NCBI GenBank assembly: GCA_017467335.1
Contig: JAFTSJ010000034.1
Location: forward strand, 1-56,971
Direction of reading: 5' to 3'
Source: Alphaproteobacteria bacterium
GTDB lineage: Bacteria > Pseudomonadota > Alphaproteobacteria > CAAHEQ01 > UBA3637
DNA length: 56,971 bases
Both the position numbers and the translations under genes were made by a program. Below, one piece after another: positions 1 through 56,971 of this stretch (position 1 is its first letter; each line of letters begins with the position of its first letter). Under the pieces are notes generated by a model. It searched no databases, had not been told where the DNA came from, and saw nothing but the letters and a program-made list of their open reading frames with translations.

Positions 1-1
1 A

Positions 2-301
2 ATCGGTAAAACCGTTGAAATGGTTTGTCAACTTGAAACCGGTGTTGCAAGTACAAAATTGGTAACACTGGAACGTATCGCAAAGGTCTTAGGGATTGAA
101 CCTTACCAATTGTTGTTACCGAAACAATATCCGAATTTTGACCGTTTCCCAAATGAATTAAATGATCTTTTGGTCCTTTTAGAAAAACAAAATGTTGATT
201 TCTTGTCGTCTTTTAAAGTCATGTTAGAACATGTGGTGGCTGTGGATAAAAACGAAGATAAGGAAAAGAAAAAAAATAAAAAAGAAAATAAATCTGAATA
301 A
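2..301 (+). CDS. XRE-family helix-turn-helix transcriptional regulator (5' truncated by window)
   Basis: Frame is open from base 2 (IGKTVEMVCQLETGVASTKLVTLERIAKVLGIEPYQLL), a Cro/C1-type HTH pattern; the true start lies outside the window. Confidence 0.8.
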   Translation: MGKTVEMVCQLETGVASTKLVTLERIAKVLGIEPYQLLLPKQYPNFDRFPNELNDLLVLLEKQNVDFLSSFKVMLEHVVAVDKNEDKEKKKNKKENKSE

Positions 302-322
302 TAAGTAAATATATCCAAAACA

Positions 323-352
323 AAAAAAGTCCTGTCTTTTCAGGACTTTTTT
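323..352. terminator. Bidirectional intrinsic terminator
   Basis: aaaaaagtcctg-tctttt-caggactttttt hairpin with A/T tails between convergent genes. Confidence 0.85.
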
Positions 353-354
353 AA

Positions 355-1341
355 TTAAAGTATCGTCATAACCCACCGAGCCGGATTAGACGTTTTACAA
401 TGCAACAACAGATATAATGTTAACTTATGATGCAATTTTAATCCGTCATAAGAAATTATCCCTTCAGCAAATAATGGCTTAACCAATTCTTGAATAGCAT
501 TAAACAAACGTATTCTTTCTTGTTTATTTTTCTGTTTACGAATAGCTTGATTAACCATCATTTTAAATCGACCATTTAATACTTTTTTTCGAACAGCAGG
601 AACTAAATCCGGTCGTAATTTTGCCGTTTGGGTGGCAATATGACGGATTAACTGTCCATAACTTTGTACTTTTTGAATCGAAAAAGATGTACGCATAATA
701 GATGATAAATTAGAATAGTAATAATATAACGGGTAATTTGTGATAGCAACTTTATGTACCAACATCATCAATATTGTTGTAAAGGGAACATCTTCAAAGT
801 AAATACGTTCAACGAATCTTAATTCCTTTAATGAGCTGTGACGATATAATTTAAAACAAGCACTTGTTCGTATTTTTTTACTACTCAAAAACATTTCTAT
901 CGGATTATTAACAATTTCAATTTTAGCGTGAAATTGAGATAAATCAGGAAATAATCCGGTATTTTTACTTTTCGTGGCAATCCATTCACAGGTCGCAACG
1001 TCTGCTTGTGTTTCGGTAATAACTTCATATAATTTTTTTAAAAAGTCAGGATGATAATAGTCATCAGAATCACAAAATGCAATAAATTCACCCCGAGCCA
1101 TATCTAAACCGGTATTGCGAGCTCCTGATAATCCCTTATTTTTTTGATGAACGACTCGAATGCGATTATCCTTAGCAGCATACATTTCAAGAATTGAACC
1201 GCTTTCATCAGTTGACCCATCATCAACACCAATAATTTCAAAATCTGAAAAACTTTGAGATAAGATACTATCAAGGCAACCGGATAGATATTCTTCAATA
1301 TTATAAATCGGAACAATAACAGAAATTAAGGGCTTACTCAT
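355..1341 (-). CDS. Glycosyltransferase family 2 (GT-A)
   Basis: ISVIVPIYN, VDDGSTD, GLSGARNTG, FCDSDD, FEDVPF motifs. Confidence 0.92.
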   Translation of the reverse strand: MSKPLISVIVPIYNIEEYLSGCLDSILSQSFSDFEIIGVDDGSTDESGSILEMYAAKDNRIRVVHQKNKGLSGARNTGLDMARGEFIAFCDSDDYYHPDFLKKLYEVITETQADVATCEWIATKSKNTGLFPDLSQFHAKIEIVNNPIEMFLSSKKIRTSACFKLYRHSSLKELRFVERIYFEDVPFTTILMMLVHKVAITNYPLYYYYSNLSSIMRTSFSIQKVQSYGQLIRHIATQTAKLRPDLVPAVRKKVLNGRFKMMVNQAIRKQKNKQERIRLFNAIQELVKPLFAEGIISYDGLKLHHKLTLYLLLHCKTSNPARWVMTIL

Positions 1342-1402
1342 TTACTTTTCCTTTCATTTTGGGGTCATAATATCCCTTTAAAGGATAAATTGCAAGAAAA
1401 TT

Positions 1403-1747
1403 TTAGAGGCAGGTTCCCTTTGTATTCACACGATTAACGATTGATTTTTCTATTTCAAATATTGTTGTACATGTTGCCGGAGTATAATATCCTTCAACAA
1501 CGGTAATTGATTCAGGGGTAAATGATACATCAGATGTCGGTGGCGTATAATTTTTATACTGTGTTGTATAAACATAATATGTTACTCCGTTTTTAACAAA
1601 ACTTTCATTCGGTTGTCCCAATAGGCGTATAACATCACTTTGTGTTTTACCAACCATGGCATGTAATGAAACTTGATTAAATTGAAGTTCTATCGCTGTA
1701 CAGGAACACAGCAGACAGCAAATAACAAAAAGAATACTTTTTTTCAT
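1403..1747 (-). CDS. Small lipoprotein, possibly SmpA/OmlA(BamE)-like fold
   Basis: ATG at 1747 follows a GGAGGA RBS; signal peptide with lipobox-like LCSC; VGKTQSDVIRLLGQP motif. Confidence 0.6.
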   Translation of the reverse strand: MKKSILFVICCLLCSCTAIELQFNQVSLHAMVGKTQSDVIRLLGQPNESFVKNGVTYYVYTTQYKNYTPPTSDVSFTPESITVVEGYYTPATCTTIFEIEKSIVNRVNTKGTCL

Positions 1748-1799
1748 AAATCCTCCTCGATTATTAAAATAAGATTCTTTTTTATATCTGCAATATATC

Positions 1800-3602
1800 T
1801 TAATTATTGTGTCTCTTTTGACACACAAACAGCACGCCTTTTTCTGTAGATTTACCTTCTTTTCTTAAATCAATCTTGTGTATTTGTTTCGCAACAAGAT
1901 TATATTTTTCTAAAATCGATTGAATATATGTTTCACGATATTGATAACGTCCTTGTAGAGAAAGCCAGATATCTTCCTTTTGTGTTTGTTCAATACTAAA
2001 CAGAAAATATCCATCGTCTGTTAAACAATGAGAAACCCTTTGTATCAAAGGGGTAACATCTGCTAAATAATTTGTTAATTCAACAGCCACAATTAAATCA
2101 TATCGGATGTGTATTTCATCTAAATACGTGTGTATATCTTGATGAATAAGATTGCTGTAAACACCTTGTTTTGCTGCAATTTTCAGCATTTTTTCAGAAA
2201 TATCAACGCCTGTAAGATTTTTAAACGGTTTATTTAAAAGTGTACCGAATTTACCTGTACCACATGCTAAATCTAAAATATTTTCAAATGATTGTTGAGG
2301 CAAATTATCTATCAAATGAATAACCGTATCTAAAACCGTAGATTCAAGATGATGCATTGTATCGTCATACGTTTCTGCAAACGAATCAAATAACATTTTG
2401 ACATAATTATTTAAATATGTATTATCTTTTTGATTATGTGTTAAAGCATTTAAGACATGTCGGGCAATATTATTTTCAGAAAAATGCTTAACCCATCCTT
2501 TTGCGAAATTCAGTGCTTCTTTATATCCCTTTTTATTGAGCTCAGCTAAACAAGATAAGGTATTAGCAATTCTAAAATCAATCAGTTCGGGGTGTGATTT
2601 TAAAGTTAAAATATTAAAGTATAAGCCTGCTGCTTCGCTGTATTCTCCCATTTCTTCCAAAATCATGGCTAAATTATATAAAGAAGAAATATGATGCGGG
2701 TTAATCAGTAAAGCCGACCGATAATGTTCTAATCCTTCCGCTTTTCTGTCTTGTTTACACAAAGCAATAGCTAAATTATGATGTGCCTGTAAAAAATCAC
2801 AATCTAACGCCAACGCTTTTTTATAATATTCTTCTGCTCGGCGGTAATTATTCTGTTTTAAATATAAATTCGCTAAATTAGCAAAAGAATCAGGGGCATA
2901 TGAATCAATATCAATCGCTTCTTCATACGTTTTTTGAGCTGTACCGCATAAATCTAATTTTTCTAAAATTAACCCTTTTTCATTGAGAAAAGATGCTGTT
3001 TTGTAAATTTTTAATACCTTTGTTATCCAGTCCAACGCCTCTTTATAATAACCACACAATCTATTTTGAACAGCTAATTGATAGTAAAGTTCCGTGTTAT
3101 TATGTTCAGACTGATTAGCTTGATTCAAAATTGATAAAGCCTGTTCATGATTTTCCTTTTGTCGTTCAAGTAAGGCCAATCCGATTAAGGCATTCTGGCA
3201 ATTTGAATCATGCTTTAATGTTTCTTCAAATGCACTTTTTGCAAAATCATTTTGTCCTTTTTGCAAATAAATATAACCGATTTGAGATAATACCAATGGA
3301 TTATTTTTATATTTTTCATAAAAAGACAACGCTTCATCTAATCGACCGTCTTTTTGTAATACACCCGCCAAAGCCAATTCATATTGTTGTGAATTAGGAT
3401 ATAATTTAACAGCTTCATACAATAACTTTTCCGCCGGTTCTAACGCATTTGAACGATAGGCAATCAATCCCAATAAATATAAGGCATCTCCGTTAGAAGG
3501 AGAAATTGTTAAAATATCTCGAACTAATTCCTCGGCTGTTTCAAAATCATTTTGATTGTAGGCATAAAAAGCCATATCTAATGTTGTATCTATATTTGTC
3601 AT
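1800..3602 (-). CDS. TPR-repeat protein fused to class I SAM-dependent methyltransferase
   Basis: Multiple TPR helical repeats; C-terminal LFDSFAETYD, ILDLACGTG, GVDISEKML, GRYQY. Confidence 0.85.
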   Translation of the reverse strand: MTNIDTTLDMAFYAYNQNDFETAEELVRDILTISPSNGDALYLLGLIAYRSNALEPAEKLLYEAVKLYPNSQQYELALAGVLQKDGRLDEALSFYEKYKNNPLVLSQIGYIYLQKGQNDFAKSAFEETLKHDSNCQNALIGLALLERQKENHEQALSILNQANQSEHNNTELYYQLAVQNRLCGYYKEALDWITKVLKIYKTASFLNEKGLILEKLDLCGTAQKTYEEAIDIDSYAPDSFANLANLYLKQNNYRRAEEYYKKALALDCDFLQAHHNLAIALCKQDRKAEGLEHYRSALLINPHHISSLYNLAMILEEMGEYSEAAGLYFNILTLKSHPELIDFRIANTLSCLAELNKKGYKEALNFAKGWVKHFSENNIARHVLNALTHNQKDNTYLNNYVKMLFDSFAETYDDTMHHLESTVLDTVIHLIDNLPQQSFENILDLACGTGKFGTLLNKPFKNLTGVDISEKMLKIAAKQGVYSNLIHQDIHTYLDEIHIRYDLIVAVELTNYLADVTPLIQRVSHCLTDDGYFLFSIEQTQKEDIWLSLQGRYQYRETYIQSILEKYNLVAKQIHKIDLRKEGKSTEKGVLFVCQKRHNN

Positions 3603-3614
3603 TTTATTTTCTCA

Positions 3615-4778
3615 TTATTCGTCTTCGATTGAGCCTCGTCTTCCTATAACCATATCTCGATTGATATAAACAGATTGTATCAATCCAAAACCCAAAAATA
3701 ATGTCATCATAGCCGTTCCACCGTAAGAAACCAGCGGTAACGGAACACCAACAACCGGTAATAATCCCATAACCATACCAATATTGATGAAAACATATAA
3801 AGCAAAATTAACGGTCAAGCCAATGGCTAATACTTTTCCAAAAAAACTGTTACATCTAAAACTGATATAAAATCCGTATAATATAATAATTAAATATAAA
3901 CAAATAAGTGAAGCAGACCCAAAAAAACCAAATTCTTCGGATAAAACGGTAAAAATAAAATCTGTTTGCTTTTCCGGTAGGAAATTTAAACGACTTTGGG
4001 TACTTTCCATAAAGCCTTTACCGAAAAGCCCTCCCGACCCTAATGTTATTTTTGATTGCATGATATGATAACCGGCTCCTAATGGGTCATTTTCAGGATT
4101 TAAAAACGTTAAAACACGTTGTTTTTGGTAATCGTGCAAAAAACTCCATAAAATAGGAATACATCCGGAAACGGTAATCAAAACAATTAAAAATTTCCAC
4201 ACCTGTACCCCGACAACAAAAAAAATAGCACCGGTTGCAAAAACCAGCATAAGAGCCGTTCCTAAATCAGGTTGCATCAATATCAATGAAACAGGTAATA
4301 TCATCATCAACGCCGGTGGTATCATATACTGTATTGAATGAATATCTGACAAAGATGAACTATGAAAATATTTTGACAAGGCTAAAATTAAGGCAATTTT
4401 CATAACTTCAGAAGGTTGTAAATTGATAAAACCCAAATTTAACCAACGTTGTGCCCCCATGCCGACATGACCGAATAAAGCAACACCTATCAACAATAAA
4501 ATACCGATACCATATATCCAATAGGCATATTTCATCCATATTCTTAAATTAACAAATGATACAAAAATTAAAACCCCTAAGCTTAATAAAAAACGCAAAA
4601 ATTGGCGACTGGCCCATGGTTGCCAATGACCGTTTGCGGCAGAATATAAAATACCAATACCGATAAAAACAACAGAACATATTAAAAACAGATATTTATA
4701 ATTAAATCGTTTTATTTTATCAATAAATGATAAATTATAATTTTTTAAATAACAATTTCTTTCTTTAAAAAAACTCAT
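3615..4778 (-). CDS. rodA: Rod shape-determining protein RodA (SEDS family)
   Basis: GAQRW, QPSE, QPDLGT, PEKQTDFIF, PLVSYGG; start placed at ATG 4778 just after the mrdA stop. Confidence 0.95.
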   Translation of the reverse strand: MSFFKERNCYLKNYNLSFIDKIKRFNYKYLFLICSVVFIGIGILYSAANGHWQPWASRQFLRFLLSLGVLIFVSFVNLRIWMKYAYWIYGIGILLLIGVALFGHVGMGAQRWLNLGFINLQPSEVMKIALILALSKYFHSSSLSDIHSIQYMIPPALMMILPVSLILMQPDLGTALMLVFATGAIFFVVGVQVWKFLIVLITVSGCIPILWSFLHDYQKQRVLTFLNPENDPLGAGYHIMQSKITLGSGGLFGKGFMESTQSRLNFLPEKQTDFIFTVLSEEFGFFGSASLICLYLIIILYGFYISFRCNSFFGKVLAIGLTVNFALYVFINIGMVMGLLPVVGVPLPLVSYGGTAMMTLFLGFGLIQSVYINRDMVIGRRGSIEDE

Positions 4779-4779
4779 G

Positions 4780-6624
4780 TTATTTATCCTTTTTGATTGA
4801 ATTTTCAGATGGATACAATCGTAAAACTTCCTGCATGATATCCGAAGCAATCGGAGCGGCAGAAGACGATCCCCCGCCTCCATGTTCTACAACAACAACA
4901 ATGGCAAAGCGAGGCTTAGCAATCGGAGCAAACGCAGCAAACATACCATGATCTCGATATTTCCATGGTAATTTATCTTGTGATATAACTCCTGAATGGC
5001 GTTCTTTCATAGAAATACGCCTAACTTGTGTACTAGCCGTTTTACCAGCCATTTTCTGACCATTCATGTCAAATTGAACTTTATAAGCCGTCCCCCCCTT
5101 TTTATTGACAACCATATCCATTCCGTTTTTAACTATCTGAATGTGTTTTTGATTAAATCCCAAATATGCTGAAGCCCTTTGAATATTACTATCTTTGATA
5201 AGTGTCATGTTTAATTTTTTACCACCATTGGCAATTTGAGCAACTGCCCGAGCCATCTGTATCGGAGTAGCTGTTAAAAACCCCTGCCCGATACTTAAAT
5301 TAAGTGTATCACCCATCCGCCAATTATCTTTATGATGAGATTTTTTCCATAACGGAGAAGGAAGCAAACCGTTTTTTTCTCCCGTTAGCATAAGTGATGT
5401 TTCTTCTCCAAATCCCAATCTTTGAGCAACTTCCAAAATTTTTTCAACCCCTATTTCCTGTGCAACTTGATAAAAATAAACATCACAAGAATACATCAAT
5501 GCTTCTTCAATTGTTAAATGTTCATGACCGTATCGTTTCCAACAATGAAAATATTGATTACCCAATTGCAATCGTCCCGAACAAAATATCTTTCGTTGTG
5601 GGGTAATATAACCACTTTCCAAACCGGCTAAGGCTACAACTAATTTAAAAATAGAACCGGGGGAATACATACCGTTTATAGCCTTATTTTGAAGCGGTTT
5701 TTTTTCATTATCAATAATATTACGCCACACTTTTGTCGGTATCGGCATTGTAAATACATTTGAATCAAATGAAGGCGTTGATACCATTGTTAAAATTTCA
5801 CCGGTATAAATATCCAGCACAACAACGGCTCCGGCGTCTTCTCCCATACGTTTGGTTGCAAATTTTTGCAATCGAGAATCAATCGTTAATGTAATATTTT
5901 CACCTTTGGATGGCTTTTCTTCTTCTAAAATCCGAACAGACCGACCATAAGCATTAATTTCTGTTTTTCGAATACCCGGTTTTCCCTTTAAACGGTCTTG
6001 TAATGATTCTTCAATACCAATTCGTCCAATTCGATATCCGGGTAAATCTAATAATGGATTATCCGGATCTTGTTCCATATCTTTATCTGATAATAACGAA
6101 ACATAACCAACAACATGTGAGGCATCTGCTTTCAAGGGATATAAGCGAGTTGTTTCTTCTTCAATATGAAGTCCAATTAAATCCGTTGCATTCATCTGCA
6201 ATAAGGCTGCTTCTTTAAAGGTTAAATTATCCTTTATCCGAATAGGCATAAATGCCCGTTTATGTTTAATTTCTTTAGCGATACGATGAATTTCTTCATC
6301 ATCTAACGGAATAATTTTACGAAAATTATCAAGTGTTCGTTGGTAATTTTTTGTTTCTTCACGGATTAAAACCGCTTGAAATTTTTTATGATTTTCAGCT
6401 AATCGTACACCGTTTCTGTCGTAAATAACACCTCGTGTCGGCAACGTTAACCGAATAGCCGTTCTGTTTTTTTCAGCTAATTGACGGTATTTATCGCCTT
6501 CAATAATCTGTAAATAAAACAGGCGAAAAATCAAAACACTTATCAATAAAACAAAAATGCCGATAAGAGCAAGAACCCGTTTATTTAAAATGCGAATACG
6601 TTCATATTTCCAAGGTGTACTCAT
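4780..6624 (-). CDS. mrdA: Penicillin-binding protein 2
   Basis: RGVIYDRNG, SPGSIFK (SxxK), SCD, GKTA; position within the mre cluster. Confidence 0.95.
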   Translation of the reverse strand: MSTPWKYERIRILNKRVLALIGIFVLLISVLIFRLFYLQIIEGDKYRQLAEKNRTAIRLTLPTRGVIYDRNGVRLAENHKKFQAVLIREETKNYQRTLDNFRKIIPLDDEEIHRIAKEIKHKRAFMPIRIKDNLTFKEAALLQMNATDLIGLHIEEETTRLYPLKADASHVVGYVSLLSDKDMEQDPDNPLLDLPGYRIGRIGIEESLQDRLKGKPGIRKTEINAYGRSVRILEEEKPSKGENITLTIDSRLQKFATKRMGEDAGAVVVLDIYTGEILTMVSTPSFDSNVFTMPIPTKVWRNIIDNEKKPLQNKAINGMYSPGSIFKLVVALAGLESGYITPQRKIFCSGRLQLGNQYFHCWKRYGHEHLTIEEALMYSCDVYFYQVAQEIGVEKILEVAQRLGFGEETSLMLTGEKNGLLPSPLWKKSHHKDNWRMGDTLNLSIGQGFLTATPIQMARAVAQIANGGKKLNMTLIKDSNIQRASAYLGFNQKHIQIVKNGMDMVVNKKGGTAYKVQFDMNGQKMAGKTASTQVRRISMKERHSGVISQDKLPWKYRDHGMFAAFAPIAKPRFAIVVVVEHGGGGSSSAAPIASDIMQEVLRLYPSENSIKKDK

Positions 6625-7127
6625 GCTTCATACTTCCCAATCAGACGATTAACATACCCGCAAATTGTTGCAATAAACGGATAGCAAATAATCAACAAAA
6701 CATATTCCGTTAATAAATAAATAAAATGCGGAATATGGCCATACATCACTTTTAAAAGAAGCAATCCGACAACGAATAATAATCCTGTTATTATAACATA
6801 TACAATCCATTGTTTTTTAAAAGACAAATGAATCAATTGATTGCGATTCAACTGTACAATCAAATAAAGAGTACAATATATAAACGGGGATAATCCAAAC
6901 GGAATACTTAATAAAAAATCGGCAAAAACGCCTAAAAAAAAGACTGTTATAATATTCAAAACTTTTGCATTAAAAATAGCAAAATAAAAGATAACACCCC
7001 ACAAATTACTCAAATATGATTGAGAAAATCCAAACACATCAAAAGAAAGGCTTTTCAACAAAATAAAAAACAACGCCAAAAAAAAAGGCATTTTTCTGAT
7101 AATGTTTTTTTTAAATTGATAATACAT
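6621..7127 (-). CDS. mreD: Rod shape-determining protein MreD
   Basis: Hydrophobic multi-TM protein with LGVFADFL..PFG; lies between mreC and mrdA; TGATG overlap with mreC. Confidence 0.8.
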   Translation of the reverse strand: MYYQFKKNIIRKMPFFLALFFILLKSLSFDVFGFSQSYLSNLWGVIFYFAIFNAKVLNIITVFFLGVFADFLLSIPFGLSPFIYCTLYLIVQLNRNQLIHLSFKKQWIVYVIITGLLFVVGLLLLKVMYGHIPHFIYLLTEYVLLIICYPFIATICGYVNRLIGKYEA

Positions 7128-7993
7128 CAATTTTGCTCTCCACATTGACAGGGAAGTTCACTTGGCAACAAGCCGGTTAAATTAAAATCAATAGCTCTTA
7201 CAAATTCAAGATTTTGACTTTTTTCAAATAATTCTATTACATATTCACCATTATCAACCGATAAAACCCGTCCAATCGGTATGCCAGACGGATAAACACC
7301 GGCGTTACCTGATGTCATAACAAAATCTCCAACTTCTATACGTGTTTCTTCCGGTAATGAGGTTAGTTTAGGATATTGAGAATTATCACCAGTCAACATA
7401 CACTCTACTCGTTCCATTCCAACTAAAACCGGTAATCGTGAATAAAAATCTGTTACCTTTATGGCACGAGCCGTTGTTGAACCCACTTCAATAACATGTC
7501 CTAATAAACCATTATTTGTAACCAATACATCCCCTTTTTTTACACCGATATTGATTCCGCCGTTAATAATAACAGATTGAGAAAAGGGACTGTTATAATC
7601 GGCTAAAATACGCACAACATATTCTCGTCCTTGAGCAACCGGTTTATAATTCAATAATTGAGATAATTCTTTCTGATCAACAACCAACTTAAACGCTAAT
7701 TTTTGCCATGATTTTAAAATTTCATTTTCTTTTTTCAGTTGTTTATTTTCCTCGTAAACATTAAAAAAAGATGATACCGATTCCATTTTATCCTGAGCAA
7801 ATTGAACCGGATAAGATACAACAAAAATAACAGGAGCCATAAATTCCATTAGTTTTGTTTTTAATGAAATAACAACCGGTGCATTCATGGCTGTCAGAAC
7901 AAAAAGTATAAGTCCACCCAAAACAAACGGAACAGGAACCAACCGTTTTAATTGTGTTTTTGTCCGTTGTATCTTGAAAAACTTATTACTCAT
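7127..7993 (-). CDS. mreC: Rod shape-determining protein MreC
   Basis: N-terminal TM, coiled coil ENKQLKKENEIL, TSGNAGVYPSGIPIG. Confidence 0.93.
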   Translation of the reverse strand: MSNKFFKIQRTKTQLKRLVPVPFVLGGLILFVLTAMNAPVVISLKTKLMEFMAPVIFVVSYPVQFAQDKMESVSSFFNVYEENKQLKKENEILKSWQKLAFKLVVDQKELSQLLNYKPVAQGREYVVRILADYNSPFSQSVIINGGINIGVKKGDVLVTNNGLLGHVIEVGSTTARAIKVTDFYSRLPVLVGMERVECMLTGDNSQYPKLTSLPEETRIEVGDFVMTSGNAGVYPSGIPIGRVLSVDNGEYVIELFEKSQNLEFVRAIDFNLTGLLPSELPCQCGEQN

Positions 7994-8003
7994 CAGAAAA
8001 AAG

Positions 8004-9145
<1,142 letters not shown>

Positions 9146-9309
9146 TTTTTTATTCTAAACCGATTATCAAAAACAGATAATATTTTTTTATTGACAAATG
9201 AATGATGATAAAAAGTATGTTTTTTTGTATAGTCATGGGTAAAATACCTCATTTTTTTTCGTATAAGGCACTCCAAAACAAAAACAATCCGCCAAAAGAA
9301 AAAAATTTC

Positions 9310-9338
9310 TTGACAAGGGAGTATTTTTTAGGTAAAAG
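9310..9338 (+). promoter_or_regulatory. Sigma70-type promoter of tRNA-Thr
   Basis: TTGACA-17 bp-TAAAAG ending 9 bp before the tRNA. Confidence 0.65.
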
Positions 9339-9347
9339 ACACCTATT

Positions 9348-9422
<75 letters not shown>

Positions 9423-9457
9423 TTAAAAAAAGTCCCGATTTTTGGGGCTTTTTTTAA
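9423..9457 (+). terminator. Intrinsic terminator after tRNA-Thr
   Basis: aaaaaaagtccc-gattttt-ggggcttttttt hairpin plus U tract. Confidence 0.75.
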
Positions 9458-9476
9458 TGCGTATTGATAGTGGAAG

Positions 9477-9503
9477 CGGACTCACGGGGGCAACGTGAGG
9501 CCG
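9477..9503. repeat. GC-rich hairpin built from an inverted copy of the tRNA-Thr T-arm
   Basis: cggactcacg (9477-9486) is the exact reverse complement of tRNA 9394-9403 and pairs with cgtgaggccg (9494-9503). Confidence 0.6.
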
Positions 9504-9640
9504 AGCCGATAGTTGTACCCATCTCTTTTTTATCAGTGAATAAAAAGCTATATAAAAATTTATATTGAAAAAAATATTTAGCTATGCTACCATTAGCTAT
9601 ACTACCAGTTAAAAATATTTAAACTAAAAGGAGTGTATCT

Positions 9641-10147
9641 ATGAAACAAATAAATCCAAAAGAATATGTTGAAATGCGTTTAGCTGCCGGTGATAAACCG
9701 TAATTATATGCCAAAACAGCTCGTGTTAAGGCTCGTCTTGGCATTGTTGGAGAAGAAATTGTAACAAAGATGGCTGACGGTCATGTAGAAACAGTGAACA
9801 CAGTCAAAACAGCAGATGATATGGTTGTAACCAATCCGACAGGTGAAGAATATATTATTTCCGGTGAAACGTTCAGAAAAAGATATGAAAAAGATCCTGC
9901 CAATCCTGAATTATATCGTCCCAAAGGTGGTGCACAAGAATTTTTATTTTTAAAAGAAGACGTTGAATTTATTGCCCCATGGGGTGAAAAGATGTCTGTT
10001 AAAAAAGGTGGTGTTTTAAGTATTTCAGGACGTGGAACCGGGGATATTTATGGAATTCAACGGGACGAATTTAATAAAACATATAAACCTTGCGATAAAA
10101 ATGGAAATATTATAAAAATCATACCAAGAACAAGAGAAAGCAGATAA
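9641..10147 (+). pseudogene. PGDYG-like hypothetical protein interrupted by an in-frame TAA (9701-9703)
   Basis: AAAGGAG RBS and ATG 9641 are in frame with ORF 9770..10147: MKQINPKEYVEMRLAAGDKP*LYAKTARVKARLG...VVTNPTGEEYIISGETFRKRYE; family call tentative. Confidence 0.7.
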
Positions 10148-10239
10148 TATATCCATCAATAACTCTGGTGTCTTTTATAAAATAAATAAAAAGAGATTTT
10201 TATTTAGGGTTTTTGTTTTTTCTTTTTTTAAGGATTAGA

Positions 10240-10930
10240 ATGCAGATTACCATTCAATAATGAAAAAAGAGATACACTCTTAAGTATTTTGGATTTCCAA
10301 CAAGATTCTATGTCCTTGTTTTGGAAAGAACAACTCTTTGCTGCTTATCCAACTTTAGATAAAGAAAAATGGCTTCAAGTTCCCTTTAGTCTTAAACAGA
10401 CCTATTTAACAAAAGCCATTTCAAAAATTTATGATACACTCAAAAAAAACACTCATTGAAAAAAAAGATCTCTTTAAAACCTAGTGGCAACTTTATCAAG
10501 AGCCTATAAATTCTATTTTCTCAGATATATTTGATATTGATTGCCATACTATCTTCAACAATATGATTACTGAAATTTCTCTAAACCCGATTTGCCCCAG
10601 ATATTTAAAAGAATAAAGATTTACCGTCTTTTATAAATACGGTCCGGAGCAATTTTTAAACACCTGTATTCATGAACTAATTCATTTTGTTTGGTTTTAT
10701 AAATGGCAAAATCATTTTAAAGACAATCAAATAGAGTATGAAATACCTCATCTTAAATGGCTTTTAAGTGAAATGGTCATAGACACCCTTATTACCAACT
10801 CTGATTTAAAATATTTTTATAAAACACTGGGAAATGAACGGCCGGCTTATTCGTATTTTTATAATATGAAAATTCAAAATGTTCTGCTTTTAGAAAAGCT
10901 TAAAGAATTATTCCTACAATCCCAAAACAT
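10240..10930 (+). pseudogene. Decayed HEXXH (zincin-like) hypothetical protein
   Basis: Reconstructable across two frameshifts, TAG 10482 and TAA 10614: ...NPICPRYLKE*RF...CIHELIHFVWFYKW...LKWLLSEMVIDT; 3' end cut by the duplication. Confidence 0.7.
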
Positions 10931-11225
10931 TGTGTTCATAATATGTATCCTTCATTTTCTCAAAAATAAAAATCCGATTCACTTTCCCGTCAGAATCATG
11001 ATAAGGAATAGAATAATTTATCATTCCTTGCCGTTCATTGCAACGCAAAGCATAAAAATCACTATCTGAACTGGTTGCACAAACAATATCACCCATCTGT
11101 TGATGATGTTTATCAACATTCGAATGCGGAACAATTTCTGATAATTCCCTCCATGAAGTATGTGTTAAAGTCGGATATTTTTTTCTTAAAAAAGCAATTC
11201 TTTCTTCCCCTGTTAACAGTGGCAT
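10914..11225 (-). pseudogene. 3'-truncated duplicate of the 11465..12172 gene
   Basis: First ~98 codons nearly identical to the full copy (2 aa changes), then runs into unrelated sequence. Confidence 0.8.
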
Positions 11226-11276
11226 ATTACCTCCTTTTCCCTGAATGATAACAAAACTTTTGAATGGATTACAACT
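10931..11276. repeat. Direct repeat copy 1 (~346 bp; partner 11878..12222)
   Basis: Near-identical sequence at offset 947/946; substitutions at 10999/11946, 11123/12070, 11184/12131 plus promoter-region differences. Confidence 0.92.
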
Positions 11277-11316
11277 GTATTTTTTGTAGTTTTTCTTTCA
11301 ATTCTTCTGTAATGGT

Positions 11317-11433
11317 AGTCCGATAATCGCAAAGCAGCTCGCACCATGCATTATAGCCCTTGATTACACAAGGGCTTTTTTTTGGACGCAGGTATTCCGC
11401 CAAATTAGATGGTTCGATTGCGAAAAATCACCA
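11317..11433 (+). other. tRNA-3'-end-like scars (possible att remnants) around a terminator
   Basis: AGTCCGAT-N16-GCACCA (11317-11346), hairpin agcccttg-attaca-caagggct-T7 (11355-11383), GGTTCGATT-N9-CACCA (11411-11433). Confidence 0.4.
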
Positions 11434-11464
11434 AGAATCTTCAATTATCAGACTTTTTCTTTGT

Positions 11465-12172
11465 TTAATGTTGTGATTTTTTAGCATTTAGTATTGCTTG
11501 TTGAACAACTGAAAGGGTATCTTTTGACGTATCCTCTTGTGCCATATTTTTACCATCTTCTGCAAATTTTGCAGGTCGATTTATTAACTCTCCTGAGTTA
11601 TTAGCTTCTTTCAAAATTCCTGTTCTGACCAATTCCAAGATTGTTTCCAAAGCTGTACCTGCATTTCTAACCCCTTTAACAAAAGTATCATCACTTAATT
11701 TTGCTCTAAATTGTTCTAAATTTGAAATTATAAATACTTTGGCCGGTGTTCGTTCTAAAATGTCCTTGTTGTTACCTACCCTAACGGAAATAGGTTTTAT
11801 CACATCATGAGATACCCACTCACCACTAAAAATACCCTTCTCCGAAACAATAGGAGTAAAATTTTCCGATGATACAATGTGTTCATAATATGTATCCTTC
11901 ATTTTCTCAAAAATAAAAATCCGATTCACTTTCCCGTCAGAATCACGATAAGGAATAGAATAATTTATCATTCCTTGCCGTTCATTGCAACGCAAAGCAT
12001 AAAAATCACTATCTGAACTGGTTGCACAAACAATATCACCCATCTGTTGATGATGTTTATCAACATTCGGATGCGGAACAATTTCTGATAATTCCCTCCA
12101 TGAAGTATGTGTTAAAGTCGGATATTTTTTCCTTAAAAAAGCAATTCTTTCTTCCCCTGTTAACAGTGGCAT
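11465..12172 (-). CDS. Hypothetical protein
   Basis: 235-aa ORF with AAGGAGGT RBS and upstream TTGTAA-17-TATCAT; no family recognised. Confidence 0.8.
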   Translation of the reverse strand: MPLLTGEERIAFLRKKYPTLTHTSWRELSEIVPHPNVDKHHQQMGDIVCATSSDSDFYALRCNERQGMINYSIPYRDSDGKVNRIFIFEKMKDTYYEHIVSSENFTPIVSEKGIFSGEWVSHDVIKPISVRVGNNKDILERTPAKVFIISNLEQFRAKLSDDTFVKGVRNAGTALETILELVRTGILKEANNSGELINRPAKFAEDGKNMAQEDTSKDTLSVVQQAILNAKKSQH

Positions 12173-12222
12173 ATTACCTCCTTTTCCCTAAATGATAACA
12201 AAATTTTTGATGAATTACAACT
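11878..12222. repeat. Direct repeat copy 2 (partner 10931..11276)
   Basis: Covers the 5' part of the 235-aa gene, its RBS and its promoter up to the -35 box. Confidence 0.92.
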
Positions 12223-12330
12223 TTTTTTGAACTTTTTTGCAACAAATCCCGTCTCATATTCAAATTTTATATAGAAATTTTTCAATATTATTTTTTTACA
12301 TCATCCCTTCATCATTTTTTTAAATTTAAC

Positions 12331-12358
12331 TTGACAAAACAATATTTTGAGATACAAT
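12331..12358 (+). promoter_or_regulatory. Sigma70-type promoter
   Basis: TTGACA-16 bp-TACAAT upstream of the 12400 gene. Confidence 0.6.
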
Positions 12359-12399
12359 GTAAATATTGTACAAAAATATAAACATAAAAAGAAGGTCAT

Positions 12400-13554
12400 A
12401 TGAAATTAAAAAAAGAACTGCTTTTAACAACTGCATTGAGTTCGATTTTGTTTTCTGCCTGTGATTCGAGGATACAGTATTTAGCAACAGCCAATTCCTT
12501 TATTCCGGCAGAAGATGCATACATTGTAAAAAAATCCGAAATGGAAGATTCAATTGATGATTTATCAGTAACGCAATCTCGCAAAGCACAATTAAGGCAG
12601 ATACTACACTCTTTCGGCAACACCATACACGGACACCATATTATTACAGGAGCCCAGCAACATACACAATTTACAGTTGCCAATAATATTCCGGGTGTTG
12701 CAGCTTACTCAATGGTTACAAACAAAGTAATTATTAAAAACGATAGCCAAGCAGAACGCATGTCAGACAATGATTGGTACTGTTCCGTTTCTCATGAATT
12801 ATTACACAGCTATCAACGTAATCACGCCTTAGGTTTATTACAGGGCGTTTCTCCGCAACAATACATGTTTATTATTAAATTATACGAAGCCGAGGCACAT
12901 GCTTTGGAAAAATTTAGTGATAGTTTATGGAGTGCCGGTAGAAGCATTAAACAAATGATGGCCGCTGATTCAGGTGATTTATTATGGGCTTCATTTTATG
13001 AACCGGTGTTAATGGCTGATTTAAGAAGTGTTGCTCAAAAAGGCGTATTAACAACACATGGGAATCCCATGGCCATTCAACATACACTTGATTATTTTGA
13101 ACAGGTATATGGTATCACCTTTAATAATGCAGATATTGAAAGAGGAGGTGTTTCTTCTTCCCGTCTTGGCGAGTTTAATTCTTTATGTCAGCAAATAACA
13201 TCAAGTGGAGTATTGGAAAAAGGCAATCAAGCATTTGCTGCCAAACAACAAATGGCAAACAAATTTGAACAATATGTAGCACATGCTCCATCAATCCAAT
13301 CCATCATCAATTATTTTTATAATTTCAGTGGCATCAAACCAACCCATGTTGCCGAAGCACAAATTTTATTAGATTCGGACAATCCATATGCTTTGGCAGC
13401 CTTACAAACTCTTGTTTCAAACGGACAAATTAAAGGTAATTTGGATACATTAAAAACAAAAACAGAATTAAAAGAAGTTGAATTAAGTTTAGTAAAACAA
13501 AGCGTTTTAGAAGCATGGCAATTAAAACGTATTCAAACACAGCATACAAAATAA
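12400..13554 (+). CDS. Putative lipoprotein with zincin-like HEXXH metallopeptidase motif
   Basis: Signal peptide with FSAC lipobox; SHELLHSYQ followed by EAEAHALE. Confidence 0.7.
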   Translation: MKLKKELLLTTALSSILFSACDSRIQYLATANSFIPAEDAYIVKKSEMEDSIDDLSVTQSRKAQLRQILHSFGNTIHGHHIITGAQQHTQFTVANNIPGVAAYSMVTNKVIIKNDSQAERMSDNDWYCSVSHELLHSYQRNHALGLLQGVSPQQYMFIIKLYEAEAHALEKFSDSLWSAGRSIKQMMAADSGDLLWASFYEPVLMADLRSVAQKGVLTTHGNPMAIQHTLDYFEQVYGITFNNADIERGGVSSSRLGEFNSLCQQITSSGVLEKGNQAFAAKQQMANKFEQYVAHAPSIQSIINYFYNFSGIKPTHVAEAQILLDSDNPYALAALQTLVSNGQIKGNLDTLKTKTELKEVELSLVKQSVLEAWQLKRIQTQHTK

Positions 13555-13575
13555 ACAATCGTTATTTACAGTATT

Positions 13576-13608
13576 AAGCCGATAAAACAAATATTTTATC
13601 GGCTTTTT
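13576..13608 (+). terminator. Intrinsic terminator
   Basis: aagccgataaaa-caaata-ttttatcggctt followed by Ts. Confidence 0.75.
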
Positions 13609-13655
13609 GTATGACTATTCTTCTAGTCACACACCTTATATTGTATTTCAAGACT

Positions 13656-13685
13656 AAAAAAAAGCACTTCCGAAAAAGTGCTTTT
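13656..13685 (-). terminator. Intrinsic terminator of the 13713..14414 gene
   Basis: aaaagcactt-ccgaaa-aagtgctttt with an upstream A tract (U tract on the minus strand). Confidence 0.7.
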
Positions 13686-13712
13686 ATCAAACAACAAATT
13701 CAAATACAATTA

Positions 13713-14414
13713 TTATAGCACCTTACTTATCTCAATCATTTGATGAATTGTTTGTTGGTCATATTCAACACTCTCATCTATCGGCATACCATGTTGCCGT
13801 AATGTAGCACATGCTGTTGCTAACTGCTCTGAATCCAAGGCTGATGTCGATTCGGAGCGGGTATTTGAGTTTGAATTTTTCTTCTTTTGTTGTTTCTGAT
13901 TTCGCGTACCTAATCGTTCAAGAGCTTCTTTATTTCTTTCAAAATAATCCTCACAATCTTTTTTAAATTTACCTGACTTATCCGCTTTTAGCCCATCATT
14001 TATCATAGCAATCACAACATCTTGCTTATCCGTATCTTTATCGGAACCAAACAGTATCAACATAGCAGACATATAACTTCTGCCTGCAAATTGGGATTTT
14101 TCTGATAAAATATCTAAACCCTGTTCCTTGGCCCACTTGTAACCAGCTATCGTTGCAGGATGTACTGTTTGAATATCACACCGAAGACGACCGGCTTTCC
14201 ATTCTCTATCCAAAATTTCAAGTGCCTGAGGTAATTTGTGATATAACAATTGTTGGACTTTTTGTTGATCCGTATAATCTTTATTTTCCAAAATAAGGGC
14301 AGGTTCTCTGGCTTCCTTCCACTTTCTTTCTGTATGTTCAGACAGCTTTCCAGAAAAATCACGAGCTTTTTGTCTCATTTCCATTGCCTGTTCTTCATTT
14401 TTAGTAGCACTCAT
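13713..14414 (-). CDS. Hypothetical protein (helical, charged)
   Basis: 233-aa ORF with AAAGGA RBS; no family recognised. Confidence 0.75.
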   Translation of the reverse strand: MSATKNEEQAMEMRQKARDFSGKLSEHTERKWKEAREPALILENKDYTDQQKVQQLLYHKLPQALEILDREWKAGRLRCDIQTVHPATIAGYKWAKEQGLDILSEKSQFAGRSYMSAMLILFGSDKDTDKQDVVIAMINDGLKADKSGKFKKDCEDYFERNKEALERLGTRNQKQQKKKNSNSNTRSESTSALDSEQLATACATLRQHGMPIDESVEYDQQTIHQMIEISKVL

Positions 14415-14618
14415 AATTTTATCCTTTCTTTAAATATGACAGCTTGTCTTTATTTTAACACAAAACGTCAATCCAAGCAAGCATTTATTTATACACATGA
14501 AAATTACCATATATAAATAGAAAAACATATTTAATTAAAATAAATTTTGACTTTCAACTTAATTTATGGTCTAATTTTGCATACAATATATCAACTTTAT
14601 CTGACAGGGAATATCAAT

Positions 14619-15581
14619 ATGTATCAATATATTGTTTTTCATTTAACAAATAACATCAAAAAAATATTATTTATTTTTACATTTATGTTTTTTAGTGTGA
14701 TCGGATTTAATCTTTCAAAGTGTATTTATAATATATACAATCCTGTGGTTATTGCTTTTTCCGTTGATAATAATTATGCGTTGTTTATTCCTGTTACAAT
14801 TAAATCTATTGAAAAACACAGCAATCCTAACCGCCTTTATAAAATATTTGTTTTAGGAAATAAAATATCAGATAAAAATGCACAAAACATTCTAAAACTT
14901 CAATCAAAAAACATTAAAATCAAAATCATTAACATCAACGATTATGTTGTCAAAGAAAAGATTGATACATTCAGAACCTTAATGCATATTAACACGGCGA
15001 CATATTACCGTTTTTTCATTCCTGAAATTTTAAAAGATTATAAAAAAGCACTTTATTTAGAAGCCGATCAAATTTTGTTAGATGATGTTGCTCATCTGTT
15101 TGATACCAACTTAAATAATCAATCACTCGGCGTTATTCCTCAACCGCAATATCAGGGGACACAATCTCAATCATGGCAACATTATTGTCGGCACACCTTA
15201 AAAATGACAAATCATGAAGTATATTTTAATGCCGGTGTGCTGGTTATGAATTTGGAAAAATTACGAAAGAACCATTTTCGAAAAAAAGCATTAGAATTGG
15301 CTCAAACAAAAAATTTTACCTATTTAGACCAAGATATACTGAATTTTATGTTTTCAAATGATTGTACCGTTATTTCTCATGCTTGGAATGTCGAAATATT
15401 TATTCTGCGTCAAAAACCAAAATATACAACACCAAAATTGATACATTTTACAGCATATTATAAACCATGGAATACAAGTAAACCGAACCAAAATTCTTTC
15501 CCATATAGTGATTTGTTTTGGGAATATGCTCGTCAAACAGATTCGTATAATGATATTTTAAATCTCGCAACAAAAAAATAA
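14619..15581 (+). CDS. Glycosyltransferase family 8 with N-terminal membrane anchor
   Basis: TYYRFFIP, YLEAD, YFNAGVLVMN, DQDILN, IHFT..KPW; start at ATG 14619. Confidence 0.9.
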   Translation: MYQYIVFHLTNNIKKILFIFTFMFFSVIGFNLSKCIYNIYNPVVIAFSVDNNYALFIPVTIKSIEKHSNPNRLYKIFVLGNKISDKNAQNILKLQSKNIKIKIININDYVVKEKIDTFRTLMHINTATYYRFFIPEILKDYKKALYLEADQILLDDVAHLFDTNLNNQSLGVIPQPQYQGTQSQSWQHYCRHTLKMTNHEVYFNAGVLVMNLEKLRKNHFRKKALELAQTKNFTYLDQDILNFMFSNDCTVISHAWNVEIFILRQKPKYTTPKLIHFTAYYKPWNTSKPNQNSFPYSDLFWEYARQTDSYNDILNLATKK

Positions 15582-15640
15582 AAACATATCTTTAAACAAT
15601 CATCTCTTGAAAATTTGATTTAACCGCTTATCTTAACGGT

Positions 15641-16477
15641 ATGAAAAAATATATAATGTTTATATTACCGTTATTTTGTAAGACGGCCTTTACTCAACCG
15701 ATTAGCGAATGTATTCCATACAATGTATTGTACGGTCATGAGTTAATTTTTGACCTCAATCAAGAACCGATATTAAAAATGTTAAAACAAGATTTAGCTC
15801 AATCGGATTTATTAGGTAATATACCTTCTTTTTCTCTTTTTAAACAAAGTATTAACAACGTTCTTTATCCAAATGGTCGAATTAAGGTTTCTTTTGGACA
15901 AATACCCAATCCGATACAAGGCGTTCAACATATTTTTTATGAAAACGGAAATATTTTTTCATCAATTTTCTATGCGGATGCCGTTAAAAACGGACATCAA
16001 AAAATTTATTATGCAAACGGTGTTATGATGGCCGATATTCCTTATTCATCTGACAACATTGATGGTGAATTAAAAACATATTATCCTAATGGTAATCTGA
16101 AAATGAAACAATCCTTTCAAAATAACGTGCCTATCGGTATCGGACAAATGTTTCATGAAAACGGTAATTTGCAATTAACACAAACATATCAAAACGGCTT
16201 TGCAAACGGAACACAAACTCAATATTATCATGATGGCATTACCACACAATCCATTATCACTTATCAAGAAGGCATTATAAATGGTACAGCCTATTTTTAT
16301 TATCCCGACTCAACATTACTGGCAAAAATAATTTTTGATAACGGCGTTGTTATTGACAATATTTGTTATACACCGCTTCGACAAATATCTCAATTAAATC
16401 AAATTGATTTATACAAAATAAAAAACGGCATTCGTCCGATAGAATGTCACTATCAAAGCGAAAACATCACGCAATAG
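15641..16477 (+). CDS. Exported MORN-variant repeat (YwqK-like) protein
   Basis: Signal peptide and repeated G...YY(P/E)NG units. Confidence 0.8.
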   Translation: MKKYIMFILPLFCKTAFTQPISECIPYNVLYGHELIFDLNQEPILKMLKQDLAQSDLLGNIPSFSLFKQSINNVLYPNGRIKVSFGQIPNPIQGVQHIFYENGNIFSSIFYADAVKNGHQKIYYANGVMMADIPYSSDNIDGELKTYYPNGNLKMKQSFQNNVPIGIGQMFHENGNLQLTQTYQNGFANGTQTQYYHDGITTQSIITYQEGIINGTAYFYYPDSTLLAKIIFDNGVVIDNICYTPLRQISQLNQIDLYKIKNGIRPIECHYQSENITQ

Positions 16478-16502
16478 TCCTTTCCTTTTATCATAAATAA
16501 TA

Positions 16503-16531
16503 TTGACAAGCACATAAGAATATTTTATCCT
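16503..16531 (+). promoter_or_regulatory. Sigma70-type promoter
   Basis: TTGACA-17 bp-TATCCT upstream of the endonuclease I gene. Confidence 0.55.
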
Positions 16532-16552
16532 TGTTTCAATAAAGGAAGAAAA

Positions 16553-17335
16553 ATGTTCAAACGATTGATTGTCTGTTTTATACTCGGTATCATAATTGTT
16601 GGCTCACCTGTTTATTCTCAGGCACAAAATATACACATTACGTCCTTTTCAAAATCAAAAAAAATCTTACAAAATGATATTTATTCGGATTATTTCAAAA
16701 CGGTTTATTGTGCGTCAACATATCATCCTAAAAGCAAAAAAATATTAACCTACCCTCTTTTTTTTGACAGAACAATTATGCAAAATCGTTCCGATCGAAT
16801 TGAATATGAACATATTGTTCCGGCTGAAAATTTTGGTGGGATATTGCCTGAATGGAAAAACGGTCATAGTTCCTGTCAAACGAAAGGAAAACCTTATAAA
16901 GGACGCCGATGTGCCGAAAAAACAAACCGTTTATTTAAATTGATGCAAGCAGATATGTATAATCTTTATCCGGCCATCGGATCGGTAAACGGTGTTCGTT
17001 CAAATAAACAATTTGTTCAACTGCCTCGATTTGTTCCGTCTTCTTTCGGTACATGTCATTTTAAAATTTCTGATAATTTGGCAGAACCACCCAATCGTGC
17101 CAAAGGAATTGTGGCACGGACATATTTATATTTCGATGAAGTTTATTTTCCTCACTTTAAATTGAATCATGAACAAACGGCACTTATGATTGATTGGCAT
17201 ATCAAATATCCGGTTACACAATGGGAATGTATCCGAACTTATCGAATTGAACAAATACAAAAATCAGAAAATCTTATCACGAAACAGGCCTGTCAAAAAG
17301 CAAATTTATGGCCAATAAAAAATAACAAACATTAA
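16553..17335 (+). CDS. endA: Periplasmic/extracellular endonuclease I (EndA/Vvn family)
   Basis: Signal peptide; IEYEHIVPAENFG, GRRCA, MQADMYNLYPAIGSVNGVRSN, KGIVARTYLYF. Confidence 0.88.
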   Translation: MFKRLIVCFILGIIIVGSPVYSQAQNIHITSFSKSKKILQNDIYSDYFKTVYCASTYHPKSKKILTYPLFFDRTIMQNRSDRIEYEHIVPAENFGGILPEWKNGHSSCQTKGKPYKGRRCAEKTNRLFKLMQADMYNLYPAIGSVNGVRSNKQFVQLPRFVPSSFGTCHFKISDNLAEPPNRAKGIVARTYLYFDEVYFPHFKLNHEQTALMIDWHIKYPVTQWECIRTYRIEQIQKSENLITKQACQKANLWPIKNNKH

Positions 17336-17346
17336 AAGGGGAATCT

Positions 17347-18177
17347 ATGTTAAAAATCGGTGCTCATCTTTCTGCTTCAAAAGGATATATGGCCATGTTA
17401 AATGAAATGGCTCAAATGGGGGCAAATACATTTCAATTTTTCACACGGAATCCACGAGGTGGAAAAGCCAAAGAACTTAATATGGATGATATTCATTCCT
17501 TTATAAAAACCATGCCGTTGCACGGTGTTGAATCCGTTTTAGCTCATGCGTCTTATACCATCAATCCATGTTCAAAAGATTCAACAATACGACAATTTGC
17601 TTTAAATACCATTATCGATGATTTAAATCGTTTATCACATACCCCAAATCAATTTTATAATATACACCCCGGTTCACATGTCGGACAAGGAACACAAATC
17701 GGCATTCAATACATTGCCGATACGCTGAATCAGGTACTTAAACCGGATATGACAACGCATTTTTTATTAGAAACCATGTCCGGTAAAGGCAGTGAAATCG
17801 GATCTTCGTTTCATGAACTGAAAGAAATTATTAACCGGTGTGAATTGGGTCATTTAATCGGTGTTTGTTTAGATACCTGTCATGTTTATTCAGCAGGTTA
17901 TGATATTGTCAATAATTTAGATGGCGTATTAGAAGAATTTGACACCATTTTGGGATTAAATCGTTTAAAAATGATACACTTAAACGATAGTTTACTGCCA
18001 TTCAACTGTAAAAATGACCGTCATGCCCGAATTGGCGAAGGAACAATCGGAGCTGATGCACTTGTCAGACTTATCAATCATCCCAGATTAAAAAATCTTT
18101 CATTTATTTTGGAAACACCTAATGAATTTGACGGTTATAAAAAAGAAATTGCCTTTTTCAAAGCAAATTCAAATTAA
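17347..18177 (+). CDS. nfo: Endonuclease IV (AP endonuclease)
   Basis: IGAHLS, AHASY, HPGS, LETMSGKG, CLDTCH, HLNDS, DRHARIG, LETP. Confidence 0.95.
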   Translation: MLKIGAHLSASKGYMAMLNEMAQMGANTFQFFTRNPRGGKAKELNMDDIHSFIKTMPLHGVESVLAHASYTINPCSKDSTIRQFALNTIIDDLNRLSHTPNQFYNIHPGSHVGQGTQIGIQYIADTLNQVLKPDMTTHFLLETMSGKGSEIGSSFHELKEIINRCELGHLIGVCLDTCHVYSAGYDIVNNLDGVLEEFDTILGLNRLKMIHLNDSLLPFNCKNDRHARIGEGTIGADALVRLINHPRLKNLSFILETPNEFDGYKKEIAFFKANSN

Positions 18178-18648
18178 AATATAGCCGTTTAAATACAAGG
18201 CAAATAACCCCCATATAAATTGCGGAACCAAAAGAGCTGCTGACACCAAACTGGTTTTATAAAATTCACGAATTGTTAAAAATAAAAAAAGCAACATCAA
18301 TATAATAACAATCAAACCACCGATTATACTATGTAAGTAAAAGAAAACAAACGGCCACAATCCCGTACAAATCAATTGAAAAGCAAAAAAACGAGGCGTA
18401 GCTTTATCCCAAGTAATAAATGCCGCAATTGCCATAAACAAATACAACAAACTCCACACCATACCAAAAACAGCATCCGGCGGTGTTAACGGTGATAAAG
18501 ACAATGTATGATACCAATTTAATCGATCAGGCGTTACAAAACTGCTTCCAATCCAACCAACGGCGTAAACAAATACCAAAATAAAAAACAAGCGACCGGC
18601 TCTTATCCATATATTATCTTTTTGAGATATAATTTGATTTTGTTTCAT
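18169..18648 (-). CDS. tspO: TspO/MBR family membrane protein
   Basis: WYHTLSLSPLTPPDAVFGMVWSLLY, WPFVFF, LLVPQFIW..FA..LN. Confidence 0.9.
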   Translation of the reverse strand: MKQNQIISQKDNIWIRAGRLFFILVFVYAVGWIGSSFVTPDRLNWYHTLSLSPLTPPDAVFGMVWSLLYLFMAIAAFITWDKATPRFFAFQLICTGLWPFVFFYLHSIIGGLIVIILMLLFLFLTIREFYKTSLVSAALLVPQFIWGLFALYLNGYILI

Positions 18649-19388
18649 GCAACATTTCTTTCTATAAGTAATTGAATATTATTTTCTAACGGATAACTTA
18701 ATAAAGAATGATTATCCCCTTTAACTATATGGACACAAACATCTCTTGATTCAAGAGCATCTTTAATCCTAAATGAATTTTCAAAAGGAATAATATCATC
18801 TTTATCACCATGTGCCAAAATAACCGGACCATTATATCGAATTTGACGTTTTAACAATAAAAACGGTTCTGCTTCAACAAACATCGGATAAGAAAAACAA
18901 TGTCCGTGCGTTTCTTCATTCGGTCCGATAATGCCACCATTTTTTAACAAATCACGTATTTCATCATTAAATATATGTTTCCACACCATCGGTAAAAAAT
19001 CAACACCGGCAGCACATGTTAAAATTCCTTTTACCTGTTTCGGAAGTTTTTCAGCCAATAAAAAAGATATCCATCCGCCTAATGAACTACCAACCAAATA
19101 CAATGGCTCCTGAATATTATGATGAACAATAACCGTCATAACATCTTCTAAACATTGGTGGATTCTGAAATCATGCGGATAACCTTCTGATTCGCCATGC
19201 CCCGTATAATCAACCGACAAAAAAGAATAATTATTTTTCAAACAAAAATTGAATATCCGTTGCCCTTTTTCACTTTTACGAGAAGAACGCAATCCATGTA
19301 AATAAACAACACACGGATTGTTTTCATTTTTAACATATGTATAAGCAATTTCATATTCTTTTGAATTTTTAATTTTTTTATCTGACAT
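18645..19388 (-). CDS. Alpha/beta hydrolase
   Basis: HGLRS, DYTGHGES, GSSLGG nucleophile elbow, HGDKD, GDNH. Confidence 0.9.
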   Translation of the reverse strand: MSDKKIKNSKEYEIAYTYVKNENNPCVVYLHGLRSSRKSEKGQRIFNFCLKNNYSFLSVDYTGHGESEGYPHDFRIHQCLEDVMTVIVHHNIQEPLYLVGSSLGGWISFLLAEKLPKQVKGILTCAAGVDFLPMVWKHIFNDEIRDLLKNGGIIGPNEETHGHCFSYPMFVEAEPFLLLKRQIRYNGPVILAHGDKDDIIPFENSFRIKDALESRDVCVHIVKGDNHSLLSYPLENNIQLLIERNVA

Positions 19389-19435
19389 TGTTTTATATCC
19401 TTGATTTTATATTTGCATTAAGGTAGGTTATTTTT

Positions 19436-20185
19436 ATGCAAAATACAAGTTCTTTTATCCGTTTTATTAAAAAACATCTTTTTGAGGCTATTGATTTTGT
19501 TTTTCCGCCTCAATGTCCTTATTGTAACCAAATAATACATCGCTCACAAATAATGTGTGACGACTGTTTTAAGCAAATTCATTTTATTACCGGTTCGAAA
19601 TGTCATCGTTGCGGTCGGCCTTTACCTTTGACGGATTCGGAAGAAAAATTATTATGTCCTAATTGTATTGCTAAACGTAAAATTTATGATTTATCCCGTT
19701 CAGCATTTGTTTATGATTCATTTTCCAGAAACGCCATTTTGAAATTAAAACATGCCGATAGAACAGATTTAAGACATTTTTTTGTGCAGTATATGATTCG
19801 AGCCGGTGCTGATTTGTTTGAAAAAACAGATTTAATCATACCTGTACCCTTGCATTGGAAACGCCGTTTAACAAGAAAATATAATCAATCATCGGTATTA
19901 GCTGAACTTTTGGCAAAAAAAATAAAGAAACCTTATTCAACGACTGTATTAACACGCCAACGCTTTACACGCTCGCAAGCATTTAAAAACAATCAAAAAC
20001 GGAAAGAAAACGTCAAAAATGCTTTTTGTATCAATCCGAATTATGATATAAAGGGATTGTCTGTTTTGTTGATAGATGACGTTTTGACAACCGGAGCAAC
20101 GGCAGAAGCCTGTGCTAAAATACTGAAACAAAACGGAGCCAAAGCTGTTTATGTTTTAACAATCGCACAAGTCATACAAAATTAA
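19436..20185 (+). CDS. comF: ComF family phosphoribosyltransferase-like competence protein
   Basis: N-terminal CxxC zinc ribbons, PVPLH, RKYNQS, LIDDVLTTGAT. Confidence 0.92.
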   Translation: MQNTSSFIRFIKKHLFEAIDFVFPPQCPYCNQIIHRSQIMCDDCFKQIHFITGSKCHRCGRPLPLTDSEEKLLCPNCIAKRKIYDLSRSAFVYDSFSRNAILKLKHADRTDLRHFFVQYMIRAGADLFEKTDLIIPVPLHWKRRLTRKYNQSSVLAELLAKKIKKPYSTTVLTRQRFTRSQAFKNNQKRKENVKNAFCINPNYDIKGLSVLLIDDVLTTGATAEACAKILKQNGAKAVYVLTIAQVIQN

Positions 20186-20580
20186 ATTGCCTGACTTAAA
20201 AAACGAATCCGTTCAATCATAGCAAAAAAACCGTTTCTTCTGGTTGGAGATAAATTATCCGCCAAACCTAATTGGTCAAAAATCGTTTTAATATCAACAG
20301 ATTGTATTTCAGAAGCTGTTTTTTCATTTACTAATACCAACAAAACAAAAATTAAGCCCCGAACAATATGGGCATCACTTGTTGCTCGAAAATAATACTT
20401 GTTATCTTTTTTTTGAGAAATCAACCAAACCTGTGACATACAACCGTCAACTTTATTTTGAGGAATTTTATCGCTTTCCGAAAAATCTTCTAACATGTCA
20501 CCCAATTCTATTAAATAACGGTATTTATCTTCCCAATCCGTTAAAAAAGAAAAGTTTTCCAATAATTCTTCCTGTGTCAT
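20182..20580 (-). CDS. sufE: SufE family sulfur acceptor
   Basis: DWEDKYRYLIELG, VDGCMSQVW, SDAHIVRG, LSPTRRNG. Confidence 0.93.
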   Translation of the reverse strand: MTQEELLENFSFLTDWEDKYRYLIELGDMLEDFSESDKIPQNKVDGCMSQVWLISQKKDNKYYFRATSDAHIVRGLIFVLLVLVNEKTASEIQSVDIKTIFDQLGLADNLSPTRRNGFFAMIERIRFLSQAI

Positions 20581-20589
20581 ATCGTATCC

Positions 20590-20799
20590 TTAATCATGTT
20601 CCGCTGCTTCGGGAGATAAATCTTCCATATCACTTTCCGAAATTACATCCGGTACAGAAATAATATCTTGTTCCATTTCAGCAACAGGAGGAACATCAAC
20701 CACTGTTACCGATTTATTTTCTTCTTGCCCGAACATAAAAACAATCATAAAACCCAAAAATATAATTACAACAGTAAAAAAAATAAGATTTTTTTTCAT
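20590..20799 (-). CDS. Small single-TM protein with acidic tail
   Basis: MKKNLIFFTVVIIFLGFMIVFMFG followed by an acidic tail; start uncertain (20799 or 20805). Confidence 0.55.
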   Translation of the reverse strand: MKKNLIFFTVVIIFLGFMIVFMFGQEENKSVTVVDVPPVAEMEQDIISVPDVISESDMEDLSPEAAEHD

Positions 20800-20904
20800 T
20801 TCCATCTCTCTGTTTATCAATTCACAGTTAATATATCTCTTTAATTTTACCAAAATCAAGGTTTTTCTTTTCATTTAAAAAAAAATGTGCTATATACACT
20901 GCAA

Positions 20905-21597
20905 ATGAATTGGAAGATATATCACTTTAACAGTGTCAAATCAACAAATGACACGGCTTGTTCTTATCCTATCGGAACGGTTGTTTTTGCAGACAAACAA
21001 ACAAACGGGCGTGGTCGTCATGGCCGTTTATGGATTAGTCAAGAAGGCAATTTATTCGTCAGTTTTGTTTTACCTGAATACGGCTATCAAACACCTCTTT
21101 TATCCTTTATAACAGCCGTGTCCGTCAAAGAAACACTGGACGATTTTGGTTTTTCATGTCAAATTAAATGGCCCAATGATATTTTACTCAACCACAAAAA
21201 AATTGCCGGTATTTTATTGGAACAACATGATGATAAAGTTATTGTCGGAATTGGTATCAATCTTAAAAATGCACCCTGCAATGATGATGTCTTATATCCG
21301 GCAACAGCGTTAAATACGTTGGTTGGCAAACATGAAATTATTTTAGCCCTCTGTCATAAAATAACAAAAAATTTATCGATTTTTAATCAAGACGGATTTG
21401 ATATAATTCGGCATAAATGGCTTCAGTCAGCCGTTGGTATTAACGAACGTATTTTTGTTCGCTTACCGCACGAAACAATATCCGGAGTCTTTACACAGTT
21501 AACGCCTCAGGGGGCGATTTCCCTGAAATTAGATGACGGTACCGTTCGTTTTATTACGGCCGGCGATGTTTTTTTTAACAAAAAGGAAATAACATGA
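20905..21597 (+). CDS. birA: Biotin-protein ligase (no HTH domain)
   Basis: STND, QTNGRGRHGRLW, IKWPND, KKIAGIL, GIGIN, TAGDV. Confidence 0.95.
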   Translation: MNWKIYHFNSVKSTNDTACSYPIGTVVFADKQTNGRGRHGRLWISQEGNLFVSFVLPEYGYQTPLLSFITAVSVKETLDDFGFSCQIKWPNDILLNHKKIAGILLEQHDDKVIVGIGINLKNAPCNDDVLYPATALNTLVGKHEIILALCHKITKNLSIFNQDGFDIIRHKWLQSAVGINERIFVRLPHETISGVFTQLTPQGAISLKLDDGTVRFITAGDVFFNKKEIT

Positions 21598-23276
21598 ATG
21601 AAATAATTGAAAATCAAACAATAACAATACCTCATGATAAACTTGTTTTTGTTCCGTTAGGCGGAGCAACCGGTATCGGGATGAATTTTTTTGCTTATGG
21701 ATACAAAAACAAGTGGTTACTTGTTGATTGCGGGGTTGGTTTCCCCGGTGATGGATTGCCTGGTGTTGACGTATTATTGCCCGACCCGATTTTTTTAGCC
21801 GATAAGAAAAAAGATATTGTCGGTTTGGTTTTAACACATGGTCACGAAGATCATTTAGGTGCTATTGGTTATTTATGGCACCAACTTCAATGTCCGATTT
21901 ATGCAACGGCATTCACAAATGAGTTATTAGAATCTAAACTAATGGAAACCGGTTTATTGGGTCGTGTTGATGTAACCGTTATCAATCAAGGAGAATGTTT
22001 AGATTTAAATCCGTTTGAAATTGAATTTATTGCTATGAGTCATTCCATTCCGGAATCATCGGCTTTAGCCATTCGCACGCAACAAGGGACTATTTTACAT
22101 ACCGGCGACTGGAAATGGGATTCTGATCCGATTTTAAATCAGGAAACAAACAAAAAACGGCTGAAAGAGTTAGGTCAAGAAGGTGTTTTGGCATTCGTTT
22201 GTGATTCAACCAATGTTTTTGGTGAAAAACAAACACTTACAGAACAAGATGTTCAAAATTCACTGATTGAATTGGTCCGTAAATACCACGGAAAACAAAT
22301 TGCTGTTGGTTGTTTTGCTTCAAATGTCAGTCGTATTCAAAGCATTTATCAAGCCGCAGTTCAAAACAATCGGGAAATTTGCTTACTGGGACGTAGTCTA
22401 TGGCGAATAGATGCTGCTGCTCGTGCAACCGGTTATTTTAAAGACATGCCTGAATTTTTATCAGAACAAGAAGCATTGGAACGACCAATCGGCAGTGTTC
22501 TTTATATCTGTACCGGTAGTCAGGGAGAACCTTATTCAGCGTTAAGTAATTTATCAACCTTAACACCGCAAAAAAACAGTGTTTATTTTGGTCCGGAAGA
22601 TGTGGTTATTTTTTCTTCCCGTATTATTCCCGGAAATGAAAAAGCCATTGCTTTATTACAAAAAAGATTTAAAGCAAAAGATGTTACTATCATCACGAAT
22701 CGAGAAGCATTAGTACATGTATCAGGTCACTATGCGGGACCGGATTTAATTGAAATGTATAAATTAGTCAAACCGCATATTGCTTTACCTGTTCATGGTG
22801 AAGCACGAGAATTGAACGAACATGCTTCTTTGGCAAAAAAGTGGCAGGTACCTTATTCTTTTGCACTTGAAGACGGGGAAATTTTAACACTTGAACAAGA
22901 ACCAAAAATCATCGGACAAACCGAAACCGGTATTTTAGCCGTTGACGGTAAAAAAATATTACCCCTCGGGGCAGAAGTTATTCGTAAAAGACGAAAAATG
23001 ATTGAAGATGGAACACTTGTTGTTACGGTTGTTTTAGATAAACAAGGCCACATTTTAGGTGATTTACATCTATCAACATTTGGTTTACTGGAAACAGGAA
23101 GTGATGATGAAACGGCTCTCAAAGAAAAAATCATACAAAACATTAACGAATTGGACAATTCTAACAAAGAACGTGATGATTTAATTGAAAATGCCGTTCG
23201 TACCGGCATTCGTCAATTTTTGAAAGAATTTTACGGTAAAAAACCACTTATTGAAGTTCATCTTGTTCGTATATAG
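21594..23276 (+). CDS. rnj: Ribonuclease J
   Basis: PLGG..IGMN, THGHEDHLG, HSIPE, TGDWK, TGSQGEP, IIPGNE, HVSGH, PVHGE. Confidence 0.95.
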   Translation: MNEIIENQTITIPHDKLVFVPLGGATGIGMNFFAYGYKNKWLLVDCGVGFPGDGLPGVDVLLPDPIFLADKKKDIVGLVLTHGHEDHLGAIGYLWHQLQCPIYATAFTNELLESKLMETGLLGRVDVTVINQGECLDLNPFEIEFIAMSHSIPESSALAIRTQQGTILHTGDWKWDSDPILNQETNKKRLKELGQEGVLAFVCDSTNVFGEKQTLTEQDVQNSLIELVRKYHGKQIAVGCFASNVSRIQSIYQAAVQNNREICLLGRSLWRIDAAARATGYFKDMPEFLSEQEALERPIGSVLYICTGSQGEPYSALSNLSTLTPQKNSVYFGPEDVVIFSSRIIPGNEKAIALLQKRFKAKDVTIITNREALVHVSGHYAGPDLIEMYKLVKPHIALPVHGEARELNEHASLAKKWQVPYSFALEDGEILTLEQEPKIIGQTETGILAVDGKKILPLGAEVIRKRRKMIEDGTLVVTVVLDKQGHILGDLHLSTFGLLETGSDDETALKEKIIQNINELDNSNKERDDLIENAVRTGIRQFLKEFYGKKPLIEVHLVRI

Positions 23277-23344
23277 GAAACTTGACTTATTTAAAATTTT
23301 ATGTCATAAAATACGGTATGTAACTTTTAAAAGGGGGTTATAAC

Positions 23345-24148
23345 ATGCAAAAATATAATGTGATTTGTATTAAATGGGGAACAGCTTATAAAGCAGATGA
23401 TGTTAACAAATTATGTTCCATGATTAAACGCAACACAAAGTTTGAAATTGACTTTTATTGTTTTACGGATAATTCGGTTGGGTTAAGAGATGATGTTATT
23501 GTCAAACCATTACCTCAATTTGAAAATGTCAAAAAAGGTGAAGAAGAATATGCTCAAAAATATGCTTATCGTAAAGAAGCAGCCCTATGTGATGATAAAT
23601 TAGGCGGATTAACCGGACAACGTGTTTTTTTCTTTGATTTAGATTCGTTAATTGTTGGTAATTTGGATGAATTTTTTGAATATCCGCAAGAAGATAAATT
23701 CTATATTATCAATGATTGGCATACAAAAGGTAATCATGTCGGACAAGCCAGTTGTTATTCATTTGTTGTCGGCACATTGGGATATATTAAACGTTATTTT
23801 GAAGAACATCCCAAAGAAATGGTTGAACGATTTTATACAGCTTCCCAAGAATATTTGTCTTATAAAGTCATTGAAAAAGAAGGTTCTTTAAATTTTTGGC
23901 CGGAAAATTGGTTTAAAAGTTTTCGTTTCCATTGCTTACCTAAATGGTATTTACGATTATTTGTGACATCTAAAATTCCACAGATTGAAGGTTTAAAAAT
24001 GATTGCTTTTCATGGTCTTCCCGGATTGGAAGATGCACAAAAAGGAATTTGGTGTTCAGATAAAACAGACAGGAAATACCCTCGGGGTTACAAAAAATTA
24101 TATAAACATCTGTTGCCTGTTCCATGGATAAGTGATTATTGGAAATAA
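23345..24148 (+). CDS. Putative GT-A glycosyltransferase
   Basis: VICIKWGTAY, FYCFTD, FFDLD (DxD), IAFHGLP. Confidence 0.75.
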   Translation: MQKYNVICIKWGTAYKADDVNKLCSMIKRNTKFEIDFYCFTDNSVGLRDDVIVKPLPQFENVKKGEEEYAQKYAYRKEAALCDDKLGGLTGQRVFFFDLDSLIVGNLDEFFEYPQEDKFYIINDWHTKGNHVGQASCYSFVVGTLGYIKRYFEEHPKEMVERFYTASQEYLSYKVIEKEGSLNFWPENWFKSFRFHCLPKWYLRLFVTSKIPQIEGLKMIAFHGLPGLEDAQKGIWCSDKTDRKYPRGYKKLYKHLLPVPWISDYWK

Positions 24149-24164
24149 TATATAAATGATAACT

Positions 24165-24212
24165 TTACCCTTGAAATCATTACCGCCATTGTGTTTTCAA
24201 GGGTAATTTTTT
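24165..24212. terminator. Terminator-like hairpin between convergent genes
   Basis: ttacccttgaaa ... tttcaagggtaa followed by a T tract. Confidence 0.6.
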
Positions 24213-24222
24213 AGGAACAATA

Positions 24223-25029
24223 TTATTTTGTTTTACGAAATGCCAAAATACGGATAATTCCCGATAAATCTTTGATTTGTTCAGCACAAATAAATTCGTG
24301 ATTTGTTTCCATTAAGTCAATAACATCTCTTTCCTGCCCCTGTCCGATTTCAAAAAATATCATACCGTCATCTTTTAAAAGCAACGGTAATGTCTTTGAC
24401 AAATAACGATAGGCATCTAATCCATCTACACCACCATCTAAAGCTGATAAAGGATCAAATTGACGGACAGCGATATCTAATAAAGCAATATCATCTGTTT
24501 TAATATACGGTGGATTCGAAACAATAATATCAAACTTTGCATAATCTTGTCCAAAACAGGAATCCGTAAAATCATCCATTTTAAATTCTGCTCGACATGA
24601 CACATCATTTTGTCGAGCAATCTTTAATGCCTCTTTTGATTTATCAATTCCCAATCCTTGAGCATTGGGATATTCATCCAGCAACGTTAACAAGAGGCAA
24701 CCACTACCCGTTCCAATATCTAAAATGGATAATTTTTGTTTTTTATCAGTATAATATTTCAAAACAGCTTCAATGAGTGTTTCCGAATCCGGTCGTGGGT
24801 CTAATACATCTTTGGAAACAATAAAATCACGTTTCCAAAAACCTCGTTGTCCCAAAATTTTAGAAACCGGTTCGCCTTGCTTTCTGCGACAAATAAAGTC
24901 AGATATTTGAAGCGATGTCGGATTTCCATTATAATATGAACAAAAAAAACGAGCATCTAAAACAGGCGTATCCGAATAATCGGATATGCGTGTTGCAATC
25001 ATGTTAATTATATCGGAATTATACATCAA
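24223..25029 (-). CDS. prmC: Release factor glutamine N5-methyltransferase
   Basis: [36 protein letters not shown]; directly after prfA. Confidence 0.95.
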
Positions 25030-26092
25030 TTTCAGCCAAACGAGCCATTTGATCTTCTGTTATCAACGATTCAATAAAATCATCCAAACCGACACCGTCC
25101 ATAACTTCTGTCAATTGATAAGATGTCTTATTGATACGGTGGTCCGTAACACGCCCTTGAGGGAAATTATATGTACGAATACGTTCTGAACGGTCACCTG
25201 AACCAACTTGATTTTTACGATTTTGAGAACGTTCACTATCCAAAGCCTGTCTTTGCATATCATATAATGCCGTTCTTAAACGCATTAACGCCTTATCCTT
25301 GTTTTTAAATTGTGACCGTTCTTCCTGACATTCAACAGCAATTCCCGTTGGTTTATGAACAATTCGAATGGCACTATCCGTCTTATTAACATGTTGCCCA
25401 CCGGCACCGGAAGCACGACATGTTGTAATTTCCAAATCAGCTTCATTGATTTGCACATCAACTTCCTGTGCTTCCGGCAAAACAGCAACCGTAGCCGCTG
25501 ATGTGTGAACACGTCCGCCCGATTCGGTTTCCGGTACACGTTGAACACGATGTGCTCCCGATTCAAATTTTAGACGAGCAAAAACAGATTTACCACTAAT
25601 TTGAGCAACGGCTTCTTTATATCCGCCTAATCCCGTTTCATTTAAGGATAATACTTCAAATTGCCAATGCTTTAATGTAGCATATCGTTCATACATACGG
25701 AATAATTCCGCCCCAAATAAAGCGGCTTCTTCACCACCTGTTCCGGCTCGTACTTCTAAAATAACATTTCGGTCATCCGCTTCATCTTTAGGCAATAATA
25801 AAATTTGTATTTCCCTTTCCATCAATGGAATTCGTTCTTTTAAAGAATATAATTCTTCTTGTGCCATTTGACGAAAATCTTCATCCGTTGATTCGTCAGC
25901 CAACAACGCTTCGGCATCTTTCATGTCCGATAACATTTTTTTATAAACCAATCCCTGTGCGTGAATTTCTTCCAATGAACTTAATTCTTTTGATAATTTC
26001 ACAAATTCATCACCGGTTGCCCCTTGAGCCAATAAGGCCGTTAATTCATCATAACGGGCAATAATCGGTTCTAATTTTTGCTCAAAATTCAT
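25019..26092 (-). CDS. prfA: Peptide chain release factor 1
   Basis: [17 protein letters not shown] (PxT), [15 protein letters not shown]. Confidence 0.97.
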
Positions 26093-26139
26093 AAAAACAC
26101 TCCTGCTTTTTTCTATGTATCATTAAAAATATAACGGCT

Positions 26140-27057
26140 TTACTTAAATGTTTCCGGTTTTAAAATAATGTTATTTTTAACCGTTTCCGTTGAAGATAAT
26201 ACTCCTTTAGATATGCCGTCAACATAAACTTCCAATCCACGGGCATTGCCTGTTCGCATAATTAAATTTTCTTTATCAACGGGAACAAAATAACCGTCTC
26301 CCTTAGACATAATCTGATTGAAAACAAGCGTATTGCCGTCTTTAATATCAAACCAAACTCTATCCTTGGCAATTAAAACTATTCGGGCACCGGCAGGCTG
26401 TCCATATGCTTTTCCTGTCAAATCTTTATATTCTTTTTCTGACGTCTTATCATCCGAATCTGATACTAAAACATCTGTTTCATCAGACACAATCGTATCA
26501 GTTGCCACAACAGCCGTTTCCAATGGTAAAACGGCATTTAATTCTTCACTCAACACCGTTGTTTTTTGAGCCAGCATCGTATCAATTTCAATAGGAGCTT
26601 TTTCAATCATATTCGGTTGCGTTACAACTTCCATCGGTTCTGCTGATAATATCAATTCATCATTTTGTTCACAGCAAGACCAAACATACCACCCTAAACA
26701 TAAAATAAAAAGTAAAATAAAACTAAACGAAATTATCTTCTTGGACGGCAAAACATTTTGTTTTTCAGGTATTGGCGTTTGGGTATCAAGACTGACTAAA
26801 GATTCAGTTTCTTTTTTAATACGTTCGACAAGAGGGGTAGCTTCTAATCCCAAATACGAAGCATATGTTCTTAAAAAACCAATTCCGTAAACCAAAGCCG
26901 GAAAAACCGTATAATCATTTGTTTCCAAAGCAATAACAAAACTTTCCCGAATACGCAAATGATTTGCAACCGTTTTAACATCCAGTTTCTTTGCGATTCT
27001 TTCACGCCGTAATTCATCACCGACCGTATCGAATAATGTTTTTTCCGTTTGTTCCAT
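26140..27057 (-). CDS. rodZ: RodZ-like protein (HTH-TM-DUF4115)
   Basis: VGDELRRER...YGIGFLRTYASYLGL, a TM segment, C-terminal RTGNARGL. Confidence 0.85.
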   Translation of the reverse strand: MEQTEKTLFDTVGDELRRERIAKKLDVKTVANHLRIRESFVIALETNDYTVFPALVYGIGFLRTYASYLGLEATPLVERIKKETESLVSLDTQTPIPEKQNVLPSKKIISFSFILLFILCLGWYVWSCCEQNDELILSAEPMEVVTQPNMIEKAPIEIDTMLAQKTTVLSEELNAVLPLETAVVATDTIVSDETDVLVSDSDDKTSEKEYKDLTGKAYGQPAGARIVLIAKDRVWFDIKDGNTLVFNQIMSKGDGYFVPVDKENLIMRTGNARGLEVYVDGISKGVLSSTETVKNNIILKPETFK

Positions 27058-27105
27058 CTTTTATACCCTTGTTTAGTTTTTTTCAGATATGTTTATACAT
27101 GATTT

Positions 27106-27816
27106 TTACAATATTGTCCACCATAATTTCGTGTAAATGAGAAAGAAAACGATGATACCGGCCAAACCTAATGACGGACCAAACGCATCTGCCCGAACAC
27201 GTTTTAAAAAAGCCGTACAAACAAAGAATACAAAGGATAAAACAAGGACGGCATTTAATCCGACAATCCCAAACCAAGCGCCTAATGCCGTCAACATTTT
27301 AACATCACCGGCACCAAATTCTCCTTTTTTAAAAAAGGACATAACAAAAACGGAAACAGTTGATAACGCATAACCGAACCACGCTCCACACAATCGTTCG
27401 CCCATGGTTAGTCCGTCAAACGGAGAAAAATAAGCCGATGTAACCCCTAACAACAACAAAGGAATTGTAAAAAAATCAGGCAGTAAATAATATTGTTGAT
27501 CAACCGTCATCAACAAAGCCGTTATATAGATGAAAATATAACCCCAAACACGCATATCAGACGGAATAAAGACATGAACACACCCAAACAATCCCATCAA
27601 AACAACACCCCAAATAACCGAAAAGATTATCAAACGTTTCCACTTTGATTTGAACAATTGAACCCGTGCCGGATTAGTTGATTTCGGAAAACGGGGTTTA
27701 TGCCATAACATTGCACATATCAAACCGGGATCAGCCGGTAAAATTTTACCAAACCGACTGGCAATAGAAGGCACAGTCAAACCTAAAACAAGTCCGATAA
27801 AAAGCATAGCAACCAT
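27106..27816 (-). CDS. Prepilin peptidase (A24 family)
   Basis: Multi-TM; TVDQQYYLLPD and FGAGDVKM catalytic Asp motifs; AFGPSL. Confidence 0.85.
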   Translation of the reverse strand: MVAMLFIGLVLGLTVPSIASRFGKILPADPGLICAMLWHKPRFPKSTNPARVQLFKSKWKRLIIFSVIWGVVLMGLFGCVHVFIPSDMRVWGYIFIYITALLMTVDQQYYLLPDFFTIPLLLLGVTSAYFSPFDGLTMGERLCGAWFGYALSTVSVFVMSFFKKGEFGAGDVKMLTALGAWFGIVGLNAVLVLSFVFFVCTAFLKRVRADAFGPSLGLAGIIVFFLIYTKLWWTIL

Positions 27817-27988
27817 TTATAAATCCTTTCATTGTTGATTTTTTTTCAAACTATCTTATATTCATTTAAAAAGCAATCTTTTTTGTAAAAACGATGTTAT
27901 TTTGTCCCAATGAGATATTTTTGCTTGAAAAAATAAAGAAACTGATATACTTTCATAAAGAACGTTTAATAAGAAAATGGAGAAAAAT

Positions 27989-28444
27989 ATGATTCGAGAA
28001 CAACTAAAAAAAGCCCTTATTGATGCTTTAAAAAATAAAGAAGAAAAAAAGACAGCCACTATCCGATTGATTAACGCTGCTATCAAAGATAAAGATATTG
28101 AAGCACGCCCCAAAGGTATTACGGATGGTATTGACGACAACGCTATTTTATCTCTTTTGCAGGGCATGGTTAAACAACGCAAAGAAAGTATCGAGATGTA
28201 TAAACAAGGTAATCGTTCGGATTTGGTTGAAGCTGAACAAGCTGAAATTGACATCATCAACCAATTTTTACCCCAGCAAATGTCCGAAGAAGAAACAAAA
28301 ACAGCTATTTCAACCGTTATCCAAAGTGTTGGAGCAACATCCATCAAAGACATGGGAAAAGTCATGGCGGCTTTAAAAGCTCAATATGCCGGCAAAATGG
28401 ATTTTGCTTTAGCTTCACAACAAATCAAGGCTTTACTTTCATAA
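27989..28444 (+). CDS. GatB/YqeY domain protein
   Basis: MVKQRKESIEMY.QGNR.DL, FLPQQMS, SIKDMGKVM; ATG 27989 after GGAG. Confidence 0.92.
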   Translation: MIREQLKKALIDALKNKEEKKTATIRLINAAIKDKDIEARPKGITDGIDDNAILSLLQGMVKQRKESIEMYKQGNRSDLVEAEQAEIDIINQFLPQQMSEEETKTAISTVIQSVGATSIKDMGKVMAALKAQYAGKMDFALASQQIKALLS

Positions 28445-30190
28445 ATGGCATTTCCTCCTCGCTTTTTGGATGAATTACGTGAACGAATCACGCTTTCGCA
28501 ACTTATCGGTAAAAAAGTTAAACTGATGAAACGGGGGCGTGAATATACGGGATTGTGTCCGTTCCATCATGAAAAAACACCTTCTTTTACCATTAATGAT
28601 GATAAGGGATTTTATCATTGTTTCGGGTGTGGTGCTCATGGGGATATTATCCGATACATGACGGATTGTGAAAAAATGCCGTTTATGGAAGCGATTGAAT
28701 ATTTGGCTCACATGGCAGGAATGGAAATCCCGAAAGCTACAACAGTTTCCCCCGAACGAAAAGCCGAATATCAAACAGAACTTCAACTCATGGAGGAAGC
28801 CTGTTTATTTTTTCAAAAAGCACTTTTTTCCGAGAGAGGAAAAAAAGCACGTGATTACTTAAAAAGCAGAGGAATAACAGCTGAAGTCGCTAAATCTTTT
28901 CGTTTAGGATATGCCCCATCCGGTTCGGCGTTACTTGCCTATTTTAATGAAAAAAAATTATCGGTTGCAAAGGGCATACAGCTGGGATTGATTGTTCAAG
29001 CACAAGAACGAAAAACGCAACATGACTATTTTTACGATCGAATTATGTTTCCCATTCTTAATCGCAGAAAACAAGTCATTGCTTTTGGCGGACGCTTGAT
29101 GGAAAAAGGGGAACCCAAATATTTAAATTCACCCGAAACAACTTTATTTCATAAGGGAGAACAATTATACGCCCTACCCCAAGCTATTGAAACCATACGC
29201 AAAAAAAATCAAGCTGTTTTGGTTGAGGGATACATGGATGTTATCGCCTTACATAGTGCTGGCTTCACAAATGCCGTTGCTCCGTTAGGGACAGCCTTTA
29301 CGGAAAACCAAATAAAATTACTTTGGCAATCATGTGACGAACCGTTAATTTGTTTTGACGGGGATACAGCCGGACGAAAAGCAACCATTCGAGCCATGAA
29401 CAGAGCCATTCCCATTCTGGTTCCCGGCAAATCAATGCAATTTGTTTTTTTACCGGACACGTTCGATCCGGATGACATGATTCGTAAAAAATCCCCGCAA
29501 GCCTTTCAAGAAGCCATTAACAATGCAAAATCACTATCTTACACGTTATGGAATTCATTGATTGAGGGTCGTTCTTTAGATACCCCTGAACGGCGAGCTA
29601 AATTAGAAAAAGATGCAACAGAACTGATTGAAAAAATACAACATGAAAAAGTACGGTCATATTATCTTAAAGATTTAAAACAAAAATTATGGCAACTGGA
29701 ACATCAGCAAAAAACAAACAAACGATCGCTATCTTTCAGAGAAGCCCAAACCATTACCAAACCCAAAGCAGATATGCTTGAAGGACGGATGTTATTGGCT
29801 TACTTGATTTGTTATCCGCAAACGGCACAAAATTTTATTGAAGATATATCCGATTTACATTTAACGGAAAACGTTATGCAGTCTATGTTTTCAAAAACCA
29901 TTAACTTGTTGATTGAAAATCCGGATATAACATCCGAACAAATACAAAAATCAGTCCTTCAAGATAAACCGGAAACATTTCCTGAAATTGAAATGTTACA
30001 AAAATCCAATCGAAACCAAATTGATGTACAAAACGAATTGGAAAAATGGATACAAGCCTTTCGATTTAAAGCATTACAAAATGAAAAAGAAATAAAGTTA
30101 CAAGAATTTACACAAAATCCGACATCGGAATTATGGAATCAAATTGTCAATTTGAAAAAAGAAATCGAAAAATTGTCAACCTCCGAATAA
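28445..30190 (+). CDS. dnaG: DNA primase
   Basis: CPFHHEKTPSF/CFGC zinc finger, KYLNSPET, VEGYMDV, FDGD.AG, DPDD. Confidence 0.97.
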   Translation: MAFPPRFLDELRERITLSQLIGKKVKLMKRGREYTGLCPFHHEKTPSFTINDDKGFYHCFGCGAHGDIIRYMTDCEKMPFMEAIEYLAHMAGMEIPKATTVSPERKAEYQTELQLMEEACLFFQKALFSERGKKARDYLKSRGITAEVAKSFRLGYAPSGSALLAYFNEKKLSVAKGIQLGLIVQAQERKTQHDYFYDRIMFPILNRRKQVIAFGGRLMEKGEPKYLNSPETTLFHKGEQLYALPQAIETIRKKNQAVLVEGYMDVIALHSAGFTNAVAPLGTAFTENQIKLLWQSCDEPLICFDGDTAGRKATIRAMNRAIPILVPGKSMQFVFLPDTFDPDDMIRKKSPQAFQEAINNAKSLSYTLWNSLIEGRSLDTPERRAKLEKDATELIEKIQHEKVRSYYLKDLKQKLWQLEHQQKTNKRSLSFREAQTITKPKADMLEGRMLLAYLICYPQTAQNFIEDISDLHLTENVMQSMFSKTINLLIENPDITSEQIQKSVLQDKPETFPEIEMLQKSNRNQIDVQNELEKWIQAFRFKALQNEKEIKLQEFTQNPTSELWNQIVNLKKEIEKLSTSE

Positions 30191-30196
30191 AAATGA

Positions 30197-30225
30197 TTGA
30201 CAACACTTATAAAAATGTATATAAT
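30197..30225 (+). promoter_or_regulatory. Consensus sigma70 promoter of rpoD
   Basis: TTGACA-17 bp-TATAAT. Confidence 0.8.
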
Positions 30226-30268
30226 ATAGAAAATTTTTATATTTTATTTTTCCGTGGTTGGTGTGCAC

Positions 30269-32431
30269 ATGAATTTTTACTCAGAAAACGGTCATTTATC
30301 CGGCAAACACTCTCATACAACGGCTGATGCCAAACTATCAATGAAAAAGCTGATTGAAAAAGGTAAAGAACGAGGTTTCATTTCTATAACGGAACTACGT
30401 AAAAATTTACCTACCGAATCGCAAAGTGAAGAAACATTCGAACTTATTTTGTCTTCATTTACTGACATGGGCATCAATGTTGTTGACAGCCATGATGATT
30501 TAACGGATTTAACAGAAAGTTTATCCAACAAATCTGCTTTAACGACACTGGATGCCGAAGATGAAAATGTGGGCGAAGTTGATGTTAACAGTCGGATTAA
30601 CGACCCTGTCCGTTTATATTTACGGGAAATGGGAGCCGTTGAATTACTTTCCCGTGAAGGGGAAGTTGCCATCGCTAAACGAATCAGTGCCGGTTTTGAT
30701 GTTATGATGAGCGGATTATCTGAAAGTGCTTTAACAATGAAAGCCATTTCTCTTTGGAATCAACGGCTCCATAACGGCACTATGTTTTTACGTGAAATCA
30801 TTGATTTAGAAGCGACTTTTGAATCAAATCCCAACAAAGAAGATTTAGATAAGGCTGAACAAATTCGTCAAACAGCCAGTTTAGAATTAGCAAAGTTGGA
30901 AAAATCAGCCGGTGTTTTGAACAAAACACCGATTGAAGCCGTTAATCAAACACCGTTAAACGATGATTTTGAAATTGTTGAAGAAGAAATCGAAGAAGAA
31001 ACCGATGATGAAACCGATGATATGTCTGCCGAATCCGTTTCAGATGACGATTCAGATATAAGCGATGATGACATAACGGAAATCGATGACTCAGAAACAG
31101 ACGAAATCGAAGAAACACACGATACAGAAGATGACGAAGATGATGAATACGCTGAAAATTCATTATCTATCGGACAAATGGAAGAATCTTTATTACCTCA
31201 AATTTTGATTTCTTTCCAAGAAATTGAAAATCTTTATAAAGATTTTGTTGTTGCACAACAAGAACGACTGGCTCTTATTTTAGCGAATAAACAAGTTACC
31301 GCATCAATCGAAGAAAAATACAATAATCTTAAAAATGAATTAACACTGAAATTAAAAGATATTCATTTAAATCCCAATCGAATTGAAGAATTGATTGAAC
31401 AAATCAATGAAGTCAATCAACGGTTGATTGTTTTGGAAGGACGTTTACTACGTTTAGCAACTGCCTCCAAAATTGAGCGGGAAGATTTTTTGGAATTTTA
31501 CCAAAACAGTGAAATGGATACTGATTGGATAAAAAAAGCCGAAAAGAAAAACAACAAAAATTGGAAAACGTTTATTGACCGCAATGGTGATGAAATTCAA
31601 GAAATCAGAACAGCCATTCAACACATTGTTGAAGAAGTTAAAATGCCGATTTCAGAATATCGCCGACTGGTAACAACCGTAAAAAAAGGACGGCAAGAAA
31701 CAAATAAAGCTAAACAGGAAATGATTGAAGCCAATTTACGGTTGGTTATTTCTATTTCCAAAAAATATACAAACCGTGGATTGCAATTTTTAGATTTGAT
31801 TCAAGAAGGGAACATCGGTTTGATGAAAGCTGTTGATAAATTTGAATATCAACGAGGATATAAATTTTCAACGTATGCAACTTGGTGGATTCGTCAGTCT
31901 ATTACACGAGCCATCGCTGATCAGGCACGTACTATTCGCATTCCTGTTCATATGATTGAAACAATCAATAAGATGTTAAAAACAGGTCGTCAAATGATGT
32001 TGGAAACAGGTCATGAACCGACTCCGGAAGAATTGGCTCCTCGCATCAATTTATCTGTTGATAAGATTAAAAAAGTTATGAAAATTGCAAAGGAACCGAT
32101 TTCACTTGAAACACCGGTTGGTGATGAAGAAGATTCACATTTAGGAGATTTTATCGAAGATAAAAACACCATTCAACCTCTTGAAGCTGCTATTCAAACG
32201 AATTTGCGTCAATCCTGCACAGCTGTTTTATCAACACTTTCACCCCGTGAAGAACGTGTTTTGCGTATGCGTTTTGGGATTGGTATGAATTCTGATCATA
32301 CATTAGAAGAAGTCGGATTACAATTTGCTGTTACACGTGAACGAATCCGTCAGATTGAAGCCAAAGCTTTACGAAAGTTAAAACATCCGACTCGGTCCAG
32401 AAAATTACGCAGTTTCCTTGAAGAAGGTTAA
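30269..32431 (+). CDS. rpoD: RNA polymerase primary sigma factor
   Basis: [52 protein letters not shown]. Confidence 0.97.
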
Positions 32432-32436
32432 AAAAT

Positions 32437-32467
32437 AAAAAGGCAATTACGATGTAATTGCCTTTTT
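32437..32467. terminator. Bidirectional intrinsic terminator
   Basis: aaaaaggcaattac-gat-gtaattgccttttt. Confidence 0.85.
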
Positions 32468-32477
32468 TCATACTTTA

Positions 32478-33065
32478 TCAAGAAGACCTTTTTGATGACA
32501 TTTTTTTTCGAAACAGATAAACAGGAACCCCAATTGTCGTTTTATATTGCTTAAATTGTTCCAATTGAGGTAACGTAAATAACTCTGAAATAACCAAACA
32601 ATCATCTTTAATTTCATTGGCTAATTTTTGCCCTACTCGATTTTGGGCACTTTTTAAAATATAACAAAAAATAATATCTGCCGTTTGACAAGGATAATTC
32701 ATAAAATTTTCACATCGCCACTGAATATTTTGCAATCTTTTAGATTTAAAACGAGCAATCAAATACGGTACTTTATCCCACTCTAATCCAATAAAATGGT
32801 GTTGCGGAAATTCTCGAGCCAACGGAATTAACAAGGAGCCTGTTCCACTTCCCATATCGATAATCGTCATCGGCATTGAAGCATTTTGCAACTTTTTTCG
32901 AGCACAAGCCAACATACAATCTTTGGCTTTGCCAACACTCGGAACATAAGGAGCAAATCGACCACACCCGCATTTTAAAAATGAATACAACGCATATATA
33001 ACAAAAAAAAGAGCTGTATAACCAATCAATAAAATCAAAATTAAACAAAATAATTTCATTATCAT
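32478..33065 (-). CDS. Membrane-anchored class I SAM-dependent methyltransferase
   Basis: N-terminal TM, APYVPS, IDMGSGTG, GLEW, ADIIFCYI; start uncertain. Confidence 0.85.
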   Translation of the reverse strand: MIMKLFCLILILLIGYTALFFVIYALYSFLKCGCGRFAPYVPSVGKAKDCMLACARKKLQNASMPMTIIDMGSGTGSLLIPLAREFPQHHFIGLEWDKVPYLIARFKSKRLQNIQWRCENFMNYPCQTADIIFCYILKSAQNRVGQKLANEIKDDCLVISELFTLPQLEQFKQYKTTIGVPVYLFRKKMSSKRSS

Positions 33066-33193
33066 TTCTCTACAAAAACAATGTACCATATCATCTTATT
33101 GTTTTAAAGTCAACTTATTCACAAACAAAAAAAATATCTTGAAAAATATAAAAAAATTTTATATAATATTTATTCATTTTTTAGAGGATTTAT

Positions 33194-33766
33194 ATGACAA
33201 AAAAACATTTATCAACAAAAAAACCAACGATTCAACTCATTCAATCTATTTTTTTAAGTGATTTAAACGGTGTACAAAAAGCAATCGCTTCCGGAGCTTC
33301 TCAACGTATTCAAATAACGTCTAAACCACGTTTATTTTATAGAAATAATACGGAAACAACATATATAACTGTTCAAACAACACCTGTTTTAACTGCTTTG
33401 CGAGAATGGAACATCAAAAAAACAAAAGAAGCAGCAGACATTCTTCGTTTAATGTTAGAATCGGTTTATGCCCCCAGTAAAACATTTATCACCGTTCGCA
33501 TTGACTCCGCATATCGTGAAAATGGTGTCGTAAAAAAAGAAAAAACAGAATATAATTATTCTGTTGCAGATTTTATACGATTTAATCAAAATCGATTACA
33601 AAATAAGCAGGAATATTCTCCTTTCCTGAATGATTACTATACATCTTCACATATTATTATGGATATGCTGATTAACCATATCAGACGAGCAAGACAACAC
33701 TATAATAAAATTACATCTCAAAAAAATAAAACATATCCTCAATCACCTCATCAACATCAAAAATAG
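33194..33766 (+). CDS. Hypothetical protein, possibly with degenerate ankyrin-like elements
   Basis: 190-aa ORF, GAGGA RBS, TTGAAA-17-TATAAT promoter (33139-33167); DLNGVQKAIASGA, TTPVLTA and DILRLML segments. Confidence 0.65.
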   Translation: MTKKHLSTKKPTIQLIQSIFLSDLNGVQKAIASGASQRIQITSKPRLFYRNNTETTYITVQTTPVLTALREWNIKKTKEAADILRLMLESVYAPSKTFITVRIDSAYRENGVVKKEKTEYNYSVADFIRFNQNRLQNKQEYSPFLNDYYTSSHIIMDMLINHIRRARQHYNKITSQKNKTYPQSPHQHQK

Positions 33767-33835
33767 TTGTTTTTTGATTGACAAATTCAATCATTTTGAT
33801 ATGATAATTTCCAGAATCGATAACGGGAGGATTGG

Positions 33836-34810
33836 ATGGTTAAATTAGTTAAAGCAAGTGCGGATTTGTATCAATTAACAGATATTGACATGATTACACG
33901 TCATGTTGAAAAATGTGGTCGAACTTGTTATAAATCAGAATCCAATATTACCCCTCAATCTGCGGATAAATTTATTGCCGGTATTTTAAAGTCAGGTCAT
34001 GAATCCGTTATTGAACATGCCCATTTAATTTTTGAACTCAGTCAAACAAAACAAAATGATGCAGCTCTTTTGAATTGTTTGCAAGTTGTCCAAGGATTAA
34101 ATGTAACACAAAACACACAGCATAATACTTTGATTGTTTCCGGCAACATGCGTACGTTTCGTGATATTTTCAGACGAACGGGAATCATTGACTTTAATTT
34201 AATTTTTCAAGAAAATGAATCTTTGTCTATTTTCGCACAAGAAACAAATAACACATTAACAACTTTTGAAAATTTAAAGTTAATCGACATACAAAATAGT
34301 AAACATGGGGACAAACACAACTATATAACCGCTCATATTGTTTGTGATATTTCATTATATAAAGATATTACCCGCCATCGGTTATGTTCATTTTCAATTG
34401 AATCAACCCGTTATTGCAATTATTCCAAAGACCGTTTTGGTAATGAATTGGTTATGCTTCAACCTGTTAATATAAAAGAAGGAACACCTGAATTTAACCT
34501 TTGGTTTTCTTGTATGAAACAAATAGAACAGAACTATATGGCAATGGCCGCCCTGCCGGATGTAAAAGCAGACCAATTGCGAATGATGTTGCCTCATTCA
34601 ACAAAAGCAGATGTTATCATGACATGCAGTTTTGAAGAATGGAAACATATTTTTTCATTGCGTTGTGCTAAACAAGCTCACCCCTCTGTTCGACAAGGTA
34701 TGCTTCAAGTATTAAATTTATTATATCAAGCTTATCCGGCTTCATTTAAAAATGAATATAATCAATTTAAAGAAGATATTGATTTATTTAAAAAATTAAC
34801 CGAGTCCTAA
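33836..34810 (+). CDS. thyX: Flavin-dependent thymidylate synthase
   Basis: GRTCYKS, GHESVIEH, RHRLCSFSIESTRY, R.MLP, HIFSLRC..AHP. Confidence 0.92.
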   Translation: MVKLVKASADLYQLTDIDMITRHVEKCGRTCYKSESNITPQSADKFIAGILKSGHESVIEHAHLIFELSQTKQNDAALLNCLQVVQGLNVTQNTQHNTLIVSGNMRTFRDIFRRTGIIDFNLIFQENESLSIFAQETNNTLTTFENLKLIDIQNSKHGDKHNYITAHIVCDISLYKDITRHRLCSFSIESTRYCNYSKDRFGNELVMLQPVNIKEGTPEFNLWFSCMKQIEQNYMAMAALPDVKADQLRMMLPHSTKADVIMTCSFEEWKHIFSLRCAKQAHPSVRQGMLQVLNLLYQAYPASFKNEYNQFKEDIDLFKKLTES

Positions 34811-34831
34811 TTTTAAAATATTTTTCTGATA

Positions 34832-35689
34832 TCAATAAAAATCTTGATCTTGTAATTGATTGTTTTGTTTTTCTTTTAATTTTCTTTCACGTTCTTTAGA
34901 TAAAAAACGCCGAAAGGTACGTTGTTTTGTTACTTCAAAATCAGATTGTTCCGATTCTAACGAATCATAGGCATCTAAATAAAAAGAATCATTCATTTGA
35001 TTTTCATAATCAGGAAGCGGATTAAAATTACCATCATACACACTTAATTTACTTGTATCAGAATCTGACGGCTCGGATGATTTTTTGGAACGCTTAAAAT
35101 AACGGCTTTTTTTTTGTTTAATAATATATTGGCAGGCAGCTAGCGTATTTGTTAAATTTTCCCCAACACCTGCTTTATAAAAATCAAAATCCTTATAATT
35201 CGGATATTCCGAAAATATGTTAATTATTTCCGGATGATTATAATAAGTCACAAAATCAAGTAAATATGAATCAAATTCTTCCAAAGTTTCAAAAACACCT
35301 TCGTCATTCAAACTGATAAAAAGTATTTGTTCAAATTTAAGTAAACATAAAGGAAAAAGACGCCGAACACCATGCAAAAATCCCATTTCGAGTAATAATC
35401 GTTCAAACGGATGCTTAGATTTATACTTTTTGGCACAAAATTCTTTTTTTGAATCTGTTACAACCTGGTGAATACGACAACGATGCCCTTCATTAAATTC
35501 CCGAAATGATTTCATAGCCGTAAACATAACTGTTAAAGGTTGACAGTTCGGCATACGTTCTAACCAAACAAGTCCCTTGCGCTTATTCAACGAAATTAAA
35601 ATATATATTGGAGATTTTCGTTTACCTGAAATAATACGGCCATCCAATTTCACCCAATCAACATACACCGTAGAAAGATTAAGGGACAT
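34832..35689 (-). CDS. IS481/rve integrase-core-like protein lacking an N-terminal HTH (possibly domesticated)
   Basis: VYVD...VVTDSKKEF...HPFERLLLEMG..H...KFEQ...FETLEEF...YYNH pattern; no terminal inverted repeats noticed. Confidence 0.6.
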   Translation of the reverse strand: MSLNLSTVYVDWVKLDGRIISGKRKSPIYILISLNKRKGLVWLERMPNCQPLTVMFTAMKSFREFNEGHRCRIHQVVTDSKKEFCAKKYKSKHPFERLLLEMGFLHGVRRLFPLCLLKFEQILFISLNDEGVFETLEEFDSYLLDFVTYYNHPEIINIFSEYPNYKDFDFYKAGVGENLTNTLAACQYIIKQKKSRYFKRSKKSSEPSDSDTSKLSVYDGNFNPLPDYENQMNDSFYLDAYDSLESEQSDFEVTKQRTFRRFLSKERERKLKEKQNNQLQDQDFY

Positions 35690-35706
35690 AAGATAATCCT
35701 ACCCAT

Positions 35707-36063
35707 TTATATATATTCAGATAAATAGATTTTTAATTCTTCTAAATCAGAACAAACTTTGTCAACATCAACACCCAAAGCTGTTTCAGTAGAAACTTTA
35801 TTTAGTGATGTATCTGCATTTTTCGTTTCAGGCATTTTTAAACGTTTTTGAACACCCTTAATCGTAAAACCTTCTTTGTATAAATAATCACGAATACGAG
35901 CTAATAAAACAACATCTTCCGCCTGATAATAACGCCGTCCCATACGTTTTATCGGCTTAATTTGATGAAATTGCGTTTCCCAAAAACGCAAAACGGACGC
36001 TGGAACTTGCAGTAAATCTGCAACTTCCGTAATCGTCCGATAAGCGTTTTCAGCCTTTAACAT
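35707..36063 (-). CDS. MerR-family transcriptional regulator (ihfA-linked)
   Basis: [34 protein letters not shown]. Confidence 0.92.
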
Positions 36064-36065
36064 TA

Positions 36066-36353
36066 CTATCCTTTTAAAACATCTTTCAATGTATTTGAGG
36101 CTTTAAATGAAACAACCGTACGTGGTGTAATCGCATGTGTTTCACCCGTTTTCGGATTGCGACCGACACGTTCTCTTTTAGCATGAGGAATAAACGTTGC
36201 AAATTTTGAAATTTTAACTGTTTCTCCTCTTTCAAGTGCTGAAACAATGTTTGATAAAACCTGTTCAATCAATTTAAAGGATTCTGCATGAGAAAATCCA
36301 AGTTCCGTGTAAATCGAATCTGCAATATCTGCTCTGGTTATTGTTTGTGTCAT
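36066..36353 (-). CDS. ihfA: Integration host factor alpha subunit
   Basis: [31 protein letters not shown]; fabH-ihfA-merR synteny. Confidence 0.92.
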
Positions 36354-36421
36354 AGTATTTTCCTCTTTTTTGTCTTCAATAATTATATCTCATATTTTTT
36401 TGTTAACTTCAAGTGTTTTTT

Positions 36422-37390
36422 TTACAATCTTATCAATCCGCCGGCCCATGTAAAACCACCACCCATGGCATCTAATAAAACAAGTTGTCCTTTTTTTAAA
36501 CGACCGCTTTTCACACCTTCATACAATGCCAAAGGAATTGAAGCCGCCGATGTATTACCTTGGCAAGGCAATGTTAGTATAACCCGATCCATATCAAATC
36601 CCAGTTTTTTTGCTGTTCCTTCAATAATACGAACATTAGCCTGATGTGGAACAAGATAGTCAACATCTGATACCGAAATACCGGTTTTAGCTAAAACTTC
36701 TTCTGCAACATCTGACAAATTTTTAACAGCATGACGAAAAACTTCTCGTCCTTCCATCAAAACGTAACCGGCATTTTGTGTACGAGATACACCGCCTGTT
36801 GTTGTCAATAATTGACGATACCGTCCGTCAGAATGAATAATAATATCTAATATACCCATACCAACTTCATCTTCTTCAGGTGTAGAGGCACCATAAATAA
36901 CGGCTCCGGCACCATCACCAAATAAAACACATGTATTTCTATCTGTCCAATCAACAATACGTGATAATGTTTCAGCTCCGATAACCAAAACATGACGCAC
37001 CTGACCGGAACAAATAAATTGATTAGCTATACAAGAGGCATACATAAAACCGGAACAGGCCGCCTGAACATCAAAAGCACAACCTTGTGTCATGCCAATT
37101 GCTTCTTGTACCTTGACAGCGGTTGCCGGCGTTGTATCGTCCGGTGTTGTCGTTGCCAAAATAACCATATCAATATCAGCTCCCGTTAAGCCGGCATTCG
37201 AAAGTGCTTTCTGAGCCGCCTTGATTGCCAATGTTGACGTAAATTCATCCGAAGAAGCGATGTGACGTGTTTCAATACCCGTTCTTTCTCGTATCCAAGA
37301 ATCACTGGTTTCAACCATTTTTTCTAAATCGGCATTTGTTAAAATCTTTTCAGGCAGGTAACCGCCCACACCCCGAACAACAGATCTCAT
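36422..37390 (-). CDS. fabH: 3-oxoacyl-ACP synthase III
   Basis: AACSGF, FGDGAGA, PHQAN, GNTSAASIP, GGGFTW. Confidence 0.96.
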   Translation of the reverse strand: MRSVVRGVGGYLPEKILTNADLEKMVETSDSWIRERTGIETRHIASSDEFTSTLAIKAAQKALSNAGLTGADIDMVILATTTPDDTTPATAVKVQEAIGMTQGCAFDVQAACSGFMYASCIANQFICSGQVRHVLVIGAETLSRIVDWTDRNTCVLFGDGAGAVIYGASTPEEDEVGMGILDIIIHSDGRYRQLLTTTGGVSRTQNAGYVLMEGREVFRHAVKNLSDVAEEVLAKTGISVSDVDYLVPHQANVRIIEGTAKKLGFDMDRVILTLPCQGNTSAASIPLALYEGVKSGRLKKGQLVLLDAMGGGFTWAGGLIRL

Positions 37391-37405
37391 AATACCCCCT
37401 ATTGA

Positions 37406-38452
37406 TTATTGTTCAACTGACATATCCGGAACATCAACATCCATAACATGTTTCAGTTCTTCTTTTATCTTTTCACATAAATTACTTCTTGCCATACGAA
37501 CGGCGGCTTCAACGGCATAAGAAAAAGCAAGGGCATCAGCTCCACCGTGACTTTTGACCGAAATACCTTTCAAGCCTAAAAACATTGCCCCATTATAACG
37601 CCGAGGATCCATTTTTGCTTTTAATTTATTTAATGCTGAACGAGCAATTAAAAAACCAAGAGATGATAAAAAAGAACTTCGAACTGTTTGTTTCAAACTG
37701 GTTGTAATAAACTTTGCCGTACCTTCAATCGTTTTTAATGCAACATTACCCGAAAAACCATCAGCAACAACAATATCGGACTTTCCTAAACAAATATCAT
37801 TGCCTTCAACAAAACCGATAAAATTAACTTTGCCGTTTAACTCTTTTAAAACACTGGCCGCTTCTCTGATTTCATCACGACCTTTTGTTTCTTCGGAACC
37901 AATATTTAACAAGCCGATTGACGGTTGAGTGGATTGAAACAACACCCGATGCAAAACGTGACCCATAATCGAAAATTCAACAAGGTTTTGCGAATTACAT
38001 TCGGCATTTGCGCCCAAGTCAAGCGTTACAACCGGTCCGTTCAAAGTCGGTAAAACACCAGCAATAGCCGGCCGATCAATACCGGATAATGTTCCTAAAC
38101 AGATTTTGCTCATTGCCATTAACGCTCCGGTATTTCCGGCAGAAACAACGGCTTTTGCATAACCGTTACGAACAGACATAATGGCTTTCCACATACTACT
38201 TTCACGTCCGGAGCGAACAGCAACAGACGGTTTCGCATCACCCTTAATCACGTCAGTCGTGTGATGTATTTTATAACGATCATCCGGCAAATGATATTTA
38301 TCCGCCAGTTCCTTTATTTGGGTTTCATCACCGTATAAGAAAAAGAAAACGTCTTTATCTTTTAACGCCACACGGCTGACACCATCAATAACCGATTCAG
38401 GAGCATTATCGCCCCCCATCGTATCAATCGAAATGACTAAGGTATTACTCAA
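37406..38452 (-). CDS. plsX: Phosphate acyltransferase
   Basis: IDTMGGD, SAGNTGA, DLGAN, NIGSEETKG, DGFSGN, KSHG. Confidence 0.96.
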   Translation of the reverse strand: MSNTLVISIDTMGGDNAPESVIDGVSRVALKDKDVFFFLYGDETQIKELADKYHLPDDRYKIHHTTDVIKGDAKPSVAVRSGRESSMWKAIMSVRNGYAKAVVSAGNTGALMAMSKICLGTLSGIDRPAIAGVLPTLNGPVVTLDLGANAECNSQNLVEFSIMGHVLHRVLFQSTQPSIGLLNIGSEETKGRDEIREAASVLKELNGKVNFIGFVEGNDICLGKSDIVVADGFSGNVALKTIEGTAKFITTSLKQTVRSSFLSSLGFLIARSALNKLKAKMDPRRYNGAMFLGLKGISVKSHGGADALAFSYAVEAAVRMARSNLCEKIKEELKHVMDVDVPDMSVEQ

Positions 38453-38463
38453 ACAATTATTCC

Positions 38464-38655
38464 TTATTTGACTTCTTTATCTGCTGAAACAATAATTTCT
38501 TTTTTATTGTATGTACCACATGATTCGCAAACATGATGTGGACGTACTAATTCGCCGCATTTTGGGCATTCATTAACAGCATTTGTGTCTAATGCCAAAT
38601 GTGAACGACGCATATTCTTTTTTGATTTAGATGTTTTTTTCTTAGGTACTGCCAT
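38464..38655 (-). CDS. rpmF: 50S ribosomal protein L32
   Basis: MAVPKKKTSKS..MRRSH, CPKCG..HHVCESCG. Confidence 0.97.
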   Translation of the reverse strand: MAVPKKKTSKSKKNMRRSHLALDTNAVNECPKCGELVRPHHVCESCGTYNKKEIIVSADKEVK

Positions 38656-38787
38656 TTTTAACTCTCTCTTACAAAATTAACGGAACATCAACCATTGATG
38701 TCCTTTTACATAAATAGGACTATTTTATACATAAATTTTATTTGTTTTGCAAGTGTTTTTTTGATATTTCATGAAAAAACAGTCCTT

Positions 38788-41520
38788 TTACTCTTTAAAA
38801 AATTTCTTAACTGCGTGTAAACGTCCCGTAATTGAAGCCGGAATATTCCCTTGCGATGTTGATTTTAAGATATCTTCCAATGAAAATTGCATCGTTTGAG
38901 CATAGGTTGTTTTAATTTGATCCGGCAACATACGCCCTTCAAAATTCAAATAGGCATTTAACAAACCGGAACCTTCCTGCGTTAACAAAATATTGCCTGT
39001 TCGCAATACATATTCATCACTTTTTCTAAATAAAGCACTGCGAATCTGCGGATTGTTACCCGTGTATTTCAGCAAAACATTAGAAGCTCGTATTTCACCA
39101 TTAACAACAGACAAGGTATTATCCTTAACTTCAATCGGCAGACTGACATTGATACGCCCCTCCGCTGTTAATCCGTCAATTTGCCATTGCTTATCCAACA
39201 TGGACACATCAACATCCGTATTTTTCAAATAAACCAATGTACCATTTGAACGATAAGGTATCATCAAGTTATCAACACCGAGAGATACGCCGTTTAATTC
39301 TGTACTCAAACGAGCAATACGCATCATTTGATTGTCTAATTTCAATGTAACAAGCGTATCTCTAAACGGTAAAGAACTGTTAATTTCACCGATATAAATT
39401 TCTTGCGAACCGGCGGTAACAAACGGAACAAGTGATTGAACTGCCAAGACTGTATTCAAGTTATTAACCTGAATATTACCGGCCTTAAACCCGATATTTT
39501 CCATCATTAAATAAAACGGACCGCCGACTTGCTTTTCACTTTTCCAATTTATCTTCCCATAAACAGCTAAGCGACCTTTGGGAGAAGTAGCAAAACCAGG
39601 GAACACATCAGAAATAGACTTCAAATTTTCCTTAACATTCGATAATTCAAACGGAAAAACAACAACACTTCCTTGGAAAGAACCGGAAAGTAAATTTGCT
39701 GTTCCGACATATTGTGCCTTAATCTTATTATCTAATAATCCGACAACCGCTCCCATAACCCCGTTTTCACGACGCATATCCATTGAAAACGGCACTTTCA
39801 TTAAACGATTGTTAACCAAAGAAACTTTTGGTGATTTAAACCGAACAGCCGTATTCGAATCCCAAATATTATCAATCAAAACAGCCGCTTTTTCAAATTG
39901 AACAGCAGGTGAAGCATATGTTGCCTCATCCATTTGTACACGCATATGCGATTCTTGATTTCTCGAACTGATAGCTCCAACTAAATCTAACCCTTTAGAA
40001 CTGATTTCAAGTTTATTGCTATTCCCATTTTTCGTACCGGCATATGAAATATCCGCCATAGCAACATCAAACTGAACACCGTTTCCATCTATTTTAAAAC
40101 TTGTTTTTTTATTCGGTCTCAAAGTAAATGTTGTTCGTTCAGTAGAAACATATGTATTACCATAATGTGTCAAACGACTGTTTTGAACGGAAACAGGGAC
40201 ATTTGCCTTAATTTCGTATGAACAAGTAAAGTCTTTACAGGTTAAATCACCTCTGAATGTTCCGGACGCATTGGCGACACTAAAATCCTGCATATAGAAC
40301 GACTGCATGTTAAAACGAATCGGTTTATTGCTTGTAATATTGGAAAAATGCTTAATATCCAAGCCTTCAAATACCATTTGAACTTCTGTTTTCGTTTCAT
40401 CAGCTTTATCACGAACCTCTTTATTCGTTAACGACAACCCGATTGTACCCCGATACACTTTTTTATTCTTTTTCAAATCAACTTTAACTTTTTTGGTATT
40501 TTTACCATAAGCCATGTCAAATGTACCATTGATGGCTGCAAGTGATGTTTTGTCCGTTTTAATTTTAAATTTTCCGGAAATATTTTCAGGTTGACGATTG
40601 GGAAACGATAACGTACCCGACATAATTTCCAAAGTCCAATCCAAATTATTACCGGTTCCGCCCATCGTTAATAACGCACTGATATTCATATAGTCTTGCT
40701 TAATCGTAATCGGAATACTGACATTCGGTGTTTTTTCATAAACACCGTTAATCGATAATTGAACCGGCAATTTGTATTTTTTACCTTCGATATTAAGAAT
40801 AGCCCCCGGAACAGAAATTGAACCGATTTTATATTCCGCTTTATTTGTCTGATTCAACCGCATTAAAATATCAATCAATTTTCCGGTTTCCAGTTTATCG
40901 CCTTTTTCCTTAATTTTAACAATAGCCCCTTCTAAACTGACAGCCTTTATCCGACCTTTCAGAAAATCAGAAAAATCCGACCGTATCAAAACACGGCGAA
41001 TACTGTAAGACCCATCCTTACTTTTCAAATTTTTCAATTCAATGCGTGACAATGAATATTCATTCATATCCCATGTTGCTTCAATACCGCTTTTCTTTAA
41101 ATAATCAGAAACATATCTTGGATAATTCAAGTATGAATAAATCAAAACAAACAACGATACAATACCGCCGATATAAACAAAAGCAATCAATAAACACCAA
41201 ACCAATTTTAAGGTCGAAAAAATAGCACTATAACGGTGTTGAATTTCAGCCCACTTAATCGTTGCCCGCATCATAAAAATCGTGAACATCTTTGAAAAAG
41301 AAATTTCTTTACGAACTTTTTTCTTTTGATCTTTTTCATTTTTTTTATCTTCAGCAGAAATAATACTCAACAAATCAATTGGTTTTTCATCTTCATCCTG
41401 CCCATTTGACGGGTGAGAGACCATACCGGATTGTGATGAAGTTTGCTGTTTTAAATACGCTTCCAGTTCTTCTTCCATACTCGGTGTTGTGTCATTTTGT
41501 GTTTGTTTTGAATCAACCAT
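38788..41520 (-). CDS. Large membrane-anchored beta-rich protein, possibly YdbH/AsmA-like
   Basis: Charged N-terminal region, one TM, long beta-strand-rich remainder; C-terminal GLTAEGRINVSLPI resembles YdbH-type proteins. Confidence 0.55.
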   Translation of the reverse strand: MVDSKQTQNDTTPSMEEELEAYLKQQTSSQSGMVSHPSNGQDEDEKPIDLLSIISAEDKKNEKDQKKKVRKEISFSKMFTIFMMRATIKWAEIQHRYSAIFSTLKLVWCLLIAFVYIGGIVSLFVLIYSYLNYPRYVSDYLKKSGIEATWDMNEYSLSRIELKNLKSKDGSYSIRRVLIRSDFSDFLKGRIKAVSLEGAIVKIKEKGDKLETGKLIDILMRLNQTNKAEYKIGSISVPGAILNIEGKKYKLPVQLSINGVYEKTPNVSIPITIKQDYMNISALLTMGGTGNNLDWTLEIMSGTLSFPNRQPENISGKFKIKTDKTSLAAINGTFDMAYGKNTKKVKVDLKKNKKVYRGTIGLSLTNKEVRDKADETKTEVQMVFEGLDIKHFSNITSNKPIRFNMQSFYMQDFSVANASGTFRGDLTCKDFTCSYEIKANVPVSVQNSRLTHYGNTYVSTERTTFTLRPNKKTSFKIDGNGVQFDVAMADISYAGTKNGNSNKLEISSKGLDLVGAISSRNQESHMRVQMDEATYASPAVQFEKAAVLIDNIWDSNTAVRFKSPKVSLVNNRLMKVPFSMDMRRENGVMGAVVGLLDNKIKAQYVGTANLLSGSFQGSVVVFPFELSNVKENLKSISDVFPGFATSPKGRLAVYGKINWKSEKQVGGPFYLMMENIGFKAGNIQVNNLNTVLAVQSLVPFVTAGSQEIYIGEINSSLPFRDTLVTLKLDNQMMRIARLSTELNGVSLGVDNLMIPYRSNGTLVYLKNTDVDVSMLDKQWQIDGLTAEGRINVSLPIEVKDNTLSVVNGEIRASNVLLKYTGNNPQIRSALFRKSDEYVLRTGNILLTQEGSGLLNAYLNFEGRMLPDQIKTTYAQTMQFSLEDILKSTSQGNIPASITGRLHAVKKFFKE

Positions 41521-41567
41521 AGTACTCCCCTTATCATATCAATCAGTTAAGCATACTGTTTTTTTTC

Positions 41568-43652
<2,085 letters not shown>

Positions 43653-43664
43653 TTACTTTTCTTT

Positions 43665-45341
43665 TTAGTGTTGAGCATTCGCTTTATCCAAAAGTTCCTG
43701 AGCCATAACACGAGCCGTTTGTGTTGTCTGTGTACCGGAAAGCATACGGGCTATTTCCATCAACCGACCTTCATCATCTAAAACATGAACCTGTGTTATT
43801 GTTTTTAAATTTGTTGTCTGTTTAACAACCGTACAATGTTGAACACCGAATGAGGCAACCTGTGGAGAATGTGTAACAACCAAAACCTGACATTCTTGTC
43901 CTAACCGAGCCAATCGTTCCCCGACAGCAGCTGCCGTTGCTCCGCCAACGCCACTGTCAACTTCATCAAAAATCAACGTATCCGTTGTTTCTGCCTGTGC
44001 CAAATTAACTTTTAATGCCAACATAAAACGAGCCAACTCCCCTCCTGACGCCACTTTATTCAAAGGAGCTGGTGGTGTTCCGATATTTGTTGAAACCATA
44101 AATGAAACCGTATCAACACCTTCAGCCGTTGCGTTATCATCACAAGATATTATTTGCGTACAAAACGTTGCTTTTTCCAATTTCAAAGCGGGTAACTCTC
44201 GGGCAACGGCTTTATCTAATTTCTGAGCCGCTTTACGCCGATTATCTGATAAAATATGGGCTTCTGATAAATATTGCTGATGGATTTCAGCCACTTTTTG
44301 ACGACATTGCCGTACGTAATCTTCCCCCTTTTCAAGCTGATTCATTTGTGAACGAAAATCTGTCAACAATGTCGGCAATGCCTGAACAGATACTTGATAA
44401 CGGCGAGCCATATCTTTTAACATAAATAACCGATTATCAATATGACTTAATTCAGATACATCTCCGATTTCTTCACCGATATTTTCCAATTCTCCGGATA
44501 AGTCAACCATAATTTCTTGAGCTTCATGAACAGATTGAATCAACGGGTCAAATCGTTCCGGTAAATATTGTGAAACTTTTTCCAATTGTCTGGATACCAG
44601 CGATAATTGACGCAAAACCCCTTTTTCTTCCGAACTGATAATCTGATAAGCCGTATCAACGCTAGTAATAATTTTTTCACTGTTCATCAATTGCGTTCGG
44701 CGAATGGTCAATGCTTCTTCTTCATCCGGTTGAATATTTAACATTTCCAAATCTGATATGGCATTTTTTAAAAATTCTTCTTCTTTTGCACTGTCTGCCA
44801 TACGTTTTTCCATATCTTGCAACTCATTTTGCAAATGGCGATATTGTTGATATAAATCAGATACGTTTTTCTTCACCTTCTCCAAACCGGCATATGTGTC
44901 CAAAATTCCCAAATGTGTTGCCGGGTTTAATAAACCATGTGTCGCAAATTGCCCATGAATTTCAACCAACATTTCTCCGATTTTTTTTAAAAAAGAAATA
45001 CTGACAGGCTCATCGTTAATAAATGCCTTACTTTTACCGTCACACGTAACAATCCGCCGTAAAAAAAGTTCTTCCCCTTCGCATGCAAGACCTTGTTCAT
45101 CAATCACATGCCATACAGCATGATGTCGAGGCAAAACAAATGTTGCACTAACACTGAGCCGTTCTTCCCCATGGCGAACAAGACCGGCCTCCGCCCTTGC
45201 TCCCAGAACAAGTGATAAGGAATCCAGCAGTATTGATTTACCGGCACCTGTTTCACCGGTAAAAACACATAGCCCCTTATCAAAACTTAAATCAAGTTTA
45301 TCAATTATGACAACATTACGAATCGATAAAGATGACAGCAT
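43665..45341 (-). CDS. recN: DNA repair protein RecN
   Basis: TGETGAGKS, EIHGQ, ASGGELAR, FDEVDSGVGG, VTHSPQVA. Confidence 0.96.
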   Translation of the reverse strand: MLSSLSIRNVVIIDKLDLSFDKGLCVFTGETGAGKSILLDSLSLVLGARAEAGLVRHGEERLSVSATFVLPRHHAVWHVIDEQGLACEGEELFLRRIVTCDGKSKAFINDEPVSISFLKKIGEMLVEIHGQFATHGLLNPATHLGILDTYAGLEKVKKNVSDLYQQYRHLQNELQDMEKRMADSAKEEEFLKNAISDLEMLNIQPDEEEALTIRRTQLMNSEKIITSVDTAYQIISSEEKGVLRQLSLVSRQLEKVSQYLPERFDPLIQSVHEAQEIMVDLSGELENIGEEIGDVSELSHIDNRLFMLKDMARRYQVSVQALPTLLTDFRSQMNQLEKGEDYVRQCRQKVAEIHQQYLSEAHILSDNRRKAAQKLDKAVARELPALKLEKATFCTQIISCDDNATAEGVDTVSFMVSTNIGTPPAPLNKVASGGELARFMLALKVNLAQAETTDTLIFDEVDSGVGGATAAAVGERLARLGQECQVLVVTHSPQVASFGVQHCTVVKQTTNLKTITQVHVLDDEGRLMEIARMLSGTQTTQTARVMAQELLDKANAQH

Positions 45342-45358
45342 TTTTTTCCTTTATGAAC

Positions 45359-46126
45359 TTATTTTTCCGCTTTAGGTTGATACTTTTGTGTTATTTTAAT
45401 TGCCTTTTGAGTCCAATCATCTTGGCCGTAATATGTTTTTAATATCCGAACCATCTCCATAGCCTGTTTGTGCATACCTAACGATTCGTAACATACCGTT
45501 AAACGATACAAAGCTTCAGGCGTTTGATTGGTATGCGGATGTTCCAACAAAACCGTTTGAAACCGATTCATAGCCGGAATATATTCTGCATGCTTTAAAT
45601 AATATCGACCGACCGCCATTTCTTTACCGGCTAAATGGGCTTCGATTTCTTTCAACTTAACCTGAATATCCGGTACATACACGGAATGAGGGAAACGAGC
45701 CAAAATTTCTTGAAACGTTAACAACGCATCTTGTGTCATTTTTTGTTCACGAGATACATCCGACATTTGTTCATAATAACATAATCCTTTTAAATAGTAG
45801 GCATACACTATATTTCGATTTCCGGGATGTAATTGTATAAACCGATCTAACGTCAACACGGCATCATCATATTTATTGGCAGAATAATACGCATAGGCTG
45901 CCATAATCTGAGCTCGTGGAGCCCAAACAGAATAAGGATGTTGCCGTTCAATTTCATCAAAATATTGTGCCGAAGTATCATATTCTTTGGCCTTAAAATC
46001 ATTATAACCCCGCATATACAATTGTTCAACCGGCATATCGGGTATTGTTCCGTCACCGGCAGCACATCCCGTTAATATCAAACATGATAAAACAGCACTG
46101 ATCCAACCGTTGCATTTTTTCTTCAT
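45359..46126 (-). CDS. bamD: Outer membrane protein assembly factor BamD
   Basis: Lipobox LTGC, ERQHPYS.WA, FIQLHPG, YAYYLKGL, LAGKEMAVGRYY; upstream of recN. Confidence 0.93.
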   Translation of the reverse strand: MKKKCNGWISAVLSCLILTGCAAGDGTIPDMPVEQLYMRGYNDFKAKEYDTSAQYFDEIERQHPYSVWAPRAQIMAAYAYYSANKYDDAVLTLDRFIQLHPGNRNIVYAYYLKGLCYYEQMSDVSREQKMTQDALLTFQEILARFPHSVYVPDIQVKLKEIEAHLAGKEMAVGRYYLKHAEYIPAMNRFQTVLLEHPHTNQTPEALYRLTVCYESLGMHKQAMEMVRILKTYYGQDDWTQKAIKITQKYQPKAEK

Positions 46127-46262
46127 TTGTAACCTCACTTTTATATTTTTTGTATCCTAACAAGAAACAAAAATTTATTCAAGTATTTTATAACTGTTTT
46201 TTCCGTTTATATATAATTCGTTTATCAATAAAAGAAAAGATAAAAAAACAAAACCTTTCCTG

Positions 46263-46291
46263 TTGACTTTTCAAAAAGAGCATTTTAAGAT
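46263..46291 (+). promoter_or_regulatory. Sigma70-type promoter of PEPCK gene
   Basis: TTGACT-17 bp-TAAGAT. Confidence 0.5.
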
Positions 46292-46320
46292 AAATCTATA
46301 TATTAAAAAGGGAGAAGAAC

Positions 46321-48138
46321 ATGTCAACACAAAAAATACCAACAACTAATCCAAAAGTTATCGATTGGGTTAATGAAATTGCCGATTTAACCGAACCGGA
46401 CGCTATTTATTGGTGTGACGGCTCACAAAAAGAAAGTGATGCCATCAATAATTTATTAGTGGAAAACGGTACATTTATTCCGCTTAATCCAAAAAAACGT
46501 CCCAATAGTTTTTTAGCCCGTTCCAACCCGAAAGATGTTGCTCGGGTTGAAGGCAGAACATTTATTTGTTCGGAAAAAGAACAAGATGCCGGTCCGACAA
46601 ATAATTGGGCTAATCCCAAAAAAATGAAAAAAATATTAAATAAACTGCTCAAAGGATGTATGAAAGGACGCACAATGTATGTTATTGCGTTTTCGATGGG
46701 TCCTTTGGGGTCTGATATTTCTCAAATCGGTATTGAAATAACTGATTCACCTTATGTTGTTGCGAATATGCGTATTATGACACGCATGGGACAAAAGGTA
46801 TGGAAAATATTGGGAGATAACGACTTTGTCAAATGCTTACATTCCGTTGGTGTTCCACTTAAAGAAGGGGAAAAAGACGTCCCTTGGCCCTGCAACCCTG
46901 AAAACACATATGTTACTCATTTCCCTGAAACAAAGGAAATTATCTCTTTCGGTAGCGGATATGGCGGAAATGCTTTATTAGGTAAAAAATGCTTGGCATT
47001 ACGTATTGCCAGCACCATGGCTCGTGATGATGGTTGGCTGGCAGAACATATGTTAATCGTAGGCTTGGAAAACAAAAAGTTGAAAATTAAATCGTATGTA
47101 ACAGCAGCCTTCCCCAGTGCCTGCGGTAAAACGAATATGGCCATGCTTATTCCACCAAAAGAAATGAAGGATTGGAAAGTATCAACAATCGGAGATGATA
47201 TTGCTTGGATTAAACCTAAAAAAGACGGGCGTTTATATGCCATCAATCCGGAAGCCGGATTTTTTGGCGTAGCCCCGGGAACATCTCCCAAAACAAACAA
47301 AAACGCCATTGAATCTTGCCGAGCCAATACAATTTTCACAAATGTTGCCTTAACGGATGACGGGGATGTTTGGTGGGAAGGATTAACAGACGAACCGCCT
47401 CAACACCTGATTGATTGGCAAGGCAATGATTGGACACCGCAATCTCAAACACCGGCTGCTCATCCTAACTCTCGCTTTACGGCTCCAGCCGGACAATGTC
47501 CGATTATTGACAAGAACTGGGAAAATCCGAACGGCGTTCCAATTGATGCTTTTATTGTCGGTGGTCGTTTAGCAACAAATGCTCCTTTGGTCTATCAAGC
47601 ATTCAATTGGCAACACGGTGTTTATTTAGCCAGCATAATGGGTTCCGAAAAAACCGCTGCCGCCGAAGGAAAAGCAGGTGAAATTCGCCGTGATCCGATG
47701 GCTATGCTTCCCTTTTGCGGATACAACATGGGCAATTATTGGAAACATTGGTTAGAAGTCGGAGCCAAAATAAAACACAAACCTCTTGTTTTCCGTGTTA
47801 ACTGGTTTAGGAAAAATGACAAAGGTCAATTTATGTGGCCTGGTTTTGGCAATAATATGCGTGTTTTGGAATGGATTGTCAAACGGACACAAGGTATAGC
47901 TAATGCTCAAGAAACAGTATTCGGTTGGTCTCCTAATTATCAAGATTTAACATGGAAAGGTCTATCTATGTCTGAAACGGATTTTGATGATTTAATGAAA
48001 ATTGATATTCCGACAGCATTAAAAGAAGTTGAATCTCAAAAAGAACATTACAAGCCGTTTAAAAAACAAAAAACATTGCCGATTGAACTGGAAGCAGAAA
48101 TTATATTACAAGAAGAACGGCTTAAAAAAGCACAATAA
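46321..48138 (+). CDS. pckG: Phosphoenolpyruvate carboxykinase (GTP-dependent)
   Basis: [67 protein letters not shown]. Confidence 0.96.
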
Positions 48139-48156
48139 AAAATCTCTATTTTTAGC

Positions 48157-48190
48157 AAACCTCCGTTAAAAAATTTTTTGACGGAGGTTT
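48157..48190 (+). terminator. Terminator-like hairpin after pckG
   Basis: aaacctccgttaaaaaa / ttttttgacggaggttt inverted repeat. Confidence 0.75.
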
Positions 48191-48221
48191 AATGATTGTC
48201 ATACACCTAAACAGATTTTGA

Positions 48222-48250
48222 TTGACAAAAAACATAAACCATAGTAAAAT
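48222..48250 (+). promoter_or_regulatory. Sigma70-type promoter of the AbiEii pair
   Basis: TTGACA-17 bp-TAAAAT ending 50 bp upstream of ATG 48301. Confidence 0.7.
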
Positions 48251-48300
48251 ATCATGGAAGTTATTGTTTTATCAAAAAAATAACACATTAAGGATGATAT

Positions 48301-49383
48301 ATGATACAAGGTAAAATATTTCAAAATTTATCACGCCGTTTGGGTATTCGTGCCGAAACATTAGAACGTGACTATGTGATGAATTTAATTTTGGATGCCT
48401 TTGCTCATTGTCCTTCAACACAAGATACATTCTTTTTCAAGGGTGGATGTTGTGTTCACAAATGTTTTTCTCAACATACATTTAATTCGACAAACCCAAA
48501 TCTTTCTTATTTTTTAAACGGACGTTTTTCATCAGATATTGATTTAACGGTTACACCGGATATGATGTCAACTGAAAAACTGACACAGGCATTTGAAGAA
48601 GTAAAAGAGTACGTTTATCATCGACACGGGCTGGTTATCGGTCAATTTTCATTTCCCATTCATGCAAACAACAAACAACAAATTGAAAATCGACTTAAAT
48701 CCAACTGTCGTGGTATTATTCATTTTGAAGGTCCGATGTATAATAAAAGATTCAATTCTCCTGCCATGAAATTTGATATTACTGCGGATGAACGGGTTGT
48801 GTTTTCACCTTATAAACGTTTAATTTTTCATCCTTATTCCAAAGAAGATGAAGAAATTGTTTTAGTGACCAAAACATACACGTTGCGTGATATTTTTGCT
48901 GAAAAAATACGGGCATTGTTTGAACGGTGTTCACCACGTGATTTATATGATTTGGTTATCTTACAATCCCATCCGGACTTGGACGAGTCACGACGAACAG
49001 GTATCGGATTATCCATCATTGAAAAATTTATTTTAAAACAAATGGATTATAATATCTCGATGAAACGATTGGAAACAACCCAAAGATACGGAACACCCCT
49101 ACTTGAGCTTTGTCGTACATCATGGGAAAATGCGTTGATGCGTCAAGTTGCTTCCATACCAAATTACGATGATTATATTCAACAATTACCCAACATTATT
49201 TCTTTTGCCCAACAATGTGTTTTACGGGCACAAAAAGAAATTGCTCATTATAATAATCGAACGCCGAAACAATTTTCAACAACTGTACACCGTCTGTTAC
49301 TTGAACAAACATTCAAGGGTTCTGATTTTCAAAAACAAATAAATCAGGTACTTGCAGAAGAAAAAAATGAGAGGTCAAAATGA
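48301..49383 (+). CDS. AbiEii/AbiGii-family (DUF1814) nucleotidyltransferase
   Basis: LERDY, FKGG, RFSSDIDLT, AEKIRAL, R..PRDLYD. Confidence 0.9.
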   Translation: MIQGKIFQNLSRRLGIRAETLERDYVMNLILDAFAHCPSTQDTFFFKGGCCVHKCFSQHTFNSTNPNLSYFLNGRFSSDIDLTVTPDMMSTEKLTQAFEEVKEYVYHRHGLVIGQFSFPIHANNKQQIENRLKSNCRGIIHFEGPMYNKRFNSPAMKFDITADERVVFSPYKRLIFHPYSKEDEEIVLVTKTYTLRDIFAEKIRALFERCSPRDLYDLVILQSHPDLDESRRTGIGLSIIEKFILKQMDYNISMKRLETTQRYGTPLLELCRTSWENALMRQVASIPNYDDYIQQLPNIISFAQQCVLRAQKEIAHYNNRTPKQFSTTVHRLLLEQTFKGSDFQKQINQVLAEEKNERSK

Positions 49384-50495
49384 TTGATAGAAAAGTTTTG
49401 CAAAATCTTTCTCGTCGAACCGGCATCCGAGCTGAATTGCTTGAAAAAGATTACGTAATGAATCTGCTTTTAGATGCGATTGCCAATTGTCCCTCGGCAC
49501 GTAATAAAATCTTCCTCAAAGGAGGAGCGGCCATATACAAATGCTATAATTTTCATGACAACACGCCACCAAATAAAAAAACACCCTCACCATTATTATT
49601 GAATATGCGGTTTACTGATGATTTAGACTTTACCGTCACACCAGATTTAATGTCAGAAGAAAAACTGCACACCGTTTTCAATGAAATCGCATAATACTTA
49701 TTGGAACGGCACGGATTGGTTATCAATCAATTTTCGTTTCCCATTCATAGCAACAAAAAACAAATGTTTGATGGCCATGAAAAACGTAATTGTCGAGGAT
49801 TTATTCACTTTGAAGGACCAATGTTTAACCCACGTTTTAATTCGCCAACATTAAAAATGGATATAACATCGGATGAACATATTGCTTTTTCACCGTATTT
49901 GTTACCGATAAAACACCCGTATCCAACACGATCGGATGAACAACCGTTGTTTGCACAAACATACACATTCCATGATATTTTAGCCGAAAAAATTCGAGCA
50001 TTATTCGAACGTGTTTCCGTTCGAGATTTATATGATTGTCTTTTTTTAATACAACATCCGCATATGGATGATGTGCGTAAAACAGGAATAGGCGTTGCCT
50101 TGATAGATAAATTAAAAGCTCGAAATTTGTCCCCACAAGTATCTTGGACATTATTTACACGCCGTGTTGATGAAAACAACACCCCTATTGATATCAGAAA
50201 TGAATTTCAATCACAATGGGAAAGTACATTAAGTCGTCAAATTGTTCATGTTCCGCCTTTTGATATTGCTTGGGAAAGAACAACTTACTTAATTGAATTT
50301 GCCCGAGAATGTTTAACCTTAGCCAAAGCACGTATTACTGACTTAAAACGTAAAAATCCGGATCAAGATATTCATGTCATTATTGATAATTTAATTGTAG
50401 AACAACGCAATAATGAAATCAAGACCATCAATCGCCAAGTTAATCAAACACTCAATTCAATGCAAAGTAAACAAACAAATAATCAAAAAGATTAA
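49380..50495 (+). pseudogene. Second AbiEii-family nucleotidyltransferase with one in-frame TAA (49692-49694)
   Basis: ORFs 49380..49694 and 49701..50495 are in the same frame; FNEIA*YLLERHGLVINQFSFP aligns with paralog FEEVKEYVYHRHGLVIGQFSFP; LKGG, RFTDDLD, AEKIRAL and RDLYD retained. Confidence 0.85.
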
Positions 50496-50646
50496 CTGAA
50501 AACACAATATAATATATACAAAACTCCTGACTAAAAATTCAGCAAGGGATTGATAATATAATACATAAAAAAAATACCTTAATAAAGAAACAAAAAAATG
50601 TTTTCACTTTTGTAAATAGCGTTTATTTCAAACACAGCAGTTCAAT

Positions 50647-50850
50647 TTAGTTTTTTGAACGATTAAGCAAGCTTAACATACTGGTTAAACCACCGGATGT
50701 TGCCCGTTGTCTATTCACAAAATAACTTTGGCGATTATTCATTGCACGAGCATATCGTTTTAAAAACGACCGTTCATATTCCCGAACTTCTGATGAATCC
50801 GAAATTTTTACCAGTGCCTGTAATAAATGTCTTCGTTTTTCAATGACCAT
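50647..50850 (-). CDS. Small basic hypothetical protein (67 aa)
   Basis: AAGAGG RBS and a TTGACA-17-TAGTAT promoter upstream. Confidence 0.6.
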   Translation of the reverse strand: MVIEKRRHLLQALVKISDSSEVREYERSFLKRYARAMNNRQSYFVNRQRATSGGLTSMLSLLNRSKN

Positions 50851-50890
50851 TTATCGCCTCTTAATCGTGTGATAAAAATCACTTCTTGCT

Positions 50891-50919
50891 ATACTATCAC
50901 AATTTTCTATAGCTGTCAA
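50891..50919 (-). promoter_or_regulatory. Sigma70-type promoter of the 67-aa gene
   Basis: Minus-strand TTGACA-gctatagaaaattgtga-TAGTAT. Confidence 0.65.
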
Positions 50920-51040
50920 ATGAATATTTAAACTTTCAAATAACAAAAATTATCGCAAAATGTTTCTTTTTTTTGTTTCTTTTTACATGGGAATATGCTA
51001 TACATCTCCTATCTTTAATTGATAACGATAGGAAAGAAAA

Positions 51041-52132
51041 ATGGAACAACAAATTAAAGAAATGAAACAAACACTTATCCAAGCCATTCAACAAGCAGAA
51101 AATCTTGTTGCACTTGATGAAATTCGTGTCAAATCTCTTGGAAAAAACGGATGTATAACCGGTTTAATGAAATCCATCGGCAAATTAAGTGCTGAAGAAC
51201 GCAAATCGGCCGGTCAAATTTTAAATGTTTTTAAAGATGAAATTGCCACACTTCTTGACGATAAAAAACAAACGCTTGAATTGCAAGAAATGAATGAACG
51301 TTTGGCCTCACAAACAGTTGATATTACATTACCTGTTCGCCCTAACACAAATATTGGTCGCATTCATCCCGTATCACAAGTCACGGAAGAAATGTTAACT
51401 ATCTTTGCACAAATGGGATTTGAAGTTGCCGAAGGTCCGGATATCGAAGACGATTTCCATAATTTTGAAGCCTTAAATATTCCGGCTGCACACCCTGCCC
51501 GTCAAATGCAAGCAACATTTTTTATGGAAAATACAACGGATAAAGTATTAAGAACGCAAACATCCGGTGTTCAAATCAGAACAATGGAAAATAAAAAACC
51601 ACCGATTAAAATTGTTGCTCCCGGTCGTACATACCGCCGTGATTATGATATGACTCATACACCGATGTTTCATCAAATTGAAGGGTTGGTTATTGATACG
51701 GAAACAAACTTGGCTCACTTAAAATCAACATTGGTTGAATTTATGAAATTATTTTTTGAAACAGATGATGTTGCCTTACGTTTCCGTCCATCTTATTTTC
51801 CATTTACCGAACCGTCATATGAAGCTGATGTCGGTTGTTCACGGGAAAATGGGGAATTTAAAATAAAATCCGGTGCCGGTTGGTGTGAGTTATTGGGGTG
51901 TGGCATGGTACATCCGAATGTGCTACGCAATTGCGGATTGGATCCAAATATTTATCAGGGTTTTGCGTTTGGTTGCGGGATAGACAGATTTGCCATGTTA
52001 AAGTACGGTATTCCTGATTTACGCAGTTTCTTTGATGCTGATATGCGTTGGATACGACATTACGGATTTTTACCGTTAGATATACCGACAATTACCAGTG
52101 GATTAAGTTTAAACGGAGGATTAAAACGATGA
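51041..52132 (+). CDS. pheS: Phenylalanine-tRNA ligase alpha subunit
   Basis: HNFEALN, HPAR.MQ.TF, LRTQTS, THTPMFHQIEG, RPSYFPFTEPS, GCGMVHP. Confidence 0.97.
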   Translation: MEQQIKEMKQTLIQAIQQAENLVALDEIRVKSLGKNGCITGLMKSIGKLSAEERKSAGQILNVFKDEIATLLDDKKQTLELQEMNERLASQTVDITLPVRPNTNIGRIHPVSQVTEEMLTIFAQMGFEVAEGPDIEDDFHNFEALNIPAAHPARQMQATFFMENTTDKVLRTQTSGVQIRTMENKKPPIKIVAPGRTYRRDYDMTHTPMFHQIEGLVIDTETNLAHLKSTLVEFMKLFFETDDVALRFRPSYFPFTEPSYEADVGCSRENGEFKIKSGAGWCELLGCGMVHPNVLRNCGLDPNIYQGFAFGCGIDRFAMLKYGIPDLRSFFDADMRWIRHYGFLPLDIPTITSGLSLNGGLKR

Positions 52133-54489
52133 AAATTTCTTTAAGAGCACTCAAAAAATATCTAGATACAACTGCCTCTACACAGGAAATTGCCGATACG
52201 TTAACATCTATCGGTTTGGAAGTTGAAGAAATTATTGATAATTCAGCTTCATTGGCTCCGTTTCATATTGCTGAAATTAAAACGGTTGAAAATCATCCAA
52301 ACGCAGATAAGTTACATATTTTAGGTGTTTTTACAGGCCATGAAATGTTACAAATTGTGTGTGGGGCTCCAAATGTTCGGGTTGGCATGAAATCTGTTTT
52401 AGCACGTGAAGGAGATTTAATCCCGTTATACAATGAACGCTTAAAAAAAGGAATGATTCGAGGCGTTGAAAGTATGGGAATGCTTTGTTCCGAAAAAGAA
52501 TTGGGTATCAGCGATAATCACGAAGGTATCATTGATTTACAAACGGATTTACCGGCCGGAACACCGGTAACAGATGTGTTGGCCAGTGATATTATTTTAG
52601 ATGTTAATGTTACCCCTAATCGAGGTGATTGCTTTGGTATTAAAGGCATTGCACGAGATTTATCGGCAACCGGTATCGGTACATTCATCTCCCATGATGT
52701 ACAGGAAATAAAGGGACATTTTACATCTCCCGTACAAGTACATATCCACGATGAAGATTGTCCCCAATTTGTCGGTCGATACATTAAAAATGTTAAAAAT
52801 GGAGAAAGTCCGAAATGGATGCAGGAATTTTTAATTTCAATGGGAATGCGTCCTATTTCTGCCTTAGTTGACATTACAAATTATCTCAACATAGCTGAAT
52901 GTCGTCCGCTTCATGTATTTGATGCCGATAAATTAAACGGTGATTTGATTGTTCGTAAAGCACAACAAGGTGAAAAAATCCTTGCTTTAAATGAAAAAGA
53001 ATACGAATTGACGGATAAAATGACTGTTATTGCCGATAATAGCGGTGCATTAAGTATTGCCGGTGTTATGGGGGGAGAAGCAACCGGTTGTACAAAAGAT
53101 ACAGTTAATGTCTTTTTAGAATCTGCTTATTTCACACCGGTTTCAATTGCCCATACCGGACGAGAATTAAATGCAGAATCAGATTCTCGCACACGATTCG
53201 AACGGGGGATTGATCCGGCCTCACAATTGATGGGAAACAATATTGCAACGCAATTAATTTTGGATATCTGTGGTGGTGAAGCATCAGATATCGTCATTGC
53301 CGGTCATGAACCAAACTGGCACCATGAAATTGATTTTGATTTCGGATTGGTCAAACGGTTGTGTGGATTAGATATTCCACATCAAAAAATGGTTGATATC
53401 TTGGAAAAACTGGGTTTCACAGTGAACGAAACAAAAATCAGTGTTCCTTCATGGCGAACAAATGACGTTAAAGAAGGCGCTGATTTAGTCGAAGAAATTG
53501 TTCGCATTAACGGATTGGATGATTTACCAACAATGCCGTTGCGTCCGAATGAATTACCGTTAAGTATTTTGTTGCCTCATCAAAAGCGTGAAAGTGCTAT
53601 CAGACGGGCATTGGCAGCCCGTGGATTGAATCAAGCCATTACCTGGTCTTTTATGGATTCAAAATTGGCTCAATATTTCAATTCAAAAGGGATTCGAATT
53701 GCTAATCCGATTGCTTCTGATTTAGATGAAATGCGTCCTTCATTGGTTCCCAATCTGTTATCAGCCATCCAACGCAATCAAGACCGAGGTATTCACGATG
53801 TTCAATTATTTGAAGTCGGACCGGAATTTTATTCTACAACACCCAAAGAACAACGCATGGTTGCCTGTGGTGTCAGAGCCGGTCACTTTACACCACGTCA
53901 CTTCCTTGAAAAAATGCGAGATGTTGATGTATTCGATGCAAAAGCCGATGCATTAGATGCTTTGGCCTCCATTGATGCACCTCAAAATTTACAGGTTGTG
54001 CGTAAGGCTCCGTCTTGGTACCATCCGGGTCGTTCTGGGGCTTTAACACTCGGTAAAAACGTTGTTGCCTACTTTGGCGAAATTCATCCGATGATATTAA
54101 AAGTTTTTGATATCAAAACACCTGTTGTTGCTTTTGAAATTTATATGGATAACGTACCACAAGCACGGGCAAAATCAAAATCTCAAAAACTGCTTAAAAT
54201 GTCAAATTTAATGCCATTGACACGAGATTTTGCCTTTGTTGCCGACCAAACCATTGAAGCCGGTAAGTTAATGGCAACAATTCAAAATGTTGATAAAGAA
54301 AAAATCACAAATGTTTCTTTATTTGATGTTTATGAAGGCGATAAATTACCGCAAGGGAAAAAATCCATTGCCCTTCAGGTAACAATTTGGCCGTCAGATA
54401 AAACAATGACGGACAAGGAAATTGAAATATTAAGCACGCAAATTATCAATGCCGTTCATAAAGCAACCGGTGCGGAGTTGCGTTCTTAA
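52129..54489 (+). CDS. pheT: Phenylalanine-tRNA ligase beta subunit
   Basis: HPNADKL, VCGAPN, TPNRGDC, RFERGID, RDFAFV, FDVYEG; ATGA overlap with pheS. Confidence 0.97.
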   Translation: MKISLRALKKYLDTTASTQEIADTLTSIGLEVEEIIDNSASLAPFHIAEIKTVENHPNADKLHILGVFTGHEMLQIVCGAPNVRVGMKSVLAREGDLIPLYNERLKKGMIRGVESMGMLCSEKELGISDNHEGIIDLQTDLPAGTPVTDVLASDIILDVNVTPNRGDCFGIKGIARDLSATGIGTFISHDVQEIKGHFTSPVQVHIHDEDCPQFVGRYIKNVKNGESPKWMQEFLISMGMRPISALVDITNYLNIAECRPLHVFDADKLNGDLIVRKAQQGEKILALNEKEYELTDKMTVIADNSGALSIAGVMGGEATGCTKDTVNVFLESAYFTPVSIAHTGRELNAESDSRTRFERGIDPASQLMGNNIATQLILDICGGEASDIVIAGHEPNWHHEIDFDFGLVKRLCGLDIPHQKMVDILEKLGFTVNETKISVPSWRTNDVKEGADLVEEIVRINGLDDLPTMPLRPNELPLSILLPHQKRESAIRRALAARGLNQAITWSFMDSKLAQYFNSKGIRIANPIASDLDEMRPSLVPNLLSAIQRNQDRGIHDVQLFEVGPEFYSTTPKEQRMVACGVRAGHFTPRHFLEKMRDVDVFDAKADALDALASIDAPQNLQVVRKAPSWYHPGRSGALTLGKNVVAYFGEIHPMILKVFDIKTPVVAFEIYMDNVPQARAKSKSQKLLKMSNLMPLTRDFAFVADQTIEAGKLMATIQNVDKEKITNVSLFDVYEGDKLPQGKKSIALQVTIWPSDKTMTDKEIEILSTQIINAVHKATGAELRS

Positions 54490-54509
54490 ATATAAATATA
54501 AAAAATCTG

Positions 54510-54539
54510 ATAAAAGGCAGTTTAACAACTGCCTTTTAT
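54510..54539. terminator. Bidirectional intrinsic terminator
   Basis: ataaaaggcagtt-taac-aactgccttttat. Confidence 0.85.
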
Positions 54540-54565
54540 TTTATTTACAGCAACTGATTAGTGAT

Positions 54566-56971
54566 TTATTGCTGACAATACACCCGTCCTGTTTCATTGT
54601 CTTTCGTTGGTGTTCGTGACGCATTCCGACATAATTGTGCCGACAATTCATCTATGCCGATTTCGTTACTGCCGACATCAATTTCAGACCCCCAACAATC
54701 ACCGTTGATATCTTGCCATTCTCCGGCATCACATGTTTGAACACAATATTTTAACTCGTCAACCCTCATCATTATCCGACGGTTACAATCATGACACAAC
54801 TGCTCGGCTTCGGTTTTATCGGGAATAGTAACGGCTCCCGTAGCATCACATGACGGACAACCACTTGTTGACATAAACGTATCATTTTGTAAACAACCGC
54901 CATACATACATTTACCTCCGATAAGCGTCCGAATCCCGCCACATGATGCACATTCTTCTGCTGTTGCTTCATATCCCTTATTTGTTTCTAAACAAGAACG
55001 ACAGATGCCCGTATTATCACGATATTTTAAACCGACAGGTGAAAAATTGGGATACTTACTTGTATCGGGGCTATCATTATTACAAATACCTGATTGACCG
55101 GCAGAAACATAAACACAATAACCATTCAAGTAAATATGATTCGGACATTTTTCACATTCGGTTTGCGATATAATATCAGAAATTGTTCCTGACGATGTTA
55201 AGCATGAAGTACAAATACCGTTATTTTTTCGTATTTTGTTTTGTCCACATGCAACCGGCACACAATACTGTGTGCTCCTGTACGACCACATCCGATGCTG
55301 ATTTACACCACAAGAGGTACAGAGTTTATTTTCATACTCAACTGTTTTTTGTTCATATCTTACCATTTGGCCATCACCGATGTGTGAACACGGATAACAA
55401 TCCGAATCACCTGTTCCATCATGTGCTAAATATTCATTTGCTTGACATTTTTTAAAACAAAAGCCATCAGAATAGACCCGTTCATTCCCACAGTTGTCCG
55501 TACATTTAGATTCTTCATCAGAATCAACAGCGACACGCCCAATACTCGTTGTACAGGGATAACATTTAGCATTTTTTCCTTTAAATTCTTTTCCATCTTC
55601 ACATGTATCTAGTTCCAAAGGAAGACAGTAACCATCTTTATATGTTCTGCCACAAGCTTCACACAAATCACGTAAATATTGTTTTAATTCGTTACCGGTA
55701 ATCCCTAATCCAGTAAGTGCAACACTTTCCGGATAGTCACAATCTAAACAATTGCCGGCATTAGAATAAAATTGTCCCGATTTACATTTTTTGACACATA
55801 TATAAATATTATCTACATGCAATACCATTCTTTCTTGACGGTAATCCGGATCAGTTGCAGACCCGCATTGTTCACATTGGGCTGACCATTCCGAAAGCAT
55901 ATTACTTGCTGATGTTTTCATTGTTGATTGCCACATAATTGTTGCAAAAAAATCATAACAATTCGGCCAATTACCACTATAACAATCGACTTTGGCATTA
56001 TTACAGGCACGACAGCGACCATATCCCATAGAATTTAAACCTCCCTTAAAATACCCATCCGGACATGTTTTTAAGATACATTCAGTGTCATCTAAAACTG
56101 TTCTGTTTGAACAAGCATCACATAATTTGTGGGCTTTATCATCATTAGGAATATTAGATTCCGTTGTTGAATCACATGGAATACATTTACCTGTTGAATC
56201 TAAATAACTGTTTCCCTTCACACAACTCGTTGCACAGTAGGTTTTAATATTGCCATCACGACCGGCTTCTTCAATACGGTGTTGAATCGAAGCACACGCT
56301 TGACACATTTCTATTCCGCTATGTGTATCTTTAATAGATACACCACCAACTTGTTTTTCAAAAATACCGTCATTGTCATCAGAGTTCATGATGATAATTT
56401 CACTCATATAATCACAACTGACACACGATCCATTTGCTGCCCGATATTCTTTTCCAAAGTTCCCTCCTTCACCGCACGTTTTTGGAATATCCACGCATTT
56501 GTGATTCGCTAAATCGCAAATTTGTTCATTCGGGCAATCTTTATTGGCTAAACATTCAACACAAACACCTGTTCCATTGTTATCGAAACAATGGGGATTA
56601 GCACTCCCTGTACAATCATTTTGACACGTCATTTTATCAGCATTACACGTAGCCGTTCCGCACAAACTGGTACAATCCATATCTTCAACACAGGGATCCC
56701 CACTTTGTCCTGTTCCGATTTCATTATTTTCCGAATCTAAAAATGATGTAAAAACGATGGTATTATCCGTTTTATCTTCTCCACAAATGGACGCATTACC
56801 GATATATTTTGTGCCATTTACCTGCACAAATTGAATCCCTTTAACAATACCGTTTAAGTTCATATTAACCACATTTTTACACACACGGGAAGAAACACCT
56901 TCTACATAGGTTTTAAACGCAACGTCCGGATGAGATGTCATATAAATCGGGTATCCTGTACCTGTCATATC
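54566..56971 (-). CDS. Large cysteine-rich repeat surface protein (5' truncated), possibly on a type IV pilin-like head
   Basis: Frame open to the window edge; about ten imperfect modules of GxCxxC...CxxC...C...C; no C-terminal TM anchor. Confidence 0.8.
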   Translation of the reverse strand, partial: DMTGTGYPIYMTSHPDVAFKTYVEGVSSRVCKNVVNMNLNGIVKGIQFVQVNGTKYIGNASICGEDKTDNTIVFTSFLDSENNEIGTGQSGDPCVEDMDCTSLCGTATCNADKMTCQNDCTGSANPHCFDNNGTGVCVECLANKDCPNEQICDLANHKCVDIPKTCGEGGNFGKEYRAANGSCVSCDYMSEIIIMNSDDNDGIFEKQVGGVSIKDTHSGIEMCQACASIQHRIEEAGRDGNIKTYCATSCVKGNSYLDSTGKCIPCDSTTESNIPNDDKAHKLCDACSNRTVLDDTECILKTCPDGYFKGGLNSMGYGRCRACNNAKVDCYSGNWPNCYDFFATIMWQSTMKTSASNMLSEWSAQCEQCGSATDPDYRQERMVLHVDNIYICVKKCKSGQFYSNAGNCLDCDYPESVALTGLGITGNELKQYLRDLCEACGRTYKDGYCLPLELDTCEDGKEFKGKNAKCYPCTTSIGRVAVDSDEESKCTDNCGNERVYSDGFCFKKCQANEYLAHDGTGDSDCYPCSHIGDGQMVRYEQKTVEYENKLCTSCGVNQHRMWSYRSTQYCVPVACGQNKIRKNNGICTSCLTSSGTISDIISQTECEKCPNHIYLNGYCVYVSAGQSGICNNDSPDTSKYPNFSPVGLKYRDNTGICRSCLETNKGYEATAEECASCGGIRTLIGGKCMYGGCLQNDTFMSTSGCPSCDATGAVTIPDKTEAEQLCHDCNRRIMMRVDELKYCVQTCDAGEWQDINGDCWGSEIDVGSNEIGIDELSAQLCRNASRTPTKDNETGRVYCQQ

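Follow-up and report, generated by a model that had tools for sequence, protein, structure and literature searches.

How two toxin genes of the AbiEii type can persist with no antitoxin gene beside them is the question raised by a locus in the window that we analyzed, a stretch of 56,971 nucleotides from an alphaproteobacterial genome (GenBank assembly GCA_017467335.1, contig JAFTSJ010000034.1). The host is an uncultured gut bacterium, and its genome is 93% complete and divided among 46 contigs. A sequence-only reading of the locus had proposed an undescribed module of two nucleotidyltransferases (NTases) that manages without an AbiEi antitoxin. Our analysis points to a different answer, namely that these are probably the toxin genes of an AbiE/MenAT (type VII) module of three genes from which the antitoxin gene has been split off. 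On this reading the system is of a known kind, and only its layout is unusual.

Gene A (positions 48301-49383, plus strand) is intact and encodes a 360-aa nucleotidyltransferase toxin of the AbiEii/MenT type (DUF1814), and gene B (49380-50495, plus strand; 371 codons) encodes a paralogous AbiEii toxin that is broken by a nonsense codon in this strain. The two proteins are 46% identical across 363 aligned positions, and the genes are coupled, as had been described, by an ATGA overlap at 49380-49383 that places the start of gene B on the stop of gene A. The pair lies between pckG and pheS. From the pckG stop (48138) to the start of gene A there are 162 bp that contain no ORF, so no antitoxin gene lies directly upstream of the toxins, and the earlier estimate of about 160 bp with no space for one was correct. 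An inverted repeat read from the sequence 3' of pckG (48160-48187, plus strand) is formed by the arms CCTCCGT (48160-48166) and ACGGAGG (48181-48187), separated by 14 nt. It was not listed by our terminator scan because the 14-nt loop exceeds 8 nt, and a comparable inverted repeat is found in the same position 3' of pckG in a sister species (G009). The repeat is likely the pckG terminator, which would set pckG apart from the toxin genes. A sigma-70-like promoter, TTGACA-17-TAAAAT (48222-48250, plus strand), is predicted before gene A by consensus match only. Its description as near-consensus holds, given that it matches at 11 of 12 positions and is the top promoter-like site in 47900-51100, an AT-rich region with 25 such sites compared to 15.1 +/- 4.2 in shuffles. 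The -35 box and the AAAACA that follows it are kept in G009 and also within the spacer between AbiEi and gene A in another relative (G012). An Rfam scan of 47500-51500 returned just two sub-threshold chance matches. A CRISPR-DR6 match across the gene B stop (49675-49707) was set aside as chance, with 22.3 bits against a gathering score of 39.

A and B belong to the AbiEii/MenT family by profile matches and motifs, and by fold for A, which was modeled. Against Pfam PF08843 (AbiEii; curated cut-off, 22.5 bits), gene A scored 69.7 bits (E 4.7e-19) and gene B, read through its stop, 71.8 bits; taken separately, the C-terminal piece of B scored 47.8 bits (E 2.3e-12) and the N-terminal piece 21.6 bits, slightly below the cut-off. 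The PADLOC AbiEii models matched A at E 4.9e-49 and B at E 6.8e-42, and an NCBIfam search returned no family for either protein. In an alignment of nine copies (A, B, and single copies), the motifs that had been noted in both proteins were found throughout, with KGG, R-x-S/T-x-D-x-D, DIT-x-DE, AEK-x-R, and the D-x-x-D of RDLYD invariant in all nine; the naming of NTase motifs I-IV (GG, DxD, an acidic motif of the DxxDE type, and AEK/RDxYD) follows PMC3985639. The invariant residues are K47, G48, G49, D79, D81, D159, D163, E164, E201, K202, D214, and D217, and the catalytic motifs are complete in both paralogs of all four pair-bearing species. A Ser or Thr stands two residues ahead of the first catalytic Asp in each of the nine copies, within R-F-S-x-D-x-D in A-type copies and R-F/L-T/S-x-D-x-D in B-type copies. 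This spacing is that reported for the phosphoacceptor T65 of AbiEii (bioRxiv 10.64898/2026.01.19.700257) and recurs in MenT3 as S78/D82, according to the mutant names of structure entries. In gene A, D79 and D81 are predicted to be catalytic and S77 to be the phosphoacceptor; the equivalence of S77 to MenT3 S78 and AbiEii T65 would follow from spacing and not from superposition.

Three further features ascribed to the pair were also borne out. In place of the usual GGT, A has GGC and B has GGA. The loop insertion of about 15 aa between KC and RF is specific to the clade, in that the 24 closest homologues have a spacer of 18-34 residues there (median, 20), compared to 5 residues in 35 of 36 more distant homologues, the remaining row having no residues there. 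The C-terminal helical extension is present in the AlphaFold2 model of gene A (pLDDT 93.8, pTM 0.91) as helices 296-320, 325-339, and 341-359. This model has a bilobed MenT-like fold, and its top 10 Foldseek matches in the PDB are all MenT4 or MenT3 (probability 1.00, TMt 0.62-0.66), the best being MenT4 6Y56 (E 1.3e-8) and MenT3/TglT 6J7S (E 2.2e-8).

Gene B is interrupted by an in-frame TAA at codon 105 (49692-49694, plus strand), which splits its frame into pieces of 104 aa and 264 aa, the second beginning at the TTG at 49701. The sequence-only reading mentions this stop just among its checks, as a stop-repaired copy, and not in its title. G009 has CAA (Gln) at this site, and so do contigs from two other studies. 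The T was read in run X1, possibly the source of the assembly, and in X4 from the same study; the C was seen at depth 11 in X5 and, 39 nt from the end of a contig, at depth 3.9 in X6. The stop is a strain-level change limited to one strain background, and intact orthologues of gene B are found in G009, G012, and G023. Recoding or an alternative genetic code can be dismissed for this TAA, given that pckG ends in TAA and that orthologues and other strains read CAA. This very recent CAA-to-TAA change knocks out B, and thus only A can be active here. The nonsense site falls inside a tract nearly identical to G009 by sequence comparison (49428-49890, plus strand), with 3 differences in 463 bp and flanks that are about 82% identical. 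The dS of gene B codons 1-104 against G009 is 0.046, compared to 1.22 for gene A, and the tract reads as a product of recent recombination. However, pheT holds similar near-identical tracts, so the tract in gene B need not reflect selection.

The absence of an antitoxin gene from the locus does not extend to the genome. A search for AbiEi across the genome, which had been proposed as a check, found one intact short AbiEi of 159 aa on another contig (G000:C33:6100-6579, minus strand; PADLOC PDLC02271, E 1.1e-11). An absence of antitoxin had been suggested by the Pfam AbiEi models (PF13338, PF09407, PF09952, PF11459, and PF17194), none of which had a match above cut-off in the whole genome, the best score being 13.1 bits (E 0.17) within a 451-aa frame on contig C1; this conclusion was overturned by the PADLOC match. 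Pfam returned nothing for the C33 protein itself. The C33 gene is the sole match in this genome of our AbiEi profile A5, where its E value of 1.8e-51 is circular because the profile includes that sequence. The model of the protein (pLDDT 91.1) has the AbiEi antitoxin 6Y8Q as its best match (E 1.1e-7, TMq 0.58), and a 34-row AbiEi profile matched 9HLO chain A and 6Y8Q among PDB sequences at E 1.3e-6. A profile from six short AbiEi alone returned nothing meaningful from PDB sequences (best E 0.69), and a word-based search for homologues of the short AbiEi found two proteins only, a 99%-identical copy and the one from G009. Calling the C33 gene an AbiEi is thus a prediction drawn from PADLOC models, from matches by profile and by fold, and from gene order in relatives. 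The claim that there is no AbiEi stands for the locus and fails for the genome. Neutralization by a cognate AbiEi elsewhere had been named as an outcome that would speak against the sequence-only reading; the presence of such a gene, an orthologue of linked antitoxins, is what we found, and its action on the toxins would rest on the analogies drawn below.

The short AbiEi aligns solely to the middle of its full-length relatives, at about 70-210 of the 263-position PADLOC model, and its own model has no wHTH domain. It starts where the toxin-contacting part of S. agalactiae AbiEi starts (D56 onwards), by the contacts reported in bioRxiv 10.64898/2026.01.19.700257. The position of the loop is kept, with T36-D37 aligned to T84-D85 of 9HLO chain A, but the loop triplet D85-E86-I87, on which full activity depends in S. 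agalactiae, varies among the short AbiEi (D-S-K here, H-L-C in G012, A-S-F in G023, and D-E-L in G022 and L035). On one side of the gene is an ankyrin-repeat gene; on the other is rnhA, whose ATG is overlapped by the TGA stop of AbiEi. The AbiEi gene has a strong AGGAGG ribosome-binding site. Judged from contig ends in the 46-contig assembly, the AbiEi and toxin loci are at least about 11 kb apart. The bicistronic arrangement with an antitoxin directly upstream is not found here. Housekeeping genes (pckG, pheST, and rnhA) are among the neighbors of the two loci.

In a family survey of 80 genomes, AbiEii was found in nine and AbiEi in nine, and all eight genomes with intact AbiEii carry exactly one AbiEi. 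It lies directly upstream of the toxin gene or genes in six of the eight (G012, G023, G022, G041, G062, and G063), and only in this genome and the sister species G009 are AbiEi and toxin on separate contigs. The two remaining cases are G005, which has toxin remnants only and no AbiEi, with a fused remnant at a G012-type site, and G002, which has a distant AbiEi-like match and no toxin. The identity of the C33 AbiEi to its orthologues in G009, G012, G023, and G022 (81, 49, 45, and 28%) parallels that of toxin A (84, 56, 59, and 45%). The single-toxin relatives G022, G041, G062, G063, and L035 carry the same short AbiEi.

Conservation of the pair in relatives, the second check that had been proposed, was also found. 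The tandem ATGA-coupled pair occurs in four species of two genera, and the copies of gene B form one clade (support 97/99), which indicates that the A/B duplication is older than the split of the two genera. Against G009, all three genes show purifying selection, with dN/dS values of 0.081 (A), 0.130 (AbiEi), and 0.235 (B), and A and AbiEi have stayed intact under it since the two species, which share the split layout, diverged at a dS of about 1. Gene B thus combines a higher dN/dS than A with its break in this strain. The suspicion of a one-off decaying duplication is not supported, given the duplication before the genus split, the dN/dS of 0.08 for A, and the restriction of the stop to one strain background. 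The proposed two-NTase module is therefore real, conserved, and unusual, with tandem pairs in 3 of 36 related loci of our species collection plus this window, whereas its premise that there is no AbiEi fails. The patchy distribution (9 of 80 genomes) and the remnants in G005 show that the module is dispensable. In a literature search, which was not exhaustive, neither AbiEii in tandem nor an AbiE with separated genes was described; PMC8562856 concerns orphan copies of the antitoxin in mycoplasmas and not toxins in tandem.

We propose that the ancestral operon consisted of the short AbiEi followed by A and then B, as it still does in G012 and G023, and that a rearrangement in the lineage of this genome and G009 moved the antitoxin gene away from its toxins. 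If they act as AbiE of S. agalactiae and MenAT of M. tuberculosis do, A and B would add nucleotides to tRNA 3' ends and so stop translation. The short AbiEi would bind each toxin across its active site and induce auto-phosphorylation at S77 in A and at the equivalent active-site Thr in B, which would switch the toxin off. The C-terminal domain (CTD) of AbiEi is reported to be sufficient for neutralization (PMC3985639), AbiEi to bind AbiEii 1:1 and induce auto-phosphorylation (bioRxiv 10.64898/2026.01.19.700257), and MenA1 to induce auto-phosphorylation of MenT1 (PMC11375011). An antitoxin supplied in trans and transcribed separately could suffice because neutralization would be covalent and not stoichiometric, and no autoregulation would be lost on moving because a wHTH is missing from the antitoxin throughout the clade. 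The one phosphatase model that we searched, PP2C_2 (PF13672), matched nothing in the 93%-complete genome, which leaves no candidate enzyme for reversing the phosphorylation. Co-folding of A with the short AbiEi gave a median ipSAE of 0.41 (runs of 0.02, 0.63, and 0.41) compared to 0.10 for the best control, with contact agreement of at least 85% and partner pLDDT of at least 83. Of 157 solved complexes, 116 attained the ipSAE mark, as did 2 of 215 mismatched pairs, but at ipSAE values of 0.60 or below it was attained by only 18 of the 157 solved complexes and by both of the passing mismatches. The pass may also reflect memory because a like complex, 9HLO, is already solved, and the co-fold thus lends weak support to binding of A by AbiEi.

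We considered other explanations for the locus. A self-contained module, in which A and B regulate each other (B as a paralogous inhibitor of A or as its partner in a heterodimer), AbiEi is dispensable, and the C33 protein plays no part, would fit the retention of the tandem ATGA arrangement in four species and the descent of A and B as separate lineages since before the genus split. The loss of B in this strain without loss of A can be counted on its side, and it also means that a strain can tolerate A when functional B is missing. Complete catalytic residues, which B keeps in all four species, would not be expected in an inactive inhibitor paralogue. The single-toxin relatives carry the same short AbiEi, so the antitoxin predates the pair and is independent of it, and none of the eight genomes has intact toxins without AbiEi, which makes this explanation very improbable. 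It is also unlikely, to a lesser degree, that we are looking at a decaying remnant, a rearranged module on its way out with B dead and A and the orphan AbiEi as nonfunctional leftovers. Such decay would account for the nonsense codon in B, its relaxed dN/dS of 0.235, the patchy presence in 9 of 80 family genomes, and the fused remnant in G005, and it would suit small genomes of 1.3 Mb. Against it, the split is common to G009 at a dS of about 1, and A (0.081) and AbiEi (0.130) have stayed intact since; B is intact in G009 and in contigs of near-identical strains from two other studies; and AbiEi has a strong AGGAGG ribosome-binding site.

The two remaining proposals accept that AbiEi checks the toxins in trans and differ from the preferred reading in the role or the wiring of the module. 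The role could be abortive infection of phages instead of growth control or addiction, with two toxins broadening the range of phages sensed or tRNAs hit. The first description of AbiE was as an Abi system of lactococci, and phage T7 is reported to be affected by RlegTA and SanaTA (bioRxiv 10.64898/2026.01.19.700257; PMC3985639); the PADLOC matches are all to AbiE defense models, and the tract in B that nearly matches G009 points to recent interspecies exchange. However, S. agalactiae AbiE is reported to give no protection against 32 coliphages (bioRxiv 10.64898/2026.01.19.700257), the locus sits among pckG, pheST, and rnhA and not in a defense island, and pheT has similar tracts, and we regard a defense role as rather unlikely. 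A more speculative idea, which we hold to be doubtful, is that catalytic neutralization may free the module from linkage, such that the antitoxin was captured by a housekeeping operon and the toxins were left on a separate constitutive promoter. If this were true, AbiEi would be translationally coupled to rnhA, and A and B would differ in tRNA or nucleotide specificity; a selfish addiction cassette would have become a host-wired translation brake with two outputs, set by the ratio of housekeeping to toxin transcript, and the near-identical tract in B would mark ongoing exchange of toxin specificity between species.

For the preferred reading, a three-gene module with its antitoxin split off, the consequences begin with annotation. 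Finders of toxin-antitoxin (TA) and defense systems call AbiE from adjacent AbiEi-AbiEii pairs and Pfam AbiEi models, and these toxins look orphan because their antitoxin is on another contig, has no wHTH, and has no Pfam match. Before "orphan" AbiEii of other genomes are called antitoxin-less, they should be searched again for partners with antitoxin profiles of higher sensitivity. A functional-looking TA pair after physical separation is a natural test case, and it poses the question of whether covalent type VII-style neutralization relaxes the linkage and stoichiometry constraints of sequestration-type systems. Conserved, diverged toxins under one minimal antitoxin also offer a compact system for the diversification of MenT/AbiEii specificity.

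Among known systems, AbiE of S. agalactiae and L. lactis (6Y8Q, 9HLO) shares with this locus the toxin family (PF08843/DUF1814), the NTase motifs, and the position of the Ser/Thr phosphoacceptor, and its antitoxin has in common with the short AbiEi the AbiEi C-terminal fold and a profile match to 9HLO chain A. The antitoxin gene lies directly upstream with a 4-nt overlap in the relative G023, as is reported for S. agalactiae (PMC3985639), but lies outside the operon here and in G009. The short antitoxin is the antitoxicity domain only, without the wHTH and the C-terminal tail of about 45 residues that full-length relatives have. There are two diverged toxins here and one in AbiE, and the toxins here are 70-90 residues longer, with an insertion of about 15 residues before the catalytic strand and a three-helix C-terminal extension; their match to 9HLO chain B is no better than E 8.4e-4, at low identity. 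The best structural matches of A are to MenAT3 and MenAT4 of M. tuberculosis (MenT3/TglT Rv1045 and MenT4 Rv2826c; TMt of 0.62 for 6Y56 and 0.64-0.66 for the 6J7x series), which have COG5340-type antitoxins and in which neutralization is reported to occur by phosphorylation of an active-site Ser (PMC7205606; PMC11375011). These toxins share 12-14% identity with A, and the Men systems are bicistronic with full-length two-domain antitoxins and have neither tandem toxins nor a split layout. SanaTA and SdenTA of Shewanella (DUF1814), compared by description only, are reported to have short antitoxins of 136 and 174 aa with a distant COG5340 likeness (bioRxiv 10.64898/2026.01.19.700257), so an AbiEi reduced to its CTD is not new in itself; they are adjacent two-gene systems, unlike the arrangement here. 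The nearest relatives of A outside its clade, at 27-32% identity, are AbiEii-WYL fusions (PF08843 plus PF13280, about 470-490 aa), one of which (L038) has a full-length AbiEi upstream, whereas A and B have no WYL domain and the C-terminal extension is purely helical in the model of A.

Two genes, A (48301-49383, + strand, 360 aa) and B (49380-50495, + strand), follow pckG (46321-48138) on the same strand in the window, which is contig C21 of a 1.32-Mb genome (G000; 46 contigs, 93% complete). Animal gut metagenomes from 9 studies carry DNA near-identical to the window, and its relatives are recorded as metagenome-assembled genomes of uncultured Alphaproteobacteria. The two genes meet in an ATGA, where the B start codon and the A stop codon overlap, and the 162-bp spacer between pckG and A contains an inverted repeat (48160-48187) and TTGACA-17-TAAAAT (48222-48250; 11/12 match), which resembles a promoter more closely than any other site in the region. 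The sequence-only reading had described this locus correctly, and we add that B is a single frame broken by a TAA at 49692-49694. Pfam PF08843 matched A (E 4.7e-19) and B translated across its stop (71.8 bits), and PADLOC AbiEii models matched A at E 4.9e-49 and B at E 6.8e-42. Judged from their sequences, A and B (46% identical) are both AbiEii/DUF1814 nucleotidyltransferases, and profile matches, motifs, phosphoacceptor position and, for A, the predicted fold all agree with this toxin family. The catalytic motifs noted earlier (KGG, RxS/TxDxD, DITxDE, AEK) were invariant in 9/9 aligned copies; for RDLYD this held for the D-x-x-D (D214, D217), and the arginine (R213) varied among some B copies. 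The replacement of GGT by GGC or GGA was likewise borne out, as was the insertion of about 15 residues between KC and RF, which is specific to the clade (spacer median 20 in 24 close homologues and 5 in 35 of 36 distant ones). The predicted structure of toxin A (pLDDT 93.8) includes the proposed C-terminal extension, of three helices, and matched the Mycobacterium tuberculosis toxins MenT4 and MenT3/TglT with probability 1.00 (TMt 0.62-0.66). Each of the nine A, B and single copies has a Ser/Thr two residues ahead of the first catalytic Asp. Between B and pheS, a 67-aa ORF (50647-50850, - strand) had no Pfam match; its DNA is about 87% identical to that of G009, a relative of the same genus, while the other spacer DNA (50492-50671) aligns poorly, and the ORF may be a small conserved gene.

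The same reading held that these toxins have no antitoxin. No AbiEi is present at the toxin locus, where the DNA upstream of A leaves no space for an ORF, and five Pfam AbiEi models returned nothing above cut-off from the whole genome. In the related genomes G012, G023 and G022, the toxin gene or genes are immediately preceded by an ORF of about 150 aa; these ORFs are unrecognised by Pfam and match PADLOC AbiEi models at E values down to 4.4e-19. Given that the match is confined to positions ~70-210 of a 263-position model, they represent AbiEi cut down to its C-terminal domain. In the window's own genome, the PADLOC AbiEi model found a single gene, intact and encoding 159 aa, on contig C33 (6100-6579, - strand; E 1.1e-11), and G009 likewise carries one short AbiEi gene. 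The claim of a missing antitoxin thus falls, and it arose because only one window had been viewed and Pfam coverage is weak. The identities of the C33 protein to its counterparts (G009, 81%; G012, 49%; G023, 45%; G022, 28%) parallel those of the toxins. The best PDB match of its AlphaFold2 model (pLDDT 91.1) was the Streptococcus agalactiae AbiEi antitoxin 6Y8Q (E 1.1e-7), and a 34-row AbiEi profile including the short forms matched 9HLO chain A and 6Y8Q (E 1.3e-6). In our view, the toxins very probably have the C33 protein as their cognate antitoxin. Its model also aligns with nucleotidyltransferase folds, namely MenT1 (chain 8AN5_B, TMq 0.63), TM1012 and ANT(2'')-Ia, and the antitoxicity domain of AbiEi could be a degenerate version of such a fold.

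Among 80 family genomes, the AbiEii and AbiEi profiles each matched 9. Exactly one AbiEi occurs in all eight genomes with an intact toxin (G000, G009, G012, G023, G022, G041, G062 and G063), adjoining the toxin in six and on a different contig only in G000 and G009; the same search found none in G005, which has only toxin remnants. In G002, where the AbiEii profile matched nothing, a distant AbiEi-like match (E 1.1e-10; G002:C24:481-837, at a contig start) might represent an orphan antitoxin or belong to another AbiEi family. When 41 related genomes were searched with A, the tandem pair was found in three: G009 (pckG-pair-pheS context as in the window, A 84% identical, B intact), G012 (same genus, other context) and G023 (other genus); G022 has a single copy. 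The G005 remnants (6265-6952 of locus L019 on contig C1, syntenic to the G012 module site) comprise an A fragment of 99 aa followed by a C-terminal B fragment of 146 aa, with no AbiEi, and we read them as what is left of a three-gene module after deletion. A broader comparison of 36 related species-collection loci showed an AbiEi-profile ORF immediately upstream in 32; of the other four, three lack upstream DNA, and only the G009 locus (L032) has upstream DNA but no AbiEi. In the distant relatives, AbiEi is full-length (248-301 codons, measured stop to stop) and accompanied by one toxin; short antitoxins and long toxins were seen only in the window's clade (L033-L036), and tandem toxins only in L032-L034. 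The nearest relatives of toxin A outside the clade are fusions of AbiEii to a C-terminal WYL domain (PF13280; ~470-490 aa, including L038:4001-5425), which are common in metagenomes.

The short AbiEi gene on C33 has a ribosome-binding site (AGGAGG), starts 22 bp after an ankyrin-repeat gene and overlaps the rnhA ATG with its TGA, an order common to G000 and G009. In G012 and G001, by comparison, rnhA follows hpf-ptsN without AbiEi, which indicates that the relocation is derived and shared by G000 and G009. Ahead of A, G000 and G009 both have a -35-like box and then AAAACA, and G012 has them in its AbiEi-to-A spacer; this short match hints that A owned a promoter before the split. Near both the antitoxin (L025, on C33, 3-2870) and the G012 module (L016, 13204-14499) are genes for very large repeat proteins that are rich in cysteine, with numerous CxxC-type spacings. 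The sole mobile-element-like gene seen near any copy, presumably an IS1 InsA-like zinc-finger ORF, follows the G023 module at a distance of some 3 kb (L017, on contig C7 of G023, 11774-12208).

Maximum-likelihood phylogeny placed the four B copies, including that of G023, in one clade (support 97/99), so the duplication is older than the split of the two genera; single-copy toxins (G022, L035) form a separate clade. Against G009, dN/dS was 0.081 for A (dS 1.22), 0.130 for AbiEi (dS 0.96), 0.235 for B (dS 0.34) and 0.02-0.06 for pckG, pheS, rnhA and bamD. The low dS of B is due to a tract (~49428-49890) with 3 differences from G009 in 463 bp, against ~82% identity around it. Two pheT tracts (53300-53430 and 53900-54200) are also 99-100% identical to G009 amid ~82% surroundings, which makes recent recombination between the two species the simplest reading. 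The tracts in B and pheT look like mosaic recombination within the genus or, less probably, like an artefact in the G009 assembly. One of the three differences is the T at 49692 that creates the TAA, which is a stop in this genome given that pckG terminates in TAA. We compared contigs of four public runs over 48100-50600: X1 (possibly the source sample) and X4 (a 625-nt contig with no differences), both of study P1, carry T, and X5 of study P2 carries C in one contig spanning the whole stretch (10 substitutions, 1 insertion; depth 11); X6 of study P3 also carries C, on weaker evidence (depth 3.9, contig end 39 nt away). We infer that the nonsense codon in B is a recent strain-level loss and a trait of neither the species nor the module.

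The C-terminal domain of AbiEi alone is reported to suffice for neutralization (PMC3985639), and it is described as binding AbiEii 1:1, occluding the active site and inducing auto-phosphorylation at T65 (bioRxiv 10.64898/2026.01.19.700257), as MenA1 is reported to do for MenT1 at T39 (PMC11375011). The short AbiEi opens with the residues that first contact the toxin in the S. agalactiae domain, and it retains T-D in the loop. Taken whole, the triplet of this loop varies across the clade. Co-folding the short AbiEi with A returned a median ipSAE of 0.41 (runs 0.02, 0.63 and 0.41; best control 0.10), which is weak support. A like complex has been solved, so the pass may reflect memorization of that structure by the model. 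The co-folding mark was passed by 116/157 solved complexes and 2/215 mismatches, with 18 of the 157 and both passing mismatches at 0.60 or under. The C33 AbiEi would induce auto-phosphorylation of the toxin at the active-site Ser/Thr, a mechanism to which we give an even chance here.

Collectively, the module is an AbiE/MenAT-type system. Our literature search, which was not exhaustive, found no description of tandem AbiEii or split AbiE; short COG5340-like antitoxins such as SanaA have been reported (bioRxiv 10.64898/2026.01.19.700257). Unlike textbook AbiE/MenAT, the system has an antitoxin consisting of the C-terminal domain only, two diverged toxins in tandem and, in the G000/G009 lineage, an antitoxin unlinked from its toxins.
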